DNA from: Escherichia phage ECp13
Reading direction: 5' to 3' (one strand)
Length of the DNA stretch: 64,000 bases
Sequence record: PP274704.1
In this document: positions 1 through 64,000 of the stretch, piece by piece
Layout of the letters: each line of letters begins with the position of its first letter
Numbering within the stretch: the first letter of the stretch is position 1
Notes under the pieces: generated by a model
Databases searched by the model: none
What the model was told of the DNA's origin: nothing
What the model saw: only the letters and a program-made list of their open reading frames with translations
Position numbers and translations under genes: made by a program

Positions 1-313
1 TAGCAAAAGTTTCAAACTCTTCGGTATAAATCCAATCAGACTGCTCAAAATCTTGTGCAGCTGTAGCCACTCTAATAATGTATGATGTCAATGGGTCAGC
101 ATCGTCAAAAAAGAAGCTGTTATTTGCAGTATATCCTAAGTTAATCCAACGATATTGATCACTCGGGAGATTTTCCCCCGAGTCTGTTTTTGTCTCAGCG
201 ATTTCTACAAAATAGTAGAAATTAGCACCAACGTCATCCCAGCGTACTTGCACCTGATTTGCGGATAACTTGGAAATTCTGAGACTAGTGACTGAAGGTG
301 CTTTTACTGTCAT
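1..313 (-). CDS. 7: baseplate wedge protein gp7, N-terminal part (gene runs off window)
   Basis: Minus-strand ATG at 313 overlaps gene 6 stop; translation MTVKAPSVTSLRISKLSANQVQVRWDD matches recalled T4 gp7 N-terminus. Confidence 0.75.
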   Translation of the reverse strand, partial: MTVKAPSVTSLRISKLSANQVQVRWDDVGANFYYFVEIAETKTDSGENLPSDQYRWINLGYTANNSFFFDDADPLTSYIIRVATAAQDFEQSDWIYTEEFETFA

Positions 314-2292
314 TGTGATATAGGCTCCAAATCGATAGTTAAGTATTGTGGACGTAAGTCATTTTCAAATACAATCAGTGAACCGTCGCGAGTAAAGATA
401 ACATCATCGGTTGGGTCAGAATATAATTCAATAGTCTGAACTTCAAATTTTTCAGATGTTAAATTAATTTTAGCGATATTCCAATAAATCACATCAGCTG
501 GATAATTTATTTCACCGATAACATAGTATTTGTCGCGTCCATCAGAATTTGCTAATTTGTTAAAATCGTTGCCTGTATATGGCTGAATGTTTTCATTTTC
601 TGTAACATCGCCAGAAGCAAATGGACCAATAATAACTTTACCAATTCCTTTAGAATCTCGGTCTGTTGATACTATGCGAACGTCATATAATACATCTTCT
701 TCTAAACCAGTATCAGGATTTACAACCTTTCGTCCAGAATTAAATGAAAACGTATTAGATTCCATAGAACGGTCTTTTATTTGATTATTGTATTTAATAC
801 CTGCTTCAGGCGTTTTATAGAAGTTTTGTACTTCACGAACAATTTGAATTGTCGCTGATGAACCAATGATAGAATGATCTGCATCATCTACATATGTCAA
901 CATCTTAGATTTAGCGAAAGATGAGTTAAAAATTTCTACATCTTCGGTATAATAACGATCAATTTTATCAATTATTTGACCTTCGAGCCACTGCTCAGAT
1001 TCTTGCAGCTTATTTAAAGCATATGTGACTTTTAAATTAGTCTTAATAAAAAGATAATTAGGAGAAATAATTGATGGCGTAATAGGAGCTAAATTATAGT
1101 CTTTGAGATAATTTTTAATATCTTCGCGCTGTACAGTAGTTAAATATAGCCCTGATTTAGGTTTAGCGGCAATAAATGCATAACCAGGTTTAGTAGAATC
1201 AGTGAACGTCTGAACTGCTTGAATAATAGAACCAAATCTCTCTGAAACGAATGTATCATAATCAGTCGCAGTTACGCAGCGTTGCTGGGTTTCGCGTTTA
1301 ATAGTACCCAATTCGCGAATACGTTCAATATCTTCTGGATCGCCACCGCCATCTGCCCCAACAAAATCCGGGTCATCGTTTGGATTTTCATTAATATTGA
1401 TGACAGTTATATTTGTCAATGTATCTGCGTATGAAAATCCGACTGCGCCATTCGCATCTGCACCGTTAGTACTGATGTACTCAATAACAATCGTAGAGTT
1501 CTGGGTAGGTTTAAGACCTCCAATATAATTAGCAGTCAATGCTCCTTCTGCCGCATTAACAGAAATCTCACCTTCACCAAAATAAAACTCAGTATTTCCA
1601 TCAATAGTTTCACGCATGTAGTAAATTGTCGATGTAGAACCAGCATGAACCATTGACTTTCTTGTCCAGTTAATCCATTCTGCTCCATCAACGTATAGTT
1701 TAACTTGATTTCTATCTATATTTTTGTCATAAATGATAATAGGTGTTAATTTATCATAGATGATTTCAGTTCTTACTATACGCCCCTGGGCTAATTTTAA
1801 ACGCGGAAAATATTGGTTATTTTTATCACGAATAGCAATAACATCTTCGGTAGATACAAAGTTGTAAGGATTAACGGAAGTATCCTTTGCATATGCTAAA
1901 AAGCGAGTACCACGAGGAATAGTAATGTAATTTCTATTCAATGCGTCTGTGCAAGTTAGCATAATTTCAGTTTGAGCAGCTGATTTTGAAGTAGGTAAAT
2001 ATCCATTATCTTGTGCAGCTTGAACTACTGAACTACGCAAATTAGCAGTACGCATAAAGCTTTCGTACAAGGCAGCATTACCAAACTGCTGAATGTATAA
2101 TGTATTATAAGCCAAAAGGTCGCACAGAACGTTTAATCTTGAGCCTTCAAAATCATAATCCAAAAATTCATTTTGGCCATTAAGCCATTCAATGAGGTTT
2201 TGTTTTATTTCAGCAAATGTACCCCCGACGAATATCTCGGGAATAGCATTTGCTGTTCTTGTTAATTGATAATTTACAGGGGTATTTGCCAT
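310..2292 (-). CDS. 6: baseplate wedge protein gp6
   Basis: 660-aa ORF, same length as T4 gp6; synteny 53-5-6-7. Confidence 0.88.
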   Translation of the reverse strand: MANTPVNYQLTRTANAIPEIFVGGTFAEIKQNLIEWLNGQNEFLDYDFEGSRLNVLCDLLAYNTLYIQQFGNAALYESFMRTANLRSSVVQAAQDNGYLPTSKSAAQTEIMLTCTDALNRNYITIPRGTRFLAYAKDTSVNPYNFVSTEDVIAIRDKNNQYFPRLKLAQGRIVRTEIIYDKLTPIIIYDKNIDRNQVKLYVDGAEWINWTRKSMVHAGSTSTIYYMRETIDGNTEFYFGEGEISVNAAEGALTANYIGGLKPTQNSTIVIEYISTNGADANGAVGFSYADTLTNITVININENPNDDPDFVGADGGGDPEDIERIRELGTIKRETQQRCVTATDYDTFVSERFGSIIQAVQTFTDSTKPGYAFIAAKPKSGLYLTTVQREDIKNYLKDYNLAPITPSIISPNYLFIKTNLKVTYALNKLQESEQWLEGQIIDKIDRYYTEDVEIFNSSFAKSKMLTYVDDADHSIIGSSATIQIVREVQNFYKTPEAGIKYNNQIKDRSMESNTFSFNSGRKVVNPDTGLEEDVLYDVRIVSTDRDSKGIGKVIIGPFASGDVTENENIQPYTGNDFNKLANSDGRDKYYVIGEINYPADVIYWNIAKINLTSEKFEVQTIELYSDPTDDVIFTRDGSLIVFENDLRPQYLTIDLEPISQ

Positions 2293-2300
2293 TTTAAATC

Positions 2301-2594
2301 CTATTTAATGAATACTTTAGATGATGCCTGAGCCACAGTATCACCGCATGATATTGGATCAGCCATTTGAACAGCTTTCTTTCCAGTGACATATACCTTA
2401 GAAGTTCTAGGTTGTGTCACTCCGCCATGTGTTTCATATGGCTTTTTAATTTCTGTGTGTTCTGTAATTGGATCACCTGCTACGAGAACAGCAATTCCTC
2501 CAGTGAATACTTTACTTTGTGTAGCATTCACAACTGTTGGAGGCCATGCTTCATGGCCGGCAGTAACACACTTATCATAACTTAATCCTGACAT
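2301..2594 (-). CDS. 5.4: PAAR-like spike tip protein gp5.4
   Basis: 97-aa ORF downstream of gene 5; length and position match T4 5.4. Confidence 0.7.
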
Positions 2595-3152
2595 TTATGG
2601 CCTCTCATACACGTAGCTTCTCAATTTATTAGCCCAACGACTCCAATTTCCAACTATAGTTTTTGTGTAATTTTTAACAAGAGTTTTTCTTATTGGAGCT
2701 GGAGGATCAGTTGGTTCAGTGGTATCAGAAGATGACCTAGAATTACTGCCAGAACCTCCAGATTCACTTTGTTCTTGGTAGTCATATATTAATGTTACTT
2801 CGTAAGTGAATGTCTTCTGGAGGTTTTGAGGAGCTTTCCATAAATATAACTGAGTATTAGAATCAGTTGGAAGGCCTTCCCATGAAGCAGCAGTTTTAAA
2901 TTCATCATCTAAACGATATTTCAATGCGTCATTTCCAAATCCAAATACAGATTCATACGTTCCATATAAACGATTTTCTTCTACTAAAACCCCAGGAGTT
3001 TCTTCGTAACTAGTTATATTTATAGATACTAACGTTTCACCTGTTTCTAATTGAGCGGTAAAGGTGACGTCGATAGAAGAACCTTCCATGGATTCTCCTA
3101 AATCAGCGCTCATTGGAAGTATATTAGCCAATGTCAATCCTCGATCCATCAA
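2595..3152 (-). CDS. 5.1: gp5.1-like protein
   Basis: 185-aa ORF between genes 5 and 5.4, synteny with T4. Confidence 0.6.
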
Positions 3153-4851
3153 TTGTGTATTGACCAGATGAAATAGAACTCATAGATGCCATTTTTTCTG
3201 TCCAATCGCCACCAACGTCCCAATCAACTGTCCCAGCAACTTTCCAAGAAAGATTTCCATTTACTGTATTAGTCTGATTTCCTTCAACTAAAGTGGTAGC
3301 ATCTCCTTTAACTGTAATGTCAGCATTACCTTCAACTACAATAGTAACATTACCTTTGACTAGGATAGTTCCATTACCTTCAACCGTCTTAGTTTCATCG
3401 CCACGCACAAATATTGTATTGCTTCCATCTATTTGGTGGAGACGATTATCCATGTTGTAATAAATTTCTGATCCACCGACGTTAGTCTTTTTATCGCCAG
3501 CTACCAAAAAATTACCATCAGCATTTGTTATATCATACAAATTATCAACAGTTTTTCTTGTTCTTCTTCCTGACGGTGATACTTCCTCATATGTTCCAGT
3601 CGGATGAACTAATCTGTATCGTTCTTGCCCAGGGGTATCATCAAACTCCTGAATATGACCGCTTTCAGTTTCCATTGTATGAACATACGGATATTCGCCT
3701 TTATATGAAGAAACAGGTTCTTTAAATAAAATTCTCGAATCATTCGGAATAGGAGGGTCAGCTGGATCAGAAGACTTTGCTACAGTAGCAGCCATTGCTG
3801 ACAAAGACCTAGCCGGTGTTTTCACTTCAATACCGTATGATTCCAAATTACCCGTAAGAATAATCATGGTAACACGGGATGCACGGCCTTTTGTTTGTTG
3901 ATACCACAATGAATCACGACCAGCTTTATATGCTTTTTCCCAATCTCCGGCTAACATAGCAGTTAACATTGTGTTAAATTTAGCTACACCACCAACACCC
4001 ATCTGAAATGCCATATTTTCTAATGCCATTTGACGAGAACGATTAACTGCTTGCCAAACTGGGCCAACTTTAGAATGTGATTTAATGTCACGTTGCATAT
4101 CAGCCAAATCACGTTCAAATAAAGTTACCGCTTCTTCCATTGTAATAGAACCTGGATTTCCGGTAATTTCACGACCAACTTGTTTTGATAAAACTTTATT
4201 AATTTGAGTCATATCACGAACTGGCTGCTTCATGATAAGATGACCAATACCAATTGTCGGATATCCTTCAGTATCCCAATAAACTTTTAGTCTTAATCCT
4301 TCATCACGGCGAAGCATTTCAGCCATTGACATATTTGGATTATCATCAGTTGGAATCTCTGATAGCGGTCTATCATCGGGATTTATCGCAGTGTCTAGAT
4401 TACTGTCTTGGATAATATTAGAAGACGAATCATATCCTACTTCTCCGCCTTGGTTTAATACGTTAGTATCATTTCCTAGACGTCTAGGATACTGTCCAGT
4501 CGGGTCAGAAAATCCTTCAAGTCTATTCGGTTTTTCGCGAACTATTCCACCATACGTGCCAAGGACAATTCCGTTAGTTTTCCATTTGTCTAAAAAATGA
4601 CCATAAACTCTAGTTCCTTCTACCGGACCAGTAACGGAGCCTCCAATTCCAGACATTGCTGCAGAAGTTATAGGTTGAATAACTGACATCCATGGTAATT
4701 TATCAGTTGGAATACCCATTACATCGCCTTGTGCTCTTTGAGGTGGATGCAGACCAACTACACGAACACGAACACGACCTAATTTTAATGGGTCCATTCT
4801 ATCTTCAACAACACCAACAAACCAATTAAGGTTATTACTTATCATTTCCAT
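3124..4851 (-). CDS. 5: baseplate hub and tail lysozyme gp5
   Basis: 575 aa as in T4 gp5; internal lysozyme domain EGLRLKVYWDTEGYPTIGIGH paralogous to gene e. Confidence 0.9.
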   Translation of the reverse strand: MEMISNNLNWFVGVVEDRMDPLKLGRVRVRVVGLHPPQRAQGDVMGIPTDKLPWMSVIQPITSAAMSGIGGSVTGPVEGTRVYGHFLDKWKTNGIVLGTYGGIVREKPNRLEGFSDPTGQYPRRLGNDTNVLNQGGEVGYDSSSNIIQDSNLDTAINPDDRPLSEIPTDDNPNMSMAEMLRRDEGLRLKVYWDTEGYPTIGIGHLIMKQPVRDMTQINKVLSKQVGREITGNPGSITMEEAVTLFERDLADMQRDIKSHSKVGPVWQAVNRSRQMALENMAFQMGVGGVAKFNTMLTAMLAGDWEKAYKAGRDSLWYQQTKGRASRVTMIILTGNLESYGIEVKTPARSLSAMAATVAKSSDPADPPIPNDSRILFKEPVSSYKGEYPYVHTMETESGHIQEFDDTPGQERYRLVHPTGTYEEVSPSGRRTRKTVDNLYDITNADGNFLVAGDKKTNVGGSEIYYNMDNRLHQIDGSNTIFVRGDETKTVEGNGTILVKGNVTIVVEGNADITVKGDATTLVEGNQTNTVNGNLSWKVAGTVDWDVGGDWTEKMASMSSISSGQYTIDGSRIDIG

Positions 4852-5425
4852 AAGATTTCTCCATTATACGTATAAGGTCGTTCATAAATGAATTGATGTC
4901 TGATTTTGCTATTATTTTTATTTGACGAAGTTTTTCATTTTCAAGAACAGCAGCTTCATACGTATCGACCGCAGCAAGTGCTCCTTCATATTGAGGATAT
5001 TTTCTAGCTTTATCGCCTTTGTCATACCAAACATATGGATTATCATCATATGATACTAAATTATAAAATTTTTCACCGTTTTCATTCACATGATATACTA
5101 TTTGGTCTCCACCTACGTTTTTGTATTTTTGTATAGATGCTTGATAAGCAGCTTCTTGCGAAGTAATCCATCCATAATACGGATCATAATTATCATTACA
5201 CATCAATAAAACCCAATACAACTGTGGATTTCCATATATAGCATTTGCTAATTCTTCCGGGCGTGGTGAACCTTTAATATAATAAGTGCGTAAGCGGTAT
5301 CCCGCAAGAGCACGTTTGAAATAGTCTTTATAGTTTCTAAAAATATCTGTCATAGGAATAGTCGGCGCGTTTTTATTCACCGTTTTGGCCGCATATTCAA
5401 TCGGATCAAAAAATGTAAAGAGCAT
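4835..5425 (-). CDS. 53: baseplate wedge protein gp53
   Basis: 196 aa as in T4 gp53; divergent from gene 4 across late promoters. Confidence 0.85.
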   Translation of the reverse strand: MLFTFFDPIEYAAKTVNKNAPTIPMTDIFRNYKDYFKRALAGYRLRTYYIKGSPRPEELANAIYGNPQLYWVLLMCNDNYDPYYGWITSQEAAYQASIQKYKNVGGDQIVYHVNENGEKFYNLVSYDDNPYVWYDKGDKARKYPQYEGALAAVDTYEAAVLENEKLRQIKIIAKSDINSFMNDLIRIMEKSYGNDK

Positions 5426-5438
5426 GGGCCCTCCTGTT

Positions 5439-5446
5439 TATAAATA
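5439..5446 (+). promoter_or_regulatory. late promoter TATAAATA for gene 4
   Basis: Exact TATAAATA about 27 bp upstream of gene 4 ATG. Confidence 0.6.
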
Positions 5447-5453
5447 TATTATC

Positions 5454-5461
5454 TATTTATA
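5454..5461 (-). promoter_or_regulatory. late promoter TATAAATA for gene 53
   Basis: TATTTATA on + strand equals TATAAATA on - strand, 29 bp upstream of gene 53 start. Confidence 0.6.
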
Positions 5462-5472
5462 AGGAGAATCCA

Positions 5473-5925
5473 ATGGCATATTCTGGAAAATGGGTTCCTA
5501 AAAATATATCAAAATATAGAGGTGACCCTAAAAAAATTACGTATAGATCAAATTGGGAAAAATTCTTTTTTGAATGGTTAGATAAAAATCCAGAAATTAT
5601 TGCATGGGGTAGTGAAACAGCAGTAATTCCTTATTTTTGTAATGCAGAAGGGAAAAAACGTAGATACTTCATGGATATTTGGATGAAAGATTCTTCTGGA
5701 CAAGAATTTTTTATTGAAATAAAACCTAAAAAAGAAACACAACCACCAGTTAAACCAGCACATCTAACAACTGCAGCGAAGAAAAGATTTATGAATGAAA
5801 TTTATACATATTCCGTTAATACTGACAAATGGAAAGCAGCACAAGCTTTAGCTGAAAAGCGTGGAATAAAATTTAGAATTCTAACAGAAGATGGATTACG
5901 AGCTCTTGGCTTTAAGGGGGCATAA
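5473..5925 (+). CDS. 4: head completion protein gp4
   Basis: 150 aa; RBS AAGGAGA; synteny and length match T4 gp4. Confidence 0.85.
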
Positions 5926-6749
5926 TGGCTATTTTTCAAATAATTAATGAAAGCACTCCCCAAGTTCCAAAGGTTAAGCAATCATTAAACGAAAAGAAAT
6001 GGATTCAGATAGGTCTTGAATACAGAAAGGCCAAAGCAAAAGGAATGACAGGAAAGCAATTTGCCGAAGAAAGAGGAATCAAATACTCTACGTTTACTTC
6101 AGCAATGTCAAAATATGCTTCAGGAATTAAAACAGCTGAAAAGATTCAAAAGCTTGAATCAAAACCAATGAATAAACTCAATAAGCAAGAAAGACAACTG
6201 CTTATGATAAATTCATTCAGGCAAACATTGCGTGATAAAATTCGTAATGAAGGTGCAGCAATTAATAATAAAACCAGAAAGTGGTTTGCTGAAACTATTA
6301 AGCAAGTAAAAGGACATAAGGTTGTTCGCCCGCAGCCTGGACGAATATATGCTTTTGCTTATGATGCTAAACACAAGGAAACTCTTCCTTACTGGGATAA
6401 ATTTCCTTTGATAATTTACCTTGGTTTAGGTAAACATAATTTAATGTACGGGTTGAACTTGCACTATATTCCACCTAAAGCTCGTCAGCAATTTTTAGAA
6501 GAGCTTTTAAAGCAATATTCAAATACACCTACTATTACTAATAAAACGAAATTAAAAATTGATTGGAGTCAAGTGAAAGGATTTAGGGGTGCAGACCAAA
6601 TGATTAAGGCATATATACCCGGTAATATTATGGGTAGCCTTGTTGAAATCGCCCCGAAAGACTGGGCGAACGTTGTGTTAATGCCACTTCAGCAGTTCGT
6701 TTCAAAAGGAAAACGTTTCTCTGCAAACAAAGTCTGGTCAAATATCTAA
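5925..6749 (+). CDS. 2: DNA end protector protein gp2
   Basis: 274 aa as T4 gp2; start overlaps gene 4 stop (TAATG). Confidence 0.85.
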
Positions 6750-6767
6750 TTCTATTATCTTCCATTC

Positions 6768-6814
6768 TTTTCTATTGTTTGTTCTAATTGGAATTGAATG
6801 GAAGGGACTTAGAC
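6768..6814 (+). repeat. inverted repeat CTTCCATTC / GAATGGAAG upstream of gene 3
   Basis: Perfect 9-bp inverted repeat with about 29-nt spacer in the gene 2 - gene 3 intergenic region. Confidence 0.5.
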
Positions 6815-6855
6815 CCATTATACCACCAACATTTATAAAGCATTATGAGGAATAT

Positions 6856-7386
6856 ATGTCGCAAGCATTGCAACAAATTTTTAACCAAGCAAATACAACT
6901 AACTTTGTAGTATCAATACCACATAGTAATACTACATCTGCTTTTACTTTAAATGCTCAATCAGTTCCTATTCCGGGAATTAGAATACCTGTTACTGATA
7001 CCGTGACTGGGCCGTTTGGACTAGGCAGAGCACAACGTCCAGGAGTTACATTTGAGTACGATCCACTCATCGTGAGATTTATAGTTGACGAAGAGCTTAA
7101 GTCGTGGATAGGAATGTATGAATGGATGCTAGGAACTAGTAACTATCTTACAGGCGAAAATACTGCCCAAAAAACAGGTCCTGAATACATTACGCTTTAC
7201 ATTTTAGATAATAGTAAAACTGAAATCGTGATGTCAATAAATTTTTATAAGCCTTGGGTTTCTGACCTGTCTGAAGTAGAATTTAGCTACACGGAAGATT
7301 CAGACCCAGCTTTAGTATGCACAGCAACGATTCCTTATACGTATTTTCAAGTAGAAAAAGATGGCAAAATTATAGCAGAAGTTTAA
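6856..7386 (+). CDS. 3: tail completion / sheath stabiliser gp3
   Basis: ATG at 6856 after RBS TGAGGA gives 176 aa, the T4 gp3 length; ORF-track start at 6775 is probably too early. Confidence 0.8.
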   Translation: MSQALQQIFNQANTTNFVVSIPHSNTTSAFTLNAQSVPIPGIRIPVTDTVTGPFGLGRAQRPGVTFEYDPLIVRFIVDEELKSWIGMYEWMLGTSNYLTGENTAQKTGPEYITLYILDNSKTEIVMSINFYKPWVSDLSEVEFSYTEDSDPALVCTATIPYTYFQVEKDGKIIAEV

Positions 7387-7410
7387 TGCTTCAGTTTCAT
7401 GTGTTATAAT
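7385..7410 (+). promoter_or_regulatory. middle promoter (MotA box ATGCTTCA plus TATAAT) for gene 1
   Basis: TGCTT box about 12 bp upstream of TATAAT at 7405-7410. Confidence 0.55.
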
Positions 7411-7435
7411 CTTAACTAAATTTGAGGAGAAACAT

Positions 7436-8160
7436 ATGAAACTAATCTTTTTAAGTGGTGTAAAGCGCAGTGGAAAAGATACTACTGCAGATTTTATCAT
7501 GAATAATTATTCTGCAGTTAAATATCAACTTGCTGGTCCTATTAAAGATGCATTGGCTTATGCATGGGGTGTATTTGCAGCAAACAATGATTATCCTTGC
7601 TTAACTCGTAAAGAGTTTGAAGGAATTGATTATGATCGTGAGACTAATTTAAATCTGACTAAATTAGAAGTAATTACGATTATGGAACAAGCATTTTGCT
7701 ATCTTAATAGTAAAAGCCCAATTAAAGGTGTGTTTGTTTTTGATGACGAAGGAAAAGAATCGGTTACTTTCGTAGCATTTAACAAGATTGCTGACGTTAT
7801 AAATAATATTGAAGATCAATGGTCAGTCCGTCGTCTGATGCAAGCCCTAGGTACGGATTTGATTGTTAATAACTTCGACCGCATGTATTGGGTAAAATTA
7901 TTTGCTTTAGATTATCTTGATAAATTTAACTCAGGTTATGATTATTATATCGTTCCTGATACTCGTCAAGATCATGAAATGGATGCGGCTAGGGCGATGG
8001 GTGCTACAGTAATTCATGTAGTTCGTCCTGGTCAAAAATCCAATGATATGCATATTACAGAAGCTGGATTGCCAATTCGTGATGGCGATTTAGTAATTAC
8101 AAACGATGGTTCTCTTGAAGAACTTTTTTCTAAAATTAAAAATACACTAAAGGTACTATA

Positions 8161-8161
<1 letters not shown>
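7436..8161 (+). CDS. 1: deoxynucleoside monophosphate kinase gp1
   Basis: 241 aa; P-loop GVKRSGKDT; matches T4 gp1. Confidence 0.9.
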
Positions 8162-8905
<744 letters not shown>

Positions 8906-8929
8906 ATCAAAATTAATTAGGAAAATAAA

Positions 8930-9187
8930 ATGAAAACTTTCAAAGAGTTTGCTACAAAAACCACTATCACTGAATCTTCTCACGGTATGGAAGTAAAGCT
9001 TGGAATGGCTTTAGCTGAAGCTGAGCGTCTTTTCTCTCGTATTAAAGAACTTGCTGCTGCAGTCGATCCTTCATCTTTTAAAGGAGACCAAACTAAAGTT
9101 AAAGCACTTTTAGCATTATGCTCCGATGCAGGAGAAATTGCTAAAAATGGTTCTAAGATGAAGAAACGATTAGAAGATTTAAAATAA
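8930..9187 (+). CDS. internal protein (IP) with capsid targeting sequence, ipI locus
   Basis: 85 aa; N-terminus MKTFKEFATKTTITE resembles the T4 IP targeting sequence MKTYQEF..; position after 57B. Confidence 0.65.
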   Translation: MKTFKEFATKTTITESSHGMEVKLGMALAEAERLFSRIKELAAAVDPSSFKGDQTKVKALLALCSDAGEIAKNGSKMKKRLEDLK

Positions 9188-9235
9188 TTTCACAAAGTTG
9201 TTTACATAGGGTTTTAGTTGTGATACTATTACCCT
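9176..9235 (+). repeat. direct repeat copy B (early promoter cassette)
   Basis: Near-identical to 8846-8905. Confidence 0.75.
9200..9229 (+). promoter_or_regulatory. early promoter
   Basis: -35 GTTTACA, 17-bp spacer, -10 TACTAT. Confidence 0.65.
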
Positions 9236-9257
9236 ATCAACTACCGAGGAGAATAAA

Positions 9258-9443
9258 ATGAAACGTTGTGAATTAATTCGAAATGTTGCTATTGCAATTT
9301 CTGCTTCCGCTTTTAGTTTTTCAATGTTTGTTGGATTTATATGCGGATTATTGACTACAGCAGAAAATGTGTTTTCACTTGTAGTAGCATTTTTAATTGG
9401 TTTAATTGCTATCGTTATGGATAAAATTTCTAAAGGTGAATAG
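9258..9443 (+). CDS. small hydrophobic membrane protein
   Basis: 61-aa ORF, mostly hydrophobic; RBS GAGGAG upstream. Confidence 0.45.
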   Translation: MKRCELIRNVAIAISASAFSFSMFVGFICGLLTTAENVFSLVVAFLIGLIAIVMDKISKGE

Positions 9444-9444
9444 A

Positions 9445-9825
9445 ATGTACAAAGTGTATGCGGATTATCAGGCTAATCCATCTGAAAAGCCAGGTTGTCA
9501 AATTGGATGGGCTCATGATACTTTGCTTGAAGCAGTAGATGCTGCTCAAAAATTGGGATATAAATATGTAGAGATTGTTCAACCGTCAGGAAAAGTTATT
9601 ACTCTTGAAGAGTTCAATAACATTAAACCAAACTTTTTACTTTTTGCAGGTGATAATTATTATCCTCGTGGTGGATATGCTGATTTAATAGCGAAAGCCG
9701 CTACCGAAGATGAACTCCGTGACATTATCAAAGAAAATGAAAACAAACCGATGTATGGTTCTAATCGCTTTGATTGGTGGCAAATTGTAAATGCCAATAC
9801 GCACACTATTGTTGATGAAGGTTGA
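9445..9825 (+). CDS. hypothetical protein
   Basis: ATG at 9445 two nt after preceding stop; 126 aa. Confidence 0.5.
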   Translation: MYKVYADYQANPSEKPGCQIGWAHDTLLEAVDAAQKLGYKYVEIVQPSGKVITLEEFNNIKPNFLLFAGDNYYPRGGYADLIAKAATEDELRDIIKENENKPMYGSNRFDWWQIVNANTHTIVDEG

Positions 9826-9827
9826 TA

Positions 9828-10118
9828 ATGATTCTTTATGCGAAAGTATCATCCATTGAAAATGGATATAAATATGATCAAGAAGCAGCTAAAGCCTTGA
9901 TTGATGATTATGGCGTTTTAACATATTTTGAAGTTGAAAAGGTTTACATTGGCCGTTCATCTTCTCAAGTTAAATTAGTAAAGGAAGACCGTACATTTAA
10001 TACAGTAAATTTTGATTTCTTTATTGAAACAGAAAAAGGTCCTCTTGAATATGATATTTTCAAGAATCCTTTGGGTCTTGAATGTATTAAATATACTTAC
10101 ATTAATGCAGCGTGGTGA
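9828..10118 (+). CDS. hypothetical protein
   Basis: First in-frame ATG 2 nt after preceding stop; 96 aa. Confidence 0.5.
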   Translation: MILYAKVSSIENGYKYDQEAAKALIDDYGVLTYFEVEKVYIGRSSSQVKLVKEDRTFNTVNFDFFIETEKGPLEYDIFKNPLGLECIKYTYINAAW

Positions 10119-10120
10119 AA

Positions 10121-10636
10121 ATGAATATTTGTTTAGGTACTACAATTCCGCAGGGCTACGTAATTGATGTCACTACCTGGGAAAATGATGGTGACAACTA
10201 TAAAACTAAAACACTGTTTGACGTAGAAGAGCATGAAATCTTACAATTTCAGTATCTTTTAAAGAAGTTTAAAAGCAGATATTCTAGTACTAAAATTGAG
10301 CGCTATTGTGGTAATGGTTTGTTCAGCGAGCAATCTCTTTTTATTTATGAATACTTGGTTGAAGGACTGTTCTCAGACCAGCTTTATCCAGAATTCATTA
10401 AAAAGGTCTTTCGCATAGAAGTTGATCTTGGTAATAAATCTGAAGAAGATGAAGAACGTGTATTTGACTTATTCTTTGTGAATGGTAATAAAGTGCTTGA
10501 AGGACTTATTAATATTTTAGGTAATGCTTCTGAGTATTATGATTATGATTTTTTGCGTGTAGTTGAGAGTGTTAAATACTCTTATATAGAAGAAGAAATT
10601 GTTTTGCCGACAGTTAAAATGTTTAATTTGCTTTAA
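10121..10636 (+). CDS. hypothetical protein
   Basis: 171 aa from ATG at 10121; acidic C-terminal half. Confidence 0.5.
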   Translation: MNICLGTTIPQGYVIDVTTWENDGDNYKTKTLFDVEEHEILQFQYLLKKFKSRYSSTKIERYCGNGLFSEQSLFIYEYLVEGLFSDQLYPEFIKKVFRIEVDLGNKSEEDEERVFDLFFVNGNKVLEGLINILGNASEYYDYDFLRVVESVKYSYIEEEIVLPTVKMFNLL

Positions 10637-10721
10637 GAATTATTTGTTATTATTAACTCATATCGCACTGATTAATACCCTCTATCATCAAGGGTTCTTG
10701 TTTGAGAGCCTTTGTTAATAA

Positions 10722-10781
10722 TTTTGGTAGAGCGCCTGATTTGGGATCAGGAGGTCCAAGGTTCAAATCCTTGTATGGAGA
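10722..10781 (+). tRNA. tRNA-Pro-like fragment (anticodon UGG), 5' part not foldable
   Basis: Perfect anticodon arm CCTGA/TTTGGGA/TCAGG and T-arm CAAGG/TTCAAAT/CCTTG, but no D-stem or acceptor 5' strand upstream. Confidence 0.3.
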
Positions 10782-10783
10782 CT

Positions 10784-10883
10784 GGAGGCGTGGCAGAGTG
10801 GTTTAATGCACCGGTCTTGAAAACCGGCAGTCGCTCCGGCGACTCATACTAGGTCGTAGGTTCGATCCCTACTGCCTCGACCA
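10784..10883 (+). tRNA. tRNA-Ser-like (anticodon UGA) with encoded CCA, atypically long variable region
   Basis: Acceptor GGAGGCG, anticodon arm CCGGT/CTTGAAA/ACCGG, T-arm GTAGG/TTCGATC/CCTAC, 3' ACCA; about 10 extra nt before T-stem. Confidence 0.45.
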
Positions 10884-11195
10884 AACAAGAAACCGGGTCG
10901 CTACCGGTAAGTCGTCGGACTGATGTTCCCTGGAGTATAGTTCCTCCCACAGTTTTACTGTGTTCTGGTTCTTTACTATCACAGCTGAAACGGCGCACCG
11001 AATTATCGATTCGAGGAAATATCTTTGCCGTAAGCCGAGTAGCGTTTTTGACGGAACGTTCGGATATGGTCGAGATATGGCCTTTTAAAAATATTGAGTA
11101 GCGTCAACTGCTTAATAACCGGGTTCGAATCCCGGCGTTTCGTACAAACACTTGCCTTAGCAGGTGGAACCCCGACAAGGTTGCCGCAAGGCTTA
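10884..11195 (+). ncRNA. structured non-coding region of the tRNA cluster (possible small stable RNAs)
   Basis: No ORF; multiple hairpins; tRNA-like T-arm CCGGG/TTCGAAT/CCCGG at 11119-11135 with a pairing acceptor stem; T4 encodes small stable RNAs here. Confidence 0.25.
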
Positions 11196-11222
11196 GCCCC
11201 GACCGAAAGGTTGGGGCTTTTT
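11196..11222 (+). terminator. intrinsic terminator hairpin
   Basis: CCCCGACC-GAAA-GGTTGGGG followed by CTTTTT. Confidence 0.6.
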
Positions 11223-11224
11223 AG

Positions 11225-11232
11225 TATAAATA
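11225..11232 (+). promoter_or_regulatory. late promoter TATAAATA
   Basis: Exact TATAAATA 40 bp upstream of the IP-like gene at 11273. Confidence 0.55.
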
Positions 11233-11272
11233 TAGTAGTATATTAAATCCACGAATTAAAACAGGAAATAAG

Positions 11273-11746
11273 ATGAAATCATATGCTCAATTTTTAAATG
11301 AAGCGGTGTTAAATGAAGCATCTAGCACCGAAATTCAAGCCGTCGCAAAAGCAGCCATTGCAGCGGGTAAATATTCCTATAAAGATGCTTCTGACGAATC
11401 ACGATTCCAATTTGCTCGCGACATGAAAGCAGAAGGATTTACGGGAAATGCGGTTAGTATGGCCTGGAAAAGTCTAGTTGCTACTGGCGCTGCTTTTGCA
11501 AAGGCTTCGGGTAAACCTGCTCCTAAAGCAGATCCTAAAGCTGCACAAGAAAAAAATATCGTTAAAGGAATTATCGCTAAATATGAAGCTATCCTTAAAG
11601 AGCTTTTAGTAATCAAAACCGAAGGCCAAAAGTTAGCCCGTGCTTATAGTTTCAAAGATAATCCACATGTTCACTCTCTTGAGTATGTTGAAGACATTCA
11701 AAAAATTATTAAAGACCGCATTTGGTCTGCTAAACAAATCAAATAA
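11273..11746 (+). CDS. internal-protein-like protein with capsid targeting sequence
   Basis: 157 aa; N-terminus MKSYAQFLNEAVLNE; late promoter upstream; flanked by near-identical hairpins. Confidence 0.65.
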   Translation: MKSYAQFLNEAVLNEASSTEIQAVAKAAIAAGKYSYKDASDESRFQFARDMKAEGFTGNAVSMAWKSLVATGAAFAKASGKPAPKADPKAAQEKNIVKGIIAKYEAILKELLVIKTEGQKLARAYSFKDNPHVHSLEYVEDIQKIIKDRIWSAKQIK

Positions 11747-11754
11747 CATTCTTA

Positions 11755-11782
11755 ACCCCGACCAAAAGGTTGGGGCTTTTTG
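11755..11782 (+). terminator. intrinsic terminator hairpin (near-duplicate of 11196-11222)
   Basis: CCCCGACC-AAAA-GGTTGGGG followed by CTTTTT. Confidence 0.6.
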
Positions 11783-11914
11783 GTATCTAGGCCTTTCTGG
11801 ACCTCTCTAGGCATCATTTAGTTTATACCCTTTATAATATATTATCCTATCTTTTAATTGCCCCTCCCTGCCCTAGAATTCCCTAAAAATTTTTAAAAAT
11901 TTTTTCACAAAACT

Positions 11915-11944
11915 ATTTACATCCCTGTTCTTCCATGGTACTAT
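11915..11944 (+). promoter_or_regulatory. early promoter
   Basis: -35 ATTTACA, 17-bp spacer, -10 TACTAT; AT-rich upstream tract. Confidence 0.6.
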
Positions 11945-11988
11945 ACAACTATCAACTACTGATACAGAAAAACAACTTGGAGAATGAA

Positions 11989-12252
11989 ATGGATAATTAC
12001 GGCGAACTGTTCAACTTCTTTATGAAATGCGTTTCAGAAGATTTCGGTCGTACAGTGAATGATATTAAAGTTATCGGTCCTGACCATCCGATGTTTGAAA
12101 CTTACGCAGTAATGGGTAATGAAGACGGACAGTGGTATACTGTAAAGGTTGTGATTAACATGTTCACAGCAGAAGGTTATGTTAAACTGTCTTCTAAAGT
12201 TTACCACGATAACGACGAAATCGCAGAAGAATATTTCAATAATATGAAATAA
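11989..12252 (+). CDS. hypothetical protein
   Basis: ATG at 11989 after RBS GGAGA; 87 aa; ORF-track start 11935 lies inside the promoter. Confidence 0.55.
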   Translation: MDNYGELFNFFMKCVSEDFGRTVNDIKVIGPDHPMFETYAVMGNEDGQWYTVKVVINMFTAEGYVKLSSKVYHDNDEIAEEYFNNMK

Positions 12253-12282
12253 GTTTACATAGGCTCATGATTGAGATATTAT
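12253..12282 (+). promoter_or_regulatory. early promoter with flanking inverted repeat
   Basis: -35 GTTTACA, -10 TATTAT; 8-bp inverted repeat AGGCTCAT/ATGAGCCT brackets the -10. Confidence 0.55.
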
Positions 12283-12308
12283 GAGCCTACAATTTGAGGA
12301 AAACCGTT

Positions 12309-12839
12309 ATGTCTCTTTATACCGAACTGAATGAAACTTCCGAAAAATCTTTTGATGATATCTTATCAATAATGCAAAAACAGGTATTAGAACAGCTTAG
12401 TGAAGCCGCAAGCAATGGGCACAAGGCTTGTCGAGTCCAAAGCCCACATCGCCGCATGTATGAACGCCCTCTTATTAATTGGCTAGAAAGCGAAGGTCTT
12501 ACAGTTAAGATTTGCCCTGCTAAATTTGATGTCCCACGTATTCTTAATATTTACTGGGATAAACCGGCTGAGAAATCGGTTGAGAAAAGTGACCCTTGGG
12601 TTGTTAATGTAAAAACATGTGACAGTGGATGCTCACTTGAGGTGTCTGCTGTAATTAAAGGCACTCATGGTGAAAAATCATGGGGTTGGCCTAGTAAAGA
12701 TAAAGAAATCGTGTTAAGTGTAAAAGCTACTAGTATTAGTACTCCTATAGCTAAAAGCATTATCGCCGCCGCCGTTGAAGAAGCTGAACGAATTTGTAAA
12801 ATTAAAAATAGTTTACATCTCTTAAATAGTATGATATAA
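12309..12839 (+). CDS. hypothetical protein
   Basis: 176 aa from ATG at 12309. Confidence 0.55.
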   Translation: MSLYTELNETSEKSFDDILSIMQKQVLEQLSEAASNGHKACRVQSPHRRMYERPLINWLESEGLTVKICPAKFDVPRILNIYWDKPAEKSVEKSDPWVVNVKTCDSGCSLEVSAVIKGTHGEKSWGWPSKDKEIVLSVKATSISTPIAKSIIAAAVEEAERICKIKNSLHLLNSMI

Positions 12840-12840
12840 T
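12811..12840 (+). promoter_or_regulatory. early promoter
   Basis: -35 GTTTACA, 17 bp, -10 TATAAT. Confidence 0.6.
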
Positions 12841-12881
12841 TCTTCCACAGATTTTATTTTTAATCAACCTAAGGAAATACT

Positions 12882-13475
12882 ATGAACACACTGAAGAAAA
12901 TTGTTGAATTTATTCGCACTAAACTTGGTTCTGCTATGGCTAAAAATCTATCTGTTGAAGAACAGTATACTGCTGCAGCAGCAAAACTGCTTGATAAAAT
13001 TAAAGATCTAAAAACTGCTTCTGTTAAATCTATTAATGAAGAAAAACGTATTCGTGAACTTATTGTCGAAAAGAATCGACAGGCCGAATCAAAAGAGCGT
13101 GAAATTCGTAAACTTCTTTCCGAAGGTCAAGATGTAACAATGCATGCTAAACTCGGTTTACTATATCGTCGAACAGCTGAGCAGTTGACTACTAAGGCTG
13201 ACGGTTATGCTGAAATGCGAATTGAAATCGCCAAGAAAGTAGTTGAGTTAGATGATGCTCGCCAAGAACTTGCAGTTAAATTGGAATATATCCGTGAAAC
13301 TCGTGCAGCAAATGCCCTTGGAATTAGTACTGCCGATGATGTAGTTGAAATTGCAGCACTGACTAAGGTTGATATTGAAGATACTCTTGCTCGAGTTGAA
13401 ACCTTTAACGGTAATATTTCTGGGGTTGAAACTACCTCTGCCGATGTTCAGGAATACATTAATTCTCTGAAATAA
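12882..13475 (+). CDS. coiled-coil protein
   Basis: 197 aa, heptad-rich K/E/R sequence; RBS AAGGAAA. Confidence 0.55.
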
Positions 13476-13479
13476 TGAT

Positions 13480-13498
13480 AAGGGGCTTCGGCCCCTTA
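13480..13498 (+). terminator. GC hairpin (weak terminator)
   Basis: AAGGGGCTTCGGCCCCTT with no clear T-run. Confidence 0.4.
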
Positions 13499-13516
13499 TA
13501 CTTGGAGTAAATAGGA

Positions 13517-14131
13517 ATGAAAATGAAAATGCAAAGTGATTTCAATTCAATGTTTGAAGAGTTCCAAAGACAGGTTGATGTTCCAGATCAATTACTAAAT
13601 GCTCTTAAGCGTATGGCAGAAGGACGTAATTACTATTGGGGGTCTTCATATGAAACTGATGAAAGCCTTTCCGGAAGATTTTCTAGAGGTAAAAAGTCTT
13701 TAATACGTCCTGGAATACTCATTAACAGTATTGAATCAATTCATTCATTGACATGTGATTTTGATGTTGAATTTACTGATTTCATTTCTCCTGAATGGAC
13801 AGTTTGTTATTTAAATGACGATTATGATTATCTTGGCGTTTATAGTTTAAGTGACGCATGGTTTAAACGTAATTTACAAAAGTCAAATTTGTTCTATATT
13901 GATACTACGGTAAAATTTCAGGGAAAGAAATATTTCTTTACTCTTATAATTGATTCTGAAACAAAGCATGAAAATAAACGTATTCTTAGTAAAAAGAATA
14001 TCTTAACTATTGTTGATGATCTTTTTGATAAATTCGTGGAAAATCCCAATTTTGAAAGCGATTTATTATTAGAAAAATTTGTTAAGGAATGTAGAGAATA
14101 TGTCAAAGCCATCACTATACCTTCCAAGTAA
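13517..14131 (+). CDS. hypothetical protein, first member of a C-terminal ECR-motif paralog array
   Basis: 204 aa; C-terminus EKFVKECREY shared with the next three ORFs. Confidence 0.55.
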   Translation: MKMKMQSDFNSMFEEFQRQVDVPDQLLNALKRMAEGRNYYWGSSYETDESLSGRFSRGKKSLIRPGILINSIESIHSLTCDFDVEFTDFISPEWTVCYLNDDYDYLGVYSLSDAWFKRNLQKSNLFYIDTTVKFQGKKYFFTLIIDSETKHENKRILSKKNILTIVDDLFDKFVENPNFESDLLLEKFVKECREYVKAITIPSK

Positions 14132-14492
14132 ACCTGTGAAGTATGAATTAAAGCGTCAGATAATTTCTACTGATGTGTTAATAGGTCCTGTGGTAGCTGT
14201 ATCATTTGTGATTTTGCTGATTGCTGGAATGGTTATAGACGTTATGACTGATATTGAATCTGGTGTAATATTTGGAGCAACACTAATTCTTCCATTGGTA
14301 GTTCCGTTTTTATTAGTACCTGTAAATTGGGTAGGATACTGGTATCAAGGAAGACACTATCGTAAACGCGTACGCGAATGGAAAGCTCAGTGTAAAAAGA
14401 TTAAAAAGGAACACCAGCTTAAACTTGATATGTATGAATTTAATGAAATTATGAAATTTGTTAAGGAATCACGATGCAAAAGCCAAAACTAA
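14100..14492 (+). CDS. small two-helix membrane protein, paralog array member
   Basis: ATG at 14100; two hydrophobic helices; C-terminus KFVKESRCK. Confidence 0.55.
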   Translation: MSKPSLYLPSKPVKYELKRQIISTDVLIGPVVAVSFVILLIAGMVIDVMTDIESGVIFGATLILPLVVPFLLVPVNWVGYWYQGRHYRKRVREWKAQCKKIKKEHQLKLDMYEFNEIMKFVKESRCKSQN

Positions 14493-14836
14493 ATAAAGTT
14501 AAATATTCGTTTCCTGAGGCACTATTAATTCTTGCCGTATCAGCATTTGTAGCTCTTGCAGGTAGTCTTATTGGATTAATGATTGACTGTATTATTTTAA
14601 ACATCGACGGCCCAGTAATTATAGAAGAGGTTTGGAGTGAACTTCGTTATACTATAGCGATTTCATTATTTTCATTCTTTGGTACCATGTTATATTTTCA
14701 TTATGATAATTTTAAAATAAATTGGCAAAGAAAAAAGGATTACAAAATACAATTAAAGGAATATAATAGCTACATGTCTTATATTGAAAATGAATCAATG
14801 AAAGAGTTTGTGAGTGATTGTAGGAAAATCAAATGA
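14474..14836 (+). CDS. small two-helix membrane protein, paralog array member
   Basis: 120 aa; N-terminus MQKPKLNKVKY resembles MSKPSLYLPSKPVKY of the preceding ORF; C-terminus EFVSDCRKIK. Confidence 0.55.
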   Translation: MQKPKLNKVKYSFPEALLILAVSAFVALAGSLIGLMIDCIILNIDGPVIIEEVWSELRYTIAISLFSFFGTMLYFHYDNFKINWQRKKDYKIQLKEYNSYMSYIENESMKEFVSDCRKIK

Positions 14837-15321
14837 TTTTAAAAACTCGCTGGTATGATTTAGATGATGGGGACGATGGCATTTCATTTGATAGAGTTGA
14901 CTGGAGCGGCTGTTCTGAAGATACAAAGAAACGATTAATTAGGGAGTTTAGAATGGGATATCAAGCAGTTAAGCCATCTACTGTAACAGATGATAAATTC
15001 GTGTGTATTCAAAATGGCCGTGCTAAGTTAACGAATGCTGATTGGTTTACAGGCAAGAATATGCTTTTATGGTATATCATTAGTCTTCCTGTGTCATCAT
15101 TCGTATTTTATTTCTTTGGAAAAAATCCAATGGATAGAATAGGAGATTGGGCTCTTTTTACTCTGCTTGTTAATATTTTTATAACAGCAGTAATATCAGG
15201 AATATGGTGCGTGTTCATTGAAATGCCATGGCGGTTACGTAGGCAGCAAAAGATTTTTGATGAAAAGAAATATACCCAAAATTTAAATAACTTTATCACT
15301 GAATGCAGGAAATTAAAATGA
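14833..15321 (+). CDS. membrane protein, paralog array member
   Basis: 162 aa; soluble N-domain plus two hydrophobic helices; C-terminus NFITECRKLK. Confidence 0.55.
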   Translation: MILKTRWYDLDDGDDGISFDRVDWSGCSEDTKKRLIREFRMGYQAVKPSTVTDDKFVCIQNGRAKLTNADWFTGKNMLLWYIISLPVSSFVFYFFGKNPMDRIGDWALFTLLVNIFITAVISGIWCVFIEMPWRLRRQQKIFDEKKYTQNLNNFITECRKLK

Positions 15322-15758
15322 AAACACTATCAGCTGGTATTATCTTTATGACAGAAGATAAAGATTTATTTATGGGACGAGTTACTGGTTCTCGTAAACC
15401 TGGAATGATGGCACATCGCTGGGATATTCCAAAGGGCCGTGTAGAAAGTTCTGATTTGAATGCACTGGAAGCTGCAAAAAGAGAATGCTCAGAAGAGACT
15501 GGTTTTATCGATTATAATTCAGACCTTCTAGAAGACCTAGGTGTATTTAAATATTCTAGTAATAAAGACTTACAGTTATTTTATTATACGATTCCAGTAG
15601 AGCATGAGATGTTTAGAAATTGCCATTGCGAGTCTTATTTTGAAAATAAAGATGGTGTTATGATTCCAGAGATGGATGCTTTTGCCCTTATTCCTCGTAC
15701 TCAGTGGCAATATGTGATGGGTCCTTCACTTTACCGAATAATGAACAGCCTCTTTTAA
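15303..15758 (+). CDS. nudE: Nudix hydrolase NudE
   Basis: 151 aa; Nudix box GRVESSDLNALEAAKRECSEETGF; position upstream of e as in T4. Confidence 0.8.
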   Translation: MQEIKMKTLSAGIIFMTEDKDLFMGRVTGSRKPGMMAHRWDIPKGRVESSDLNALEAAKRECSEETGFIDYNSDLLEDLGVFKYSSNKDLQLFYYTIPVEHEMFRNCHCESYFENKDGVMIPEMDAFALIPRTQWQYVMGPSLYRIMNSLF

Positions 15759-16289
<531 letters not shown>

Positions 16290-16293
16290 AGTT

Positions 16294-16323
16294 GTTTACT
16301 TTCTCCTAGAATTGTGATAGTAT
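16294..16323 (+). promoter_or_regulatory. early promoter
   Basis: -35 GTTTACT, about 17 bp, -10 TAGTAT. Confidence 0.55.
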
Positions 16324-16348
16324 ATTAACAGTTACTTGGAGGGATAAA

Positions 16349-16765
16349 ATGACTCGTATTAATTTGACTTTAGTATCTGAACTTGCTGATCAACATTTAA
16401 TCGCAGAATACCGTGAACTGCCGCGTGTTTTTGGTATAGTTCGTAAACATGTTGCAAATGGTAAGCGGGTTAAAGATTTTAAAATATCTTCCGAGTTTAT
16501 TTTAGGTTCTGGTCATGTCACGTTCTTTTACGATAAGTTAGAATTTTTGCGAAAGCGTCAATCAGACATTATAACGGAATGCTTAAAACGTGGGTTCAGT
16601 ATAAAAGATACTGAAGTTCCTGACATCAGCGATATTCCAGCAGAATGGAAAAATGATTATAATCCATGCAAATCAGCTATTAAATTGAGCCAACAACGAC
16701 TCGATGAAAAAATTTTAATGAAGCCATACTGGTATAAATACTACGGTAAAACTATTTACATTTAA
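16349..16765 (+). CDS. denV: endonuclease V (pyrimidine dimer DNA glycosylase)
   Basis: 138 aa; [17 protein letters not shown]...YRELPRVFG clearly homologous to T4 endo V but diverged. Confidence 0.92.
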
Positions 16766-16774
16766 AGGAAACAC

Positions 16775-17248
16775 ATGAAAACATATCAAGAATTTATCAC
16801 TGAAGCAGCTATTAATTCTCAAATTATCGCTGAATCTTTTATTGATCTTTTGAAATTTAAAAAAGGTCAAAAAATCACTGCTGTATTGGATGATGGTACA
16901 GAAGTTGAGATGGATGTACAGGGATATAATTATGCAGTAGATGGAAAACTGTATAATAAATCTCATGCTAAATTTGATTCATTTGACGATTTTGTTAATA
17001 CAGTTGAAGATGAAAAAACTCGTAGATCCATTGCAACTGGCGACGCTAAGGTTCTTATGGCACATGGTCATGAACGTATCCGCGCGAAGCAGAATAAAAT
17101 GGGTGAAGATAATTTTGCATTAGTTGGTTATCAATCTGGTAAACAAACTTATGGTTATCAGCGTACTGCTACCATGTATAACAAAAATGGTAAAATCGCT
17201 TTCGTGAATAGCAAAGGTTCTATTCAGTACGTCAAATCATTCAAATAA
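16775..17248 (+). CDS. internal-protein-like protein with capsid targeting sequence
   Basis: 157 aa; N-terminus MKTYQEFITEAAINS matches the recalled T4 IP targeting sequence MKTYQEFIAEA. Confidence 0.65.
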   Translation: MKTYQEFITEAAINSQIIAESFIDLLKFKKGQKITAVLDDGTEVEMDVQGYNYAVDGKLYNKSHAKFDSFDDFVNTVEDEKTRRSIATGDAKVLMAHGHERIRAKQNKMGEDNFALVGYQSGKQTYGYQRTATMYNKNGKIAFVNSKGSIQYVKSFK

Positions 17249-17353
17249 GCAAATAAGAAATATGGGAACAAGCTGGACCTCATGATTCTATGAGGGATTC
17301 CCGCCAACCTGTAATAAGGTCGAGCCCGAGTGCGGTAATGGGTAAATACAGAA

Positions 17354-17941
17354 ATGGACAATTCATGCGCCATGGAATGGCCCAAATTTAGAGAGAATAA
17401 AATGAGAACATTTTTAACTGGTCCTTATCTATCCCTGATGAATGCTTTTACATACCATTCTGATGCTAGAGTAGAAGAAATTTGTAAAAACGATTATATC
17501 CTACCATTTGAAGACTTACTCAAACAGTATTGCACACTTCGACTAGATGGTGGACGTCAATCCGGTAAATCAACTGCTGTGACTAACTTTGCTGCTAATT
17601 GGCTGTATGATGGTGGAACAGTTATTGTTCTTTCTAATACTTCAGCTTACGCTAAAATTTCTGCAGGCCACATTAAAAAAGAATTTTCTCGTTATTCTAG
17701 TGACGATATTCGATTCCGCTTATTTACTGATTCTGTCCGTAGTTTTGTTGGTAATAGAGGCAGCAAGTTCAGAGGTTTATCGCTTTCGCGGATTTTGTAT
17801 ATAATCGATGAGCCGGTTAAATCTCCCGATATGGATAAAATTTACGATATTCATATTGAAACTGTACAATACTGTTGCAATAGTAAATGTTGCACTGGTG
17901 GTATTACTCGTCCGCAGTTTTTCGTAATCGGAATGCAATGA
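17354..17941 (+). CDS. P-loop NTPase-like protein
   Basis: Walker A-like GGRQSGKST; start uncertain (in-frame ATGs at 17354, 17372, 17402). Confidence 0.5.
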   Translation: MDNSCAMEWPKFRENKMRTFLTGPYLSLMNAFTYHSDARVEEICKNDYILPFEDLLKQYCTLRLDGGRQSGKSTAVTNFAANWLYDGGTVIVLSNTSAYAKISAGHIKKEFSRYSSDDIRFRLFTDSVRSFVGNRGSKFRGLSLSRILYIIDEPVKSPDMDKIYDIHIETVQYCCNSKCCTGGITRPQFFVIGMQ

Positions 17942-18267
17942 TGACAGACACACAGCTTTTCGAATATCTTTATTTTTCGCCAAAAACTATTAAAAATAAA
18001 TTGGTGAATCATTTTGAAATTTTGGCAAATAACAACGTCTTGAGCGAATTTTATCCTAAGCAATACAAATTACAAAAAGGTGTATTCAAAGGATGCAGAG
18101 TTTTGTGTACTGCTCCTAATGCAAGATTAATGAATAAAATTCCATATTTTACCATGGAATTTATTGATGGACCTTTTAAAGGACTAATCACCCAAAGTTT
18201 AATGGCATATGATTCTGAGCCATTTTTAATTAAAGAACAGTCTTGGATAAATTTATTTTCTAATTGA
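17938..18267 (+). CDS. hypothetical protein
   Basis: ATG overlapping preceding stop (ATGATGA); 109 aa. Confidence 0.45.
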   Translation: MMTDTQLFEYLYFSPKTIKNKLVNHFEILANNNVLSEFYPKQYKLQKGVFKGCRVLCTAPNARLMNKIPYFTMEFIDGPFKGLITQSLMAYDSEPFLIKEQSWINLFSN

Positions 18268-18273
18268 GGTTAT

Positions 18274-18636
18274 ATGAAAGCATATCAAATTCTTGAAGGC
18301 ACACATAAAGGTACTATTTATTTTGAAGATGGTATTCAAGCACGAATTATTGTTTCTAAAACCTTTAAAGAGGACTCTTTTGTAGACCCAGAAATTTTCT
18401 ACGGTTTGCACACCCGTGAAATTGAAATTGAACCACAGCCTACAGTTAAAATTGAAGGTGGTCAGCACCTGAACGTTAACGTTCTGCGTCGTGAAACTCT
18501 GGAAGATGCAGTTAAGCATCCGGAAAAATATCCGCAGCTGACCATCCGTGTATCCGGTTATGCAGTTCGCTTTAACTCTCTGACTCCGGAACAGCAGCGC
18601 GACGTTATCGCTCGTACCTTTACTGAGAGCTTGTAA
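18274..18636 (+). CDS. autonomous glycyl radical cofactor (GrcA/YfiD-like, T4 Y06I-like)
   Basis: 120 aa; C-terminal glycyl-radical motif [25 protein letters not shown]; GC-rich host-like codons in the 3' half. Confidence 0.75.
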
Positions 18637-18857
18637 TGGCAAAGATAATTATTGAAGGTTCTAAAGATGTGTTAAATGCTTTCGCCGAATGGTTTAGTAA
18701 TTCAGGCGAACAGCAATTTAATGAAGCGTGGACCATGGGTGATATTGATGGAATTTATCCTACGACAGAAATTTCTGTTCAAGGATATGGCATTCATGAA
18801 CCTATTCGTTTAGTTGAATATGATTTATGTACTGGTGAGGAAGTCAAATATGATTGA
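18636..18857 (+). CDS. hypothetical protein
   Basis: 73 aa; start overlaps preceding stop (TAATG). Confidence 0.5.
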   Translation: MAKIIIEGSKDVLNAFAEWFSNSGEQQFNEAWTMGDIDGIYPTTEISVQGYGIHEPIRLVEYDLCTGEEVKYD

Positions 18858-19116
18858 AGATATTAAAGGTTATAAGCCACATACTGAAGAGAAAATTGGT
18901 AAAGTGAATGCTATCAAAGATGCTGAAGTTCGTTTAGGACTTATCTTTGACGCTTTATACGATGAATTCTGGGAAGCACTGGATAATTGTGAAGACTGTG
19001 AATTCGCGAAGAATTATGCTGAAAGCCTCGATCAGTTAACTATTGCTAAAACGAAACTCAAAGAAGCCAGTATGTGGGCTTGTCGTGCTGTGTTCCAACC
19101 AGAGGAAAAATATTAA
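18850..19116 (+). CDS. hypothetical protein
   Basis: 88 aa from ATG at 18850, overlapping preceding stop. Confidence 0.5.
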
Positions 19117-19394
19117 TGGCTCAATTAAGCGCAGGGTTTGGTTATGAGTATTATACTGCCCCTCGTCGTGTATCTGTTGCTCCTAAGAAAATTCAAAGTC
19201 TTGATGACTTCCAGGAAGTAGTCCGTAAAGCTTTCCAGGACTATGCGCGTTATCTTAAAGAAGATTCACAGGACTGTCTAGAAGAAGATGAAATTGCTTA
19301 CTATGAGCAGCGTCTTGAACAGCTTAAAAACCTACATGAGGTTCGTGCAGAAGTTACAAAGTCTATGAATAAATTGATTAGATTTAAAGAATAA
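19116..19394 (+). CDS. hypothetical protein
   Basis: 92 aa from ATG at 19116, overlapping preceding stop. Confidence 0.5.
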
Positions 19395-19396
19395 CT

Positions 19397-19426
19397 GTTT
19401 ACTTTTCCTCTTGACTGTGGTATAAT
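19397..19426 (+). promoter_or_regulatory. early promoter
   Basis: -35 GTTTACT, 17 bp, -10 TATAAT. Confidence 0.6.
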
Positions 19427-19453
19427 TTTTCTATCAGTTAAGAGGAGAATAAC

Positions 19454-19915
19454 ATGACTATCAATACAGAAGTTTTTATCCGTCGAAATAAGCTTCGTCG
19501 TCACTTTGAGTCGGAGTTTCGTCAAATTAACAATGAGATTCGTGAGGCATCAAAAGCAGCAGGAGTCTCATCGTTTCATCTAAAATATTCTCAGCATCTT
19601 CTTGATCGTGCAATTCAACGGGAGATTGATGAGACATATGTTTTTGAATTATTCCACAAAATAAAAGACCATGTTTTAGAAGTTAATGAATTCCTGAGTA
19701 TGCCTCCGCGTCCTGATATTGACGAGGATTTTATTGATGGGGTTGAATATCGTCCTGGACGTTTAGAAATCACAGATGGAAATCTTTGGCTTGGATTTAC
19801 GGTTTGTAAACCTAATGCGAAGTTCAAAGACCCGTCGCTTCAATGTAGGATGGCAATTATCAACAGTCGTCGTTTACCAGGAAAGGCTTCTAAAGCAGTA
19901 ATTAAAACTCAATGA
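19454..19915 (+). CDS. regB: site-specific endoribonuclease RegB
   Basis: 153 aa; sequence and length match recalled T4 RegB. Confidence 0.88.
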   Translation: MTINTEVFIRRNKLRRHFESEFRQINNEIREASKAAGVSSFHLKYSQHLLDRAIQREIDETYVFELFHKIKDHVLEVNEFLSMPPRPDIDEDFIDGVEYRPGRLEITDGNLWLGFTVCKPNAKFKDPSLQCRMAIINSRRLPGKASKAVIKTQ

Positions 19916-19922
19916 GGTAAGC

Positions 19923-20468
19923 ATGAGAAAAGCACTACTCGCTGGTCTATTGGCCATTTCTATGATGGCACATAGCTCCGAGCATACTTTCAGTAATGTC
20001 CAACTCGATAACATGCGTTACGCATATCAATTCGGGGAACAATTTTCTAAGGATGGAAAATATAAAACACACAAAAATATCCACAAGAGCGGATTAGGTC
20101 ATATAATGGCTGCTATTTTATGGCAAGAAAGCTCTGCCGGAGTTAATTTAAAATCTAAACCAAAGCATCATGCCTACGGAATGTTCCAAAATTATTTGCC
20201 GACCATGCGAGCAAGAGTTAAGGAACTTGGTTATAATATGACCGATGCTGAAATAAAAAGAATGTTGAATAAACGGTCCAATTCAGCTTCCTGGGCGTAC
20301 ATTGAACTTTCTTATTGGTTAAATATACATAAGGGAGATATAAGAAAGGCGATATCCTCTTATAATTCGGGATGGAACGTTAAAGCAGGTTCTAAATATG
20401 CTTCTGAAGTCCTAGAAAAGGCTAATTACCTTAAAAATAATAAACTTTTGGAAATAGTAAATGACTAA
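19923..20468 (+). CDS. secreted lytic-transglycosylase-like (SLT-domain) protein
   Basis: N-terminal signal peptide; motif ESSAG...YGMFQ resembles the SLT catalytic ES...GLMQ. Confidence 0.55.
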   Translation: MRKALLAGLLAISMMAHSSEHTFSNVQLDNMRYAYQFGEQFSKDGKYKTHKNIHKSGLGHIMAAILWQESSAGVNLKSKPKHHAYGMFQNYLPTMRARVKELGYNMTDAEIKRMLNKRSNSASWAYIELSYWLNIHKGDIRKAISSYNSGWNVKAGSKYASEVLEKANYLKNNKLLEIVND

Positions 20469-20802
20469 AATTTTGGTTTTATGTATAGGATTAATTTCAT
20501 TTTCTGCGTTAGCAGATACATCATATACTGAAATTAGAGAGTATGTAAATCGTACTGCCGCGGATTATTGCGGGAAAAATAAAGCATGCCAAGCTGAATT
20601 TGCACAGAAATTAATATATGCATATAAAGACGGAGAAAGAGATAAATCAAGCAGATATAAAAATGATACATTGTTAAAACGATATGCTAAAAAATGGAAT
20701 ACCTTAGAATGTTCAGTTGCGGAGGAGAAAGATAAAGCCGCTTGTCATTCAATGGTTGACCGTTTGGTAGATTCTTATAATCGAGGATTGAGTACTAGAT
20801 GA
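20461..20802 (+). CDS. small secreted protein
   Basis: 113 aa; signal peptide MTKILVLCIGLISFSALA; several Cys. Confidence 0.5.
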   Translation: MTKILVLCIGLISFSALADTSYTEIREYVNRTAADYCGKNKACQAEFAQKLIYAYKDGERDKSSRYKNDTLLKRYAKKWNTLECSVAEEKDKAACHSMVDRLVDSYNRGLSTR

Positions 20803-21278
20803 TTGTAAAATATATCAAGGGCGATATTGTCGCCCTATTTCTTCAAGGTAATATTATTGCGCACGGGTGTAATTGCTTCCACACAATGGGCTCTGGCGTA
20901 GCGGGTCAATTAGCAAGAGCCTATCCCAAAATTTTAGAAATAGATAAAACTACTACCGAGTACGGTTCTCGCGATAAATTAGGCGATATGTCTGTTGTTT
21001 TTAAACATAGTCCTACGGGATTTGGTATATGCTATAATTTGTATACGCAATACGAACCGGGTCCTAATCTTGATTATGGTGCTTTAGTAAACTGCATGAT
21101 AGAATTAAATCTACAGGCAGAAACCCTTTTGTTTAAACCAGTAATTTACATTCCACGCATAGGTTGCGGTATTGCTGGTGGTGATTGGGACAAGGTTTCT
21201 AAATTAATCGACATGTTTACTCCTGATATTGATTTAATAGTGGTGGATTATGAAAGTACATTACCCGCATCCGTTTGA
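20799..21278 (+). CDS. macro domain protein (ADP-ribose binding / ADP-ribosyl hydrolase-like)
   Basis: 159 aa; KGDI...AHGCNC...MGSGVAG and later IGCGIAGG resemble macro-domain motifs. Confidence 0.65.
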   Translation: MIVKYIKGDIVALFLQGNIIAHGCNCFHTMGSGVAGQLARAYPKILEIDKTTTEYGSRDKLGDMSVVFKHSPTGFGICYNLYTQYEPGPNLDYGALVNCMIELNLQAETLLFKPVIYIPRIGCGIAGGDWDKVSKLIDMFTPDIDLIVVDYESTLPASV

Positions 21279-21462
21279 TCCTAAAAACAGAGTGGAAATT
21301 ATTCGTCAATGGGAACGCATTTGCCGTACTAAATGCCCAATTAATAGTCCACATGATGTAAATAAAGACTATATTGGAACATTCGTTGAATATACCTTTA
21401 TTGATAAGAAAGGTCGTAAACAGCACGTAGAAGAATATTGCTTAAAGGTTACATGGTTATGA
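21250..21462 (+). CDS. hypothetical small protein
   Basis: 70 aa; overlaps 3' end of macro gene in another frame. Confidence 0.4.
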   Translation: MKVHYPHPFDPKNRVEIIRQWERICRTKCPINSPHDVNKDYIGTFVEYTFIDKKGRKQHVEEYCLKVTWL

Positions 21463-21665
21463 GCCAAACTAGTATTCTTAAAAATGCACACTGCGAAAAG
21501 TGTGAATGGCCAGTTGTTTTTGCTTTATGTAATGATGAAATGGCTTGTGATTTCGATTATTGGTGCTATTGTTCTAATAAAGGATGCATCAATCATAAAG
21601 GTGAAGGATTTTATTCGGGATTTTATCCTTATCCTGATTTCGTTAAAGAAGGTAAACCGAAATGA
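21459..21665 (+). CDS. Cys-rich small protein (putative metal-binding)
   Basis: CEKCEWP...CNDEMACDFDYWCYCSNKGC. Confidence 0.45.
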   Translation: MSQTSILKNAHCEKCEWPVVFALCNDEMACDFDYWCYCSNKGCINHKGEGFYSGFYPYPDFVKEGKPK

Positions 21666-21835
21666 ATAGTTTTGAGTTACAATATGAAGTGTTACGTGAA
21701 CTTGATAATTTAATTGAACTCGCTGTTAATAAAGGTTTTGCCATTGGAATCGGTCAAAAAGATACTGATCATTTAACTATGGAAATATTTAAGCAAAAGC
21801 GAATTATTTTAAAACTCCTGGAAATTAATATATGA
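21662..21835 (+). CDS. hypothetical small protein
   Basis: 57-aa ORF, ATGA overlap with preceding and following ORFs (hand-translated). Confidence 0.35.
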   Translation: MNSFELQYEVLRELDNLIELAVNKGFAIGIGQKDTDHLTMEIFKQKRIILKLLEINI

Positions 21836-22017
21836 GTCTGAGTAAAGAACAAAAAGATAAATTGTTTGAGCTTATCCATGAACTTCTAGATGAGCATACA
21901 GAAGCAAACACCTTTTATGATGAATACGGTCCGCTATCTCCCGAACAGCAAGAAGAATTTGCTGATCGGTTTGATAAGAAAGAAAATGAATTAATAGCTT
22001 ATGTGAATACGCTTTAA
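21832..22017 (+). CDS. hypothetical small acidic protein
   Basis: 61 aa; translationally coupled. Confidence 0.45.
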   Translation: MSLSKEQKDKLFELIHELLDEHTEANTFYDEYGPLSPEQQEEFADRFDKKENELIAYVNTL

Positions 22018-22026
22018 GAAGGTGAT

Positions 22027-22608
22027 ATGGCGAGTTTAATTTTTACTTATGCAGCAATGAATGCTGGAAAATCTGCTTCTCTTTTGACTGCTGCGCATAA
22101 TTATAAAGAACGCGGAATGGGTGTATTAGTTCTTAAGCCTGCTATTGATACTCGCGATTCTGTCTGTGAAGTCGTTTCTCGCATTGGAATTAAACAGGAA
22201 GCGAATATTATTACGGATGATATGGATATTTTTGAGTTCTATAAATGGGCTGAAGCACAAAAAGATATTCATTGCGTATTTGTAGATGAAGCTCAGTTTT
22301 TAAAAACTGAACAGGTGCATCAATTAAGCCGAATTGTTGATACATATAATGTTCCTGTTATGGCTTATGGGCTAAGGACCGATTTCGCTGGAAAATTATT
22401 TGAAGGTTCTAAAGAACTTTTGGCGATTGCAGATAAACTTATTGAACTAAAAGCAGTTTGTCATTGCGGTAAAAAAGCGATTATGACAGCTCGATTAATG
22501 GAAGATGGAACACCAGTTAAAGAAGGCAATCAAATCTGTATTGGTGATGAAATTTATGTTTCTTTGTGTAGAAAACATTGGAATGAATTAACTAAAAAGC
22601 TCGGTTAG
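22027..22608 (+). CDS. tk: thymidine kinase
   Basis: 193 aa; P-loop AAMNAGKSASL; matches T4 Tk. Confidence 0.9.
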   Translation: MASLIFTYAAMNAGKSASLLTAAHNYKERGMGVLVLKPAIDTRDSVCEVVSRIGIKQEANIITDDMDIFEFYKWAEAQKDIHCVFVDEAQFLKTEQVHQLSRIVDTYNVPVMAYGLRTDFAGKLFEGSKELLAIADKLIELKAVCHCGKKAIMTARLMEDGTPVKEGNQICIGDEIYVSLCRKHWNELTKKLG

Positions 22609-22617
22609 TGCAAAAGT

Positions 22618-22625
22618 TATAAATA
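22618..22625 (+). promoter_or_regulatory. late promoter TATAAATA
   Basis: Exact TATAAATA upstream of 22651 and rI. Confidence 0.5.
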
Positions 22626-22650
22626 GGTTTATCTAACTAAAGGGGTATAT

Positions 22651-22863
22651 ATGCTACAATTAACTGAAAAGCAACTTCGCAATCTTACTGTTCTTCAATT
22701 AGATGAAATTCGTAGGGAAGTTGGAAATATCATTTCAGCTTTGCGTCGAGAAGTATCACTCAACCAATCTCCGGCAGACTATACTAGATTGCGAAATTTT
22801 GAAAAATACCTTGATAAAGTTAAGGCCGTGCATCGGCATAAAGTAAATACAGGACAAAAATGA
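22651..22863 (+). CDS. hypothetical protein (rI.1-like)
   Basis: 70 aa; RBS AAAGGGG. Confidence 0.5.
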
Positions 22864-22875
22864 TAGGAGGCCTTT

Positions 22876-23169
22876 ATGGCCTTAAAAGCAACGGCACTAT
22901 TTGCCATGCTAGGATTAGCGTTTGCTTTATCTCCACCAATTGAAGCGAATGTCGATCCTCATTTTGATAAATTTATGGAATCTGGTATTAGACACGTTTA
23001 TATGCTTTTTGAAAATAAAAGCGTAGAATCATCTGAACAGTTCTATAGTTTTATGCGAACGACTTATAAAAATGACCCGTGTTCTTCCGATTTTGAATGT
23101 ATAGAGCGAGGCGCGGAGATGGCACAATCATACGCTAGAATTATGAACATTAAATTGGAGACTGAATGA
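22876..23169 (+). CDS. rI: lysis inhibition regulator RI (antiholin)
   Basis: 97 aa; N-terminal signal-anchor; matches recalled T4 RI. Confidence 0.82.
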   Translation: MALKATALFAMLGLAFALSPPIEANVDPHFDKFMESGIRHVYMLFENKSVESSEQFYSFMRTTYKNDPCSSDFECIERGAEMAQSYARIMNIKLETE

Positions 23170-23552
23170 AATTCAGCGACTTTTCACAAAGTGGAAAACC
23201 TTCAAAGGCAGATGAATACTTAGGTTTATTAATGGCTGCACAAGCTTATTTTCATTCTGCACATTTTGAAACTAAAAGTTATGCTAGACACAAAGCATAC
23301 GATTTTATTTTCTCTGAGTTGCCAGATTTGATTGATAAATTTGGTGAGCAATATTTGGGGTATTCTGGTAGAAAATACACGCCTTCTATTCCAGATGCCA
23401 GTAAACTTCCTACCGACACAATTAAAATGATTGATCGCATACTAGACCAATCTAACAGCATTTATAAAGAAATGCCTCCAGCCATTCAAAGCACGATAGA
23501 TGATATTACTGGGATGTTTTACCAGAGTAAATATCTTCTTTCCCTCGAATAA
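23166..23552 (+). CDS. hypothetical protein (rI.-1-like)
   Basis: 128 aa; ATGA overlap with rI. Confidence 0.55.
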
Positions 23553-23556
23553 CATT

Positions 23557-23581
23557 AGTCTCCTTCGGGAGACTTTTTTCA
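23557..23581 (+). terminator. intrinsic terminator
   Basis: AGTCTCC-TTCG-GGAGACT followed by TTTTTT. Confidence 0.7.
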
Positions 23582-23589
23582 TTTTACCG

Positions 23590-23619
23590 GTTTACTTTCC
23601 ATTTGAGCTGTGATACTAT
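23590..23619 (+). promoter_or_regulatory. early promoter
   Basis: -35 GTTTACT, 17 bp, -10 TACTAT; cassette near-identical to 62747-62810. Confidence 0.6.
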
Positions 23620-23647
23620 ACAACCATCGGATAAAGAGGAGAACATC

Positions 23648-23836
23648 ATGAAAATTGAAGCACTCAATCAAGAAGGAAATATCTACGTCATCATTAATGG
23701 TGATTTTTTCGTCAACATGGATGAAGTTACTAGTGAAGAACTTGTAGAACTTCTTAAGAAACGCTATAGTATGTGTGATGAAGCTGCGACTCATATGGCG
23801 TGTGCAATATTTTCTCTTTCATATGTGGTGGAATAA
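23648..23836 (+). CDS. hypothetical small protein
   Basis: ATG at 23648 after RBS AAGAGGAG; 62 aa. Confidence 0.45.
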
Positions 23837-24018
23837 TGATTAGTATTGAACAAGCAGATAAAATTAAAGAATTGGTAGCTTTAATTCGCAAAGCAGATGA
23901 GGAACGCATTAACTTTGCCTTATCAGGTATTGAAGAATTTGAAGCTAAAGTTGATAATGCTTTAGAAGCGTTAGATATGTTTCTTGATGAAATTATCGAT
24001 CATAATACGAGAGTTTAA
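23836..24018 (+). CDS. small helical protein, tandem paralog family member
   Basis: 60 aa; N-terminus [17 protein letters not shown] shares pattern with next three ORFs. Confidence 0.45.
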   Translation: MISIEQADKIKELVALIRKADEERINFALSGIEEFEAKVDNALEALDMFLDEIIDHNTRV

Positions 24019-24020
24019 GT

Positions 24021-24215
24021 ATGCTAACACGTGAACAGTTTGAAAAAATCATTAAATTAGCACGTGATGTTGAAATAGATTCATACCAATTGGCAGTTGA
24101 GCATTGTGAAGGATACTCATACGATGGTATAGAAGCAGCTAAAAAGGATTTGGATAAATCCAAAGCTAAGTTAGTTCAATATCTTGAAATGATTAGGTGG
24201 AATAATGAAAACTGA
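24021..24215 (+). CDS. small helical protein, tandem paralog family member
   Basis: 64 aa; MLTREQFEKIIKLARDV. Confidence 0.45.
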   Translation: MLTREQFEKIIKLARDVEIDSYQLAVEHCEGYSYDGIEAAKKDLDKSKAKLVQYLEMIRWNNEN

Positions 24216-24378
24216 AAAGCAGATGTTTTTAATGAAGCTAATTGAAGAATATGCTAATGCAGTTTCTGACTATGAGTATTCTGCTAGGGAAAGAGGTACA
24301 GCTTTCGCAAAGGAAGAAATGAAAATCATGGTTGATGCTCACACAAAGCTTCAGAATTTTATTGAAAACGTCATTTAA
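24205..24378 (+). CDS. small helical protein, tandem paralog family member
   Basis: 57 aa hand-translated; MKTEKQMFLMKLIEEYANAV. Confidence 0.4.
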   Translation: MKTEKQMFLMKLIEEYANAVSDYEYSARERGTAFAKEEMKIMVDAHTKLQNFIENVI

Positions 24379-24380
24379 TT

Positions 24381-24410
24381 GTTTACAAGTTGGCAAGGTT
24401 ATGGTATAGT
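24381..24410 (+). promoter_or_regulatory. early promoter
   Basis: -35 GTTTACA, 17 bp, -10 TATAGT; imperfect inverted repeat around the -10. Confidence 0.55.
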
Positions 24411-24542
24411 AATCTTGTCAACTGCCAAGGAGAAGAGAATGAAAGTTTTGTTTGTTGTGTATGTGATGATTCAATATAATTATCCAATGTTTACTTATAA
24501 TCTGGTGAACAACATTATTGATATTATTCAAAGGAGTATGTA

Positions 24543-24728
24543 ATGACAAGTGAGCAGGCTTTTAAATTAAGAGAATTAATTGAGATGTATAGTAAAGCTG
24601 TTCATACATCAACAGTTATTGATGAATCAGCTTTCTCTGGATATGCTAACAAGATTAAATATAAAACTCTTATGGAAGAAGCTAAAGTAAATCTTGATTC
24701 TTATATTGAAACTTTAATTGGTGAATAA
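24543..24728 (+). CDS. small helical protein, tandem paralog family member
   Basis: 61 aa; MTSEQAFKLRELIEMYSKAV. Confidence 0.45.
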   Translation: MTSEQAFKLRELIEMYSKAVHTSTVIDESAFSGYANKIKYKTLMEEAKVNLDSYIETLIGE

Positions 24729-24996
24729 TGTGAGCTTTCCGAAATTAGAAGTAGGTGATTTAGTCTTAACAAAATTGTGGAATGATGCTCAATCAGTAGA
24801 AATCTGCCAATATCGTGGAGCAACAGGTAATTTGATGTACACGATTTATAATCCAGAAATTTTGTTAGAGTGTCATTTGGAACGCTTTATAAAAGACACT
24901 GATAGTATGCCTTATAGTGTATCGATTGTGCGTAAATCTGATACAAAGGAATACTCTAAAATTTTAGAACAAATTTATGTCAGTAAAAAGGATTAA
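24718..24996 (+). CDS. hypothetical protein (start codon uncertain)
   Basis: ORF-track start is TTG; in-frame GTG at 24721 and 24730; about 90 aa. Confidence 0.4.
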   Translation: MVNNVSFPKLEVGDLVLTKLWNDAQSVEICQYRGATGNLMYTIYNPEILLECHLERFIKDTDSMPYSVSIVRKSDTKEYSKILEQIYVSKKD

Positions 24997-24997
24997 T

Positions 24998-25531
24998 ATG
25001 AAACGATTAGTATTAGAAGTTAGTCCACTTTTTGGCGAATTGGCTATAGAAAAAGTAAATAATATGTATCGTTTGACGCAAGAAGACGATATGCTATATT
25101 TTACGCCCAGTGAAATCATTCATTTAACCCAAATTGAATATCCTTATACTGATAAAATAGTAAGCATTAATGATGAGCACAAAATTCATTTTTATTCTTC
25201 ATGCCCAGGATTTAATATTAAAAGTGAGTCAATGTGTTTATCAGTTATCCATTGGGATAGTTTTATAGATAAGATTAAATATTTTTATTATTCTAATGAA
25301 AGAAAACATAGTTTAAAATGGTTTAAAAATTGCAATGCTATTATTACTAACGCTTGCAATCAGAATGATGAAACTGTTTTAAATGTGTCAAAATGCTATG
25401 AAGATGGAGATGTCTTAACTATTCGTCAAATTGACGATTTTCGATCGCATATTGTCACATTTACCAAAGACGAAGCTATTGCGCTAAAGACTTATCTTGA
25501 TTCTGTCATTCCAACTATGATTTCAAAGTGA
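24998..25531 (+). CDS. hypothetical protein, paralog of 25538-26059
   Basis: 177 aa; C-terminus AIALKTYLDSVIPTMISK resembles AMIKYLTTVTPSMKG of the next ORF. Confidence 0.55.
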   Translation: MKRLVLEVSPLFGELAIEKVNNMYRLTQEDDMLYFTPSEIIHLTQIEYPYTDKIVSINDEHKIHFYSSCPGFNIKSESMCLSVIHWDSFIDKIKYFYYSNERKHSLKWFKNCNAIITNACNQNDETVLNVSKCYEDGDVLTIRQIDDFRSHIVTFTKDEAIALKTYLDSVIPTMISK

Positions 25532-25537
25532 GGAAAT

Positions 25538-26059
25538 ATGTTTATTTCAAGTGGAAGTGGTTTAATTCGCGTTGAATTTAAAAATGACATCTTCTTTATT
25601 CAAGGAGATGATATTATTAAAATGAGTTATGATGAAATTAAGAAAATTTGTAATGCTCTTGAAAATCATGGAAAGGTGAATGCTGTCATTGATATTGGCG
25701 ATTTATGGGTGACACTTTATGAAGTATCCGAAGGATTTAACATTGAAGATGAAAATAACATTTTAGCTATTGATAAAAGAAGTGATTTGTTTGATGTGTT
25801 AAAAGTTTATGAACAGTCAAACGGTGGAAGAAAAGCTGCATTGATTTATCAAAAACCACATTCATGTGGAACTGCTTCAATCATTTCAGATATTGAAGAT
25901 GAAACTGATACTTATATGTGTGTTTTAAAAGCTGGTGGTGACCGTCATCCGGATTTTATTTCTATTCGTCAAAACAATGGAGAAATTTCATTATCAAAAT
26001 CAGAAGCTGAAGCTATGATTAAGTATTTAACAACTGTTACACCTTCAATGAAAGGATGA
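25538..26059 (+). CDS. hypothetical protein, paralog of 24998-25531
   Basis: 173 aa; shared C-terminal motif. Confidence 0.55.
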   Translation: MFISSGSGLIRVEFKNDIFFIQGDDIIKMSYDEIKKICNALENHGKVNAVIDIGDLWVTLYEVSEGFNIEDENNILAIDKRSDLFDVLKVYEQSNGGRKAALIYQKPHSCGTASIISDIEDETDTYMCVLKAGGDRHPDFISIRQNNGEISLSKSEAEAMIKYLTTVTPSMKG

Positions 26060-26541
26060 TTATAACTATGGTTATTAATGAAAACTCTTGGCACTTTAAA
26101 ATTTACTCGGCATTTAATAGCACATGGAATCGTCCAAAAACGTTATGTGCTTATTTTTGGAAAACGTTTCTCCCGGTATTAGCGGTTTCAATTGTTGGAT
26201 TTGCAACTTTAACAGGTGCTGCAATCATTGGCCAAGAAATTTTAATTAAATTCTTTGTCTTTAGTAGTCTATGGACATTAGTTCCGGCTTCAATTGGTAT
26301 AGGTATTTTAGCATTATCGGTCATGGTTCTTATTGCTGTCGGGGCGGTAATTGGTCCTTCTTGGTTGTTAGACAAATATAACGACCGAAAGCTCAATAAA
26401 GAAATTGAGCTCATTGTACAAAACGAAGAACGAATCAAAAATGGACTTGAGCCTATTCAACCCAAGAAATCTATTATCGTCGAATTTTTAAAAGCGCGTA
26501 AAGCTAAAGTATGTCCTGTTATTGAATATAAGGCTGAATGA
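26056..26541 (+). CDS. multi-pass membrane protein
   Basis: 161 aa with about four hydrophobic helices. Confidence 0.55.
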   Translation: MIITMVINENSWHFKIYSAFNSTWNRPKTLCAYFWKTFLPVLAVSIVGFATLTGAAIIGQEILIKFFVFSSLWTLVPASIGIGILALSVMVLIAVGAVIGPSWLLDKYNDRKLNKEIELIVQNEERIKNGLEPIQPKKSIIVEFLKARKAKVCPVIEYKAE

Positions 26542-27551
26542 TGAAAACAGTAATGAAAAGCTATTTTGGTAGTCATCTTTATGGAACTTCTACTCCAGAA
26601 TCTGATGTAGATTTTAAAGAAATCTTTGTTCCTCCTGCTCGCGATATTCTTATCGGAAATGTTAAAGAGCATATGAGTAAAAACACTAACAACACATCAT
26701 CTAAAAACACTAAAGATGATATTGACCATGAACTATACAGTCTTAAATATTTCTTTAAATTAGCTGCAGATGGTGAAACTGTAGCATTGGATATGCTCCA
26801 TACTCCACCTGAACTAGTGGTTAAATCAGATTTGCCTGATGTATGGAAGTTTATTCAAGACAATCGTTCTCGTTTTTATACGACTAACATGAAATCCTAT
26901 TTAGGATATGTCCGCAAGCAAGCTTCTAAATACGGTGTTAAGGGTTCTCGTTTGGCCGCATTGCGTGATGTATTGAAAGTAGTTAATCAAATCCCCGATC
27001 AGTGGGTTGATTATCAAGAAGGAATCCCTGATAGACTTCGTCGTACTAAGGTAGAAGATATCAAACACAGACTCCCTGAAAATGAGTTCTGTGAATGGGT
27101 ATTCCATAATCATGAGAAAACAGGCCCACAAACGTTCTACACTGTGTTGGGTCGTAAATATCAGACAACACTTTCTCTTATTGAACTTAAGCAGTCACTG
27201 AACAAATTAGATGCTGAATACGGCGAACGCGCTCGTAAGGCTGAAGCGAATGAGGGCATTGACTGGAAAGCTCTGAGTCATGCTTGTCGTGGTGGACTCC
27301 AACTATTGGAAATTTACAAAACAGGTGACTTAGTTTATCCACTTCAAGACGCTCCATTTATTCTCGACGTGAAGCTGGGTAAACACCCATTTAAAACTGT
27401 TCAAGAGTTTTTGGAAGATGTGGTCGATCAAGTAGAAGCAGCATCCATTGAAGCTTCTAAGAACGGTATGCAGCAAAAAGTAGACATGGGTTTCTGGGAT
27501 GACTTCCTTGAGAGGGTTTATCTTGAAAACCATCGAAGTTATTATAAATGA
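26538..27551 (+). CDS. nucleotidyltransferase-fold protein (Pol-beta superfamily-like)
   Basis: 337 aa; N-terminal G-S-x9-D-x-D signature FGSHLYGTSTPESDVDF. Confidence 0.6.
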   Translation: MMKTVMKSYFGSHLYGTSTPESDVDFKEIFVPPARDILIGNVKEHMSKNTNNTSSKNTKDDIDHELYSLKYFFKLAADGETVALDMLHTPPELVVKSDLPDVWKFIQDNRSRFYTTNMKSYLGYVRKQASKYGVKGSRLAALRDVLKVVNQIPDQWVDYQEGIPDRLRRTKVEDIKHRLPENEFCEWVFHNHEKTGPQTFYTVLGRKYQTTLSLIELKQSLNKLDAEYGERARKAEANEGIDWKALSHACRGGLQLLEIYKTGDLVYPLQDAPFILDVKLGKHPFKTVQEFLEDVVDQVEAASIEASKNGMQQKVDMGFWDDFLERVYLENHRSYYK

Positions 27552-27553
27552 TA

Positions 27554-27580
27554 GGGAGCCTTCGGGCTCCCTTTTTATTT
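27554..27580 (+). terminator. intrinsic terminator
   Basis: GGGAGCC-TTCG-GGCTCCC followed by TTTTTATTT. Confidence 0.7.
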
Positions 27581-27600
27581 CAAAATTTTTTCACAAAACG

Positions 27601-27630
27601 GTTTACAAGCATAAAGCTTTATGGTACTAT
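27601..27630 (+). promoter_or_regulatory. early promoter
   Basis: -35 GTTTACA, 17 bp, -10 TACTAT; shares leader with the 11.9k, 29.0k and 53.7k promoters. Confidence 0.6.
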
Positions 27631-27664
27631 ACAACTATCAACTGATACGGATTTGGAGAATAAA

Positions 27665-28633
27665 ATGAAAACTGTAACTATCAATAAGGGTATCTACTTC
27701 GGTAAAGAAATCTCTGGAACTTTTGAGCTCTTAGGCGAATGGTTCCCAGATAATGCTCCGGTAGATGCACAAGGAGATGGTAAAGTTTTTGTTGAAATTG
27801 ACGGTAAACGTCGCGGTGTTTGGGTTTACAAATCAGATATTTCATATGATGGTGTAAAGGTTGAAGAAGTTAAAGAATCGTATGAAGATATGAAAACCCG
27901 CATTAATAAAAGATTTAATGTTATGGGAATGATGACGAATGGTATTATTAATGGAAATATTCGTTCATTGATTATCTCTGGTGCAGCAGGTATTGGTAAA
28001 ACGTATTCTTTAGATAAAGCTTTAAATAAAGCAAATGATATTGGATACATTGAATATAAAAGTATTAATGGTAAAATCTCTGGTATTGGTCTTTATGAGC
28101 AGCTTTGGAATAATCGTGAAGAGAATTCTGTCCTTTTGATTGATGATGTGGATGTTTTCTCTGATATGGACATTCTTAATCTTCTAAAAGCCGCTCTGGA
28201 CACCGGAGAGACCCGTAAAGTCTGCTGGAGCACTGCGTCTTCTTACTTAGAAGAAAAAGGCATTGAGCGTGAGTTTGAATTTAAAGGAACGATTGTTTTT
28301 ATCACAAACGTTGACATTGACCGCGAATTAGACCGTGGTACTAAACTTGCTCCACATTTACAAGCATTAGTGTCCCGCTCGGTTTATTTGGATTTGGGTG
28401 TTCACACTAATGAAGAAATTATGGTCAGGGTTGAAGATGTTATTCTTTCAACTGACATGATGCAAAAGCGCGGTCTTTCTGATGAAGAAACTTATAAAGC
28501 ATTATCATGGATGAAAGTTAATGTTAATCGTTTACGCAATGTTTCACTGCGTACTGCTCTTTATCTTGCTGACTTTATTATGACCGACAAAAACGGTTGG
28601 GAAGAAATCGCTGAGGTTACTCTTCTGAAATAA
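27665..28633 (+). CDS. P-loop ATPase (AAA-like)
   Basis: 322 aa from ATG at 27665; Walker A GAAGIGKTYS, Walker B VLLIDDVD. Confidence 0.65.
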   Translation: MKTVTINKGIYFGKEISGTFELLGEWFPDNAPVDAQGDGKVFVEIDGKRRGVWVYKSDISYDGVKVEEVKESYEDMKTRINKRFNVMGMMTNGIINGNIRSLIISGAAGIGKTYSLDKALNKANDIGYIEYKSINGKISGIGLYEQLWNNREENSVLLIDDVDVFSDMDILNLLKAALDTGETRKVCWSTASSYLEEKGIEREFEFKGTIVFITNVDIDRELDRGTKLAPHLQALVSRSVYLDLGVHTNEEIMVRVEDVILSTDMMQKRGLSDEETYKALSWMKVNVNRLRNVSLRTALYLADFIMTDKNGWEEIAEVTLLK

Positions 28634-28734
28634 TTCATAAGAGGACTTCTATGACAAAAAGGCAGTTCAGAAATAGATTATATGGACTGCCATTAAAAAG
28701 ATGACTAGAATTAAACTGGTGAATGGAGGTAGTG

Positions 28735-29037
28735 ATGTTATACTCAAAGGCTCGTGAAATTTACGAAACTAAAATTAAAGAAGCAGTATTTCAGTTCGCA
28801 ACAACGATGCGATGGACAAATGATTGGGAGTATTCAAAAAATCATAAGAAGCCCATGGTGGCAAGAAAGGCTCATATGTTAGTGTTAATAGACCGTGAGC
28901 AGATTAAAGCCCGAGAAGCCCTCCAGAATCACAAAAAGGCTGCCTTTGAATGGTTTATGGATAACACTGCTCCTGAGACCAAGAAAGCAGTGAGCGCCTG
29001 GTTCAGTGGAAAAAATTGTGAAAGAAGTTTCTTTTAG
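28735..29037 (+). CDS. hypothetical protein
   Basis: ATG at 28735 after RBS GGAGGT; 100 aa. Confidence 0.5.
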   Translation: MLYSKAREIYETKIKEAVFQFATTMRWTNDWEYSKNHKKPMVARKAHMLVLIDREQIKAREALQNHKKAAFEWFMDNTAPETKKAVSAWFSGKNCERSFF

Positions 29038-29039
29038 TG

Positions 29040-29069
29040 GTTTACAAGACTATTCCTCTGTGGTACTAT
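29040..29069 (+). promoter_or_regulatory. early promoter
   Basis: -35 GTTTACA, 17 bp, -10 TACTAT. Confidence 0.6.
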
Positions 29070-29097
29070 ACAACTATCAACTACGGAGGAACAGAAA

Positions 29098-29625
29098 ATG
29101 AACGCTAAAGATATTTTCAACTTGGTAAATTATAACGATGGTAAATTTAAATCTGAAGCACAAAGCAAGTTCTTTAATGACATCTCAATCGGAGGTGAAA
29201 TCACTGTTGATGGAGGACAAATTTACAAATCCCGTTGGAATTGGATCGTTATTATCGATGAGATCGGTATTGTAGAAATTTACAAGAATACGAATAAAAA
29301 TCGTACATTACACTGGTCTCGTGATACTAACGAACAGCACAAAAAGGATAAAGCATCTAAATTATCTCGTGTAACTCAAGAAGATATTGAGTTCATCAAG
29401 AAAGATATTTTAATGTATGATAACTTAATTGCTGAAGAGCAAGCTGTTATTGATAAATTTGACGAGATTAAAGCTTCTCGTGAAATTCCTGATTTTATGA
29501 AAGAATCAGTAAATGAACGATACTCTCTCATTTCAGAGCGTATTGAAACTTACAAAAAGCAAAGAGCTGAACGCCAAAATACTCTTCGGAAGTTTGAAGA
29601 ACGGTTAAAGACGGTACTCGCATAA
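29098..29625 (+). CDS. protein with C-terminal coiled coil
   Basis: 175 aa; RBS GGAGGA; C-terminal heptad-rich segment. Confidence 0.55.
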   Translation: MNAKDIFNLVNYNDGKFKSEAQSKFFNDISIGGEITVDGGQIYKSRWNWIVIIDEIGIVEIYKNTNKNRTLHWSRDTNEQHKKDKASKLSRVTQEDIEFIKKDILMYDNLIAEEQAVIDKFDEIKASREIPDFMKESVNERYSLISERIETYKKQRAERQNTLRKFEERLKTVLA

Positions 29626-29680
29626 CCGCTTTATACCAAGGATGGTATAATGGTTCTAAGCCCTTATAATTGAGATTATT

Positions 29681-30082
29681 ATGAAACAGTTGATAATTAA
29701 AAGATTGAATTTATTGATATGTTGTTTATGTGTAGTAGTTGCATATGGTTATTACGCAATTAATGATTATATGCACTATAAAGATTATGATGTTACTGTA
29801 GTTAATACCATTACAGGAATACAAGGAAAAGGGTCTAGTTTATCGTTTATTGCCGTATATGAACTTAAAGACGGCTATAGATTTAGTGAATATATTTCCC
29901 CAGAGATGTATTCTTCAATAGAAAAAGGTGATAATATTACTGTAAGTTTACGTCCTTTCGACGTAAAACAGACGTGGTTTGATAATATTGTTTGGTTCTT
30001 TGGAATGGCATTAGTTCAGTCTATATGCGGTACTTATATAGTCTGTTCAATCTTATTTAGTGTAATTAGTAAAATTGAGTGA
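29681..30082 (+). CDS. membrane protein
   Basis: 133 aa with N- and C-terminal hydrophobic helices. Confidence 0.5.
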   Translation: MKQLIIKRLNLLICCLCVVVAYGYYAINDYMHYKDYDVTVVNTITGIQGKGSSLSFIAVYELKDGYRFSEYISPEMYSSIEKGDNITVSLRPFDVKQTWFDNIVWFFGMALVQSICGTYIVCSILFSVISKIE

Positions 30083-30089
30083 GGAAAAT

Positions 30090-30980
30090 ATGTCAGTAGT
30101 AATTAATAATGTCAATGCAGTAATTAAATCTTTAGTTAATAAAAAAATGATGAATGAATGGACTGTATTTCGCAGTGCAGAGCCAGATAAATTTTTTCAT
30201 AGATTTAACCCAACTTTGGATTTGAATGTTATCGACAGAGATGTTCATGCTGAAATTTTAGATAAGTTTAAAGTTGATATTGGATTTGGATTAGAAAAAC
30301 ATTTACAGCGAACAAATGGATCTGGAATGAGTTTATCTAATCGCATTATGAAAGCCCTTAATAAAATTGGAGCATTGTCTCGTATTAATGCAAGTGAAAT
30401 CCTTCGTAATTATAATAAAGGATATGACCTTTATGGTCGACTGATGCCAAAATTATCATTCGATCAAATGATTACGGATTTGTGGGAAAATCAAAGACGA
30501 TTATTAGCATTAGGCGCTCGATTAGCTAAAGGTCTAGATAAACAAATGATTTTTAAGACCAATAATACAGAAGACCTTAAATGCTTTAAATTTAGTACTC
30601 GTGGCATTGATTATTATATCAGAGCTCACTCTACAGATTATGTCAATATGGGGCATCATCTCTGTTTAGCTTTTGAAGTTTTAAAAGAAGCTGGAACATT
30701 AGAATATTCATCTGGGGCAAAATGTCCTATTGGTTCAAGTTGTATTTTAATTTATCGCCCGGATGAATCCAGTTCAACTACATTGCCTACGAAACCTGTA
30801 CCAGTTCGTAGTAACGAAAAACATTCTGAACAAATTGATTATTTTAATAAACAGATTGAAGAGCTGAATATTTCTATTCAACAATATGATGATGAAATTT
30901 TCAGACTATCTGGACTGAGTAGTAAAGCTAAATCTGAGCGTGAAAAGTTAATTAAAATTGTCGATTTACTTAAATCTTAA
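30090..30980 (+). CDS. hypothetical protein, member of C-terminal coiled-coil paralog family
   Basis: 296 aa from ATG at 30090 after RBS GAGG; coiled-coil C-terminus. Confidence 0.55.
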   Translation: MSVVINNVNAVIKSLVNKKMMNEWTVFRSAEPDKFFHRFNPTLDLNVIDRDVHAEILDKFKVDIGFGLEKHLQRTNGSGMSLSNRIMKALNKIGALSRINASEILRNYNKGYDLYGRLMPKLSFDQMITDLWENQRRLLALGARLAKGLDKQMIFKTNNTEDLKCFKFSTRGIDYYIRAHSTDYVNMGHHLCLAFEVLKEAGTLEYSSGAKCPIGSSCILIYRPDESSSTTLPTKPVPVRSNEKHSEQIDYFNKQIEELNISIQQYDDEIFRLSGLSSKAKSEREKLIKIVDLLKS

Positions 30981-30988
30981 GGAATACC

Positions 30989-32011
30989 ATGAAAACTCGT
31001 TCTCAAATTGAAGATATGGTTCGTACTGCCAGCGATACTCGTAATGTTATGACATTTTTGTGCGAAAATAATTTAGACCCTGATAAAGTTAATCGTGCTA
31101 TTCATCACTTTAAATATCTAAATAGCAGTGAATGGGTGAGTAATTTTAGTAAAGCGGGGTATATTACACAAATGACGGCTCGTGAGCAGCTCACAGATTT
31201 TTGTAAAACTATTGATTATAAAAATCCTCTATTTGTTCAAGGCGTTGGTCAAAGTAAGGTCGATTTATCGTCTGGATTTTTTAATCCAAATCATTATCGT
31301 ATTGAATGGAGATTTATTGCTCTATTCCGTAAACAATTAAAGCAAATTTTATCAACTGCGAGTCGATTAAAAGGTTCTGATATTAACTTAAAGAACCTGA
31401 AATTTGATGGTTATACTCTTCAGATGGAAGTAAGACCATTAAAAGAAAATAACAGAACTGCGCGAATTAGCTTTAAACCTAATACAAAAAATTCTCTTTC
31501 AATTTGCGAATGCCTTAAATCACAGTTGACAGAAGCATTTAAGTATATGGATGTTGTTGCCGCTGTTCAGTCTAAGATTTTACCTCGTTTTGAGCGATTT
31601 AAATTAGACACAACAACGTATGAACTTGATATGTTCGTTTCATTTAAATACGATTTTTTGAGAAAGGACGAAATCCCGCAAGAGAAAAAGCAGGAAGTGC
31701 AAGATATCTTAAATTTATCCAATTACTCATCAAACGATCCTAAATTTTGGATGTATAGCTCAGGTAATAAGGATGCATGGAAATTCAATAAAGCGAATTT
31801 TCTTCCTATTGAAAATCCGAGTCTTAAACCTGTTGAAAAATGGCACGCCGATGCGATTGAGAATTCTCTTAAAGCAGTAGATGATGAACTCGTTAAAGCA
31901 ACTAATGAAGTGTTAGAAGCTGAAAAGATGCTAGAACAAGCTCAGTCAAGGGTTCAAAATCTGACAAAGCAACGTTCTAAACTGAACAATGCACTAAATG
32001 CACTGAACTAG
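30989..32011 (+). CDS. hypothetical protein, member of C-terminal coiled-coil paralog family
   Basis: 340 aa; N-terminus MKTRSQIEDM; coiled-coil C-terminus. Confidence 0.55.
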   Translation: MKTRSQIEDMVRTASDTRNVMTFLCENNLDPDKVNRAIHHFKYLNSSEWVSNFSKAGYITQMTAREQLTDFCKTIDYKNPLFVQGVGQSKVDLSSGFFNPNHYRIEWRFIALFRKQLKQILSTASRLKGSDINLKNLKFDGYTLQMEVRPLKENNRTARISFKPNTKNSLSICECLKSQLTEAFKYMDVVAAVQSKILPRFERFKLDTTTYELDMFVSFKYDFLRKDEIPQEKKQEVQDILNLSNYSSNDPKFWMYSSGNKDAWKFNKANFLPIENPSLKPVEKWHADAIENSLKAVDDELVKATNEVLEAEKMLEQAQSRVQNLTKQRSKLNNALNALN

Positions 32012-32040
32012 TTTACTTTGCCACAAGGATGTGGTATAAT
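32011..32040 (+). promoter_or_regulatory. early promoter
   Basis: -35 GTTTACT, 17 bp, -10 TATAAT. Confidence 0.6.
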
Positions 32041-32068
32041 GTTCTTACTTTCTACTGAGGAGATTAAT

Positions 32069-33070
32069 ATGACTCGTAACGAATATATCAAATCGTTCAA
32101 TAGCGTTATTGATGATAAAGTTAAACCTATGTCTAGTCAGAATAGTGTGATTTCTATTATCAATCAATGGATCAATAATACTAGTGCAAGTATTGTTTCT
32201 TCCGACAAATTTATTTATGAAGTTTGTGAAATTTCTAGTCGTACATATAAAGATGACATTAAGGAAACCTTTAAAGGTTCTCGTCTTCTTTCATACTTAG
32301 TCAACAGAGATATTCTTAGTAAATTTGGGAAAGAAATTAAACGAACTAAAGATGTAGTAGGATATAATTGGTTCGGTGATGTTAATTCTTATCATCTTAA
32401 TAATAAAGAAGACCCTGAGAATATTTTTACTCGTCGTTGGATTAGTAATTTCAGACTTTTCAAAGGACAAATTCTAAAATCAGCTTCTAAATTATGTTAT
32501 GGCGATTATCGTCAAATTCATCCTTTGGCTTCTGATATGATTATCGTAAAAGAAAATGAGCTTGATAAAAATAAAGTAGCTATTTTTGTGAATTATGGAT
32601 TTTTTACACCAAACGCTAACCAAAAGAATATTAATAAATTTTTCTCAATTGCTAGCACTATAACTTATCAATTAGAGGCGGCTTTGGGCTGTATGGAAAC
32701 TGTAAAAAGTATTCATACATATCCTTTCAAAAATATGTGTGGTTGGGAAGGATATAAAATTATAATTAGCCTTCGTGAAGTGAAATGTGCGTACTCACCG
32801 ACTGATAAAGAAATTTACCAACAAAAATGTGAAGAAATTGTGAATACTCCTAAAGAAGAAACTACCCTTGAGGAACTAATGGATAATCTTGATGATTCAC
32901 CTGAACCGGTAGAAATTCGTCCAGAAGTTATTGCATTAGAAAAAGCTTATAAGGAAGTTCTAGAAATTTCTAATAAAGCGCAGAAAGAATATGAGCAGGC
33001 TAAAAGGATTTGGGAAGAATCTGTTAATCGCCTGGATCGTCTTGAACAAGCTTTACAATTAATTAAGTAA
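32069..33070 (+). CDS. hypothetical protein, member of C-terminal coiled-coil paralog family
   Basis: 333 aa from ATG at 32069 after RBS GAGGAG; coiled-coil C-terminus. Confidence 0.55.
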   Translation: MTRNEYIKSFNSVIDDKVKPMSSQNSVISIINQWINNTSASIVSSDKFIYEVCEISSRTYKDDIKETFKGSRLLSYLVNRDILSKFGKEIKRTKDVVGYNWFGDVNSYHLNNKEDPENIFTRRWISNFRLFKGQILKSASKLCYGDYRQIHPLASDMIIVKENELDKNKVAIFVNYGFFTPNANQKNINKFFSIASTITYQLEAALGCMETVKSIHTYPFKNMCGWEGYKIIISLREVKCAYSPTDKEIYQQKCEEIVNTPKEETTLEELMDNLDDSPEPVEIRPEVIALEKAYKEVLEISNKAQKEYEQAKRIWEESVNRLDRLEQALQLIK

Positions 33071-33122
33071 TTTAAAGCCAAGGATGGCTCGGAGTATAAA
33101 TCATTAACCAAGTGAGAAGAAC

Positions 33123-34052
33123 ATGAAAACTCGTAAACATTATATTGATTATTTTGACAGTCTTATTACTAAACACCGTAATTATCAGATCGGACACAGA
33201 GCAGTAATCAATAATATTCTTCGTGATTTCCTTCAATATGTTGGCCAGGAAAATCATATCTGTAAAGATACTCAAAACGCTTATTCTCATTCGTTAGGCA
33301 ATTTGCTTGAATGGTTTAAACGTTCTCGTATGTTATCTTCTACTGTAGCTCGCGATAACATTAAAAACTTTATGAAGCCGAGCTTCATTAAATCTGCAAC
33401 ATCTATAACCGATTTGGTTGAATTTACTATTGTTAACGATGTTAAAAAGACCCACTTGGCTGATTGGTTATCTACCATTCCTGAAACTAAATTTGCTGAT
33501 AAATTTGCTTGTCAATTCAATGACCAAGTGAATATGCTTTTTAAGCATGCTCGCAAACTATTTACCGCTGGTGATGACCGTACAAATACAGTTCATGTTA
33601 AGGACTGGGTTATTGCTGATGAAGTAACACATAAGCCAGGTGGTTCATCAGTGTTAATTAATATCCAGGTTCCTTATTATTACTCACGTAATCTCGGCAC
33701 CATGAACTCTAGAGAAATTAATAAGCACAACAAAACTATTCGTTCGTTGTCTTATAAACTCCGCATGATGTTAAAAATCATGGACGTAGTAGAAATGTAT
33801 GACGAAACCGAAGATAATGGTTCAATGTTATACAGTTCACGCATTCTAATTAAACTGAAGAACCCTAATACATATAAGACAGTTTTAAAAGAGCCTAAAG
33901 TAGAAAAGGTTGATAACCTGAGCGAAGAACGTGAATATCTCAATGCTCGTTTAATTGAAGTTGAAGCTCAGATTGCCGAACACACCAAATCGTTAAAAGT
34001 TCTTAATGCAAAAGCAAATGGTTTACGTAATGCTATTGAGGTGCTGAAATGA
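33123..34052 (+). CDS. hypothetical protein, member of C-terminal coiled-coil paralog family
   Basis: 309 aa; N-terminus MKTRKHYIDY; coiled-coil C-terminus. Confidence 0.55.
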   Translation: MKTRKHYIDYFDSLITKHRNYQIGHRAVINNILRDFLQYVGQENHICKDTQNAYSHSLGNLLEWFKRSRMLSSTVARDNIKNFMKPSFIKSATSITDLVEFTIVNDVKKTHLADWLSTIPETKFADKFACQFNDQVNMLFKHARKLFTAGDDRTNTVHVKDWVIADEVTHKPGGSSVLINIQVPYYYSRNLGTMNSREINKHNKTIRSLSYKLRMMLKIMDVVEMYDETEDNGSMLYSSRILIKLKNPNTYKTVLKEPKVEKVDNLSEEREYLNARLIEVEAQIAEHTKSLKVLNAKANGLRNAIEVLK

Positions 34053-34366
34053 AAAAGCGTCTATTAGAAGATATTGCGGCTTCAAGTAATTCCAGTCTAA
34101 TTAAAATTATTATGGATGGTGAAGAAGACGATCTGGAAATGCGTGGAAAGATTCATGGTTGTGACGATTTAGATTTTAAACCTCCAGCCTGGGATGCTAT
34201 TATGGCTATGGTTGAACGTCGCGAAAGGGCTTCTAAAAACGTTCCTAATTGTCCTGAATGTGGTACTGAACAGGTTCAATTAATTCATTGGCAGACTAGT
34301 ATTCTTCGTTATAAATGCCGTCATTGCAAACACCGATTTAACCGAGAAGAAAATGACAAAGCGTAA
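34049..34366 (+). CDS. zinc-ribbon protein
   Basis: 105 aa; CPECGTEQ...CRHCKHRF two CxxC pairs. Confidence 0.5.
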
Positions 34367-34595
34367 AGAATATATGGAGACTGCTGAAAAGGCAGTCCGT
34401 GAATTAGCAATAGCGTATTATAATGAACATGGTAAATTTCCTGATAGATACAGCGTGCTTAAATCTGCTTTAACTCGTTCATATAAAAATATGCTATCAG
34501 AAGTAAGTGATATTATATACAAACATAAAGAACAAACGGGCCAAAGTCTTGATTACGACGAGACTTTTAAACAAGTACTAGGAATTAAGGAATAA
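34353..34595 (+). CDS. hypothetical protein
   Basis: 80 aa; translationally coupled upstream of nrdC. Confidence 0.5.
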
Positions 34596-34596
34596 T

Positions 34597-34860
34597 ATGT
34601 TTAAAGTATATGGTTATGATAGCAACATCCATAAATGCGTGTATTGCGATAATGCAAAACGTCTTTTGACTGTAAAGAAACAGCCATTTGAATTTATCAA
34701 CATTATGCCGGAAAAAGGTGTTTTTGATGATGAGAAAATCGCTGAGCTTCTGACGAAACTAGGTCGTGATACTCAAATTGGTTTGACGATGCCACAAGTA
34801 TTTGCTCCTGATGGAAGTCATATTGGCGGATTTGACCAATTGCGGGAATACTTTAAATGA
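34597..34860 (+). CDS. nrdC: thioredoxin/glutaredoxin NrdC
   Basis: 87 aa; MFKVYGYDSNIHKCVYCDNAKRLL... matches recalled T4 thioredoxin. Confidence 0.92.
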   Translation: MFKVYGYDSNIHKCVYCDNAKRLLTVKKQPFEFINIMPEKGVFDDEKIAELLTKLGRDTQIGLTMPQVFAPDGSHIGGFDQLREYFK

Positions 34861-35072
34861 TGCTCGAAGGAACTGATTATATCCATGACTACCGCGGAAG
34901 CGCGGTATATGTAGGTGATGAAGTTGCAGTTTACTATGGGTATGGAACTTTGATGACAGCCAAGGTTATTCAAATTAAAAATAACCGTGCTAAACTTGAA
35001 GTTTATTATTCTAATGGTGAAAAGTCTATTTCTAAATGGAAATATGGCGATTGTATGGTCAAATTGGGGTAA
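34857..35072 (+). CDS. hypothetical small protein
   Basis: 71 aa; ATGA overlap with nrdC. Confidence 0.5.
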   Translation: MMLEGTDYIHDYRGSAVYVGDEVAVYYGYGTLMTAKVIQIKNNRAKLEVYYSNGEKSISKWKYGDCMVKLG

Positions 35073-35074
35073 AT

Positions 35075-35245
35075 ATGATTTACGATATTAGTGCATCAAG
35101 AACTCCGTCAATGGTTACTATTCCTGCTGAAGAATTAGATCGTCTTCAGAAAATTGAAGAACTTCTTTGGGAAATTGAATCTGATTTGCCATCAGGACTA
35201 GAATCCTGGATTGATTATGAAGAACTTAATAAATTGCGAAATTAA
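35075..35245 (+). CDS. hypothetical small acidic protein
   Basis: 56 aa from ATG at 35075. Confidence 0.4.
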   Translation: MIYDISASRTPSMVTIPAEELDRLQKIEELLWEIESDLPSGLESWIDYEELNKLRN

Positions 35246-35255
35246 TTGGTGAAAA

Positions 35256-35576
35256 ATGACTATTGAAAATAAATTAGATGTTGATGCAGTTCTGAGTGAA
35301 ATCATCGAAGACCATGATGCATTTTCAGAAAATTATGATTTCGATTTTTCGGATTATCTTAAACCTATCGAAATAGAAGACTGGGTGCAAGATGGTAAAT
35401 GCCAATATCGTCAGTGCATTTATTTTAGTCCAAAACATAACGTTCATGTGTCTGTAAATGAAACTCGCTCAGGTTCTTACCATTCTGACTGGTATTATGC
35501 AGTTCCGACTGTTGAACTAGTCGAGCCCCGTGAACGTGTAGTAACTCAGACAGTACGAGAATGGATTACGCTATAA
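35256..35576 (+). CDS. hypothetical protein
   Basis: 106 aa. Confidence 0.5.
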   Translation: MTIENKLDVDAVLSEIIEDHDAFSENYDFDFSDYLKPIEIEDWVQDGKCQYRQCIYFSPKHNVHVSVNETRSGSYHSDWYYAVPTVELVEPRERVVTQTVREWITL

Positions 35577-35716
35577 AACCTTGGTGGGCGGCTAGATGGG
35601 AAACAGTAGAGCCAGAGCCGGAAGAACCGGTTTACACTGATGAAGAAACAGTATATAATGAACCAACGATAAATGACTTAATTGATATGGAGATGGGACA
35701 TGATTACAGTAGATAA
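35561..35716 (+). CDS. possible small overlapping ORF
   Basis: 51-aa acidic ORF in alternate frame bridging two genes (hand-translated). Confidence 0.25.
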   Translation: MDYAIKPWWAARWETVEPEPEEPVYTDEETVYNEPTINDLIDMEMGHDYSR

Positions 35717-36146
35717 GTGGTTTAGAATTAATCGTGCTGATAAAGGGCTGTGTAATTATTGGCCGGAACTTAGTGCAGGTACTGTCTTTAAAGTTCGTGA
35801 ACTTGCAAAAGAATGCGAAGATGATATAGAACCTGATACTGGAATTATTGAAATTGAACTTTCTGATGGAAAGATTATTAACATCTATGATAAGCCAATT
35901 ACGTATTGGTGCTTGTGGAATACTGAATCAGTAGAAAATGGCGAAATTGAAGAGGTCGTAGAACGAGTTGATCAAGTTATTCATAAACCTGAAGCCGCTT
36001 TTCAAGGTGAACGCATTTCATATGCATTAGCTAAATTAGCTGCACAAGAAAATAACGATGGTTATGAAGGAAATTTAATGCAAGCTGCGGCAGAATATAT
36101 TGAATGGCTTGAAACTCAAAATTCTTTTTCTGACCGAGCGTTTTAA
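35700..36146 (+). CDS. hypothetical protein
   Basis: 148 aa from ATG at 35700; ORF-track start at 35682 is TTG. Confidence 0.5.
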   Translation: MITVDKWFRINRADKGLCNYWPELSAGTVFKVRELAKECEDDIEPDTGIIEIELSDGKIINIYDKPITYWCLWNTESVENGEIEEVVERVDQVIHKPEAAFQGERISYALAKLAAQENNDGYEGNLMQAAAEYIEWLETQNSFSDRAF

Positions 36147-36166
36147 TACTTGAAAATAATAAATAC

Positions 36167-36196
36167 CCTTATCTATTCAAGGTAAGGGTTTTATTA
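36167..36196 (+). promoter_or_regulatory. hairpin over the gene 49 translation initiation region
   Basis: CCCTTA / TAAGGG 6-bp stem overlapping the RBS just before the ATG at 36196. Confidence 0.4.
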
Positions 36197-36669
36197 TGTT
36201 ATTGACTGGCAAATTATACAAAGAAGAAAAACAAAAATTTTATAATGCACAAAATGGTAAATGCTTAATTTGCCAACGAGAACTAAATCCTGATGTTCAA
36301 GCTAATCACCTTGACCATGACCATGAATTAAATGGACCAAAAGCAGGAAAGGTACGTGGATTGCTCTGTAATCTTTGCAATGCAGCGGAAGGTCAAATGA
36401 AGCATAAATTTAATCGTTCTGGCTTAAAGGGACAAGGTGTTGATTATCTTGAATGGTTAGAAAATTTACTTACTTATTTAAAATCCGATTACACCCAAAA
36501 TAATATTCACCCTAACTTCGTTGGAGATAAATCAAAGGAATTTTCTCGTTTAGGAAAAGAGGAAATGATGGCTGAGATGCTTCAAAGAGGATTTGAATAT
36601 AATGAATCTGACACCAAAACACAATTAATAGCTTCATTTAAGAAGCAGCTTAGAAAGAGTTTAAAATGA
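36196..36669 (+). CDS. 49: endonuclease VII (Holliday junction resolvase)
   Basis: 157 aa; MLLTGKLYKEEKQKFYNAQNGKCLICQREL... matches recalled T4 gp49. Confidence 0.92.
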   Translation: MLLTGKLYKEEKQKFYNAQNGKCLICQRELNPDVQANHLDHDHELNGPKAGKVRGLLCNLCNAAEGQMKHKFNRSGLKGQGVDYLEWLENLLTYLKSDYTQNNIHPNFVGDKSKEFSRLGKEEMMAEMLQRGFEYNESDTKTQLIASFKKQLRKSLK

Positions 36670-38483
36670 CAATTGAAAAAGAAATTGAAGGATTGATTCA
36701 TAAAACTAATAAAGACCTTTTAAACGAGAATGCTAATAAAGATTCTCGTGTTTTTCCAACTCAACGGGACCTTATGGCTGGTATTGTGTCTAAACACATT
36801 GCCAAAAATATGGTCCCGTCTTTTATTATGAAAGCGCATGAAAGCGGAATTATTCATTTCCATGATATTGATTATTCCCCTGCTCTTCCATTTACTAATT
36901 GCTGTTTAGTAGATTTAAAAGGAATGCTTGAGAACGGATTTAAGCTCGGTAATGCGCAGATTGAAACTCCTAAATCAATCGGCGTTGCTACTGCAATTAT
37001 GGCACAAATTACTGCGCAGGTTGCTTCTCATCAATATGGCGGAACGACTTTTGCGAATGTAGATAAAGTACTTTCTCCTTATGTTAAACGCACCTATGCA
37101 AAACATATTGAGGATGCAGAAAAATGGCAAATCGCTGATGCGTTGAATTACGCCCAGTCTAAAACAGAAAAAGACGTATACGATGCATTCCAAGCTTATG
37201 AATATGAAGTAAATACTCTCTTTAGTTCAAACGGACAAACACCTTTTGTAACAATTACGTTTGGTACGGGAACTGACTGGACTGAACGAATGATTCAGAA
37301 AGCAATTCTGAAAAATCGTATTAAAGGCCTTGGTCGCGATGGGATAACTCCTATTTTCCCTAAGCTTGTTATGTTCGTTGAAGAGGGCGTCAATCTTTAT
37401 AAAGATGATCCGAACTATGATATTAAGCAGCTTGCTCTAGAGTGTGCAAGCAAAAGAATGTATCCTGATATTATTTCAGCTAAGAATAATAAAGCTATCA
37501 CCGGTTCATCTGTTCCTGTTTCTCCAATGGGTTGCCGCAGTTTCTTGAGTGTATGGAAAGATTCGACTGGTAATGAAATTCTTGATGGACGTAATAATCT
37601 TGGCGTTGTAACACTGAATCTTCCTCGCATTGCACTAGATTCTTATATTGGAACACAGTTCAATGAACAGAAATTTGCCGAATTGTTCAATGAACGAATG
37701 GATTTGTGTTTTGAAGCTTTGATGTGTAGAATTAGTTCCTTAAAAGGAGTTAAAGCGACTGTTGCTCCTATTCTTTACCAAGAAGGTGCATTCGGGGTTC
37801 GTCTTAAACCTGATGATGACATAATTGAGTTATTTAAAAACGGTAGAAGTTCAGTGTCTTTAGGATACATTGGTATTCACGAATTGAATATTCTTGTCGG
37901 TCGTGATATTGGACAGGAAATTTTAACTAAAATGAATGCTCGTCTTAAGCAGTGGACTGAAAGAACCGGTTTTGCTTTTAGCTTGTATTCTACTCCTGCT
38001 GAAAACCTTTGCTATCGCTTCTGTAAACTTGATACTGAAAAATATGGAAGTGTAAAAGATGTTACTGATAAAGGCTGGTACACTAATAGTTTCCATGTTT
38101 CAGTAGAAGAAAATATTACTCCATTTGAAAAGATTTCCCGCGAAGCTCCATATCATTTCATTGCGACAGGTGGTCACATTTCTTATGTTGAACTTCCTGA
38201 TATGAAAAATAACCTAAAAGGTCTTGAGGCTGTATGGGATTATGCTGCACAGCATTTAGATTATTTTGGCGTTAATATGCCAGTAGATAAGTGTTTTACA
38301 TGCGGAAGTACACATGAAATGACTCCTACTGAAAACGGATTTGTTTGTTCTATTTGTGGAGAAACTGATCCTAAAAAGATGAACACAATAAGAAGAACTT
38401 GTGGTTATTTGGGAAATCCGAATGAACGCGGATTTAATCTCGGCAAAAATAAAGAAATCATGCATAGGGTTAAACACCAATGA
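36666..38483 (+). CDS. nrdD: anaerobic ribonucleotide reductase NrdD (intronless)
   Basis: Continuous 605-aa ORF; length matches spliced T4 NrdD. Confidence 0.92.
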   Translation: MTIEKEIEGLIHKTNKDLLNENANKDSRVFPTQRDLMAGIVSKHIAKNMVPSFIMKAHESGIIHFHDIDYSPALPFTNCCLVDLKGMLENGFKLGNAQIETPKSIGVATAIMAQITAQVASHQYGGTTFANVDKVLSPYVKRTYAKHIEDAEKWQIADALNYAQSKTEKDVYDAFQAYEYEVNTLFSSNGQTPFVTITFGTGTDWTERMIQKAILKNRIKGLGRDGITPIFPKLVMFVEEGVNLYKDDPNYDIKQLALECASKRMYPDIISAKNNKAITGSSVPVSPMGCRSFLSVWKDSTGNEILDGRNNLGVVTLNLPRIALDSYIGTQFNEQKFAELFNERMDLCFEALMCRISSLKGVKATVAPILYQEGAFGVRLKPDDDIIELFKNGRSSVSLGYIGIHELNILVGRDIGQEILTKMNARLKQWTERTGFAFSLYSTPAENLCYRFCKLDTEKYGSVKDVTDKGWYTNSFHVSVEENITPFEKISREAPYHFIATGGHISYVELPDMKNNLKGLEAVWDYAAQHLDYFGVNMPVDKCFTCGSTHEMTPTENGFVCSICGETDPKKMNTIRRTCGYLGNPNERGFNLGKNKEIMHRVKHQ

Positions 38484-38950
38484 ATTATGATAGATTTTAT
38501 CCTTGCGATTTTGTGAATGGCCCTGGATGCAGGGTCGTTCTTTTCGTTACGGGGTGTTTGCATAAATGCGAAGGGTGTTATAATAAATCAACATGGAATG
38601 CTAGAAATGGCGTTCCATTCACTGGTGAAACACTAGAACAATTAATTGAATGTTTGAATAATGATTATATAGAAGGATTAACTATAACTGGAGGAGACCC
38701 TCTCTATCCTGATAACCGAGATGCTGTTCATTGCATTGTTCAAACAGTAAAAAATCTTTATCCAAATAAAAGCATTTGGTTGTGGACAGGATATAAGTTT
38801 GAAGATATTAAACAACTAGAAATGCTTAAATATGTTGATGTTATTATTGATGGGAAGTATGAGAAAAATCTTCCGACCAAAAAGCTGTGGCGAGGATCAG
38901 ATAATCAGCGACTTTGGTCAAATACCGATGGGGTGTGGAAACATGATTAA
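38480..38950 (+). CDS. nrdG: anaerobic RNR activating protein NrdG
   Basis: 156 aa; radical-SAM-like Cys cluster CLHKCEGC; ATGA overlap with nrdD. Confidence 0.9.
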   Translation: MNYDRFYPCDFVNGPGCRVVLFVTGCLHKCEGCYNKSTWNARNGVPFTGETLEQLIECLNNDYIEGLTITGGDPLYPDNRDAVHCIVQTVKNLYPNKSIWLWTGYKFEDIKQLEMLKYVDVIIDGKYEKNLPTKKLWRGSDNQRLWSNTDGVWKHD

Positions 38951-39056
38951 ATTGAATTATATTATGGACACTATAAATGATATGATTTTTCATTTTGGTC
39001 CAGAATTTTATTCGCAATATAGTTTAGTGCTTATCAATGCTTGGTTAATCAATTAA
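38943..39056 (+). CDS. possible small ORF
   Basis: 37 aa from ATG overlapping nrdG stop. Confidence 0.25.
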   Translation: MIKLNYIMDTINDMIFHFGPEFYSQYSLVLINAWLIN

Positions 39057-39065
39057 GGGTAAAAT

Positions 39066-39278
39066 ATGTATAAATTTCGCAAAGGTTTAGCTGATTTTCT
39101 TACAACTGTAACATTCTTTCTGTTTATGGCAGTTGGAGCTATTTTCCTTATTCCTTTTATTGCTATATTTTTCGTGATTAGTTTGATTTCTCCAGAAAAA
39201 GGACTGTCTTCTAGCGAGTTCAATGAGCGTCTGGATAAAATTACTAATAAGCTGAATTCTGCTCTTAGTAAGGAATAG
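39066..39278 (+). CDS. small membrane protein
   Basis: 70 aa; hydrophobic core FLFMAVGAIFLIPFIAIFFVISLI. Confidence 0.45.
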   Translation: MYKFRKGLADFLTTVTFFLFMAVGAIFLIPFIAIFFVISLISPEKGLSSSEFNERLDKITNKLNSALSKE

Positions 39279-39280
39279 TT

Positions 39281-39589
39281 GTGAAACAGAACAAGATTGA
39301 AGTCTATGGAATTCCAGATGAAGTAGGTCGTTGTCCTGGATGTCAATCAGTTACAAAACTTCTAAAGGAGCTCAATGCTCCTTTTACTTTCTATAAAGTT
39401 CTTACAAATAATGGTAAGATTGAGTATGATCGTCCACTGATTGTATCTCTTGCTAAACGCGCTGGATTCACATCTCTTAACATTCGTTATCCAGTCATTT
39501 TCATCAATGATTCTAGACAAAAGAATATTAAACACTTCAAAGAAACTCTCATTTCACTTGGATATGATAGAGATATCATAGAAGATTAA
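39281..39589 (+). CDS. nrdH: glutaredoxin-like NrdH
   Basis: 102 aa; CPGC redox motif; GTG start after RBS AAGGAA. Confidence 0.75.
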   Translation: MKQNKIEVYGIPDEVGRCPGCQSVTKLLKELNAPFTFYKVLTNNGKIEYDRPLIVSLAKRAGFTSLNIRYPVIFINDSRQKNIKHFKETLISLGYDRDIIED

Positions 39590-39592
39590 GAC

Positions 39593-39615
39593 GGGCCCTC
39601 TGGGCCTTTCTTTCT
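39593..39615 (+). terminator. terminator-like hairpin
   Basis: GGCCC-TCT-GGGCC followed by TTTCTTTCTC. Confidence 0.5.
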
Positions 39616-39642
39616 CACATTCTGTATATTACCATTCTAAGC

Positions 39643-39680
39643 TATCGTTCCCTTCTTATCGTTCCCTTCTTATCGTTCCC
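39643..39680 (+). repeat. 14-bp tandem repeat TATCGTTCCCTTCT, about 2.7 copies
   Basis: Two perfect 14-bp units plus a 10-bp partial unit, between the nrdH terminator and an early promoter. Confidence 0.85.
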
Positions 39681-39701
39681 TAAAATAATTTTCACAAAGT
39701 T

Positions 39702-39731
39702 GTTTACAACAAGTTCAAACTGTGGTATTAT
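39702..39731 (+). promoter_or_regulatory. early promoter
   Basis: -35 GTTTACA, 17 bp, -10 TATTAT; upstream TTTCACAAAG box. Confidence 0.6.
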
Positions 39732-39761
39732 TAACATATGAATTGCCTTTGAGGATTTGAT

Positions 39762-39938
39762 ATGGTTGATAAAGAGATTAAAAGAGATCAGTATTATCGT
39801 GTTAACGGACATATTGTTATTGTTACAGCAGTAGATGATCTAGATGTTCATTATACTGTACTTAAATGGAATAAACAGATGATTTGCGATCGTGCTGTAT
39901 TTAGTTCAGTTGCTAAGGAAATTAAACTCCATGGGTAA
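39762..39938 (+). CDS. hypothetical small protein
   Basis: 58 aa hand-translated; RBS GAGGA. Confidence 0.35.
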   Translation: MVDKEIKRDQYYRVNGHIVIVTAVDDLDVHYTVLKWNKQMICDRAVFSSVAKEIKLHG

Positions 39939-40224
39939 AACGTATCGTCGTAAAGATTTAAAAGTACGTGATTATGACTATTTCGGAAAGCGTAAAGCTC
40001 CTGATGGTGTAAGTCATAAAGATATGGTTGAAAACATTTTTCGCTCTGATAAATGGCGTAGAATGAAAGGCATTGATTCAGAAGTTAAAGATGAGCTAAA
40101 TCGCCAATTACGTGGTGAAGTAAGAAAGTTGAAAAAATCAGTTTACATTGATGATGATTTTGATTATAATACTTCTCAACGAGTTGCTAAGCGCAAATCA
40201 AACGAGTGCTATCGTTACAGCTGA
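39931..40224 (+). CDS. small basic protein
   Basis: 97 aa, Lys/Arg-rich; ATG overlaps preceding stop. Confidence 0.45.
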   Translation: MGKTYRRKDLKVRDYDYFGKRKAPDGVSHKDMVENIFRSDKWRRMKGIDSEVKDELNRQLRGEVRKLKKSVYIDDDFDYNTSQRVAKRKSNECYRYS

Positions 40225-40231
40225 GGAAAAT

Positions 40232-40363
40232 ATGAATATCAAACGCATGCTTTTTAAACAAGGATTATACACTTTAAATGTTGCTCCAAAAGGCGATACG
40301 ACCAAGTGGTCAGTAAATGATTGGATTAAATTTATTGATGAAAATGGTAACTGGAAAATTTAA
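40232..40363 (+). CDS. possible small ORF
   Basis: 43 aa; RBS GAGGAA. Confidence 0.3.
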   Translation: MNIKRMLFKQGLYTLNVAPKGDTTKWSVNDWIKFIDENGNWKI

Positions 40364-40564
40364 ATGAATCCTGAATCTAAATTATCGCAACGAATTGCTG
40401 AAGCTCGTCGTCAGTTCTTTGAAAATATGATAGCCCAAGGTATTGATGACGAAGTTTTTCTAAATTGGTTTTGGAATCACAAATATTCAAGTTGCTCAGG
40501 AGCAATATTAATATCAGCTGCAATGATGTACGAAGGCTGGAAGGGTGCCAAACAGTTTAGCTAA
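40364..40564 (+). CDS. hypothetical small protein
   Basis: 66 aa. Confidence 0.4.
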   Translation: MNPESKLSQRIAEARRQFFENMIAQGIDDEVFLNWFWNHKYSSCSGAILISAAMMYEGWKGAKQFS

Positions 40565-40582
40565 GGGCTTCGGCCCTTTTTG
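40564..40582 (+). terminator. intrinsic terminator
   Basis: AGGGC-TTCG-GCCCT followed by TTTTT. Confidence 0.65.
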
Positions 40583-40616
40583 GATAATAAAATTTTAATG
40601 AAATTGAGGATAATGT

Positions 40617-40943
40617 ATGACTATTCAAATTAAAAACGCCATCAATTCTTACGCATATGATAAAGTAGTTTCTTTGCTAGAAAAAGGCAATATTGTAACT
40701 CCTCAAATTTTGGATAAATGGGAAAAAGAGCTTCATCAGACGATGAAACAGAATGATCAGAAAATTGGTCGCAATACTGTCCGTGAATTGTTGGTTCAAT
40801 ATATCTTGTCAGAATTTGATGTTAAAGCTTTTGGCGTAGAATCTAAAGCTTATCAAAAGCATGAAATTTCTGATAAAACTATTCGTCGTATGAAAAATCA
40901 ACGCAAGAAAAAATTTGCTGATCTGAAAATTGCTAAGGTATGA
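40617..40943 (+). CDS. hypothetical protein
   Basis: 108 aa; RBS GAGGA. Confidence 0.5.
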   Translation: MTIQIKNAINSYAYDKVVSLLEKGNIVTPQILDKWEKELHQTMKQNDQKIGRNTVRELLVQYILSEFDVKAFGVESKAYQKHEISDKTIRRMKNQRKKKFADLKIAKV

Positions 40944-41161
40944 ATATGAACGAAGCTCTTATTAACGATTTACGTCTTGCCGGATATGAAGTAAATACAA
41001 ATGGCATTGGTTTAACTCAAATTGAAGGAAATGGATTCATCCTTGAGTATGAATTTAGCCAATGGTGGTTATATGCTAATTATGGCGAATTGATTGAATA
41101 CGTTGACCAGTTTGATTCACTAGATGCAGCTCTTGAAGCGGCTAAGTTGATGAATGTATGA
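40940..41161 (+). CDS. hypothetical small protein
   Basis: 73 aa; ATGA overlap. Confidence 0.45.
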   Translation: MNMNEALINDLRLAGYEVNTNGIGLTQIEGNGFILEYEFSQWWLYANYGELIEYVDQFDSLDAALEAAKLMNV

Positions 41162-41427
41162 AATTTATTAATATTTCTATTACTATTGAAAATTATGGCA
41201 TTTTCTATGTTGATCAATATATGAAAATTTCATTTTTCCCAAATAAGACTGGGGTTGGATATTGGGAAAGCCATGTTTCTGAATTAAATGAAAGTGAATA
41301 TGTTAGCACGCATGAAAAGTTTTTAGACTTTTTATATCACGCTGATTTAACTAGTCATTATATAGATATTCATGAATTTAAAAAGATGATGGAGAAAGTG
41401 TTCCAAGCATACTGCTTACTTAGATAA
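41158..41427 (+). CDS. hypothetical small protein
   Basis: 89 aa; ATGA overlap. Confidence 0.45.
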   Translation: MKFINISITIENYGIFYVDQYMKISFFPNKTGVGYWESHVSELNESEYVSTHEKFLDFLYHADLTSHYIDIHEFKKMMEKVFQAYCLLR

Positions 41428-41505
41428 TTGATATCCTCTATGCTTTAAGATAGATCTTCAAATATTATGATATAATAGATCTATGAATTGAGCTAAGAGG
41501 TGAAA

Positions 41506-42063
41506 ATGTCAGAAACTAAGCCTAAATATAATTACGTAAACAATAAAGAGCTTTTACAAGCTATTATTGATTGGAAAACAGAATTAGCAAATAATAAAGA
41601 CCCAAATAAAGTAGTTCGTCAGAATGATACTATCGGATTAGCCATTATGCTTATTGCAGAAGGCTTATCTAAACGTTTCAACTTTTCAGGATACACCCAA
41701 TCCTGGAAACAAGAAATGATTGCAGATGGTATAGAAGCTTCTATTAAGGGGCTTCATAATTTTGATGAAACGAAATATAAAAACCCACATGCATATATAA
41801 CTCAAGCTTGTTTTAATGCATTCGTCCAACGTATTAAAAAAGAACGTAAGGAAGTTGCAAAGAAATACAGTTACTTCGTTCACAATGTCTATGACAGTCG
41901 TGACGACGATATGGTTGCGTTAGTGGATGAAACTTTTATTCAAGACATCTACGATAAAATGACGCATTACGAAGAATCAACCTATAGAACACCGGGGGCT
42001 GAAAAGAAAAGTGTTGTAGACGATTCTCCTAGTTTGGATTTTTTATATGAGGCTAACGATTAA
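41506..42063 (+). CDS. 55: late transcription sigma factor gp55
   Basis: 185 aa from ATG at 41506 ([20 protein letters not shown]...); matches recalled T4 gp55. Confidence 0.88.
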
Positions 42064-42265
42064 CCTCTCCGGATTCTTGGAAGAAATACCTGAAGTTGAA
42101 GCTATTCCCTATTTACTTAAAATGTATCTCAGGGAAGTTTTAGCTCTTGACATTGATATTGATCCAGAAAATCCGTATGATACCGCTTTTAAATCTAATG
42201 GTGTAGAATTAAACTATCGGTATCATTTAACAGATGATGATTTTTATTTTATATTAGAGAAATAA
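42047..42265 (+). CDS. hypothetical small protein
   Basis: 72 aa; overlaps 3' end of gene 55. Confidence 0.4.
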
Positions 42266-42266
42266 T

Positions 42267-42584
42267 ATGACTGATAAACCCGAAATTAATGATGAAGTGG
42301 AAAAGCTTATTTCTTCTATTGAAGAAAAGAACCGTCTTGAAGCAGAAAGAAAAGCAAATAAGTTATTGTCTAAAAACAAACGCGAACTGAACCGTCTTTA
42401 TAAGCACGCTCAGATTGCAGCTGAAAACAATAATTTTGCTCAATACGAATATGCTATCAAGAAAAGTCGGGATATTCTAAAACAGCCATATAACGATGAA
42501 CTCATTAGTATTCTTTGGAAGACTACTAGATCGCAGATTGAGGATATGATTGATGCTTACACACGTAAAATTCAAGCGTCTTAA
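42267..42584 (+). CDS. hypothetical protein
   Basis: 105 aa. Confidence 0.45.
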   Translation: MTDKPEINDEVEKLISSIEEKNRLEAERKANKLLSKNKRELNRLYKHAQIAAENNNFAQYEYAIKKSRDILKQPYNDELISILWKTTRSQIEDMIDAYTRKIQAS

Positions 42585-42756
42585 AATTAATGCAGGATTT
42601 ACTGAATCTTTGAATGGTCATCTTTGCGTGAAAATTTCTGAAAAAGAATACCATGATAGTTCAATTAAAGAAGTTAATCCTCCTATTGTAAGAGCAGACC
42701 CTAATATGAAAGTGTGGGTTGATTCCTATCAAGTCAAAAAATGGTGGCAACTGTGA
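42550..42756 (+). CDS. hypothetical small protein
   Basis: 68 aa. Confidence 0.4.
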   Translation: MMLTHVKFKRLKINAGFTESLNGHLCVKISEKEYHDSSIKEVNPPIVRADPNMKVWVDSYQVKKWWQL

Positions 42757-42759
42757 AAG

Positions 42760-42933
42760 ATGAACACCCAGACTTCTGAAATAGATTATAATAAAATTCG
42801 TTCCTCTAAAGTAGAAATGATGAGACGCTTTAAAGAGTCTCATGATAAAGCTAAAGCAGAAGGAACTATAACATATAAGCGTATAAAATTTAGAAGCTCT
42901 AATGAGCCTCTGTATGGTGTATTATGCGGATAG
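42760..42933 (+). CDS. possible small basic protein
   Basis: 57 aa hand-translated. Confidence 0.3.
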   Translation: MNTQTSEIDYNKIRSSKVEMMRRFKESHDKAKAEGTITYKRIKFRSSNEPLYGVLCG

Positions 42934-42948
42934 GAGCTTCGGCTCCTA
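42931..42948 (+). terminator. GC hairpin
   Basis: TAGGAGC-TTCG-GCTCCTA. Confidence 0.45.
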
Positions 42949-42949
42949 T

Positions 42950-42975
42950 ATTGCTTTATAAATTTTTGGTAAAAT
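42950..42975 (+). promoter_or_regulatory. middle promoter (MotA box TTGCTTTA) for a-gt
   Basis: TGCTTTA box about 11 bp upstream of TAAAAT. Confidence 0.5.
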
Positions 42976-42999
42976 AAACCAAAACAATGAGGATATTAA

Positions 43000-44202
43000 A
43001 TGAAAGTATGCATTTTTATGGCTCGAGGTCTTGAAGGTTGCGGCGTAACTAAATTTTCTCTCGAGCAGCGTGATTGGTTTATTAAAAATGGTCATGAAGT
43101 AACTTTGGTTTATGCTAAAGATAAATCATTTACCCGTAATTGCGCGCATGATTATAAATCATTTTCAATTCCGGTTTTATTGGCAAAAGAATACGATAAA
43201 ACACTTAAGCTGGTAAATGATTGTGATATTCTAATTATCAATTCAGTTCCTGCTACTTCAGTCGAAGAAGACACTATTAATAACTATAAAAAAATTATTG
43301 ATAACATTAAACCTTCAGTTCGTGTTGTAGTTTATCAACATGACCATTCTTCTCTTTCTTTGCGCCGAAATTTGGGATTAGAAGAAACTGTTCGTCGAGC
43401 TGATGTTATTTTTAGTCATTCTGATAATGGCGATTTTAATAAAGTTTTGATGAAAGAATGGTATCCAGAAACAGTTTCTCTGTTTGATGATATTGAAGAA
43501 GCACCGACTGTATACAACTTTCAGCCTCCTATGGATATTGCGAAGGTTCGATCAACCTACTGGAAAGATGTTTCTGAAATTAATATGAATGTCAACCGTT
43601 GGATCGGTCGTACGACTACATGGAAAGGTTTTTATCAGATGTTTGATTTTCACGAAAAACATCTTAAACCTGCGGGATTAAGTACTATTATGGAAGGTCT
43701 GGAACGTTCTCCTGCGTTCATTCCTATTAAAGAAAAAGGAATTCCATACGAATATTATCGTCTTCATCAAGTAGACCAAATTAAAATTGCTCCTAATTTG
43801 CCGACGCAAATTCTCGACCGTTATGTAAATAGCGAAATGCTTGAACGCATGAGTAAATCCGGATTTGGTTATCAGCTGAGTAAGTTGGATAAAAAATATC
43901 TACAACGTTCTTTAGAATATACTCATCTCGAGCTTGGTGCGTGTGGAACAATTCCAGTATTTTGGAAATCTACTGGCGAAAATTTAAAATTCCGTGTTGA
44001 TAATACTCCGTTAATTTCTCATGATAGCGGTATCGTTTGGTTTGATGAAAATGACATGGAATCAACATTTGAGCGTATTAAAGAACTGTCATCTGACCGA
44101 AATCTTTATGACCGTGAACGCGAAAAAGCTTATGAATTTTTGTATCAGCATCAAGATTCAAGCTTCTGCTTTAAAGAACAGTTTGACATTATTACAAAAT
44201 AA
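43000..44202 (+). CDS. a-gt: DNA alpha-glucosyltransferase
   Basis: 400 aa; ...CIFMARGLEGCGVTKFSLEQRDWFIKNGHEVTLVYAKDKSF... matches recalled T4 alpha-gt. Confidence 0.92.
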   Translation: MKVCIFMARGLEGCGVTKFSLEQRDWFIKNGHEVTLVYAKDKSFTRNCAHDYKSFSIPVLLAKEYDKTLKLVNDCDILIINSVPATSVEEDTINNYKKIIDNIKPSVRVVVYQHDHSSLSLRRNLGLEETVRRADVIFSHSDNGDFNKVLMKEWYPETVSLFDDIEEAPTVYNFQPPMDIAKVRSTYWKDVSEINMNVNRWIGRTTTWKGFYQMFDFHEKHLKPAGLSTIMEGLERSPAFIPIKEKGIPYEYYRLHQVDQIKIAPNLPTQILDRYVNSEMLERMSKSGFGYQLSKLDKKYLQRSLEYTHLELGACGTIPVFWKSTGENLKFRVDNTPLISHDSGIVWFDENDMESTFERIKELSSDRNLYDREREKAYEFLYQHQDSSFCFKEQFDIITK

Positions 44203-44219
44203 AGGGCTTCGGCCCTTTA
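44202..44219 (+). terminator. GC hairpin terminator
   Basis: AAGGGC-TTCG-GCCCTT. Confidence 0.5.
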
Positions 44220-44241
44220 GCTTTATACGGAGTTTGATATA

Positions 44242-44382
44242 ATGATATTTCTTGGATATGTGATACTTTTTCTCGCGTTTTATCTATTCACTAGAGCATG
44301 TTGGATTGGGTTCTTTAGCACTCCAGATGGATTTATTTCAATAATTTTATTTTGCATTTCAATGACGGTTCTTGATATATGA
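44242..44382 (+). CDS. possible small membrane peptide
   Basis: 46 aa, very hydrophobic; stop overlaps gene 47 start. Confidence 0.35.
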   Translation: MIFLGYVILFLAFYLFTRACWIGFFSTPDGFISIILFCISMTVLDI

Positions 44383-45398
44383 AAATTTTAAATTTAGGTG
44401 ATTGGCATTTAGGTGTTAAAGCCGACGACGAGTGGGTTCAATCCATTCAGTTGGATGGAATTAAACAAGCAATAGAATATTCTAAGAAAAACGGAATTAC
44501 TACATGGATTCAATACGGCGATATTTTTGATGTGCGAAAAGCAATCACGCATAAAACTATGGAGTTCGCTCGTGAAATAGTTCAAATGCTTGATGATGCT
44601 GGTATTATCCTACATACTGTTGTAGGAAACCATGATATGCACTTTAAAAATACTTTAACTCCAAATGCTTCTACTGAGCTTTTGGCTAAATATCCTAATG
44701 TTAAAGTATATGATAAGCCTACTACAGTAGATTTTGACGGATGTTTGATTGATTTAATTCCTTGGATGTGTGAAGAAAATACTGGTGAAATTCTTGAACA
44801 CATCAAAACTTCATCTGCTTCTTTTTGTGTTGGTCACTGGGAGCTGAATGGATTTTATTTTTATAAAGGAATGAAATCTCACGGTCTTGAACCTGATTTC
44901 CTTAAGACTTATAAAGAAGTGTGGTCTGGTCACTTCCATACTATCTCTGAGGCTGCTAACGTCAGATATATTGGGACACCATGGACACTAACTGCGGGTG
45001 ACGAGAATGACCCTCGCGGGTTCTGGATGTTTGATACAGAAACAGAACGAATGGAATTTATTCCAAACAACACTACCTGGCATCGTCGAATTCAATATCC
45101 ATTTAAGGGAAAAATTGACTATAAAGATTTTACAAATCTATCAGTGCGTGTTATAGTAACTGAAGTAGACAAAAATCTAACGAAGTTCGAATCTGAACTA
45201 GAAAAAGTTGTGCATTCATTACGAGTTGTGTCAAAGATTGATAACTCTGTTGAGTCAGATGATAGTGAAGAAGTTGAAGTTCAATCTCTTCAGACGTTAA
45301 TGGAAGAATACATTAATGCAATTCCAGACATCACTGATTCTGATCGCGAAGCACTTATTCAATATGCAAACCAGTTATATGTAGAGGCAACACAATGA
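44379..45398 (+). CDS. 47: recombination nuclease subunit gp47 (Mre11-like)
   Basis: 339 aa; phosphoesterase motifs GDWH / GNHD. Confidence 0.9.
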   Translation: MKILNLGDWHLGVKADDEWVQSIQLDGIKQAIEYSKKNGITTWIQYGDIFDVRKAITHKTMEFAREIVQMLDDAGIILHTVVGNHDMHFKNTLTPNASTELLAKYPNVKVYDKPTTVDFDGCLIDLIPWMCEENTGEILEHIKTSSASFCVGHWELNGFYFYKGMKSHGLEPDFLKTYKEVWSGHFHTISEAANVRYIGTPWTLTAGDENDPRGFWMFDTETERMEFIPNNTTWHRRIQYPFKGKIDYKDFTNLSVRVIVTEVDKNLTKFESELEKVVHSLRVVSKIDNSVESDDSEEVEVQSLQTLMEEYINAIPDITDSDREALIQYANQLYVEATQ

Positions 45399-45658
45399 CT
45401 TTTGATGAATTTAAAAATGTTATGATGAGTCAGCATTTTGAATGCGAAGTAAAAGATGATATTGGGCATAAAGAAATTATTGAATATTGGTTTGAACCGC
45501 TAGAGGTTGAAGATAATTGTATTAAAAAGGTTACGGTCTGCACTGACTGGGCTGTATCTTTTAACTTCAACATTTTAGATAATGACACACCTAAATCATT
45601 ACAAGATATGGCTGTATCTTGTATTAAGGATGCATATTGTGAAGTTTTCGACATTTGA
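45395..45658 (+). CDS. hypothetical protein
   Basis: 87 aa; ATGA overlap with gene 47. Confidence 0.5.
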   Translation: MTFDEFKNVMMSQHFECEVKDDIGHKEIIEYWFEPLEVEDNCIKKVTVCTDWAVSFNFNILDNDTPKSLQDMAVSCIKDAYCEVFDI

Positions 45659-45845
45659 CATTAACGATGAATTCATAGCAAATATTGATTACACCGAAGA
45701 AGATTCTAGATATGTTGGAATAATTTATATCACATCAAAAGCAGCGCAAGGTGTTGTTTGCATGGCTGAATTTGATGAATACTTTTTAGATTATGATGAT
45801 ATGATAGAATGGTCTAAAAGATACATTAAAAGGAATCTTTTGTGA
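45630..45845 (+). CDS. hypothetical small protein (start uncertain)
   Basis: In-frame ATG at 45630; overlaps preceding ORF by about 29 nt; ends overlapping gene 46 start. Confidence 0.35.
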   Translation: MHIVKFSTFDINDEFIANIDYTEEDSRYVGIIYITSKAAQGVVCMAEFDEYFLDYDDMIEWSKRYIKRNLL

Positions 45846-47524
45846 AGAATTTTAAACTAAACCGAGTTAGGTATCAAAATATAATGTCAGTAGGTGGAAA
45901 TCCTATTGACATTCAACTAGATAAGGTTCAAAAAACTCTTATTACTGGACGAAATGGCGGTGGTAAGTCTACTATGTTAGAAGCCATCACATTTGGGCTT
46001 TTTGGCAAGCCATTCCGTGATGTAAAGAAAGGCCAATTAATAAACAGCACAAATAAGAAAGAACTTTTAGTTGAACTGTGGATGGAATATGATGAGAAAA
46101 AGTACTATATCAAAAGAGGACAAAAACCAAATGTTTTCGAAATCACCGTTAACGGTACACGTCTTAATGAATCTGCCAGCAGTAAAGATTTCCAAGCAGA
46201 ATTTGAACAGCTTATCGGAATGTCATATGCCAGTTTCAAGCAGATTGTTGTCCTTGGTACAGCAGGGTATACCCCTTTCATGGGTTTGTCGACCCCTGCA
46301 CGAAGAAAGCTTGTGGAAGACCTGCTCGAGGTAGGAACATTAGCTGAAATGGATAAGCTTAATAAAGCACTAATACGTGAATTAAATTCACAAAACCAAG
46401 TGCTTGATGTTAAAAAAGATAGTATTATCCAACAAATTAAAATATATAATGATAACGTTGAACGCCAGAAAAAATTAACTGGTGATAACCTTACTCGTCT
46501 ACAGAATATGTATGATGATTTGGCAAAAGAAGCCAGAACGTTAAAATCGGAAATAGAAGAAGCTAATGAAAGATTAGTTAATATTGTTTTGGATGAAGAC
46601 CCGACTGATGCATTTAATAAAATCGGTCAAGAAGCATTTTTAATTAAATCAAAAATTGACTCGTATAATAAAGTCATTAATATGTATCACGAAGGTGGAT
46701 TATGTCCAACCTGTTTGTCACAATTAAGTTCCGGTGATAAAGTTGTTTCTAAAATTAAAGATAAAGTTTCTGAATGCACGCATTCGTTTGAACAGCTTTC
46801 AACACATCGTGATAATTTAAAAGTTCTCGTTGATGAATACCGAGATAATATTAAAACCCAACAGACGTTGGCAAATGATATTCGCAATAAAAAGCAATCT
46901 CTAATCACGACTGTAGATAAAGCTAAAAAAGTTAAAGCAGCTATAGAAAAAGCATCATCTGAGTTTATTGACCATGCTGATGAAATAGCACTGCTTCAAG
47001 AAGAACTTGATAAAATTGTTAAGACAAAAACTAATTTAGTAATGGAAAAATACCACAGAGGAATTTTGACTGATATGCTCAAAGATTCTGGTATTAAAGG
47101 TGCTATTATTAAAAAGTACATTCCATTATTTAATAAGCAGATTAACCATTATCTTAAAATAATGGAAGCGGATTATGTGTTTACATTAGATGAAGAATTT
47201 AATGAGACAATTAAATCCCGCGGTCGTGAAGATTTTAGTTATGCTTCATTTAGTCAAGGCGAAAAAGCACGAATTGATATTGCTCTTTTATTTACTTGGC
47301 GTGATATTGCTGAAAAAGTTTCAGGTGTTAAAATAAACACATTAATTCTTGACGAAGTTTTTGATTCAGCAACTGATGTTGAAGGTGTAAAAGCTATTTC
47401 AACTATTTTAGATAGTTTAAAAAATACTAATGTTTTTGTTATTTCGCATAGAGACCATGATCCACAAGCATACGGTCAGCATCTTCAAATGAAGAAAGTT
47501 GGTCGATTTACTGTAATGGTTTAA
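45842..47524 (+). CDS. 46: recombination ATPase subunit gp46 (Rad50-like)
   Basis: 560 aa; Walker A GRNGGGKST. Confidence 0.92.
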   Translation: MKNFKLNRVRYQNIMSVGGNPIDIQLDKVQKTLITGRNGGGKSTMLEAITFGLFGKPFRDVKKGQLINSTNKKELLVELWMEYDEKKYYIKRGQKPNVFEITVNGTRLNESASSKDFQAEFEQLIGMSYASFKQIVVLGTAGYTPFMGLSTPARRKLVEDLLEVGTLAEMDKLNKALIRELNSQNQVLDVKKDSIIQQIKIYNDNVERQKKLTGDNLTRLQNMYDDLAKEARTLKSEIEEANERLVNIVLDEDPTDAFNKIGQEAFLIKSKIDSYNKVINMYHEGGLCPTCLSQLSSGDKVVSKIKDKVSECTHSFEQLSTHRDNLKVLVDEYRDNIKTQQTLANDIRNKKQSLITTVDKAKKVKAAIEKASSEFIDHADEIALLQEELDKIVKTKTNLVMEKYHRGILTDMLKDSGIKGAIIKKYIPLFNKQINHYLKIMEADYVFTLDEEFNETIKSRGREDFSYASFSQGEKARIDIALLFTWRDIAEKVSGVKINTLILDEVFDSATDVEGVKAISTILDSLKNTNVFVISHRDHDPQAYGQHLQMKKVGRFTVMV

Positions 47525-47535
47525 TTTATAAGAGA

Positions 47536-47562
47536 TTATGCTTTAATTTATTAGAGTATAAT
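47536..47562 (+). promoter_or_regulatory. middle promoter (MotA box ATGCTTTA plus TATAAT)
   Basis: TGCTTTA box 11 bp upstream of TATAAT. Confidence 0.5.
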
Positions 47563-47579
47563 CTCTATGGAGGAAAAAC

Positions 47580-47768
47580 ATGGAATATTCAACTGGACAG
47601 CATCTATTAACTATTCCTGAAATAAAACGATATATTCTGAGAAATAATTTTTCTAATGAAGAGCATATAGTTACTGAATCTATGCTTAAGAATGCATTTA
47701 AAGCAGAATATACGAAAATAATGTCCAACAGAAATGAAGCTTGGACTGTTACTGATTATTATGACTAA
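47580..47768 (+). CDS. hypothetical small protein
   Basis: 62 aa; RBS GGAGGA. Confidence 0.5.
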   Translation: MEYSTGQHLLTIPEIKRYILRNNFSNEEHIVTESMLKNAFKAEYTKIMSNRNEAWTVTDYYD

Positions 47769-47777
47769 AGGTGTATT

Positions 47778-48167
47778 ATGACTAAAATTACTGTGAATTA
47801 TACTGTTGATGTAAAAGATATTCAGCCAAAACACGTGCGTTCTGAATCAAATCCACAAAACCAAAATAAAATTCGTCGAGCATGGGTTTTGTCTCTTTCT
47901 GATAACGCGATGGAAGTTATTCAGAGCAAAATTAAATCTGCACCTGCTCGTCATGCGTATTATGAAGCTATCGATCGTGAAGTAAGCAATAAATGGATTG
48001 AACTAATGCGCAAACATACGGCAGAATCTCTAAATGCTGGTGCTAAATTTATTATGACTTCATGTGGTGAACGCCTTGAAGACGATTATTGTGGTAATGC
48101 AGATGAACGTCTAATTGTTGCTGCTCAAATTGTTGCAGAAACAATTGCTGCCGATTTTAATCGTTAA
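47778..48167 (+). CDS. rpbA: RNA polymerase binding protein RpbA
   Basis: 129 aa as T4 RpbA; position between 46 and 45. Confidence 0.78.
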
Positions 48168-48193
48168 TTGCTTTATTAAATTAGTTATAAAAT
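48166..48193 (+). promoter_or_regulatory. middle promoter (MotA box TTGCTTTA) for gene 45
   Basis: TGCTTTA box upstream of TATAAA/TAAAAT. Confidence 0.5.
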
Positions 48194-48222
48194 TAAATCT
48201 CATTTGAATTGAAGGAAATTAC

Positions 48223-48909
48223 ATGAAACTGTCTAAAGATACTACTGCTCTGCTTAAAAATTTCGCTACTATTAACTCTGGTATTATGCTTAAATCTGGT
48301 CAATTTATTATGACTCGCGCAGTTAATGGTACAACTTATGCGGAAGCAAATATTTCTGACACTATTGATTTTGATGTAGCGATTTACGATTTGAACGGTT
48401 TTCTCGGTATTCTGTCTCTAGTTAATGATGATGCAGAAATTTCCCAGTCAGAAGATGGTAATATTAAAATTGCTGATGCCCGTTCAACAATTTTTTGGCC
48501 AGCAGCCGATCCGAGTACAGTAGTTGCTCCTAATAAACCAATTCCATTCCCGGTAGCATCTGTTGTTACCGAAATTAAAGCTGAAGACCTTCAACAGCTG
48601 TTGCGTGTATCTCGCGGTCTGCAGATTGATACAATTGCTATCACAGTAAAAGAAGGTAAAATCGTAATTAACGGTTTTAATAAAGTAGAAGATTCTGCTT
48701 TGACTCGTGTTAAATATTCTTTGACTCTTGGTGATTATGATGGTGAAAATACATTTAATTTCATTATCAATATGGCAAATATGAAAATGCAACCAGGAAA
48801 TTATAAACTTCTGCTCTGGGCAAAAGGTAAACAGGGTGCTGCTAAATTTGAAGGTGAACACGCGAATTATGTAGTAGCTCTTGAAGCTGATTCTACCCAC
48901 GACTTTTAA
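48223..48909 (+). CDS. 45: sliding clamp gp45
   Basis: 228 aa; MKLSKDTTALLKNFATINSGIMLKSGQFIMTRAVNGTTYAEANISD... matches recalled T4 gp45. Confidence 0.93.
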   Translation: MKLSKDTTALLKNFATINSGIMLKSGQFIMTRAVNGTTYAEANISDTIDFDVAIYDLNGFLGILSLVNDDAEISQSEDGNIKIADARSTIFWPAADPSTVVAPNKPIPFPVASVVTEIKAEDLQQLLRVSRGLQIDTIAITVKEGKIVINGFNKVEDSALTRVKYSLTLGDYDGENTFNFIINMANMKMQPGNYKLLLWAKGKQGAAKFEGEHANYVVALEADSTHDF

Positions 48910-48911
48910 TA

Positions 48912-48928
48912 AAGGGCTTCGGCCCTTA
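48912..48928 (+). terminator. GC hairpin terminator
   Basis: AAGGGC-TTCG-GCCCTT. Confidence 0.55.
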
Positions 48929-48958
48929 AATTTACACTAAAACTTGAATGAGGAAATT

Positions 48959-49918
48959 ATGATTACTGTAAATGAAAAAGAACACATTCTTGAACAGAAA
49001 TATCGTCCATCTACTATCGATGAATGTATTCTTCCCGCCTTTGATAAAGAAACCTTTAAATCTATTACAAGTAAAGGTAAAATTCCACATATTATTCTTC
49101 ATTCTCCTTCTCCAGGAACAGGTAAAACAACTGTAGCAAAAGCATTGTGTCATGATGTAAATGCTGATATGATGTTTGTGAATGGATCAGATTGTAAAAT
49201 TGATTTCGTTCGTGGTCCTTTGACTAATTTTGCTAGTGCAGCTTCATTTGATGGTCGTCAAAAAGTAATCGTTATTGATGAATTTGACCGTTCAGGGTTA
49301 GCAGAGTCTCAGCGACATCTTCGTTCCTTTATGGAAGCTTATAGTTCAAACTGTAGTATTATTATTACTGCTAACAATATTGATGGTATTATTAAACCGC
49401 TTCAGTCACGCTGCCGAGTTATTACATTCGGTCAACCGACCGATGAAGATAAAATTGAAATGATGAAGCAGATGATTCGTCGATTGACTGAAATCTGCAA
49501 GCATGAAGGAATTGCTATAGCTGATATGAAAGTTGTAGCAGCTTTGGTTAAAAAGAATTTTCCTGATTTTCGTAAAACTATTGGTGAGCTCGATAGTTAT
49601 TCATCTAAAGGTGTTTTGGATGCTGGTATTTTATCACTGGTTACTAACGATCGTGGTGCTATTGATGATGTTCTTGAGTCTCTCAAAAATAAAGATGTTA
49701 AACAGCTCAGAGCTTTAGCACCAAAATATGCAGCTGATTATTCGTGGTTCGTAGGTAAACTTGCCGAAGAAATCTATACACGTGTAACTCCGCAAAGTAT
49801 TATTCGTATGTATGAAATTGTTGGTGAAAATAACCAGTATCATGGAATTGCGGCTAATACGGAATTACATTTAGCATATCTTTTCATTCAATTAGCATGC
49901 GAAATGCAGTGGAAGTGA
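48959..49918 (+). CDS. 44: clamp loader large subunit gp44
   Basis: 319 aa from ATG at 48959; Walker A SPGTGKTT. Confidence 0.92.
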
Positions 49919-49919
49919 T

Positions 49920-50483
49920 ATGAGCTTATTTGAAGATGATATTCAATTAAACGAGCATCAAGTTGCTTGGTATTCAAAAGATTGGACAGCTGTCCAATCT
50001 GCTGCTGATTCTTTTAAGGAAAAAGCTGAAAATGAATTTTTTGAAATAATTGGAGCTATTAATAATAAAACTAAATGCTCTATTGCTCAAAAAGATTATT
50101 CAAAATACATGGTTGAGAATGCATTATCACAATTTCCTGAATGCATGCCAGCTGTATATGCTATGAATTTAATTGGATCAGGTTTAAGCGATGAAGCCCA
50201 TTTTAATTATCTGATGGCTGCTGTTCCTCGTGGTAAAAGATATAGTAAATGGGCAAAACTGGTTGAAGATTCTACCGAAGTATTGATTATTAAGTTACTT
50301 GCTAAGCGGTATCAAGTTAATACAAATGATGCAATTAACTATAAATCAATTCTTACTAAAAATGGAAAACTACCTTTAGTATTAAAAGAACTAAAAGGTT
50401 TAGTCACGGATGATTTTTTGAAAGAAGTGACTAAGAACGTAAAAGAACAGAAACAACTCAAAAAACTAGCATTGGAATGGTAA
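49920..50483 (+). CDS. 62: clamp loader small subunit gp62
   Basis: 187 aa as T4 gp62. Confidence 0.9.
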
Positions 50484-50484
50484 A

Positions 50485-50853
50485 ATGATTGAAATTACTC
50501 TTAAAAAACCTGAAGATTTTCTGAAAGTAAAAGAAACTTTGACTCGTATGGGAATTGCTAATAATAAAGATAAAGTTCTGTATCAGTCCTGCCACATTCT
50601 TCAGAAAAAAGGACTATACTATATCGTCCATTTTAAAGAAATGCTTCGTATGGATGGTCGCCAGGTTGAAATGACAGAAGAAGATGAAGTTCGCCGTGAT
50701 TCGATTGCGTGGCTGTTAGAAGATTGGGGGCTGATTGAAATCGTTCCTGGTCAAAGAACTTTTATGAAAGATTTAACTAATAACTTCCGAGTTATTTCTT
50801 TTAAACAAAAACACGAATGGAAACTCGTTCCTAAATATACGATTGGTAATTAA
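50485..50853 (+). CDS. regA: translational repressor RegA
   Basis: 122 aa; matches recalled T4 RegA. Confidence 0.9.
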   Translation: MIEITLKKPEDFLKVKETLTRMGIANNKDKVLYQSCHILQKKGLYYIVHFKEMLRMDGRQVEMTEEDEVRRDSIAWLLEDWGLIEIVPGQRTFMKDLTNNFRVISFKQKHEWKLVPKYTIGN

Positions 50854-50855
50854 GC

Positions 50856-50876
50856 AAGGGGCTTCGGCCCCTTATT
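50856..50876 (+). terminator. GC hairpin terminator
   Basis: AAGGGGC-TTCG-GCCCCTT. Confidence 0.55.
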
Positions 50877-50931
50877 TGGAGTATAATATATCAAGAGCCT
50901 AATAACTCGGGCTATAAACTAAGGAATATCT

Positions 50932-53628
50932 ATGAAAGAATTTTATATCTCTATCGAAACAGTCGGAAATAACATTGTTGAGCGTTATATTGATGAAAAT
51001 GGAAAGGAACGTACTCGTGAAGTAGAATATCTTCCGACTATGTTTAGGCATTGTAAGGAAGAGTCAAAATACAAAGACATTTATGGTAAAAATTGTGCTC
51101 CTCAAAAATTTCCATCAATGAAAGATGCACGAGACTGGATGAAGCGAATGGAAGACATCGGTCTCGAAGCTCTTGGTATGAACGATTTTAAACTCGCTTA
51201 TATCAGTGATACATATGGTTCAGAAATTGTTTATGACCGAAAATTTGTTCGTGTAGCTAACTGTGACATTGAGGTTACTGGCGATAAATTTCCTGACCCA
51301 ATGAAAGCAGAATATGAAATTGATGCTATCACTCATTACGATTCAATTGACGACCGTTTTTACGTCTTTGATTTGTTGAATTCAATGTACGGTTCAGTAT
51401 CAAAATGGGATGCAAAGTTAGCTGCTAAGCTTGACTGTGAAGGTGGTGATGAAGTTCCTCAAGAAATTCTTGACCGAGTAATTTATATGCCATTCGATAA
51501 TGAGCGTGATATGCTCATGGAATATATTAATCTCTGGGAACAGAAACGACCTGCTATTTTTACCGGTTGGAATATTGAGGGATTTGACGTTCCGTATATT
51601 ATGAATCGCGTTAAAATGGTTCTCGGTGAACGCAGTATGAAACGCTTCTCTCCAATCGGTCGAGTAAAATCTAAACTAATTCAAAATATGTACGGTAGCA
51701 AAGAAATTTATTCTATTGATGGCGTATCTATTCTTGATTATTTAGATTTGTACAAGAAATTCGCATTTACTAATTTGCCATCGTTCTCTTTGGAATCAGT
51801 TGCTCAACATGAAACCAAAAAAGGTAAATTGCCGTACGATGGTCCTATTAATAAACTTCGTGAAACTAATCATCAACGATACATTAGTTATAACATCATT
51901 GACGTAGAATCAGTTCAAGCAATTGATAAAATTCGTGGGTTTATCGATCTAGTTTTAAGTATGTCTTATTACGCTAAAATGCCTTTTTCTGGTGTAATGA
52001 GTCCTATTAAAACTTGGGATGCTATTATTTTTAACTCACTGAAAGGTGAACATAAGGTTATTCCTCAACAAGGTTCGCACGTTAAACAGAGTTTTCCAGG
52101 TGCATTTGTGTTTGAACCTAAACCGATTGCTCGTCGATACATTATGAGTTTTGACTTGACGTCTCTGTATCCTAGCATTATTCGTCAGGTTAACATTAGT
52201 CCTGAGACTATTCGCGGGCAGTTTAAAGTTCATCCAATTCATGAATATATCGCAGGAACAGCTCCTAAGCCAAGTGATGAATATTCTTGCTCTCCGAATG
52301 GATGGATGTATGATAAGCACCAAGAAGGTATCATTCCAAAGGAAATCGCTAAAGTATTTTTCCAGCGTAAAGATTGGAAAAAGAAAATGTTCGCGGAAGA
52401 AATGAATGCCGAAGCTATTAAAAAGATTATTATGAAAGGTGCAGGGTCTTGCTCAACTAAACCAGAAGTTGAACGATATGTTAAGTTCAGTGATGATTTC
52501 TTAAACGAATTATCGAATTACACCGAATCTGTTCTTAATAGTCTGATCGAAGAATGTGAAAAAGCAGCTACACTTGCTAACACAAATCAGCTGAACCGTA
52601 AAATTCTTATTAACAGTCTTTATGGTGCTCTTGGTAATATTCATTTCCGTTACTATGATTTGCGAAATGCTACTGCTATCACAATTTTCGGTCAAGTCGG
52701 TATTCAGTGGATTGCTCGCAAAATTAATGAATATCTGAATAAAGTATGTGGAACTAATGGTGAAGATTTCATCGCAGCAGGTGATACTGATTCGGTATAT
52801 GTTTGTGTAGATAAAGTTATTGAAAAAGTAGGTCTTGATCGCTTTAAAGAACAAAATGATTTAGTTGAATTCATGAATCAGTTTGGTAAGAAAAAGATGG
52901 AACCTATGATTGATGTTGCATATCGTGAGTTATGTGATTATATGAATAACCGCGAGCATCTGATGCATATGGACCGTGAAGCTATTTCTTGCCCTCCGCT
53001 TGGTTCAAAGGGTGTTGGTGGATTTTGGAAAGCGAAAAAACGTTATGCTCTGAACGTTTATGATATGGAAGATAAGCGATTTGCCGAACCGCATCTAAAA
53101 ATCATGGGTATGGAAACTCAGCAGAGCTCAACACCAAAAGCAGTACAAGAAGCTCTCGAAGAAAGTATTCGTCGTATTCTTCAGGAAGGCGAAGAGTCTG
53201 TCCAAGAATACTACAAGAACTTTGAGAAAGAATATCGTCAACTTGACTATAAAGTTATTGCTGAAGTAAAAACTGCGAACGATATAGCGAAATATGATGA
53301 TAAAGGTTGGCCAGGATTTAAATGCCCGTTCCATATTCGTGGCGTACTAACTTATCGTCGAGCTGTTAGCGGTTTAGGTGTAGCTCCAATTTTGGATGGA
53401 AATAAGGTAATGGTTCTTCCATTACGTGAAGGAAATCCATTTGGTGATAAGTGCATTGCTTGGCCATCAGGCACAGAACTTCCAAAAGAAATTCGTTCTG
53501 ACGTACTGTCTTGGATTGACTACTCAACTTTGTTCCAAAAATCGTTTGTTAAACCGCTTGCGGGTATGTGTGAATCGGCAGGTATGGACTATGAGGAAAA
53601 AGCTTCGTTAGACTTCCTGTTTGGCTGA
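50932..53628 (+). CDS. 43: DNA polymerase gp43
   Basis: 898 aa as T4 gp43; family B polymerase and exonuclease motifs. Confidence 0.95.
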   Translation: MKEFYISIETVGNNIVERYIDENGKERTREVEYLPTMFRHCKEESKYKDIYGKNCAPQKFPSMKDARDWMKRMEDIGLEALGMNDFKLAYISDTYGSEIVYDRKFVRVANCDIEVTGDKFPDPMKAEYEIDAITHYDSIDDRFYVFDLLNSMYGSVSKWDAKLAAKLDCEGGDEVPQEILDRVIYMPFDNERDMLMEYINLWEQKRPAIFTGWNIEGFDVPYIMNRVKMVLGERSMKRFSPIGRVKSKLIQNMYGSKEIYSIDGVSILDYLDLYKKFAFTNLPSFSLESVAQHETKKGKLPYDGPINKLRETNHQRYISYNIIDVESVQAIDKIRGFIDLVLSMSYYAKMPFSGVMSPIKTWDAIIFNSLKGEHKVIPQQGSHVKQSFPGAFVFEPKPIARRYIMSFDLTSLYPSIIRQVNISPETIRGQFKVHPIHEYIAGTAPKPSDEYSCSPNGWMYDKHQEGIIPKEIAKVFFQRKDWKKKMFAEEMNAEAIKKIIMKGAGSCSTKPEVERYVKFSDDFLNELSNYTESVLNSLIEECEKAATLANTNQLNRKILINSLYGALGNIHFRYYDLRNATAITIFGQVGIQWIARKINEYLNKVCGTNGEDFIAAGDTDSVYVCVDKVIEKVGLDRFKEQNDLVEFMNQFGKKKMEPMIDVAYRELCDYMNNREHLMHMDREAISCPPLGSKGVGGFWKAKKRYALNVYDMEDKRFAEPHLKIMGMETQQSSTPKAVQEALEESIRRILQEGEESVQEYYKNFEKEYRQLDYKVIAEVKTANDIAKYDDKGWPGFKCPFHIRGVLTYRRAVSGLGVAPILDGNKVMVLPLREGNPFGDKCIAWPSGTELPKEIRSDVLSWIDYSTLFQKSFVKPLAGMCESAGMDYEEKASLDFLFG

Positions 53629-53640
53629 TAGAAAAAATCT

Positions 53641-53662
53641 AGGGACCTCCGGGTCCCTTTTT
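53641..53662 (+). terminator. intrinsic terminator
   Basis: AGGGACC-TCCG-GGTCCCT followed by TTTTT. Confidence 0.7.
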
Positions 53663-53745
53663 CATACAAGTAATATAAATCTATACTTAGGAAAAATAGA
53701 TGATTCTAGGTCCTGTAAATTCATTAAAAATTTTTTCACAAAACT

Positions 53746-53775
53746 GTTTACAAGACTGTTCCTCTGTGGTACTAT
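53746..53775 (+). promoter_or_regulatory. early promoter
   Basis: -35 GTTTACA, 17 bp, -10 TACTAT; near-identical to the 29040 cassette. Confidence 0.6.
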
Positions 53776-53809
53776 TACTCTATCAACCAATACAAATTTG
53801 GAGAATGAA

Positions 53810-54190
53810 ATGAAAATTGCTATTTTGGTTATTGCATTGGGTCTTACTGGTTGTGTAGCTCAAGGACCAGTAGTAAATCAGTCTGATGCAGGAAAAATTG
53901 TAAACTGTTCAAGCAAATTTTATAATCCTAACGTCAAGTGTTATAAAGAAGCTCCAAAACAGACAGTAGAACAAATGCAGGCGAATTTTGACGAAGCTAT
54001 TCGTCCAGATGAATCTGCTCAAGCATATCGTAATTCAGATGTAATTACACGCGAAGAAAAAATTGAAAACTACTGCGCCGAACTTTGGGCTAATTGGGCT
54101 AATAATTACCAATGGCGAACTGGTAAAAATGCTCCAATGGAGTATGTAGTGAATTCTTATAATTCATGTGTAAAAAATTTGACTAAGTGA
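53810..54190 (+). CDS. putative lipoprotein
   Basis: 126 aa from ATG at 53810; lipobox LTGC after hydrophobic signal. Confidence 0.55.
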   Translation: MKIAILVIALGLTGCVAQGPVVNQSDAGKIVNCSSKFYNPNVKCYKEAPKQTVEQMQANFDEAIRPDESAQAYRNSDVITREEKIENYCAELWANWANNYQWRTGKNAPMEYVVNSYNSCVKNLTK

Positions 54191-54197
54191 GGAAAAG

Positions 54198-54449
54198 ATG
54201 GAAACTTTAGTAGCAGGTTCAATTTTTATGGTTTTAGTTTCATGCGTGTTGGCTATTATTATATACATGCTTCCATGGTTCATCGCCTTGATGCGCGGGT
54301 CAAAATCGACAGTAGGAATCTTTTTCACATCTTTACTGTTTAACTGGTCAATTATTGGTTGGTTTATTACATTTATTTGGTCAATTGCGGGTGAAACTAA
54401 AAAATCTGTGCAGCAAAATCAAGTAATTATCATCAGAGAGAAGGAATGA
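54198..54449 (+). CDS. imm: superinfection immunity protein Imm
   Basis: 83 aa, two hydrophobic helices; length and position match T4 Imm. Confidence 0.75.
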   Translation: METLVAGSIFMVLVSCVLAIIIYMLPWFIALMRGSKSTVGIFFTSLLFNWSIIGWFITFIWSIAGETKKSVQQNQVIIIREKE

Positions 54450-54577
54450 AAAGCAAAATTTTAACAGTATTGCTTTTAATCTTGATGATTATAATAAGTA
54501 TATACTATAGCGTAACGGTTCCTTGTATGATTCCAACGCTTATTATAGGGTGGAGTTTATTACTGTTACAAGTTAAA
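54446..54577 (+). CDS. possible small membrane peptide
   Basis: 43 aa hand-translated, hydrophobic; ATGA overlap with imm. Confidence 0.3.
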
Positions 54578-54602
54578 TATGAATGTATCAATTGAGGTTT
54601 AA

Positions 54603-55343
54603 ATGATTAATGACTCTTTGACAGTTGAAGAAACTCGTCTTCATTTGGGAATTGCGTTAAAGGAAAAAGATTTCGTAATTGATAAAACTGGCGTTAAAAC
54701 TATTGAAATTATTGGCGCATCATTTGTAGCAGATGAACCGTTTATTTTTGGCGCTCTTAATGATGAATACATTCAGCGTGAACTTGAATGGTATAAATCT
54801 AAAAGTTTGTTTGTTAAAGATATTCCGGGTGAAACACCGAAGATTTGGCAACAGGTAGCATCTTCTAAAGGCGAAATTAACTCGAATTATGGTTGGGCCA
54901 TCTGGTCAGAAGATAACTATGCCCAGTATGATATGTGTTTAGCTGAACTTGGTCAAAATCCTGATTCTCGACGTGGTATCATGATTTATACTCGTCCATC
55001 CATGCAGTTTGACTACAATAAAGATGGTATGTCAGATTTCATGTGTACGAATACAGTACAGTACCTGATTCGTGATAAGAAAGTCAATGCAGTAGTAAGC
55101 ATGCGTTCAAATGACGTGGTCTTCGGATTCCGTAATGATTATGCATGGCAAAAATACGTACTAGATAAATTAGTATCTGATTTGAATGCAGGTGATTCAA
55201 CTCGTCAGTATAAAGCAGGTTCCATTATATGGAATGTCGGGAGCCTTCATGTGTATTCCCGTCATTTTTATTTGGTTGACCATTGGTGGAAAACTGGCGA
55301 AACTCATATTGCGAAAAAAGATTATAACGGTGAGTGGAAATGA
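54603..55343 (+). CDS. 42: dCMP hydroxymethylase gp42
   Basis: 246 aa as T4 gp42. Confidence 0.92.
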   Translation: MINDSLTVEETRLHLGIALKEKDFVIDKTGVKTIEIIGASFVADEPFIFGALNDEYIQRELEWYKSKSLFVKDIPGETPKIWQQVASSKGEINSNYGWAIWSEDNYAQYDMCLAELGQNPDSRRGIMIYTRPSMQFDYNKDGMSDFMCTNTVQYLIRDKKVNAVVSMRSNDVVFGFRNDYAWQKYVLDKLVSDLNAGDSTRQYKAGSIIWNVGSLHVYSRHFYLVDHWWKTGETHIAKKDYNGEWK

Positions 55344-56182
55344 TTCAATTCGTAATTCCAAGCTATCAACGCGTAGGGGCAGTTTCTGCCCTTGATATGT
55401 TTCCGACTGATTATGAACCTCATATTGTAGTACGTGAACACGAAGAAAAAGCTTATTATGACGCTTACGGGTCTAGAGCTAAAATTATAACTATTCCTGA
55501 TGATGTTAATGGAATTGCTGGTACTCGTAAAGCAATTACTGATATGTATGCAGGTCAACGAATTTGGATGATTGATGATGATACTACTATTCGTATGAGT
55601 TCAATGCGAAAGAAAGATGATCGTCGCTGCGTAGATAAAATTAATCAGTTAACTCGTGAACAGTTCTATGAATTGATTCAATACGTTGAAGATGCCATGG
55701 ATTGCGGGTATTATCACGGTCATGCTCGTCTACCTATTTTTAAAATTACTTCATCTTGGGGTAATTATCGTGAAAATTCATATGGATTCACGAATACTTG
55801 GTATGACCTCGGGAAACTTACAACAGAACAAATTGGGTATGGAAAAATTGATTTATGCGAAGATATGTATGCATTTCTCAATTTAATTAATCAAGGTTAT
55901 CCGCATTTGGCCTTGTTCAAATATCTGGTTGTGTCTGGAAAAGCACAGGCTCCTGGCGGATGTAGTTCAATTCGTAGTAATTCAAAACATAATAGAGCTC
56001 TTGAGCAAATCAATAGAGAGTTTCCAGAGCAAGCTCGTTGGAAAACATCGAATATCGAAAAGAGAAAATCGTTGGGTGAAGAAGACGAGCCATTAAAAGT
56101 TCTTCGCATGTGTGTTTCGCGCAAAGAAAAATCAGAAGCATTTCATAAGTTTAATGCTATTCATCCAATAGCAGTTGATTAA
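55340..56182 (+). CDS. DNA glycosyltransferase with DXD motif at the beta-gt locus (not T4-type beta-gt)
   Basis: 280 aa from ATG at 55340; DXD-like RIWMIDDDTTIR; unrelated to the recalled 351-aa T4 beta-gt. Confidence 0.7.
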   Translation: MIQFVIPSYQRVGAVSALDMFPTDYEPHIVVREHEEKAYYDAYGSRAKIITIPDDVNGIAGTRKAITDMYAGQRIWMIDDDTTIRMSSMRKKDDRRCVDKINQLTREQFYELIQYVEDAMDCGYYHGHARLPIFKITSSWGNYRENSYGFTNTWYDLGKLTTEQIGYGKIDLCEDMYAFLNLINQGYPHLALFKYLVVSGKAQAPGGCSSIRSNSKHNRALEQINREFPEQARWKTSNIEKRKSLGEEDEPLKVLRMCVSRKEKSEAFHKFNAIHPIAVD

Positions 56183-56259
56183 TGCCTAAATTTATTGTGT
56201 TATAATTACTCTATCTTTAACCAGTGAGGAAAATATAATGTTGCCTATGGAAAAAATGA

Positions 56260-57441
56260 ATGTCTATTGCAGATTTAAAATCCCGTTTGATTAAAGCTTC
56301 CACTTCTAAAATGACTGCTGAACTGACTACATCTAAATTCTTTAATGAAAAGGATGTAATCCGTACAAAAATTCCAATGCTTAATATCGCTATTTCTGGT
56401 GCGATTGATGGTGGTATGCAGTCTGGTTTAACCATTTTTGCAGGTCCTTCTAAACACTTTAAATCAAATATGTCTTTGACTATGGTTGCGGCGTATTTGA
56501 ACAAATATCCTGACGCGGTATGTCTATTCTATGATAGCGAATTTGGTATTACTCCAGCTTATTTGCGATCCATGGGAGTTGACCCGGAACGAGTAATTCA
56601 TACACCAATCCAGTCAGTTGAACAGCTGAAAATTGATATGGTGAATCAGCTTGAAGCTATTGAGCGTGGTGAAAAAGTTATTGTATTCATCGACTCAATT
56701 GGTAATATGGCTTCTAAGAAAGAAACGGAAGATGCCTTGAATGAAAAATCTGTGGCAGATATGACTCGTGCTAAATCACTGAAGTCATTATTCCGTATTG
56801 TTACTCCTTATTTTAGTATTAAAAACATTCCATGCGTTGCGGTTAACCATACAATTGAAACAATTGAAATGTTTAGTAAAACCGTGATGACAGGTGGTAC
56901 AGGCGTAATGTATTCGGCTGATACCGTATTCATTATCGGTAAGCGCCAGATTAAAGATGGTTCTGATCTTCAGGGGTATCAATTTGTTCTAAATGTAGAA
57001 AAATCTCGTACCGTTAAAGAAAAAAGTAAATTCTTTATTGATGTTAAATTTGACGGTGGTATCGATCCTTATTCTGGATTGTTAGATATGGCTCTTGAAT
57101 TAGGATTTGTGGTAAAACCTAAAAATGGCTGGTATGCTCGTGAATTTCTTGACGAAGAAACCGGCGAGATGATTCGCGAAGAAAAATCTTGGCGTGCAAA
57201 AGATACCAACTGCACTACATTCTGGGGTCCTTTATTTAAGCATCAGCCATTCCGAGACGCTATTAAACGTGCTTATCAGTTAGGTGCTATTGATAGTAAT
57301 GAAATTGTTGAAGCTGAAGTTGATGAATTGATTAACTCAAAGGTTGAAAAATTTAAATCTCCAGAAAGTAAAAGTAAATCAGCAGCTGATTTAGAAACTG
57401 ACCTAGATCAGTTAAGTGATATGGAAGAATTTAATGAATAA
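56260..57441 (+). CDS. uvsX: RecA-like recombinase UvsX
   Basis: 393 aa; Walker A GPSKHFKS; matches recalled T4 UvsX. Confidence 0.93.
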   Translation: MSIADLKSRLIKASTSKMTAELTTSKFFNEKDVIRTKIPMLNIAISGAIDGGMQSGLTIFAGPSKHFKSNMSLTMVAAYLNKYPDAVCLFYDSEFGITPAYLRSMGVDPERVIHTPIQSVEQLKIDMVNQLEAIERGEKVIVFIDSIGNMASKKETEDALNEKSVADMTRAKSLKSLFRIVTPYFSIKNIPCVAVNHTIETIEMFSKTVMTGGTGVMYSADTVFIIGKRQIKDGSDLQGYQFVLNVEKSRTVKEKSKFFIDVKFDGGIDPYSGLLDMALELGFVVKPKNGWYAREFLDEETGEMIREEKSWRAKDTNCTTFWGPLFKHQPFRDAIKRAYQLGAIDSNEIVEAEVDELINSKVEKFKSPESKSKSAADLETDLDQLSDMEEFNE

Positions 57442-57778
57442 AGATGATTTAGATTTAGATCTAGAAATTATCGATGAATCCCCCTCTTCGGAGGGGGAAG
57501 AAGAAAGAAAAGAACGTCTTTTTAATGAATCTCTTAAGATAATTAAATCTGCCATGGAAAATGTTATCCAGGAGATTGTTATTAAACTAGAAGACGGTTC
57601 TACACACATTGTGTATGTGACAAAATTAGATTGGGTTGATGGAAAAGTCGTAATGGACTTTGCTGTTCTTGACCAAGAAAGAAAAGCTGAGTTAGCTCCT
57701 CATGTAGAAAAATGTATTACAATGCAACTACAAGATGCATTTAATAAAAGGTCAAAGAAAAAATTTAAATTCTTTTAA
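57434..57778 (+). CDS. 40: head vertex assembly chaperone gp40
   Basis: First in-frame ATG at 57434 overlapping uvsX stop; about 114 aa. Confidence 0.7.
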   Translation: MNKDDLDLDLEIIDESPSSEGEEERKERLFNESLKIIKSAMENVIQEIVIKLEDGSTHIVYVTKLDWVDGKVVMDFAVLDQERKAELAPHVEKCITMQLQDAFNKRSKKKFKFF

Positions 57779-57787
57779 GGAGTAAGT

Positions 57788-59215
57788 GTGGTAGAAATTA
57801 TTCTTTCTCATCTCATATTTGATCAAGCTTATTTTTCAAAAGTTTGGCCATATATGGATTCAGAATATTTTGAAAGTGGTCCAGCTAAAAATACATTCAA
57901 ATTAATTAAATCTCATGTTAATGAGTACCATAGCGTTCCATCTATTAATGCGTTAAATGTTGCATTAGAAAATAGTTCATTTACTGAAACAGAATATTCT
58001 GGTGTAAAAACACTTATTTCGAAACTAGCCGATTCTCCAGAAGACCACAGCTGGTTAGTAAAAGAAACAGAAAAATATGTTCAGCAAAGGGCGATGTTTA
58101 ATGCTACGTCTAAAATAATTGAAATTCAAACCAATGCTGAGCTTCCTCCGGAAAAACGAAATAAGAAAATGCCGGATGTTGGTGCTATTCCTGACATTAT
58201 GCGCCAAGCATTATCAATTTCATTTGATAGCTACGTTGGTCATGATTGGATGGATGACTACGAAGCACGTTGGCTATCTTATATGAATAAAGCTCGTAAG
58301 GTTCCATTTAAACTCAAAATTCTAAATAAAATTACTAAAGGCGGAGCTGAAACTGGAACACTAAACGTTTTAATGGCTGGTGTTAACGTTGGTAAGTCAT
58401 TAGGTCTGTGTTCATTGGCAGCAGATTATTTACAGCTCGGTCATAATGTTCTTTACATTTCAATGGAAATGGCAGAAGAAGTCTGTGCTAAGCGTATTGA
58501 CGCTAATATGCTTGATGTTTCTCTTGATGACATTGATGACGGGCATATTTCTTACGCTGAGTATAAAGGAAAAATGGAAAAATGGCGTGAGAAATCTACT
58601 CTCGGCCGTTTAATCGTTAAGCAATATCCTACTGGTGGAGCAGACGCTAACACATTTCGATCGCTTTTAAACGAATTGAAGCTCAAGAAGAATTTTGTTC
58701 CAACAATCATTATTGTTGACTATCTGGGTATTTGTAAATCTTGCCGCATTAGAGTTTATTCAGAAAATAGTTACACAACTGTTAAAGCTATCGCAGAGGA
58801 ATTGCGTGCTCTGGCTGTTGAAACTGAAACTGTTCTTTGGACTGCAGCACAGGTTGGTAAACAAGCTTGGGATTCTTCTGATGTTAACATGAGCGATATC
58901 GCAGAATCTGCCGGTCTTCCAGCAACAGCCGATTTTATGCTTGCGGTCATTGAAACCGAGGAGTTAGCAGCTGCTGAACAACAACTCATTAAGCAAATCA
59001 AATCACGATATGGTGATAAGAATAAATGGAATAAGTTTTTGATGGGTGTTCAAAAAGGAAATCAGAAATGGGTAGAAATTGAACAAGATTCTACTCCAAC
59101 TGAAGTGAACGAAGTAGCAGGTTCACAGCAGATTCAGGCTGAACAGAATCGCTATCAAAGAAACGAATCTGCTCGAGCTCAGTTAGATGCTTTGGCAAAT
59201 GAATTAAAATTTTAG
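57788..59215 (+). CDS. 41: replicative DNA helicase gp41
   Basis: 475 aa; GTG start as recalled for T4 gene 41; Walker A GVNVGKS. Confidence 0.93.
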   Translation: MVEIILSHLIFDQAYFSKVWPYMDSEYFESGPAKNTFKLIKSHVNEYHSVPSINALNVALENSSFTETEYSGVKTLISKLADSPEDHSWLVKETEKYVQQRAMFNATSKIIEIQTNAELPPEKRNKKMPDVGAIPDIMRQALSISFDSYVGHDWMDDYEARWLSYMNKARKVPFKLKILNKITKGGAETGTLNVLMAGVNVGKSLGLCSLAADYLQLGHNVLYISMEMAEEVCAKRIDANMLDVSLDDIDDGHISYAEYKGKMEKWREKSTLGRLIVKQYPTGGADANTFRSLLNELKLKKNFVPTIIIVDYLGICKSCRIRVYSENSYTTVKAIAEELRALAVETETVLWTAAQVGKQAWDSSDVNMSDIAESAGLPATADFMLAVIETEELAAAEQQLIKQIKSRYGDKNKWNKFLMGVQKGNQKWVEIEQDSTPTEVNEVAGSQQIQAEQNRYQRNESARAQLDALANELKF

Positions 59216-59244
59216 TTTACAAGCTGACAAGACTATGGTATAGT
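59215..59244 (+). promoter_or_regulatory. early promoter with inverted repeat around -10
   Basis: -35 GTTTACA overlapping gene 41 stop; 9-bp inverted repeat ACAAGACTA/TAGTCTTGT brackets the -10. Confidence 0.55.
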
Positions 59245-59273
59245 AGTCTTGTTGGTTAAATGAGGAGATTGTT

Positions 59274-59456
59274 ATGGAATTGGTAAAGGTAGTTTTTATG
59301 GGGTGGTTTAAGAACGAAAGCATATTTGCTAAAGAAATCACAATGATGAAAGATGACGTTCAATGGGCTACTACTCAATATGCTGAAGTTAATAAAGCGC
59401 TAGTTAAAGCTTTCATTGATGACAAGAAAGTATGTGAAGTGGATTGCCGAGGATAA
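59274..59456 (+). CDS. dmd: antitoxin Dmd (inhibitor of RnlA/LsoA toxins)
   Basis: 60 aa; MELVKVVFMGWFKNES... matches recalled T4 Dmd. Confidence 0.8.
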   Translation: MELVKVVFMGWFKNESIFAKEITMMKDDVQWATTQYAEVNKALVKAFIDDKKVCEVDCRG

Positions 59457-59457
59457 T

Positions 59458-59715
59458 ATGCATATTGTTTTATTTAAACCTACTCCGTATAATGTCAGGA
59501 AAAATACTCAATTCAAAGCACTTATTGCAGATACGTGGGAATTAGTATTAGATATTCCAGCAGAAGAAAGTCCTCCATTTGGTCGAGTGGAATTTATTAA
59601 GTTTGCTGTGCGCCCTACGAAGCGACAGATTCGTCAATGCAAAAGATACTTTCGTAAAATCGTCAAGTTAGAGAAACAGTTTGTAACATGTGATTATACA
59701 GAAGTTTTAAAATAA
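59458..59715 (+). CDS. hypothetical protein (61.4-like)
   Basis: 85 aa from ATG at 59458 after RBS GAGGA. Confidence 0.5.
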   Translation: MHIVLFKPTPYNVRKNTQFKALIADTWELVLDIPAEESPPFGRVEFIKFAVRPTKRQIRQCKRYFRKIVKLEKQFVTCDYTEVLK

Positions 59716-59717
59716 TT

Positions 59718-59747
59718 GTTTACTTTTATTGGAAATTGAGATACTAT
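59718..59747 (+). promoter_or_regulatory. early promoter
   Basis: -35 GTTTACT, 17 bp, -10 TACTAT. Confidence 0.6.
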
Positions 59748-59773
59748 AAACATAAACTACTGAGGAGATTATC

Positions 59774-60067
59774 ATGAAAAAATTTATCTTTGCTGCAATT
59801 TTTGCTTTATCTTCTTGCGCTGCTCAGCCTGCTATGGCGGGTTATGACAAAGATTTGTGTGAATGGTCTATGACTGCAGATCAGACTGAAGTTGAAACTC
59901 AAATTGAAGCGGATATTATGAATATCGTTGAGCGTGATCATCCTGAAATGAAAGCTGAAGTGCAAAAACAACTTAAGTCTGGTGGTGTAATGCAGTATAA
60001 TTACGTTCTGTATTGCGATAAAAACTTTAATAATAAAAATATCATCGCTGAAGTGGTAGGTGAGTAA
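59774..60067 (+). CDS. sp: periplasmic spackle protein Sp
   Basis: 97 aa with signal peptide; matches recalled T4 Sp. Confidence 0.75.
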   Translation: MKKFIFAAIFALSSCAAQPAMAGYDKDLCEWSMTADQTEVETQIEADIMNIVERDHPEMKAEVQKQLKSGGVMQYNYVLYCDKNFNNKNIIAEVVGE

Positions 60068-60079
60068 TTAGAGGTTAGT

Positions 60080-60436
60080 ATGTACAGTTCTGAATTTTCA
60101 TATTTAAAAATGGAAAAAATTTCATACGATTTCATAGATGAAAAGATTTATTACAGCTTCCATGAACCGCGTTTTAATAGTGAGGTTGGGTTTATTGTAG
60201 TAAAAGACAATTTCATTTTAAAGATATATTCGGCATTAAAGGATTTTCATTACGAAAATATTAACCTAAAATTTGATAAAGAAAACGTTCGTAATTGTGC
60301 AGTAACAATTACAGGAAATAAAGGTACATGTGTTATGCTATCTGATGAAATTAATGATTTGTTAAATGATGTAGAAAAGGTTGCTATTCCATCTATTGAT
60401 GACCAAATTTTTAATGCTTTTATGAATAGAGGTTAA
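60080..60436 (+). CDS. hypothetical protein (61.2-like)
   Basis: 118 aa; RBS GAGG. Confidence 0.5.
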   Translation: MYSSEFSYLKMEKISYDFIDEKIYYSFHEPRFNSEVGFIVVKDNFILKIYSALKDFHYENINLKFDKENVRNCAVTITGNKGTCVMLSDEINDLLNDVEKVAIPSIDDQIFNAFMNRG

Positions 60437-60437
60437 T

Positions 60438-60602
60438 ATGAAAACATATAAAGAATTTATTAAAGAAGATATGGTAGCTGGAGATTCAGGTGGTAATCCT
60501 GAAAATATCTCCACTGGAACAACGTCAGGTGCTGTAGTAAATAAAGGTCCTGAACAGATTCCTAAAAAGAAAAAAGAGGAATCTAAAGAAAAAGAAGAGT
60601 AA
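60438..60602 (+). CDS. small peptide with capsid-targeting-like N-terminus
   Basis: 54 aa hand-translated; MKTYKEFIKEDMVAG... then Gly/Ser-rich and KKKKEESKEKEE tail. Confidence 0.45.
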   Translation: MKTYKEFIKEDMVAGDSGGNPENISTGTTSGAVVNKGPEQIPKKKKEESKEKEE

Positions 60603-60604
60603 AA

Positions 60605-61633
60605 ATGTCATCAATACCTTGGATTGATAATGAGTTTGCATACCGTGCATTAGCTCATTTACCTAAATTCACACAAGTAAATAATAGTTCAACTTTTAAA
60701 TTGCGGTTTAGATGCCCTGTTTGTGGAGATTCAAAAACCGACCAAAATAAAGCCCGTGGATGGTATTATGGTGATAATAATGAAGGAAATATTCATTGTT
60801 ATAACTGCAACTATCATGCACCAATCGGAATATATTTAAAGGAGTTTGAACCTGATTTATATCGTGAGTATATCTTTGAAATAAGAAAAGAAAAAGGTAA
60901 AAGTCGTCCAGTAGAAAAACCTAAAGAACTTCCTAAACAACCTGAGAAGAAAATAATTAAATCTCTTCCGTCATGCATTAGATTAGATAAACTGGCGGAA
61001 GACCATCCAATTATAAAATATGTAAAAGCTCGTTGTATTCCAAAGAATAAATGGAAATATCTTTGGTTTACAACCGAATGGCCTAAATTAGTTAATAGTA
61101 TAGCGCCAGGAACATATAAAAAGGAAATACCTGAGCCTCGTCTTGTTATTCCAATTTATAATGCTAACGGAAAAGCTGAGTCTTTTCAAGGACGTGCATT
61201 AAAGAAAGATGCTCCTCAAAAATATATCACCATCAAAGCTTATCCTGAGGCAACAAAAATTTATGGAGTTGAACGGGTTAAAGATGGTGATGTATATGTT
61301 CTAGAAGGACCTATAGATTCACTTTTTATTGAAAATGGTATAGCTATTACGGGCGGTCAATTAGACCTAGAAATTGTTCCATTTAAAGATAGACGTGTAT
61401 GGGTTTTAGATAATGAACCTCGTCATCCTGACACTATTAAACGAATGACTAAATTGGTCGATGCAGGAGAAAGGGTTATGTTTTGGGACAAATCTCCCTG
61501 GAAATCAAAAGATGTTAATGATATGATTAGAAAGGAAGGTGCAACCCCTAAACAAATTATGGAATATATGAAAAATAATATTGCCCAAGGGTTGATGGCT
61601 AAAATGCGGCTATCTAAATATGCTAAGATTTAA
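60605..61633 (+). CDS. 61: DNA primase gp61
   Basis: 342 aa; zinc ribbon CPVCGDS...CYNCNYH; matches T4 gp61. Confidence 0.92.
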   Translation: MSSIPWIDNEFAYRALAHLPKFTQVNNSSTFKLRFRCPVCGDSKTDQNKARGWYYGDNNEGNIHCYNCNYHAPIGIYLKEFEPDLYREYIFEIRKEKGKSRPVEKPKELPKQPEKKIIKSLPSCIRLDKLAEDHPIIKYVKARCIPKNKWKYLWFTTEWPKLVNSIAPGTYKKEIPEPRLVIPIYNANGKAESFQGRALKKDAPQKYITIKAYPEATKIYGVERVKDGDVYVLEGPIDSLFIENGIAITGGQLDLEIVPFKDRRVWVLDNEPRHPDTIKRMTKLVDAGERVMFWDKSPWKSKDVNDMIRKEGATPKQIMEYMKNNIAQGLMAKMRLSKYAKI

Positions 61634-61830
61634 ATTAACCCAACTAAAGCAAATGCTAAATCTACGAATGTATCAAGAGTAATTACTGGAATATTAACGC
61701 CATGAGCAATAGCAATTGGCGATAAAACAAAATTCCAGAGTAAAATTCCTACCATAGCAGAAATAGTAAAAGCTATACGTTTTTTATTACCTTTTATGGC
61801 ATTAACAAGTGCCATTAATTTTTGTACCAT
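61630..61830 (-). CDS. small membrane protein encoded antisense between 61 and 56
   Basis: 66 aa, two hydrophobic helices; strong SD AAGGAGG just upstream of the ATG on the minus strand. Confidence 0.4.
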   Translation of the reverse strand: MVQKLMALVNAIKGNKKRIAFTISAMVGILLWNFVLSPIAIAHGVNIPVITLDTFVDLAFALVGLI

Positions 61831-61901
61831 ATGTCCTCCTTATTGCTTTATATATTTATTGTATAATTAATCTACTAACCCATGAATTGAAAGGAAAAAT
61901 A

Positions 61902-62419
61902 ATGGCTTACTTTAATGAATGTAGTCAACTGATTGAAGGCGCTGATAAAGCTCAAAATGAATACTGGGATATTCTCGGCGATGAAAAAGACCCGCTGCAG
62001 GTTATGCTTGATATGCAGAAATCTCTGCAGGTTCGTTTAGCTAAAGATAAACCTGAATATAACCGTCATCCTGATGATTTGGCTACTGCAGGTGAAGTTG
62101 TTGATTGGCTGCGTAATCAGAAAGATTATATTGATGATGAATTCCGCGAACTTCTGACTTCTCTTGGTGGTATGAGCAATGGCGAAAAAGATGCATCTGC
62201 TGTATGGAAGCTTGGAAGTCGCAACACGGTGAACGTCGTGAAACTCTGATTACTGACTTATCTCCACAAGACCAGTTGGAAATTAAATTCGAAATGATTG
62301 ATATTCTTCATTTCGTTCTGAACATGTTCCAAGGTCTCGGTCTTACGGCTGAAGAAATCTTTAAACTTTATTATCTGAAAAATGCTGAAAACTTCGCTCG
62401 TCAAGACCGAGGTTATTAA
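61902..62419 (+). pseudogene. 56: dCTPase gene 56 disrupted by a frameshift (two overlapping ORFs)
   Basis: N-part from ATG 61902 stops at 62249; C-part (..SPQDQLEIKFEMIDILHF..RQDRGY) is in another frame to 62419; removing 8 bp at 62211-62218 gives about 169 aa. Confidence 0.7.
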
Positions 62420-62453
62420 TATAAACGACGGCTTAAAAGCTGTGAGAATTTAT

Positions 62454-62461
62454 TATAAATA
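62454..62461 (+). promoter_or_regulatory. late promoter TATAAATA for soc
   Basis: Exact TATAAATA about 30 bp upstream of soc. Confidence 0.6.
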
Positions 62462-62491
62462 GTCATGTAATTTAAATAAAAGGAGAATTAC

Positions 62492-62737
62492 ATGGCTAGT
62501 ACTCGCGGTTATGTTAATATTAAAACATTTGAGCAGAAATTAGATGGAAATAAGAAAATTGAAGGAAAGGAAATTTCTGTAGCTTTCCCTCTTTATTCTG
62601 ACGTTCACAAAATTTCTGGTGCTCATTACCAGACATTCCCTTCAGAAAAAGCAGCATATACTACTGTATACGAAGAAAATCAACGTGATGCATGGATTGC
62701 TGCAAACGAAGATCTGTGGAAAGTAACTGGTGGTTAA
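62492..62737 (+). CDS. soc: small outer capsid protein Soc
   Basis: 81 aa; MASTRGYVNIKTFEQKLDGNKKIEGKEISVAFPLY... matches recalled T4 Soc. Confidence 0.9.
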   Translation: MASTRGYVNIKTFEQKLDGNKKIEGKEISVAFPLYSDVHKISGAHYQTFPSEKAAYTTVYEENQRDAWIAANEDLWKVTGG

Positions 62738-62746
62738 TAAATTCAA

Positions 62747-62771
62747 GGACTCCTTCGGGAGTCCTTTTTTC
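62747..62771 (+). terminator. intrinsic terminator
   Basis: GGACTCC-TTCG-GGAGTCC followed by TTTTTT. Confidence 0.7.
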
Positions 62772-62780
62772 ATTTTACCG

Positions 62781-62810
62781 GTTTACTTTCCAAAACAAGT
62801 ATGGTATAAT
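62781..62810 (+). promoter_or_regulatory. early promoter
   Basis: -35 GTTTACT, 17 bp, -10 TATAAT. Confidence 0.6.
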
Positions 62811-62836
62811 AAAATTATCTTATAGAGGAGAGCACT

Positions 62837-63049
62837 ATGTTAAATCGTTGGATTAAACCAAATGAAGACCTCCAGAAGGTTCTTGATAAAGCTATCTCTG
62901 ATAAATGGGGTATGAAAAGCTGGGATTGTGATATCGTCACGCATTCATTCATGATGCATGCAGATGGTTCAGTCGAGTTCAATGCTGAAATGCGATACAC
63001 TGACTGGGGTGGATTTCAAAGAGTCGAATTTCAAAGAGGCTTTTTGTAA
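62837..63049 (+). CDS. hypothetical protein
   Basis: 70 aa; RBS GAGGAGAG. Confidence 0.5.
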   Translation: MLNRWIKPNEDLQKVLDKAISDKWGMKSWDCDIVTHSFMMHADGSVEFNAEMRYTDWGGFQRVEFQRGFL

Positions 63050-63169
63050 TGTTTATCTTTAATTGGTTTAAAAGTTTCTTTACGGATTTTTTTCTCTACA
63101 ACTCCCGGAGAAGGTGTAGTTCCTATTTCAAATGACTACCTTCCTTTAACTGTAGTTGAATATGTTTAT

Positions 63170-63388
63170 ATGGGAGATGGAACAGTAGAAGCGGTTACTA
63201 TGACTTATGAAGAAGCCCAGGAATATTATAAAAATCCTTGGCGCTGGTCAACACCTACATCATCTAATGCGCAGAATACACAGTCTAGTTCTGATTCATA
63301 TGACACTAATGTTCCTGTTCATGTATGGACGGGCGATTCATGTGGAAGTTCTTGTGATTCTAGTTGTTCATCTACATCTTGTGATTGA
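63170..63388 (+). CDS. hypothetical Ser/Cys-rich small protein
   Basis: 72 aa; C-terminal [15 protein letters not shown]. Confidence 0.45.
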
Positions 63389-63396
63389 GGAAAATT

Positions 63397-63882
63397 ATGG
63401 AAGCGATTTTGTTTGAAATGTATATTAGCAGTAATAGTTTGTCGTTTGCTAAAGACGTTCCAATTACCGTAGCAGTAATGATTGATAAGGGTTATTGTGA
63501 CCCAATGTATCTTGTAGAAAATTTCGTTTCAATGCCAGTTCCAGAAGATGCTGAAATAAAACTTAAAAAGATTGGTATTATTGAAACTGTACCAAATATT
63601 CCATTTAGAGCAATTGAAGCATTTACTAAATCAGAATACATTAATGTTAGCGCAGAACAATATAATGATAATCCTTTATCTTTCTATTCGTATGATTCAG
63701 TATATAGTTGGAAAATAGATAAAGGAAATAAATTTATAATTGCGAGTGAAGATGCTTTATCATACTTTATTTCTTCTGTATGGAATAGTTTACATCCAAA
63801 TTTGCTAAAAATTCATGAATTTGATGATGCTCCTACTGTTATTTTAGGTAAAACAAATGAAAGTTCTGAAGAAGATGCTTGA
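63397..63882 (+). CDS. mrh: Mrh-like protein
   Basis: 161 aa from ATG at 63397; position downstream of soc as in T4. Confidence 0.6.
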
Positions 63883-64000
63883 ATGGTTCAATAGACCAAA
63901 CTCAATGTATATTGACGATGGTTGGGTTGAACAAGCAAATAAAGAAATGCAGAACGAATCGGAAGAATGGATGAAATCAATGATTAGTGCTGAGAAAGAA
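63875..64000 (+). CDS. hypothetical protein, N-terminal part (runs off window)
   Basis: ATG at 63875 overlapping mrh stop; open to the window end. Confidence 0.35.

Follow-up and report, generated by a model that had tools for sequence, protein, structure and literature searches.

Two intergenic sites in a T4-like phage genome, 39 kb apart, carry almost the same 43-nt piece of regulatory DNA, which raises the question of what the two copies do and how they came to be so alike. The window, by which we mean the whole 64-kb stretch of DNA analyzed here, is a Tequatrovirus (T4-like) genome in the orientation opposite to T4 numbering. Copy A (module A) lies between rI.-1 and mobD.5, and copy B (module B) between soc and mrh.2; the first-pass annotation had placed one copy after rI.-1 and the other after soc, which the open reading frames bear out (Table 1). 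The DNA flanking copy A is 94–99% identical to about 500 Tequatrovirus/phage records, and that flanking copy B is 99% identical to Shigella phage Sfk20, with lower identity to many other phages.

Extent and setting of the repeat

What A and B have in common is an exact tract of 29 nt (CTTTTTTCATTTTACCGGTTTACTTTCCA), on the plus strand at both sites, and, just upstream of it, an identical 12-nt hairpin core (CTCCTTCGGGAG); the gap between these two blocks holds one substitution and a 1-nt indel (AC versus TCC). Local blastn aligns the two copies at 95.3% identity over 43 columns, and the likeness breaks off sharply at either end of the repeat. The first-pass coordinates (23561–23600 and 62751–62790) were right to 1–2 nt, and the exact tract is longer than the about 20 bp below which that annotation was to be given up. 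No third copy was found in the 64-kb window with a 27-nt pattern (≤3 mismatches), with a 20-mer or with the hairpin, and 100 shuffles likewise gave 0 matches to any of these, the 27-nt pattern again being allowed ≤3 mismatches.

By length, the 29-nt tract ranks second among the exact direct repeats of the window. The longest one, of 32 nt, is shared by two tandem early promoters 330 bp apart (8846–8877 and 9176–9207). All exact repeats of at least 20 nt in the window lie in an early promoter or a CUUCGG hairpin, except one local tandem repeat, and T4 has 18 exact direct repeats of at least 25 nt, nearly all in early-promoter regions; the longest T4 repeat of early-promoter type is 58 nt (55.3 versus 146.8 kb), and repeats of 43, 42, and 40 nt are found between other distant sites. 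Because promoter and hairpin repeats recur in this manner in the window and in T4, the A/B pair is not very special. Other repeats in the window were noted as well. Two GAAA-loop terminator hairpins (CTTAGCCCCGACCGAAAGGTTGGGGCTTTTT; 11192–11227 and 11751–11786), 92% identical and 559 bp apart, bracket a single 157-aa ORF (11273–11746) and so form a cassette flanked by direct regulatory repeats; the same hairpin family occurs in RB69 directly after rI. This ORF begins with MKSYAQFLNE, an N-terminus like the one that targets internal proteins of T4 to the capsid. At the gene 61.1 position, a 54-aa ORF (60438–60602) starts with MKTYKEFIKE, and its first 31 nt belong to a DNA repeat family together with 16775 and 11273 (internal-protein-like starts).

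The rI.1-rI-rI.-1 operon ends at module A. This operon is described (PMC2962797) as having a late promoter and, upstream, an early one, and a late promoter of soc is annotated in T4 X01416; since both the rI operon and soc have late promoters, modules A and B would terminate late-expressed units amid early genes. The proteins flanking the two modules are unrelated, with a 17.7-bit match only between rI.-1 and soc and none between mobD.5 and mrh.2. Thus, the repeat is not part of a larger gene duplication; only regulatory DNA is repeated. The GAGGAG of both mobD.5 and mrh.2 contains GGAG, the motif annotated as the RegB endoribonuclease cleavage site in T4 mRNAs, and on account of this overlap with the Shine–Dalgarno (SD) sequence the two messages may be RegB-sensitive early messages.

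Table 1. Coordinates of modules A and B and their neighboring genes in the window
Feature	Position	Strand	Description
rI.-1 CDS	23166–23552	+	ORF; named rI.-1 / DUF5856 in T4 relatives; last gene of the rI.1-rI-rI.-1 operon
Hairpin, module A	23557–23574	+	AGTCTCC-TTCG-GGAGACT; 7-bp stem, C(UUCG)G tetraloop; terminator scan, fold
12-nt hairpin core, module A	23560–23571		CTCC-TTCG-GGAG
29-nt tract, copy A	23573–23601	+	exact repeat
T6 tract, module A	23574–23579	+	terminator U-tract, which is also the distal T-tract TTTTTTCA of the promoter upstream element
Promoter A	23591–23619	+	-35 TTTACT 23591–23596; 17-nt spacer; TGn 23611–23613; -10 TACTAT 23614–23619
Predicted transcription start, promoter A	near 23626		inferred from sequence
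RBS and mobD.5 CDS	23636–23836	+	GAGGAG 23636–23641; ATG 23648
soc CDS	62492–62737	+	stops 7 nt before module B
Hairpin, module B	62745–62766	+	AAGGACTCC-TTCG-GGAGTCCTT; 9-bp stem, C(UUCG)G tetraloop; terminator scan, fold
12-nt hairpin core, module B	62750–62761		CTCC-TTCG-GGAG
29-nt tract, copy B	62764–62792	+	exact repeat
T6 tract, module B	62765–62770	+	inside the 29-nt core
Promoter B	62782–62810	+	-35 TTTACT 62782–62787; 17-nt spacer; TGn 62802–62804; -10 TATAAT 62805–62810
Predicted transcription start, promoter B	near 62817		inferred from sequence
RBS and mrh.2 CDS	62825–63049	+	GAGGAG 62825–62830; ATG 62837

Anatomy of the terminator–promoter junctions

Both modules pass the terminator scan for intrinsic terminators, with a G+C-rich hairpin followed by a U-tract. 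The RNA folds at −10.8 kcal/mol (z = −2.4) for the hairpin of module A and at −15.1 kcal/mol (z = −4.5) for that of module B. Between the two stems, two base pairs have changed (T-A to A-T and A-T to G-C), and as both changes are compensatory the hairpin structure appears to be under selection. On the opposite strand, the T-run after the hairpin is absent at both A and B; the terminator signal is therefore unidirectional. An Rfam scan of 23300–23900 at E ≤ 1 matched no family. A strict scan of the plus strand of the window yielded five hairpin-plus-T-run sites, three of which (23557, 27553, and 62745) have a CUUCGG loop and an early promoter within 30 nt; the most compact hairpin/promoter spacing among these three is that of A and B. 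Further CUUCGG hairpins in the window belong to families D4 and 27553. The latter site (27553–27640, in the nrdC.10/11 region) is another CUUCGG hairpin with an early promoter, and its T4 counterparts (at 55.3, 146.8, and 163.7 kb) have exact matches of up to 58 nt to promoters at a distance of 91 kb, longer than the A/B repeat.

The CUUCGG hairpin was first noticed in T4 mRNAs (Tuerk et al. 1988, as summarized in PMC4371310). Its unusually stable C(UUCG)G loop, with UUCG enclosed by a C-G pair, closes the hairpins of both A and B, whereas that description covers the loop motif generally and not a promoter fusion or a repeat between sites. In a scan of IMG/VR, the hairpin with its T-run gave more than 120 matches in unrelated contigs, so the hairpin alone is a common, non-specific motif; the specific core pattern matched 8 stretches only, after which core variants were surveyed in the metagenome scan. 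Related hairpins also occur in other settings. Outside the window, a third soc-type hairpin with T-run (AGGACTCCTTCGGGAGTCCTTTTTT, 25 nt identical) follows gene 30.9 in T4 (NC_000866, 130335–130359), where the distance from hairpin to early promoter exceeds that of modules A and B by about 25 nt; this hairpin copy is also present at five additional phage loci. In nine loci from other T4-like genera, the hairpin GGACTCCTTCGGGAGTCC with T6 stands after soc homologues and other genes; the TTTGCTTT-N12-TAGAAT downstream of it resembles a middle promoter with a MotA box, not an early promoter.

T4 early promoters are UP/−35/TGn/−10 promoters (PMC2988021), recognized here by a UP-like A/T-rich upstream region, a −35 GTTTAC, a TGn and a −10 box, and active without phage proteins. 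All of these sequence elements are present in A and B, the upstream part being T-rich (the terminator tail) and not the usual AAAATTTTTTCACAAAAC; other early promoters of the window have AAAATTTTTTCACAAAAC upstream of GTTTAC, with TTTTTTCA in nearly the same register. Promoter B passes the promoter scan (10/12 with TG), and promoter A was identified from its sequence, including the TGn, and from the promoter catalogue of the window. Both agree with the TTTACW-N17-TAYWAT consensus (PMC4122927), A as TTTACT-17-TACTAT and B as TTTACT-17-TATAAT. From the hairpin end to the −35 hexamer, the distance is 16–17 nt at both modules. Since TTTTTTCA, as part of the upstream element, is at the same time the terminator U-tract, terminator and promoter overlap at A and B. 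We found in the literature no experimental record for the mobD.5 promoter and no genome-wide TSS or terminator map of T4.

On these sequence features, both termination and initiation would take place at A and B in ECp13. The C(UUCG)G hairpin and U-tract would end the upstream transcript, that of rI.1-rI-rI.-1 at A and that of soc at B. The same T-tract, together with the 10 nt after it, would make up the upstream region of a strong early promoter of the sigma-70 type (GTTTAC, 17-nt spacer, TGn, −10), and this promoter would restart transcription 16–17 nt past the hairpin, into mobD.5 and onward at A or into mrh.2 and onward at B.

Composites of terminator and early promoter are already known, and A and B very probably belong to the PeSL (promoter-early stem-loop) kind, of which the pair is an ordinary example. 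The name was introduced in work on RB49 and phi1 that used reporter fusions and inverse PCR; the promoter and terminator functions of RB49 PeSLs were measured, insulation was shown, and mini-circles were found to arise from crossovers between neighboring PeSLs in both phages (Arbiol et al. 2010, PMC2839356). PeSLs were later extended to T4/PST as a stem-loop just upstream of the TTTACW-N17-TAYWAT promoter, followed by SD and ATG (Comeau et al. 2014, PMC4122927). Like PeSLs, A and B are intergenic and place a stem-loop terminator directly before a sigma-70-type early promoter, then SD and start codon (GAGGAG is 6 nt from the ATG at both mobD.5 and mrh.2), and they are similar copies dispersed through one genome; by analogy with RB49, insulation of transcription units by modules A and B is plausible. 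PeSLs have also been proposed as linkers for modular exchange. Their setting is a hyperplastic region, beside indels or replacements that set close relatives apart, and the variable DNA of soc and upstream of it gives B such a setting. There are differences, too: the mini-circles of PeSLs were shown for neighboring copies, whereas A and B are 39 kb apart across essential genes; site A is in a conserved and not a hyperplastic region; A and B merge the terminator U-tract and the promoter T-tract into one; and the signal that they carry is one of short-tract homogenization, not of indels.

The junctions have also been annotated before. At the soc site, T4 X01416 carries ‘put. transcription termination t 15.02’ (a palindrome) and ‘promoter P(E) 14.98’, and T4 M30001 carries ‘early promoter 14.95’; module B is the direct orthologue of these, with the same position, hairpin, and −35 and −10 boxes. 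Predicted terminator and early-promoter features also appear in other phage annotations, for fPS-2 at the junction after soc and for fPS-65 and fPS-90 at the one after rI.-1. The first-pass interpretation thus stands in its first part, a terminator followed by an early promoter, on which the terminator scan, the folds, the promoter elements, and the T4 (X01416, M30001) and fPS annotations agree; its second part, on recombination, deletion, and shuffling, is not supported, as set out below.

Proposed recombination between the copies

In that second part, A and B were taken as homology through which distant DNA could recombine, be deleted, or be shuffled, which would call for reciprocal exchange between the two. 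T4 can recombine short homologies, and PeSL–PeSL crossovers give mini-circles in RB49 (PMC2839356); moreover, a mosaic boundary falls at the left edge of module B. Yet a query joining the left side of A to the right side of B found no joined halves among 536 matching phage records, and the opposite query (left of B, right of A) found none among 506. The interval between these direct repeats holds genes 43, 41, 42, 44, 45, 46, 47, 55, 61, and uvsX. Because about 39 kb with essential genes would be deleted, a reciprocal A × B crossover would be lethal, and for the same reason the mini-circle or deletion route could not give viable products for this pair. The 29 nt of exact identity are also fewer than the roughly 50 bp cited for T4 recombination (PMC2839356), and site A has no breakpoint. 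We consider it very improbable that the copies act as substrates for such exchange.

The first-pass annotation had asked for rearrangement breakpoints at the modules in related genomes, and a mosaic boundary was found, at the left edge of B only. Site A lies in uniformly 95–99% identical DNA with no breakpoint in the diversity profiles of 15 genomes, and its region is covered by 499 of 552 records. Site B is a conserved island (93–97%), bordered on its left by the variable 3′ end of soc (∼65%) in the diversity profiles of 15–17 related sequences; on this soc side, identity rises from about 65% to 94% at the hairpin, and a hypervariable region lies further upstream of the soc 3′ end. For ACG-C40 and fPS-2, the stop codon of soc is where the match begins. 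Judged by these alignments, module B lies at a mosaic boundary, in keeping with the PeSL model, and module A does not.

We give almost no credence to the proposal that the modules move autonomously, or that a dedicated site-specific recombinase or homing endonuclease acts on them. The hairpin GGACTCCTTCGGGAGTCC does occur at several places per genome in several genera, and homing endonuclease genes (segF) come and go beside soc; however, the modules have no target-site duplications and no terminal inverted repeats beyond the hairpin, no enzyme gene is conserved alongside them, their flanks are orthologous and stable, and Rfam gave no match.

Origin of the identical cores

The exact core is present in 429 database records, in 93 of them at two places. 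In 121 records, including T4, the variant CATTTAAATGG is found, at the soc site only; T4 has it there in place of the CATTTTACCGG of the window, so that its two sites share 26/29 core positions and not 29/29. Within Tequatrovirus the core varies further: TACC, TACT, AAAC, and AAAT all occur, the −35 is followed by TTTCC or by ATATC, and site A can have CCAG. In the ten genomes for which both sites were available, A and B vary independently, and thus give no sign of ongoing homogenization. No donor promoter with the T4-type CATTTAAATGG or with the ATATC variant was found elsewhere in T4 or in the window. At the soc site, two micro-haplotypes about 10 nt apart, AAAT/AAAC ahead of the −35 and TTTCC/ATATC behind it, are found in all four combinations (sources are five loci and T4), which points to recurrent mutation or very fine-scale exchange.

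Outside the genus, orthologous modules are present at both sites in Dhakavirus (Bp7 and IME281), at the soc site in Mosigvirus RB69, and at the rI.-1 site in Winklervirus CHI14 and the metagenome locus L199. These provide outgroups from four lineages at A and three at B, compared over segments of 26–49 nt. Tequatrovirus cores are 66–80% identical to the orthologous cores of the other genera: 70–72% for A against Dhakavirus A, and 80% for B against Dhakavirus B. Within Tequatrovirus, the A and B cores do not differ (26/26), whereas those of Dhakavirus A and B agree at 73–76%; Dhakavirus A and L199 A are likewise identical (26/26). Beyond the core, the relationship is reversed. In the spacer, −10, and 5′ UTR, Tequatrovirus A is closer to Dhakavirus A (71–73%) than to Tequatrovirus B (61–65%), and the hairpin of Tequatrovirus B is closer to that of RB69 B (90%) than to that of A (78%). 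The outer hairpin stems, −10 regions, and 5′ UTRs of A and B are thus site-specific.

Since the paralogous cores are identical where the orthologues differ, and the flanks follow orthology, we think it probable, on this sequence comparison, that the identity of the 29-nt core records a past, short ectopic gene-conversion (non-crossover) tract. The direction was probably from the soc site to the rI.-1 site, as suggested by the Tequatrovirus core being nearer to the Dhakavirus soc-site core than to the widely shared rI.-1-site core. Both junctions are old and positionally conserved, and in Tequatrovirus the central 29 nt, from the U-tract to six positions past the −35, would have become identical. 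Against this account, the inner stem that A and B share (CTCC/GGAG) recurs widely, with more than 120 unrelated viral contigs carrying it, and may be convergent. Concerted evolution by ectopic gene conversion of dispersed repeats is familiar from bacterial rRNA operons and tuf genes. As in those cases, paralogues within a genome are closer here than orthologues between genomes, and the tract is bounded by site-specific flanks; in contrast to them, the A/B tract is about 29 nt long and regulatory, and would reflect a past event, not a continuing one.

Another history that leads to identical cores is an ancient duplication of the cassette, after which purifying selection kept the 29-nt core at both sites and no gene conversion took place; CATTTTACCGGTTTACTTTCC would be the ancestral state at both. 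We hold this to be rather unlikely. The same compact architecture is found at both sites in several genera, which argues that the A/B pair is old; the core takes in the U-tract, the UP region, and the −35, all of them functional; module B stands as a 93–97% conserved island beside variable DNA; A and B vary independently in present-day genomes; and the identical core could be ancestral if Tequatrovirus branches outside the other genera. However, orthologous cores differ by 20–34% between genera, and the two Dhakavirus copies (A′ versus B′) by 24–27%. The core is, moreover, polymorphic within Tequatrovirus, so selection does not freeze it, and its flanks (outer stem, spacer, −10) follow orthology and not paralogy.

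Selection could also have acted on the tight terminator–promoter fusion itself, with ectopic conversion keeping the 29-nt core matched so that both junctions act alike: polymerase that leaves the transcript at the hairpin would be caught again by the promoter next to it, and termination would be coupled to immediate re-initiation. Among the sampled junctions, the compact fusion is kept at both loci in Tequatrovirus and in Dhakavirus, at the soc junction in Mosigvirus, and at the rI.-1 junction in Winklervirus; we regard this reading as improbable. Pure functional convergence, in which two unrelated terminator–promoter junctions reached one optimal sequence, strikes us as distinctly improbable. 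It could draw on the CTCCTTCGGGAG hairpin with T-run, which recurs in many contigs from metagenomes as well as in more than 120 unrelated viral ones, and on TTTTTTCA and GTTTAC being consensus elements of T4 early promoters, but about 15 other early promoters of the window, under the same constraints, share at most 22 nt in register (a maximum that leaves out one tandem promoter pair, 330 bp apart, with 32 nt). A and B further have in common the non-consensus TTTTACCG and the TTTCCA that follows the −35, and shuffles give no match.

Taken alone, the pair matters little, the repeated DNA of the window being regulatory (early promoters and CUUCGG terminators), and in about 500 sequenced relatives there is no visible sign that cassettes this far apart drive rearrangements. 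What the pair offers is a concrete case in which the cores of two cassettes 39 kb apart are identical within a genus and diverged between genera. The incremental point is that the Tequatrovirus cores are identical to each other though other genera diverge, which suggests ectopic gene conversion of the core and bears on whether the regulatory cassettes of T4 undergo concerted evolution.

Follow-up and report, generated by a model that had tools for sequence, protein, structure and literature searches.

Five short ORFs in the window, the 64 000-nucleotide stretch of phage DNA analysed here, are almost certainly paralogues of a single phage-specific family (Pfam DUF7438/PHROGs 653, 2758 and 4859), as judged from profile matches to their translations. 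Tandem duplication, at two fixed places in the accessory region of T-even phages, gave rise to the family. It is already catalogued in Pfam (PF24219) and in PHROGs, and comes from a group that is among the most intensively sequenced of all phages, so that it is known rather than new. The five genes, designated A to E, are as follows.

21832–22017, + strand: paralogue E, 61 aa, net charge −10 (DUF7438 E 2.9e-19, 69.6 bits; phrog_653 E 1e-26)
23836–24018, + strand: paralogue A, orthologue of T4 mobD.4, 60 aa, net charge −8 (DUF7438 E 6e-13, 49.4 bits)
24021–24215, + strand: paralogue B, orthologue of T4 mobD.3, 64 aa (DUF7438 E 1.5e-17, 64.1 bits)
24205–24378, + strand: paralogue C, intact form of T4 mobD.2a, 57 aa (DUF7438 E 3.5e-16, 59.8 bits; phrog_2758 E 3e-35)
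24543–24728, + strand: paralogue D, not present in T4, 61 aa (DUF7438 E 1.5e-14, 54.5 bits; phrog_4859 E 6e-37)

The original prediction, made from the nucleotide sequence, had described A to D as a tandem family of four small helical proteins. All four ORFs were found where it had placed them, with lengths of 60, 64, 57 and 61 aa, and every N-terminal peptide that it quoted was present in the sequence. Its count of four was too low, however, the window holding five members, of which E at 21832–22017 had been missed.

Gene order and transcription units

The phage from which the window derives is T4-like, of the genus Tequatrovirus. Positions 23500–26100 matched more than 500 T-even phage genomes at 90–97 % identity, the top matches being Tequatrovirus isolates, and the hairpin genes of the window were 95–100 % identical to those in hundreds of sequenced phages. 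The order of genes and signals on the + strand is tk, rI.1, rI, rI.-1, a terminator, mobD.5, A, B, C and an early promoter, after which come mobD.2, D, a tudor gene, two y05I-family genes, a membrane-protein gene and nrdC.11. The features that surround the hairpin genes are listed below.

22027–22608, + strand: tk
23166–23552, + strand: rI.-1
23557–23574, + strand: intrinsic terminator after rI.-1, made of a GC-rich 7-bp stem and a run of T residues after it, marking the end of the upstream transcription unit
23590–23619, + strand: probable T4-type early promoter of the mobD.5-A-B-C unit (GTTTAC, 17–18 nt, TACTAT), read from the sequence
23648–23836, + strand: mobD.5 orthologue, 62 aa, first gene of the unit (phrog_3024 E 4e-43)
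24382–24410, + strand: early-type promoter of the next unit, which comprises mobD.2, D, the tudor gene and the y05I pair (TTTACA, 17 nt, TG-TATAGT)
24439–24543, + strand: mobD.2 orthologue, 34 aa, outside the hairpin family (phrog_3515 E 6.5e-22)

Phages fPS-2 and D5505 carry annotated terminators at the place matching 23557–23574, and in fPS-2 a predicted early promoter is annotated at the place homologous to 23590–23619. The latter promoter fell below the threshold of a generic promoter scan. In T4, the mobD.5 promoter is an established early promoter that has served as an early-transcript control (PMC1702504). The promoter at 24382–24410 was the best sigma-70-type match of the region (10/12 with the extended TG), and we infer it to be the positional counterpart of T4 promoter Pe57.9/Pe57954, whose activity goes up when DksA is missing, in a dksA mutant (PMC6024815).

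Each of the hairpin genes has, on reading of the sequence, a Shine–Dalgarno sequence and a coupled start. The stop of mobD.5 and the start of A share a base (TAATG), 2 nt lie between the end of A and the beginning of B, B and C have 11 nt in common, the TAA of mobD.2 runs into the ATG of D, and E lies 9 nt upstream of tk. The 164 nt gap between C and D holds both the promoter at 24382–24410 and mobD.2, and A to D thus probably lie in two adjacent early transcription units and not in one run. The tandem, translationally coupled arrangement that had been proposed for all four genes consequently holds for the mobD.5-A-B-C junctions, whereas D is coupled to mobD.2 in the next unit and is not contiguous with the others.

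T4 lacks D and the tudor gene as well as the second of the y05I genes and the membrane-protein gene; in its genome mobD.1 comes immediately after mobD.2, and mobD, a homing endonuclease gene, is situated between mobD.1 and nrdC.11. The T4 reference mobD.2a (38 aa) corresponds to the 57-aa gene with a 1-nt deletion and is therefore frameshifted. The proteins of A and B share 95–97 % identity with their T4 orthologues. In A, most of the amino-acid change falls in the hairpin loop, and two alleles occur, of 60 and 67 aa; the loop of B (CEGYSY) is kept in the Gaprivervirus and Dhakavirus orthologues. E was flagged by a local family HMM and has the highest DUF7438 score of all five. It is the counterpart of T4 tk.1/tk.2, both of which are also DUF7438 proteins. 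Two further small ORFs of the region were considered as hidden members of the family and rejected, namely mobD.5 (hhalign probability against the family profile 0.1 %) and a 57-aa ORF at 21662–21835 (hhalign probability <1 %).

Evidence for one family

The DUF7438 model (PF24219) has 57 positions and a gathering score of 25 bits, and A, B, C and D each matched it from position 1 to position 56 or 57 at 49–64 bits. Cross-matches between PHROGs tied subgroups 653, 2758 and 4859 together. In a published T4 annotation table mobD.3, mobD.4, tk.1 and tk.2 were all assigned to phrog_653, together with no other T4 gene. As the Pfam model was possibly seeded from T4 orthologues, a separate HMM was built from orthologues of D alone and run on the complete set of 954 stop-to-stop segments of the window. 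Apart from D itself, the four segments that it ranked highest were C (5e-5), A (2e-4), E (2e-3) and B (0.14). These full-length DUF7438 matches and the recovery by the D-only HMM bear out the proposal that A to D form one gene family.

Pairwise comparison gave a more mixed picture. BLASTP linked A with B (E 2e-3), A with D (2e-4) and C with D (4e-5), and the corresponding Smith–Waterman z scores (2000 shuffles) were 2.9, 4.8 and 5.0; unrelated small neighbours reached shuffle z scores of up to 2.3. D was connected with A, C and E by z scores of 4.6–5.0. No significant similarity was seen by BLASTP or by Smith–Waterman (2000 shuffles) for the pairs A–C, B–C and B–D. Formal alignment, which had been suggested as a check on the family, therefore upheld three of the six pairs (E ≤ 2e-3) and not the remaining three. 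The case for homology rests on profiles, because pairwise BLAST and Smith–Waterman comparisons are too weak for several of the pairs. B is the most divergent member and the weakest link, and it is connected with the other members by way of sequences found in other genera; P0099, for example, combines a B-type loop with A/E-type helices.

Predicted structure

Each protein of the family is predicted to form a single antiparallel two-helix hairpin of about 60 aa. AlphaFold2 modelled A as an antiparallel two-helix hairpin with helices at residues 4–26 and 29–59 (pLDDT 79.6) and B as one with helices at 4–30 and 34–63 (pLDDT 94.7, pTM 0.80), and the helical character that had been put forward for these proteins is thus supported for both. 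The invariant residues E5, L13 and L46 (numbering of A) and the conserved hydrophobic residues nearby fit a helix N-terminus and core contacts. The net charge of all paralogues is negative (−2 to −10).

Foldseek comparison of the A and B models with the PDB returned generic hairpins, all with E > 0.4 and with query-normalized TM-scores of 0.5–0.88; among these were Mediator subunits, FrmR/CsoR, Get1, SSV1 D-63 and designed helical bundles. When one model was compared with BFVD, the RB3 orthologue was the sole significant viral match, the others being uncharacterized phage hairpins. The family profile found nothing below E 0.07 among PDB sequences, and the NCBIfam search gave no match for the hairpin proteins. 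Across Pfam, NCBIfam, PDB sequences and Foldseek, no signal of an enzyme or of a known domain was obtained.

The downstream gene pair and the tudor gene

Between D and nrdC.11 the following genes were identified.

24730–24996, + strand: Phage_tudor domain gene (PF24144 E 1.5e-38)
24998–25531, + strand: y05I paralogue 1, orthologue of T4 mobD.1, 177 aa (T4_y05I_N E 2e-39, T4_y05I_C E 6e-21)
25538–26059, + strand: y05I paralogue 2, not present in T4, 173 aa (T4_y05I_N E 1e-33, T4_y05I_C E 3e-23)

The start of the tudor gene is likely to be the GTG at 24730, the frame being open from 24718. In the annotation of phage ACG-C40 the gene starts at the equivalent GTG.

The genes at 24998–26059 had been recognized as a duplicated pair, and this was confirmed by a full-length alignment of the two proteins (BLASTP, 27 % identity over 176 aa, E 2e-9). 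The C-terminal motif that they were said to share is present, but the likeness extends over the full length and includes both T4_y05I_N and T4_y05I_C; the N and C domains scored 134.4 and 75.1 bits in paralogue 1 and 116.0 and 82.5 bits in paralogue 2, in each case above the gathering score. The pair belongs to a separate family, T4_y05I (PF24449 and PF24448), and not to DUF7438. T4 mobD.1 also carries both domains. T4 has one y05I copy, in contrast with the two tandem copies of this phage, and has the mobD homing endonuclease gene where this phage has the second y05I copy and the membrane-protein gene.

Distribution among T-even phages

The tk-centred loci of other genera were scanned with the family HMM. 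The numbers of copies upstream of tk and between rI.-1 and nrdC.11, in that order, were as follows.

This phage and ACG-C40: 1 + 4
T4: 2 + 2, plus the broken mobD.2a
Mosigvirus: 1 + 2
Dhakavirus: 1 + 2
Gaprivervirus: 1 + 1
Moonvirus: 1 + 1 (weak)
Jiaodavirus: 1 + 0
Metagenomic 173-kb T4-like phage: 2 + 0

In Slopekvirus and Krischvirus no copy was detected by the family HMM at the tk loci, though tk was present; Slopekvirus ORFs of 58 and 70 aa, considered as possible members, were not significant. Presence and absence across relatives, also suggested as a check on the family, thus resolved into copy numbers of 0 to 5 between genera and two fixed places. In the 12 loci, every member was either directly upstream of tk or in the interval from rI.-1 to nrdC.11; in Moonvirus the tk-proximal copy and tk have a homing-endonuclease gene between them.

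When 1.84 billion representative proteins were searched exhaustively with an HMM, 19 representatives were returned at E ≤ 1e-3, and because there were so few the hairpin family is taken to be confined to a subset of Tevenvirinae-like phages. One of the 19, the 3120-aa match P0093, was dismissed as a repeat artefact. Within the phage collection, B was found at ≥90 % identity in 499 phage records and D in 189, and D and the tudor gene travel together as a variable cassette.

Selection, expression and dispensability

The hairpin genes are real genes under purifying selection. Across up to nine Tequatrovirus genomes, pN/pS was 0.23 for A, 0.09 for B, 0.12 for C and 0.37 for D. In time-course omics of T4 infection, mobD.3 and mobD.4 were placed in the early-RNA and early-protein classes and tk.1 and tk.2 in the early-RNA and middle-protein classes, and the mobD.3 and mobD.4 proteins were detected early in infection by mass spectrometry (PMC9697503 supplement).

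The genes are dispensable in the laboratory. A deletion from nrdC.11 to mobD.3 arose in viable genome-reduced T4 phages (PMC9825161), and each of the CRISPRi-ART (dCas13d) knock-downs of mobD.2a, mobD.3, mobD.4, tk.1 and tk.2 received the score ‘Not Fit’ (PMC11879866 supplement), which in our reading denotes no fitness effect.

That the ORFs are chance or decaying frames in the accessory region is scarcely credible. The lack of a laboratory phenotype and the frameshift in T4 mobD.2a would agree with decay, but it is contradicted by the pN/pS values of 0.09–0.37, by conservation across genera, by the proteins detected by mass spectrometry and by the Shine–Dalgarno sequences and coupled starts.

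Possible functions

No functional study of the hairpin family was found in the literature when searched by gene name, locus tag, UniProt-style name or DUF number. A two-helix hairpin of about 60 aa cannot be an enzyme, and as all of the paralogues are acidic, nucleic-acid binding is unlikely. Reasoning by analogy with other small early proteins of T4, which modify or inhibit host factors in takeover of the cell or in counter-defence, we hold with roughly even confidence that these small acidic coiled-coil proteins may act through early binding to a protein partner. A hairpin would dock onto another protein through its helical face and loop, possibly after first pairing with itself or with a sister paralogue to give a four-helix bundle. 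Within minutes of the onset of infection the docked partner, a host protein or possibly one of the phage, would thereby be inhibited or have its activity adjusted, and different paralogues would have different partners. Counting against this reading, the strong conservation of B and C within Tequatrovirus (pN/pS about 0.1), and of the B loop across genera, accords more with a stable partner than with a rapid arms race; for B it suggests such a partner. D, present in some phages and missing from others, and A, with its loop alleles, have more the look of accessory functions that depend on the host.

A more specific form of this idea, which we put forward tentatively and consider rather unlikely, is that the hairpins constitute an expandable arsenal, in which each paralogue, alone or in a mixed four-helix bundle, would neutralize a different host defence or stress protein. 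If this were true, then the paralogues gained, lost or altered in their loops at the two hot spots would vary with the host range of T-even phages; variation of this type is exemplified by the D cassette, the 60- and 67-aa alleles of mobD.4 and the frameshifted mobD.2a of T4.

Binding could also be directed at particular targets. The hairpins might be adaptors of phage nucleotide metabolism that bind thymidine kinase or the dNTP-synthesizing complex, for a DUF7438 gene is found directly upstream of tk in Tequatrovirus, Mosigvirus, Gaprivervirus, Dhakavirus, Jiaodavirus and the metagenomic T4-like phage, and is often translationally coupled to it. Such adjacency carries little weight, however, in phages whose gene order is conserved throughout; moreover, the mobD-side copies adjoin no metabolic gene, Slopekvirus and Krischvirus have tk with no member of the family detected, and knock-down of the hairpin genes was without effect on fitness, all of which makes this proposal improbable. 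We consider it equally improbable that the hairpins modulate transcription by docking on host RNA polymerase or sigma-70, as AsiA of T4 does. Early expression, the detection of the proteins and their small, helical and acidic character would be in keeping with such a role, and Mediator subunits and the helical regulators FrmR/CsoR were listed by Foldseek among the generic matches, but those matches all had E > 0.4 and simply reflect two-helix hairpins. Neither Pfam nor PDB sequences revealed any similarity to AsiA or to any anti-sigma family, and an AsiA-like action would in any event be a special case of binding to a protein partner. Less probable still is a role as Rop-like RNA-binding dimers that regulate RNA–RNA pairing or mRNA stability; the size of 57–64 aa and the helix–loop–helix hairpin resemble ColE1 Rop, but the net charge of −2 to −10 speaks against it, and there was no match to Rop in Pfam and none among PDB sequences.

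Two functions suggested by database names, that D is a replicative helicase loader and that the mobD.4 and mobD.1 orthologues are molybdopterin-guanine dinucleotide synthesis proteins (MobD), have next to no probability. Their sole support is the names themselves, phrog_4859 and, in RefSeq, D being labelled ‘helicase loader’ and the others bearing RefSeq product names. D, a hairpin of 61 aa, gave no match to a loader domain (T4 gp59, DnaC/DnaI) in Pfam, NCBIfam, the PDB or Foldseek, and is too small to accommodate an ATPase or a gp59 fold. Likewise there was no match to Mob protein families, the mobD.4 and mobD.1 orthologues giving DUF7438 or T4_y05I alone. The RefSeq name ‘molybdopterin-guanine dinucleotide biosynthesis protein MobD’ evidently derives from the T4 locus label mobD.x, in which mobD is a homing endonuclease. 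Both names are annotation artefacts.

What is added here to the catalogued family is the fifth copy, the layout in two hot spots, the copy numbers by genus, the frameshift in the T4 reference mobD.2a and the evidence that two product names, both of them widely propagated, are wrong. This matters little beyond tidying the record. Nevertheless, a family that is multi-copy, expressed and dispensable is a reasonable candidate for partner screens of T4 early ORFans.

Comparison with known systems

The closest known system is the DUF7438 set of T4 itself (mobD.4, mobD.3, mobD.2a, tk.1 and tk.2), to which the genes of the window are orthologous, with nothing different in kind. Compared with T4, this phage has an intact mobD.2a and the additional gene D, and one tk-proximal copy where T4 has two.

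In predicted fold and size the hairpins are also like ColE1 Rop, SSV1 D-63, the cytosolic coiled coil of Get1 and the core of FrmR/CsoR, all of them generic antiparallel hairpins of two helices that serve as dimers or as docking modules. None of these gave a significant structural or sequence score with the hairpins of the window. ColE1 Rop is a small helix–loop–helix hairpin that binds RNA, whereas the hairpins of the window are acidic.

AsiA, Arn, Stp and Dmd, each encoded by a single-copy gene, are small proteins that T4 makes early and that bind to proteins of the host. They have no sequence relationship to the hairpins, and differ from them in that the hairpin family is multi-copy; they are likewise early, small, dispensable in the laboratory, located in the accessory region and variable among T-even phages.

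DUF7438 copies in the window

The four tandem ORFs of the original prediction, namely mobD.4, mobD.3, mobD.2a and ORF D (24543-24728), stood as members of the family of predicted two-helix hairpins, but the list was incomplete, as it lacked a fifth DUF7438 copy whose T4 counterpart is tk.2/tk.1. Three further small T-even ORFan genes were found 5' of this paralog.

The fifth DUF7438 paralog and its upstream neighbours
21832-22017, immediately 5' of tk: DUF7438 paralog (E 2.9e-19)
within 21250-21835: DUF7202 gene, tk.3 orthologue
within 21250-21835: Phage_zn_bind protein gene
within 21250-21835: gene for a phrog_3452 protein of 57 aa, helical-looking

The phrog_3452 protein was rejected as a DUF7438 relative (hhalign probability 0.5 %).

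Variation between phages

Comparison of mobD.4 (23836-24018) with its orthologues at loci L001, L013, L014, L016 and L017 revealed two alleles, of 60 and 67 aa. In the hairpin loop they are set apart by an indel of 7 codons together with substitutions, the helices being almost unchanged. ORF D and the neighbouring Phage_tudor gene (together 24543-24996) behave as a variable cassette; D was present in 189 phage records, compared with 499 for mobD.3, and was missing from T4, T2, fPS-2 and D5505. The 57-aa mobD.2a gene was unbroken in the window (24205-24378), in T2 and in ACG-C40. Its T4 version (NC_000866, 7997-8178), annotated as 38 aa, is the same gene frameshifted by a 1-nt deletion: it has become a pseudogene in T4, or the reference sequence is wrong at this point.

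Shine-Dalgarno regions of the two early units

GGAG, the target motif of the RegB endoribonuclease, occurred within the Shine-Dalgarno regions of mobD.2 (24425-24440) and D (24528-24543), but not in those of mobD.4, mobD.3 and mobD.2a. This distribution hints that mRNA fates may differ between the mobD.4-mobD.3-mobD.2a unit and the mobD.2-D unit.

Database product names

The names 'helicase loader' and 'molybdopterin-guanine dinucleotide biosynthesis protein MobD' have spread through RefSeq (e.g. NC_019399 and NC_000866), where they are carried by the 60-aa hairpins (24543-24728 and 23836-24018) and by mobD.1 orthologues; no domain evidence for either name was found in these proteins. The RefSeq label of rI.-1 (DUF5856; 23166-23552), a gene reported to be frameshifted in some T4 laboratory sublines (PMC8573959), is 'starvation-inducible transcriptional regulator'.

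Candidate relatives in Klebsiella phage Fraggle

The interval between the macro-domain gene and tk is a DUF7438 site in other genera. In Klebsiella phage Fraggle, presumably a Slopekvirus (the taxonomy line of its record reads only 'Viruses'), this interval holds a pair of acidic ORFs, 58 and 70 aa long (locus L011, 5725-6110). Both are hairpin-like in appearance, but their scores are only E 0.09-0.3; they may be very distant relatives.

Follow-up and report, generated by a model that had tools for sequence, protein, structure and literature searches.

Positions 29,098 to 34,052 of the 64,000-nt stretch of Escherichia phage ECp13 DNA analyzed here (PP274704.1; the window) carry five ORFs whose products a first-pass annotation had described as coiled-coil-ended and, in four cases, as apparently paralogous. 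This raises the question whether these genes are one family expanded by duplication and whether, as proposed there, they serve host interaction or anti-defense. The window, 97.5% identical to Tequatrovirus genomes, is Tequatrovirus DNA in reverse T4 orientation. All five ORFs were found again with lengths of 175, 296, 340, 333, and 309 aa, and we identify them as nrdC.8, nrdC.6, nrdC.5, nrdC.4, and nrdC.3, a block of the hyperplastic region of early genes in a T4-type phage, with 60.6-97.7% identity to T4 NrdC.3-NrdC.8. On the + strand, to which all features reported here belong, these are the orthologs of nrdC.8 (29098..29625, 97.7% identity to T4 NrdC.8; phrog_2274), nrdC.6 (30090..30980, 96.5% over residues 1-259), nrdC.5 (30989..32011, between nrdC.6 and nrdC.4 as in T4), nrdC.4 (32069..33070, 87.7%), and nrdC.3 (33123..34052, with 60.6% the lowest). 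The nrdC.7 ortholog (29681..30082, 133 aa, 94.7%), annotated in T4 as a predicted membrane protein, is interposed among the family genes without being a member itself; a heptad signal was not found in it by a sliding score, and in RB69 it is placed elsewhere, between nrdC.2 and nrdC. NrdC.5 matches Pfam DUF7235 (E 8e-125), nrdC.4 matches phrog_1435 and PF26897, and nrdC.6 homologues carry PF26899. Apart from such family matches, the Pfam search gave no catalytic or other domain, in agreement with the failure to recognize a catalytic motif by eye.

The early promoters ascribed to several of these genes were recovered in part. The 52-60 nt gaps upstream of nrdC.8, nrdC.7, nrdC.4, and nrdC.3 contain promoter-like hexamers, whereas nrdC.6, which starts at or overlapping the end of nrdC.7 (listed 30090 versus 30082), and nrdC.5, which begins 8 nt past the nrdC.6 stop, lack such a gap. 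The clearest pairs precede nrdC.8 (29041..29069, TTTACA-17-TACTAT with TG; a consensus match only, possibly of the T4 early-promoter type) and nrdC.4 (32012..32040, GTTTACT-17-TATAAT with TG; 10 of 12 consensus positions). Since consensus matches over the region are at chance level (49 observed, 45 expected), these assignments rest on position and not on statistics. Hairpins lie between nrdC.8 and nrdC.7 (ACCA-AGGA-TGGT, 29635..29651, overlapping TATAAT), between nrdC.5 and nrdC.4 (CCACA-AGGA-TGTGG, 32021..32034, also flagged as terminator-like), and between nrdC.4 and nrdC.3 (GCCA-AGGA-TGGC, then GGAG and TATAAA, 33077..33100); the last element recurs in RB69-, VR7-, and JS10-type loci, and its outer stem pairs covary. 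In the nrdC.8-nrdC.7 gap, GCTTTA is found 12 bp upstream of TATAAT, which resembles T4 middle-promoter geometry. Furthermore, nrdC.6 starts with an ATG with a GAGG Shine-Dalgarno sequence, and the GGAG Shine-Dalgarno sequence of nrdC.8 is reported to be subject to moderate RegB cleavage in T4 (PMC1702504).

Comparison with relatives bore out the description of the genes as accessory. Gene content differs between genera: RB69 is devoid of nrdC.4, while VR7 and JS10 lack nrdC.3. The phage collection holds 741 records each for nrdC.8 and nrdC.6, 653 for nrdC.3, 584 for nrdC.5, and 553 for nrdC.4, and the nrdC.4/nrdC.3 family occurs only in T4-like phages, with 9 clusters found in a set of 1.84 billion representatives. 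Pseudogenes, i.e., split or frameshifted copies, and one natural chimera exist. The nrdC.3 alleles in the collection fall into classes at about 95%, 77%, and 60% identity, and the copy studied here (dS of 1.19 relative to T4) is a divergent allele in a pattern that looks like allele replacement. However, the diversification that had also been suggested was not borne out in terms of selection, as gene-wide dN/dS is 0.26-0.27 for nrdC.3 and nrdC.4 and 0.06-0.12 for nrdC.6 and nrdC.8, indicating stronger constraint on the latter; with all of these values below 1, diversifying selection is not demonstrated.

With respect to function, the anti-defense role is supported for nrdC.5. T4 nrdC.5, a nonessential early gene, restores both infection and plating when the cells carry Dsr1 (Srikant et al. 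2022, eLife 11:e79549; PMC9391042), a SIR2 NADase by which the major capsid protein is sensed (PMC13581612), and ORF 30989-32011 is the ortholog of this published anti-Dsr1 gene (94.4% identity over the full length of 340 aa). For nrdC.3, nrdC.4, nrdC.6, and nrdC.8, we infer such a role. Alternatively, the family could be real but have a general job in host takeover or phage physiology, e.g., binding housekeeping complexes or organizing early replication or transcription, with the effect of nrdC.5 on Dsr1 being specialized or indirect. This would be in line with an anti-defense phenotype that concerns only one member and was obtained by complementation rather than binding, as well as with nrdC.6 and nrdC.8, whose presence in all 741 matching records and low dN/dS are more suggestive of conserved physiology than of an arms race. 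Nevertheless, we regard it as unlikely, considering that the genes can be dispensed with on laboratory hosts, where deletions including nrdC.5 are viable (PMC9391042), that they show genus-level presence/absence, allele swaps, and pseudogenes, and that validated anti-defense genes are immediately adjacent, the neighbors nrdC.1 and gp49.2 being inhibitors of Septu and OLD, respectively.

Whether the genes form a family at all was approached through their architecture and through all-against-all comparisons. All five proteins indeed end in heptad-rich segments: when heptad contrast was scored over the last 42 residues of every coding-strand (+) ORF of the window that encodes 100 aa or more (68 in all), the five occupied ranks 1-5 (nrdC.5 1st, nrdC.3 2nd, nrdC.8 4th), and a sliding 28-residue score peaked at the extreme C-terminus in 5/5 of them and in 0/6 neighboring proteins. 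Over the last 49 residues of nrdC.3, nrdC.4, nrdC.5, and nrdC.6, the a/d positions of one unbroken register are 86-93% hydrophobic, and over the last 35 residues of nrdC.8 they are 80% hydrophobic, compared to a whole-protein hydrophobic content of 37-40%. The segment of nrdC.8, identified by sliding score and a/d hydrophobicity, is located at 29503..29622 (about residues 136-175, over which the sliding score is at least 2 sd above the shuffle mean). That of nrdC.5 spans 31838..32008 (residues 284-340; a/d 93-94% hydrophobic over 49-56 residues), is free of Pro and Gly, and gives weak Pfam matches to coiled-coil families at residues 288-339, while that of nrdC.3 lies at 33903..34049 (residues 261-309; a/d 86-90%).

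AF2 models were used for nrdC.4 and nrdC.6. The nrdC.4 model (pLDDT 83, pTM 0.68) is predicted to be globular over residues 1-258 and disordered over 263-286, followed by a single long C-terminal helix (32921..33064, residues 285-332; a/d 86% hydrophobic over 49 residues). Similarly, nrdC.6 (pLDDT 77, pTM 0.64) is predicted to be globular over about 1-222, disordered over 228-243, and to end in C-terminal helices (30810..30977, residues 241-295; helices 241-272 and 278-295; a/d 86% over 49 residues). In both models, the segment ahead of these helices has a pLDDT below 50. In every family, conservation is higher over the last 45 residues than in the N-domain; for nrdC.3, identity to the T4 allele is 76-80% in this stretch and 60% in the N-domain. 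It should be noted that the T4 reference nrdC.6 has lost its C-terminal helix through a 1-nt deletion, and the helix thus appears dispensable, at least for laboratory growth.

Within the globular part, two motifs are in register and collinear in nrdC.3, nrdC.4, nrdC.5, and nrdC.6. The likeness noticed by eye between ALGARLAKG and STASRLKGS is real: it falls inside a motif placed in register by hhalign, and this motif sits on the corresponding helix pair in the nrdC.6 and nrdC.4 models. In nrdC.6, motif 2 is LWENQRRLLALGARLAKGLD (30480..30539, residues 131-150; AF2 helices H124-133/H135-145), the majority of its residues being invariant in the family alignment, and hhalign places it in register with the motifs of nrdC.5 and nrdC.4. 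The nrdC.4 counterpart, NFRLFKGQILKSASKLCYGD (32447..32506, residues 127-146; AF2 helices H119-130/H132-142), contains F128, K137, K141, and G145, which are invariant in the nrdC.4/nrdC.3 alignment, and is aligned with QVNMLFKHARKLFTAGDD of nrdC.3 (33525..33578, residues 135-152; third hhalign block) and with FRKQLKQILSTASRLKGSD of nrdC.5 (31325..31381, residues 113-131), of which R114 and R126 are invariant across homologues at just 22-31% identity. As previously seen, two proteins, nrdC.5 and nrdC.3, begin with MKTR; nrdC.4 begins with MTRNEYI, and T2, R3, Y6, I7, and F10 are invariant in its alignment with nrdC.3.

The proposed four-member paralogy stood at different strengths for different genes. 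Judged from their sequences, nrdC.4 and nrdC.3 are certainly paralogous (blastp E 3e-8; hhalign 98%; end-to-end matches to phrog_1435 with E 4e-163 and 4e-115, respectively). Profile-profile comparison also links nrdC.5 to this pair, making it a probable paralog: hhalign gave 92.7% (E 4.4e-7) over 233 collinear columns extending to the C-terminus, and 85% (E 6e-6) with the N-domains only, from shallow alignments (Neff 2.3-2.8), while hmmsearch against a 551-ORF database did not recover the nrdC.5-nrdC.4 link (E 0.28). For nrdC.6, no significant sequence link to the other members was found (hhalign 0.2-5%; hmmsearch E > 1), and its membership is suggested instead by Foldseek between predicted models (TM 0.38-0.48) together with the two in-register motifs. 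The nrdC.4 model retrieved JS10 NrdC.6 (E 2.8e-5, probability 1.0), the secondary-structure elements follow one another in the same order in both models, and both match the same Straboviridae proteins, from Acj61, Acj9, fHyAci03, PM2, IME523, Mineola, fHe-Yen9-01, and CBH8 (TM up to 0.48). One of these, as judged by length and organism, is Mineola_080, which also matches the nrdC.5 profile (73%, E 3e-5, 237 columns). In contrast, nrdC.8 gave hhalign values of at most 1.5% against all four families and was a paralog by no test run; by these comparisons it is an unrelated small protein that likewise ends in a coiled coil. The links of nrdC.5 and nrdC.6 to nrdC.3/.4 are absent from the family databases consulted, whereas the nrdC.3-nrdC.4 grouping is already implicit in PHROGs.

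These gradations leave room for a reading in which the proteins are unrelated or partly related early proteins with independently acquired coiled-coil tails, nrdC.3 and nrdC.4 being the only true paralogs and the fold likeness of nrdC.6 (and nrdC.5) an artifact of mid-confidence models and shallow profiles. The missing sequence link of nrdC.6 would fit, as would the three separate Pfam families (PF23882, PF26897, and PF26899), TM scores below 0.5, an earlier hhalign match of 99.3% that was an artifact caused by a chimeric sequence, and the tail of nrdC.8, which occurs at this locus without homology. Yet the TM scores are low because the C-terminal helix is freely oriented, many reciprocal Foldseek matches have a probability of 1.00, and the two models agree in element order and in the positions of the motif helices. 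The collinear motifs, the shared architecture and size of products of adjacent genes, and the bridge from nrdC.5 to the fold through Mineola_080 argue in the same direction. Furthermore, distant phages carry fold relatives at the same locus, Acj61p120 and p121 of Acinetobacter phage Acj61 lying between nrdC and nrdC.10 and Mineola_080 of Klebsiella phage Mineola adjoining the nrdC.2-like gene, so that the array is old. Independent origins of the tails therefore seem quite improbable to us.

Taken as a whole, and with the strength graded by gene as above, nrdC.3, nrdC.4, nrdC.5, and nrdC.6 emerge as tandem copies of a single modular protein that duplicated long ago and diverged strongly, and we consider it reasonably probable that their coiled coils oligomerize and their globular domains neutralize host immune proteins. 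The N-terminal part of the module is a globular domain, helical plus alpha/beta and about 220-270 residues long, with two conserved helix motifs; a short disordered linker containing proline comes next, and a coiled-coil helix of 45-55 residues forms the C-terminus. The proteins would be produced early in infection and oligomerize via the conserved coiled coil, leaving the fast-evolving globular domains to bind specific host immune proteins and neutralize them stoichiometrically. NrdC.5, for which overcoming of Dsr1 is published, may bind it directly, at the sensor or the SIR2 domain. As nrdC.5 disarms Dsr1, nrdC.3, nrdC.4, and nrdC.6 are good candidates for further anti-immunity genes, each possibly directed against a different defense system.

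That the globular domain instead mimics a virion protein, so that the early paralogs would act as decoys occupying the sensor domains of structural-protein-recognizing immune receptors without activating them, is very unlikely, even though the predicted alpha/beta core is reminiscent of tail-terminator and tail-completion proteins. The scores of this resemblance to the lambda gpU-like fold are weak, and gpU-like proteins, which are late structural proteins with lengths of 120-280 aa, have neither a helical N-domain nor a coiled-coil tail, whereas the nrdC genes are early and not known to encode virion components.

Among known systems, the published work on T4 NrdC.5 describes the phenotype and not structure, mechanism, or family relationships; neither its relationship to nrdC.3/.4/.6 nor the head-linker-coiled-coil architecture was found in the searchable literature. 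ORFs 32069 and 33123 belong to the T4 NrdC.4/NrdC.3 family (PHROG 1435, PF26897), which has no assigned function. A mechanism of the kind proposed for nrdC.5 is exemplified by DSAD1 (PMC10973363), a small protein of phage origin that lacks enzymatic domains and binds and inhibits the defense-associated sirtuin DSR2. DSAD1 differs in that its target is DSR2 and not Dsr1 and in not being known from a tandem paralog array; the two are likened by mechanism and not by sequence or fold. Closer to the locus, nrdC.1 (anti-Septu), gp49.2 (anti-OLD), and pin (a Lon inhibitor) are unrelated to nrdC.3-.6 in sequence, with single-copy genes and products of 80-161 aa without a coiled-coil tail, but like nrdC.3-.6 they are accessory, have no known domains, and (at 34353-36179 of the window) belong to this early-transcribed hyperplastic region.

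The island belongs to a Tequatrovirus genome segment that runs in the reverse orientation of the T4 reference. Positions 26500-36700 are 97.5% identical to Shigella phages KNP5 and Sfk20, and the stretch 29098-34052 is matched by 740 phage records, nearly all of them T4-like and originating from Escherichia, Shigella, Yersinia or Salmonella. By blastp, the genes correspond to T4 nrdC.8 (29098-29625, 97.7% identity), nrdC.7, encoding a predicted membrane protein (29681-30082, 94.7%), nrdC.6 (30090-30980, 96.5% over residues 1-259), nrdC.5 (30989-32011, 94.4%), nrdC.4 (32069-33070, 87.7%), and nrdC.3 (33123-34052, 60.6%). They are flanked upstream by nrdC.11, nrdC.10, and nrdC.9 and downstream by nrdC.2, nrdC.1, nrdC, gp49.2, pin, and gp49. 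The coordinates and lengths of the ORFs in the first-pass annotation were found to be correct by ORF calling, and the ATG starts at 30090 and 32069, both with a good Shine-Dalgarno sequence, are the same as in the T4 annotation. In the flanks, a counterpart of T4 gp49.3 is absent from the window, and two small ORFs (34857-35072, 71 aa; 35036-35245, 69 aa) lie between nrdC and gp49.2. Within 26538-28633, nrdC.11 matches the RlaP nucleotidyltransferase family (RNA-repair pathway; E 3e-11), while nrdC.10 has weak matches to AAA/STAND-type NTPases; a GC-rich terminator hairpin whose loop is UUCG (27553-27572) follows the end of nrdC.11 and precedes the T4-equivalent nrdC.10 start (~27665).

All 5 island proteins had been described as ending in heptad-rich segments, and this observation was confirmed far beyond chance. 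Using simple scoring schemes of our own, made for this analysis, we found hydrophobic residues at 86-93% of the a/d positions in the last 49 residues of nrdC.3, nrdC.4, nrdC.5, and nrdC.6, in a single unbroken register, and at 80% in the last 35 residues of nrdC.8, compared to a whole-protein hydrophobic content of 37-40% and 8-20% bulky hydrophobics at the other heptad positions. When the window's 68 coding-strand ORFs with a length of 100 aa or more were ranked by heptad contrast over their last 42 residues, the island proteins took places 1-5, and a sliding 28-residue score peaked at the extreme C-terminus in all 5 of them and in none of 6 neighboring proteins. Independent support came from AlphaFold2 (AF2) monomer predictions. 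The nrdC.4 model (pLDDT 83, pTM 0.68) consists of a confident globular part (residues 1-258), a segment with pLDDT <50 (263-286), and one helix (285-332), and the nrdC.6 model (pLDDT 77, pTM 0.64) is globular to approximately residue 222, disordered at 228-243, and ends in helices 241-272 and 278-295; the pLDDT of the C-terminal helices is 62-70 in nrdC.4 and 79-88 in nrdC.6. Judged by heptad scores and AF2 helices together, the segments comprise 4-5 or more consecutive heptads whose a/d positions are hydrophobic, in a helix that contains neither Pro nor Gly. Furthermore, in every family conservation is higher over the final 45 residues than over the globular domain (76-80% vs 60% in nrdC.3, 60-64% vs 40-50% in nrdC.4, and 58-69% vs 42-46% in nrdC.6), and in the homolog P0226 the C-terminal helix of nrdC.4 is near-identical, while the head is only 29% identical.

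The 4 larger proteins had also been proposed to be paralogous, which held to different degrees for the individual members. Clearly homologous by sequence comparison are nrdC.4 and nrdC.3, which align by blastp at 24.6% identity (228 residues, E 3e-8), are each matched by phrog_1435 from end to end (4e-163 for ORF 32069 and 4e-115 for ORF 33123), and are linked by hhalign of the 2 families at 98% (E ~1e-13). Membership in phrog_1435 was not found for nrdC.5, nrdC.6, or nrdC.8. ORF 30989 matches PF23882 (DUF7235 / NrdC.5; E 8e-125, profile positions 1-307), as do the nrdC.5 genes of VR7, JS10, and RB69, and no match to this Pfam family at E <=0.1 was obtained for ORFs 29098, 30090, 32069, and 33123. 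With the nrdC.5 alignment enriched in diverse homologs from VR7, DK-13, JS10, and the RB69/phiE142 type, hhalign aligned nrdC.5 to nrdC.4/nrdC.3 at 92.7% (E 4.4e-7) over 233 collinear columns reaching the C-terminus, and the profile-profile match persisted after removal of the coiled coil (85%, E 6e-6). Thus, nrdC.5 is probably homologous to nrdC.4 and nrdC.3.

A chimeric homolog, P0056, was excluded from the alignments before these results (98%, 92.7%, and 85%) were obtained. It had entered both alignments and thereby produced a spurious first hhalign value of 99.3% for nrdC.5 against nrdC.3; without P0056, the direct comparison of the two gives 6-14%. P0056 itself is a natural in-frame fusion of nrdC.5(146-272) to nrdC.3(129-309) with deletion of nrdC.4, its junction lying approximately at window positions 31804 / 33507, with a short FN..VN microhomology at non-equivalent positions of the two proteins. 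With each family profile, hmmsearch over the 551 coding-strand ORFs that the window and the comparison loci contain revealed a single link, that between nrdC.3 and nrdC.4. An exhaustive search of 1.84 billion representatives with the nrdC.4/nrdC.3 profile returned 9 proteins, all of nrdC.4 or nrdC.3 type, a result that neither ties nrdC.5 and nrdC.6 to this pair nor excludes them; at the sequence level, the nrdC.4/nrdC.3 family is confined to T4-like phages. Two other likenesses were set aside: matches between C-terminal segments alone (hhalign E 0.005-0.01) were judged to reflect coiled-coil composition and not homology. T4 internal proteins bear a capsid-targeting signal, which prompted the idea that the MKTR start could be such a signal; homologous N-termini, with T2, R3, Y6, I7, and F10 invariant, are the simpler explanation.

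For nrdC.6, sequence and structure point in different directions. No significant sequence link to the other families was detected (hhalign 0.2-5%, hmmsearch E >1). However, the AF2 cores of nrdC.6 and nrdC.4 have a common order of elements: helix, helix, short helix, two strands, long helix, two strands. The nrdC.4 model matches the JS10 NrdC.6 entry in BFVD (Foldseek E 2.8e-5, probability 1.00), and both models retrieve common uncharacterized proteins of 300-370 aa (Foldseek probability 1.00, TM up to 0.48), namely from Acinetobacter phages Acj61 (two proteins), Acj9, and fHyAci03, Pectobacterium phage PM2, Enterobacter phage IME523, Klebsiella phage Mineola, Yersinia phage fHe-Yen9-01, and Serratia phage CBH8. 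The shared Foldseek matches speak for the shared fold that had been anticipated, while the TM values of 0.48 at most speak against it; these are low because the freely placed C-terminal helix depresses them. The fold comparison is based on the AF2 models of nrdC.4 and nrdC.6, with nrdC.3 joined via sequence and nrdC.5 via hhalign and Mineola_080 (Klebsiella phage Mineola gene 080, 326 aa). The latter aligns to the nrdC.5 profile (73%, E 3e-5, 237 collinear columns) and, being equated by length and organism with the BFVD entry matched by both models, would serve as a bridge from nrdC.5 to the nrdC.4/nrdC.6 fold.

Moreover, 2 helix motifs of the globular domain, G-x-L-S-x-x-x-A-x-[DE]-x-L-x-x-[FY] (motif 1) and [IL]-L-x-x-[AG]-x-[RK]-L-x(1,3)-G-x(0,1)-D (motif 2), which were defined post hoc, occur in the same order in all 4 proteins and are in register by hhalign, even in low-probability alignments. 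They read GYITQMTAREQLTDF and FRKQLKQILSTASRLKGSD in nrdC.5, GALSRINASEILRNY and LWENQRRLLALGARLAKGLD in nrdC.6, SRLLSYLVNRDILSKF and NFRLFKGQILKSASKLCYGD in nrdC.4, and SRMLSSTVARDNIKNF and QVNMLFKHARKLFTAGDD in nrdC.3. The previously noticed likeness of ALGARLAKG and STASRLKGS falls within motif 2, on the corresponding helix pair of the nrdC.6 and nrdC.4 models. While the all-against-all profile comparison of the 5 families linked nrdC.3, nrdC.4, and nrdC.5 but neither nrdC.6 nor nrdC.8, predicted structure and genomic position favor the membership of nrdC.6, against the sequence result. Within the NrdC.6 family, P0120 (Shigella phage Sf25, 378 aa) is a variant with 95% identity to 88% of the query, which leaves it with approximately 80 extra residues; it may have arisen by fusion to the reading frame of nrdC.7, which lies upstream.

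The relationship of nrdC.8 to the 4 larger proteins, in contrast, did not hold up, since only the coiled-coil tail is common to them. Neither the full-length protein nor its N-domain exceeded 1.5% by hhalign with any family, the highest value in any comparison being 4.2% with nrdC.6 for C-terminal segments alone, and hmmsearch against the families gave E >0.7. Accordingly, the idea that this protein of 175 aa is a truncated family member is unsupported, and nrdC.8 is not part of the superfamily that we propose for nrdC.3-6, characterized by a globular head, a linker, and a C-terminal coiled coil.

Fold relatives at this locus in T4-like phages that infect other genera of bacteria bear on the age of the array. 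In Acinetobacter phage Acj61, which belongs to a different subfamily, Acj61p120 (330 aa) and Acj61p121 (304 aa) are adjacent to each other between nrdC and nrdC.10, and Mineola_080 adjoins an nrdC.2-like gene, which is the exact position of nrdC.3; all 3 proteins have heptad C-termini and motif-2-like strings. The location of these relatives at the same locus indicates that the tandem array is older than the diversification of the Straboviridae. Among coliphages, its members vary by genus (nrdC.3/.4/.5/.6 in the T4 type, nrdC.3/.5/.6 in RB69, and nrdC.4/.5/.6 in VR7, JS10, and DK-13). In a phage collection, tblastn matched 741 records each for nrdC.8 and nrdC.6, 653 for nrdC.3, 584 for nrdC.5, and 553 for nrdC.4. 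Relative to the window copy, nrdC.3 falls into three allele classes of ~95%, 77%, and 60% identity, and its dS to T4 of 1.19, compared to 0.07-0.32 for its neighbors, indicates allele replacement by recombination. Gene-wide dN/dS is highest in nrdC.3 and nrdC.4 (0.26-0.27 vs <=0.17 elsewhere); all values are below 1, with no sign of positive selection at this gene-wide level.

Several disrupted copies were observed as well. The nrdC.4 gene is split into two pieces in T2 and in an IMG/VR Tequatrovirus contig (L003, 8916-9950; ORFs of 193 and 158 aa), and the nrdC.4 model has such fragments (155-158 aa) as its best two BFVD matches. In the T4 reference (NC_000866), a 1-nt deletion in nrdC.6 (GCTGAAT to GCTG-AT, window 30866-30870) causes a frameshift by which the C-terminal coiled coil is lost (275 aa vs 296 aa); it is due either to mutation of the laboratory strain or to an error in the old sequencing. 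The RB69 nrdC.5 (L010, 5973-6875) matches DUF7235 over profile positions 1-232 only and has a non-helical tail, probably caused by a frameshift; the closely related phiE142-type copy (L005, 8976-9935) retains the coiled coil.

Regarding expression, early promoters of their own had been attributed to several island genes. Promoter-like hexamers do occur in the 52-60-nt gaps before nrdC.8, nrdC.7, nrdC.4, and nrdC.3, the clearest being GTTTAC-17-TATAAT before nrdC.4 and TTTACA-17-TACTAT before nrdC.8, but the region as a whole has about as many consensus matches as chance would give (49 vs 45 expected), so that the promoter calls rest on position. Before nrdC.7 (29627-29651), GCTTTA lies 12 bp upstream of TATAAT, a spacing that we take to resemble the MotA-box geometry of T4 middle promoters. 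Three gaps contain a hairpin of the form NCCA-AGGA-TGGN with a constant AGGA loop (29635-29646, 32021-32034, and 33077-33088), located 8-12 nt past the stop codons of nrdC.8, nrdC.5, and nrdC.4 and immediately 5' of a TATAAT/TATAAA -10 element, often with GGAG next to it. Three of the 4 occurrences of CAAGGATG in the 64-kb window are hairpin sites. The hairpin recurs in other comparison loci (L005 and L010 at ~5921 and 6944, L009 at 6870, L011 at 6708, and L012 at 6852), with covariation of the outer stem pairs from one phage genus to another (GCCA/TGGC, ACCA/TGGT, CCACA/TGTGG, AACCA/TGGTT, TCCA/TGGA, and ATCCA/TGGAT). Possible roles of the hairpin are those of a promoter-spacer element, of a weak terminator or stabilizer, or of a processing signal. 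The GGAG Shine-Dalgarno sequence of nrdC.8 is a moderate RegB site (PMC1702504), which is consistent with early expression.

As in the inspection by eye, which had recognized no catalytic motif, searches of Pfam and PHROGs revealed no catalytic or other known domain, and no related solved structure was found by sequence in the PDB; matches to designed helical repeats in the PDB and to Cas6b_C, PHL, integrase SAM, and DUF3238 in Pfam were all below threshold. Our literature searches on the paralogy or on functions of nrdC.3, nrdC.4, nrdC.6, and nrdC.8 returned only genome notes, the RegB site of nrdC.8, and one transcript-level mention. T4 nrdC.5 is a non-essential early gene that an evolved clone had lost by deletion; when it is expressed, cells with the SIR2 immune protein Dsr1 from ECOR17 can be infected again (PMC9391042). 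By orthology, the window copy, which is 94% identical to that of T4, would be expected to have anti-Dsr1 activity. Dsr1 is described as a SIR2 protein that recognizes the major capsid protein through its Avs7-like sensor (PMC13581612). Among nearby genes, the adjacent nrdC.1 inhibits Septu (bioRxiv 10.1101/2025.11.20.689424) and gp49.2 inhibits OLD (PMC13096335).

We take the orthology to T4, the AF2 architecture of nrdC.4 and nrdC.6, the homology of nrdC.3 and nrdC.4, to which nrdC.5 is probably related, the accessory distribution, and the published nrdC.5 phenotype as established. The first-pass interpretation of a duplicated accessory family with an anti-defense role is supported with caveats: the nrdC.5 phenotype and the variable gene content speak for it, while such a role is only presumptive for nrdC.3, nrdC.4, and nrdC.6, and dN/dS is below 1. 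In the mechanism that we consider most likely, family members would be non-enzymatic inhibitors produced early, the conserved coiled coil would oligomerize them, and the variable head would directly bind one particular host immune protein. We consider it rather unlikely that the nrdC.3-6 array constitutes a Straboviridae-wide modular anti-immunity toolkit, in which a coiled-coil oligomerization handle carries interchangeable, quickly replaced heads, each blocking another Dsr1/Avs-type host pattern-recognition receptor, possibly via virion-fold mimicry. Were this the case, an inhibitor catalog for structural-protein-sensing defenses would already be at hand in the uncharacterized paralogs and in related proteins of Acinetobacter, Klebsiella, Pectobacterium, Erwinia, and Serratia phages.

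T4 is the best-studied lytic phage, and most of its approximately 130 accessory early genes are without known function; to our knowledge, nrdC.5 is among very few counters to sirtuin-type immune proteins. Three adjacent orphan genes, probably diverged nrdC.5 paralogs, now become specific, testable anti-defense candidates, with a domain map of variable head, linker, and conserved coiled coil for mechanistic work, and with the nrdC.3 allele classes, the truncated T4 nrdC.6, and the nrdC.5::nrdC.3 chimera as natural variants usable as probes. The island does not amount to a new kind of biological system: its genes are long-annotated T4 ORFs, one of them with a published anti-defense role, to which this analysis adds the family relationship, the common modular architecture, and the conservation of the locus across the Straboviridae.

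Follow-up and report, generated by a model that had tools for sequence, protein, structure and literature searches.

The window, by which is meant the whole 64,000-nucleotide stretch of DNA that was analyzed, is a segment of a Tequatrovirus (T4-like) genome, and its strand is opposite to that of the T4 GenBank numbering. The best 20-kb match among the GenBank phages is Shigella phage Sfk20 (98.2%). The locus of interest is the intergenic spacer between nrdH and gene 55.6. Upstream of the spacer are nrdD (36666–38483), which is a single uninterrupted open reading frame of 605 amino acids, nrdG (38480–38950), gene 55.8 (39066–39278), and nrdH (39281–39589, plus strand). The nrdD and nrdG reading frames overlap by 4 bp at 38480–38483, with no gene between them; the corresponding region of T4 presumably carries a mobile endonuclease gene and an intron. 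The nrdH gene encodes a glutaredoxin of 102 amino acids from a GTG start codon, and its homologues in T4, Lutter, and PBM-1 are annotated as NrdH glutaredoxin.

The homologue of gene 55.6 (39762–39938, plus strand) is an open reading frame for 58 amino acids and the first gene 3′ of the early promoter. A protein identical to its product matches Pfam family PF26806 (Phage_T4_Y04F), and T4 gene 55.6 is found at the syntenic position. An identification of gene 55.6 with T4 comC-alpha was considered and rejected: "comC alpha 55.6" is the name of a mutant, and comC-alpha is goF, which is located elsewhere in the genome. Gene 55, which encodes the late sigma factor, is found at 41500–42063. Two adjacent tRNA genes are present on the plus strand of the window at 10710–10880 (Rfam tRNA, 30.3 and 49.4 bits).

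The intrinsic terminator of nrdH was identified by a terminator scan at 39593–39617 on the plus strand. It consists of the hairpin GGGCCC-TCT-GGGCCT at 39593–39607 followed by a T-rich tract. The folding energy of the RNA is −13.5 kcal/mol with a z-score of −4.0, and none of 200 shuffled sequences was equally stable. The same terminator carries a terminator annotation in phage Lutter.

An early-type sigma-70 promoter core was identified by a promoter scan at 39703–39731 on the plus strand (10/12 with TG). Its elements are the −35 hexamer TTTACA at 39703–39708, a 17-bp spacer, TGG at 39723–39725, and the −10 hexamer TATTAT at 39726–39731; the GTTTACA motif begins at 39702. Transcription would start near 39738 if the start site is taken as 7 nt past the −10 element. 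The arrangement TTTACA-N17-TATTAT fits the consensus TTTACW-N17-TAYWAT reported for the T4/PST PeSL promoters (PMC4122927) and the UP/−35/TGn/−10 architecture of T4 early promoters (PMC2988021). The activity of the promoter is thus predicted from the consensus and from the calls of other annotators, including the promoter annotated here in phage Lutter. An A/T-rich UP element, CTAAAATAATTTTCACAAAGTT, is located directly upstream at 39680–39701 on the plus strand. It agrees with 13 of the 15 specified positions of the UP consensus NNAAAWWTWTTTTNNAAAANNN, and its A+T content is 85%. The AAAAT..TTT..AAA..GTTTAC block (UP/−35) is kept in Mosigvirus and Jiaodavirus.

The 14-bp Array

The array occupies 39643–39681 and starts 36 bp 3′ of the hairpin of the nrdH terminator. 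Two complete units, TATCGTTCCCTTCT at 39643–39656 and TATCGTTCCCTTCT at 39657–39670, are followed by the partial unit TATCGTTCCCT at 39671–39681, which adjoins the UP element. There is no mismatch among the copies. Tandem Repeats Finder reports a period of 14, 2.8 copies, 100% matches, and a score of 78, which makes this the best and longest of the perfect arrays in the window. The sole array with a higher score is an imperfect one with a 24-bp period at 3277–3384 (4.5 copies, 73% matches, score of 88).

At a lag of 14, the perfect self-match run of the array is 25 bases. The maximum obtained from 200 first-order Markov simulations was 15, with a mean of 11.5, and therefore chance is excluded as the source of the repeat. 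The second-longest tandem self-match of the window reaches 13 bases, and the 14-mer was not found elsewhere in the 64 kb with up to two mismatches. The earlier note had reported a perfect repeat of 2.7 copies between the nrdH terminator and an early promoter, and had called such perfect short repeats unusual. The repeat and its placement were confirmed, and its rarity holds for the window.

Copy Number among Relatives

Alignment shows that T4, Lutter, and PBM-1 have exactly one 14-bp unit fewer than the window, which corresponds to 1.7 units. The extra unit of the window is either unit 1 or unit 2 of the array. The repeat copies of T4, TATCGTTCCTTTCT and TATCATTCCC, are imperfect.

A search with a 108-nt query spanning the array returned 503 GenBank phage records. 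The best 60 of these 503 records have spans of 92–95 bases, which is equivalent to 1.7 units in all cases. A more sensitive search returned 694 records, from which a spread sample was taken; all 43 of the 43 full-length Tequatrovirus hits fit 1.7 units (spans of 372–379 versus 387–391), where the assignment allows for a 6-bp insertion or deletion at the start of gene 55.6. By the spans seen in the sampled records, approximately 500 Tequatrovirus genomes, T4 included, are at 1.7 units. A perfect version with 1.8 units is present in approximately 45 of the 301 records matched in a word-11 search, and among the records listed in that search none has an array region that spans more than 25 bases.

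Alleles with 0.7 units were found in phages ECO07P3, ESh33, and UGKSEcP2 (L041, OV876900), and in a metagenome scaffold from ENA (L031). Among the 32 distinct loci that were fetched, 27 have 1.7 units, 4 have 0.7 units, and 1, the window, has 2.7 units. When loci were retrieved irrespective of length (n = 20), 18 were at 1.7 and 2 at 0.7 units. A degenerate pattern for the 0.7-unit junction gave no hit in IMG/VR. Three loci returned by a gapped-pattern scan of IMG/VR (L006, L011, and L012) were discarded as chance matches.

The 2.7-unit allele is found in the window alone and comes from one assembly. Searches with the perfect 38-nt array found no match in 50,697 GenBank phage records, in IMG/VR, in JGI metagenome contigs, or in GTDB with one genome for each of 185,579 species. 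Variation in copy number is rare, with approximately 3 variants among about 500–580 GenBank genomes in addition to the window, which is less than 1% of the sequenced relatives. These counts were obtained from BLAST spans and allele-specific seeds and are lower bounds, from which imperfect 2.7-unit arrays and 0.7-unit alleles on other flanking haplotypes may be missing.

The polarity of the changes was judged on 663 flanking positions outside of the array. Between the window and PBM-1 (1.7 units), 4 of the 663 positions differ. With Lutter (1.7 units) as the reference, no differences are found for ESh33 (0.7 units) and 3 are found for ECO07P3 (0.7 units), again out of 663. For the metagenome scaffold L031 (0.7 units), the fewest differences are to the window (5 sites) and to ime09 (6 sites). 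UGKSEcP2 (0.7 units) differs from the other 0.7-unit alleles at 40–45 flanking sites, and its nearest neighbors are two phages with 1.7 units (11 sites). Because these flanks are nearly identical to those of 1.7-unit phages, the 0.7- and 2.7-unit alleles are recent derivatives of the 1.7-unit state. They trace back to one gain and to no fewer than two, probably three, independent losses.

For all of the five variant alleles except UGKSEcP2, namely the window, ECO07P3, ESh33, and L031, the nearest 1.7-unit arrays are perfect or one base off. Variants that arise among identical or one-base-differing copies are what misalignment predicts. The nearest neighbors of UGKSEcP2 are less uniform in their repeat copies.

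The array has the properties of a VNTR: the units are arranged head-to-tail beyond chance, the alleles differ by whole units with flanks that are 0–11 of 663 positions from the nearest 1.7-unit sequence, and the changes recur. The earlier note had proposed a slippage-prone, length-variable element, to be given up if related phages showed a single unit, no variation in copy number, and no effect on promoter activity. The comparison across relatives was made and the copy number varies. The proposal stands insofar as alleles of 0.7, 1.7, and 2.7 units are found in near-identical phages with at least two to three unit losses; the array is not hypervariable, however, and the variants are rare.

Other small insertions and deletions were observed nearby. 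The T4-type haplotypes (T4, which is L002, together with L017 and L021–L023) have 6 bp duplicated in tandem at the very beginning of gene 55.6 (39762–39770, 80 bp 3′ of the array) and read ATGGTTGTGGTTGAT where the window has ATGGTTGAT. The 55.6 product is 60 amino acids long with this duplication versus 58 in the window. The duplication is a second slippage-type indel near the array. An 8-bp deletion (CCATTCTA) is present in the left part of the spacer of L021 (IMGVR_UViG_2974787500_000001) and suggests that small indels build up in the spacer generally.

Constraint and Candidate Functions

Among 12 Tequatrovirus sequences, 6 of the 60 columns of the spacer at 39608–39681 are variable, compared with 11 of 101 third-codon positions of nrdH. 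The spacer thus changes at a near-neutral rate, and its neutrality is judged from small samples of 12–32 sequences. The left part of the spacer, ACATTCTGTATATTACCATTCTAAGC at 39618–39642, has no variable column out of 25 in the same 12 sequences. This invariant segment, or the excess of C over G in the spacer, could reflect a constraint on the spacer as a whole. The sequence TTCTGTATAT is also present in the Jiaodavirus phage Metamorpho, where it precedes the terminator.

The 14-bp unit is not recognizable in Mosigvirus and Jiaodavirus, and an ancient conserved element was rejected on this ground. Two distant T4-like contigs from IMG/VR (L026 and L027) have no nrdH–55.6 spacer. The −35 motif GTTTAC of these contigs is located inside the terminator hairpin (GGGTGTTTACAAGCACCC) directly after nrdH, which gives a compact, PeSL-type composite. 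In the same 12 phages, variable columns number 14 of 302 in nrdH versus 53 of 173 in gene 55.6. This sharp change in diversity fits a role of the terminator/promoter junction as a recombination boundary, as proposed for PeSLs.

Several candidate elements were sought at the locus. An Rfam search, at gathering thresholds over the whole window and with permissive settings over 39400–39900, returned nothing in the spacer. The RNA from the spacer through the ribosome-binding site of gene 55.6 is no more stable than shuffled sequences, and no structure was found for the array as single-stranded DNA. An RNA element, sequestration of the ribosome-binding site, and a cruciform were each rejected on this absence of structure. 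A small antisense gene at 39642–39812 was also rejected, as its reading frame is 6–56 amino acids long and truncated or frameshifted among relatives. Inspection of the array by eye gave no convincing match to a MotA box, a late promoter (TATAAATA), or an IHF-type consensus.

The composition of the spacer is extreme. The segment at 39608–39697 contains 25 C and 5 G in 90 nt, which places it in the top 0.04% of the 90-nt windows. From 12 kb onward, the spacer is the only 78-nt stretch of the sense strand with a C/G ratio of at least 4 and at least 18 C. Other gaps of at least 60 nt have C/G ratios of approximately 0.5–1.3 on a crude gene map that used ATG starts only, in which the gap at this locus also spans the GTG-started nrdH. 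The spacer RNA is less structured than its shuffles (z = +0.99), and every further 14-nt unit contributes 6 C and 1 G. A rut site is expected to provide approximately 70–90 nt of C-rich, G-poor, unstructured, and untranslated RNA, and the spacer offers approximately 80–90 nt of this kind beyond the nrdH stop codon.

The spacer may accordingly be viewed as a candidate Rho-loading (rut-like) site on nrdH read-through transcripts. In this role it would back up the terminator and insulate the early transcription unit of genes 55.6–55, with the number of units tuning the effect. The Mosigvirus spacers (L024 and L015) retain a C/G ratio of 5.8–6.0 over 91–92 nt despite poor alignment, and Rho is known to terminate transcripts in the prereplicative phase of T4 (PMC2988021); both observations speak for such a site. 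However, with a good intrinsic terminator 5′ of the spacer, few transcripts would get that far, and all of the alleles from 0.7 to 2.7 units are maintained in nature. The spacer is also dispensable in some relatives, as L026 and L027 do without it. Moreover, composition by itself is a weak guide to a rut site, and the C excess comes in part from the repeat itself and from the pyrimidine tail of the terminator. A Rho-loading function is thus considered unlikely. If it were true, the recurrent gain and loss of units would offer a simple means of adjusting how far transcription of the anaerobic ribonucleotide reductase genes reads through into the 55.x–gene 55 unit, and a Rho-loading element tuned by unit number would be something new on transcriptional insulation in T-even phages.

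The repeat might instead modulate the early promoter, either by an extra upstream contact with the alpha-CTD of RNA polymerase or by DNA wrapping, or through the distance between the terminator and the promoter and its helical phase. The array adjoins the UP element and ends at about −57. In T4, the early promoters contain information in addition to that of the canonical elements, and a subset of them is responsive to the modification of alpha by Alt (PMC2988021). The array resembles an UP element of sigma-70 promoters in that it lies 5′ of the −35 hexamer of a strong promoter, but it differs in position, composition, and consensus match. It spans −95 to −57 relative to the predicted start site, upstream of the UP, −35, and −10 elements, its A+T content is 56%, and the best match anywhere within it is to 6 of the 15 UP positions. 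UP elements are A/T-rich, lie at −40 to −60, and match the consensus; by these properties the block at 39680–39701 is the UP element and the array is not. The proposal in the earlier note that the array is an UP-like element is not borne out, the more so since the neighboring UP block is conserved across genera and the repeat is not.

A tandem duplication preserves the sequence next to the promoter, here out to approximately −82. The extra unit moves the nrdH terminator from about −117 to about −131 relative to the predicted start site, and the promoter side is otherwise constant. With the promoter elements unchanged and only the terminator shifted, no effect on the promoter is expected. The window has four other strict early-promoter-like sites, none of which is preceded by a unit-like motif, and for this reason a shared upstream motif of early promoters was rejected. 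In addition, the unit is not kept in the genera that retain the UP and −35 block, and the copy number varies without apparent penalty. Modulation of the promoter by the repeat is accordingly a somewhat more doubtful proposition than Rho loading.

An array of binding sites for a DNA-binding protein of the phage or the host, as the earlier note had also suggested, would suit the position of the repeat, since regulator sites are often laid out as direct repeats beside a promoter, and nearly every Tequatrovirus genome has the 1.7-unit arrangement. The units are mismatched in most lineages, however, including T4, and their substitution rate equals that of third-codon positions. Alleles with a single unit are viable and recurrent, and the 14-bp spacing places the units out of helical phase. 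The unit is recognizable only in Tequatrovirus, where its copy number is not conserved, and the four other early-promoter-like sites and the remainder of the 64-kb window are free of it. In operator- or iteron-like arrays the unit and the copy number are conserved above the neutral background, and neither is conserved in this manner here. Protein binding would thus be a very improbable role. An artefact of assembly or sequencing in a single genome is equally improbable as the source of the third unit: the 2.7-unit allele was found in no other sequence across four collections, but a 39-nt array is far shorter than ordinary reads and an atypical substrate for misassembly, and the reciprocal loss of one unit in independent genomes shows that ±14-bp events at this site are real.

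Origin and Significance of the Length Polymorphism

The array is most likely a length polymorphism of a non-coding spacer that was generated by slippage or misaligned recombination, and it is very probably neutral, as nothing at the locus points to a function of the array itself. The ancestral Tequatrovirus state is 1.7 units, that is, a 10-bp direct repeat, TATCGTTCCC, at a spacing of 14 bp. Similar copies may misalign, and replication or recombination would at times drop one unit to give the 0.7-unit allele or add one to give the 2.7-unit allele. The phage represented by the window carries one added unit, which was gained recently and is so far unique. This duplication leaves the UP, −35, and −10 elements intact, together with the ~24 bp immediately 5′ of the UP element. 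The alleles, the direction and recurrence of their changes, the near-neutral rate of substitution, and the position outside of the promoter elements are directly shown, and from them we infer the mechanism of slippage and the neutrality.

Both the Streisinger model of slipped strands and the picture of deletion or duplication between short direct repeats stem from classical work on T4. The array is like the Streisinger-type systems in its perfect head-to-tail units and in its whole-unit alleles within near-identical genomes. Most of the events are likewise found where the repeats are identical or one base off, and losses outnumber gains. For such systems, replication slippage and unequal homologous recombination leave the same sequence outcome.

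The phage contingency loci of T2 and T4 are homopolymers of at least 6 bases, located mostly in genes, that switch the reading frame reversibly at high rates (bioRxiv 10.1101/2025.10.21.683753, Gomez, Barrick and Waters). The array shares with them a slippage-prone repeat in a T-even genome; the contingency loci create heterogeneity among progeny, and a few of them are intergenic. It differs in its 14-bp unit, its location outside of conserved open reading frames and promoter elements, and its rare variation. Contingency loci combine a hypermutable simple repeat with the switching of a gene on and off through the reading frame or promoter spacing, and the array has neither property. It is not a contingency locus in the T2/T4 sense.

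The locus also resembles a PeSL (Comeau, Arbiol and Krisch 2014, PMC4122927) in the junction of a terminator hairpin with an early promoter and in the boundary between a conserved and a variable block. The hairpin and promoter are approximately 95–110 bp apart here and not compact, and the repeat is outside the definition of a PeSL. The distance from the end of the hairpin to the −35 element is 95 bp in the window and 81 bp in the 1.7-unit relatives, and the compact form was found in L026 and L027 only.

The array is a fresh example of a well-known kind of polymorphism, an ordinary length polymorphism, and its wider import is small. It adds to the record one site in a T-even intergenic spacer at which ±14-bp indels recur, and the analysis marks the boundaries of the UP element and the promoter at the nrdH–55.6 junction. 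The array could serve as an inexpensive strain-typing marker among close Tequatrovirus isolates. It is also a possible natural substrate with which slippage or misaligned recombination between 10-bp direct repeats may be measured under T4-type replication.
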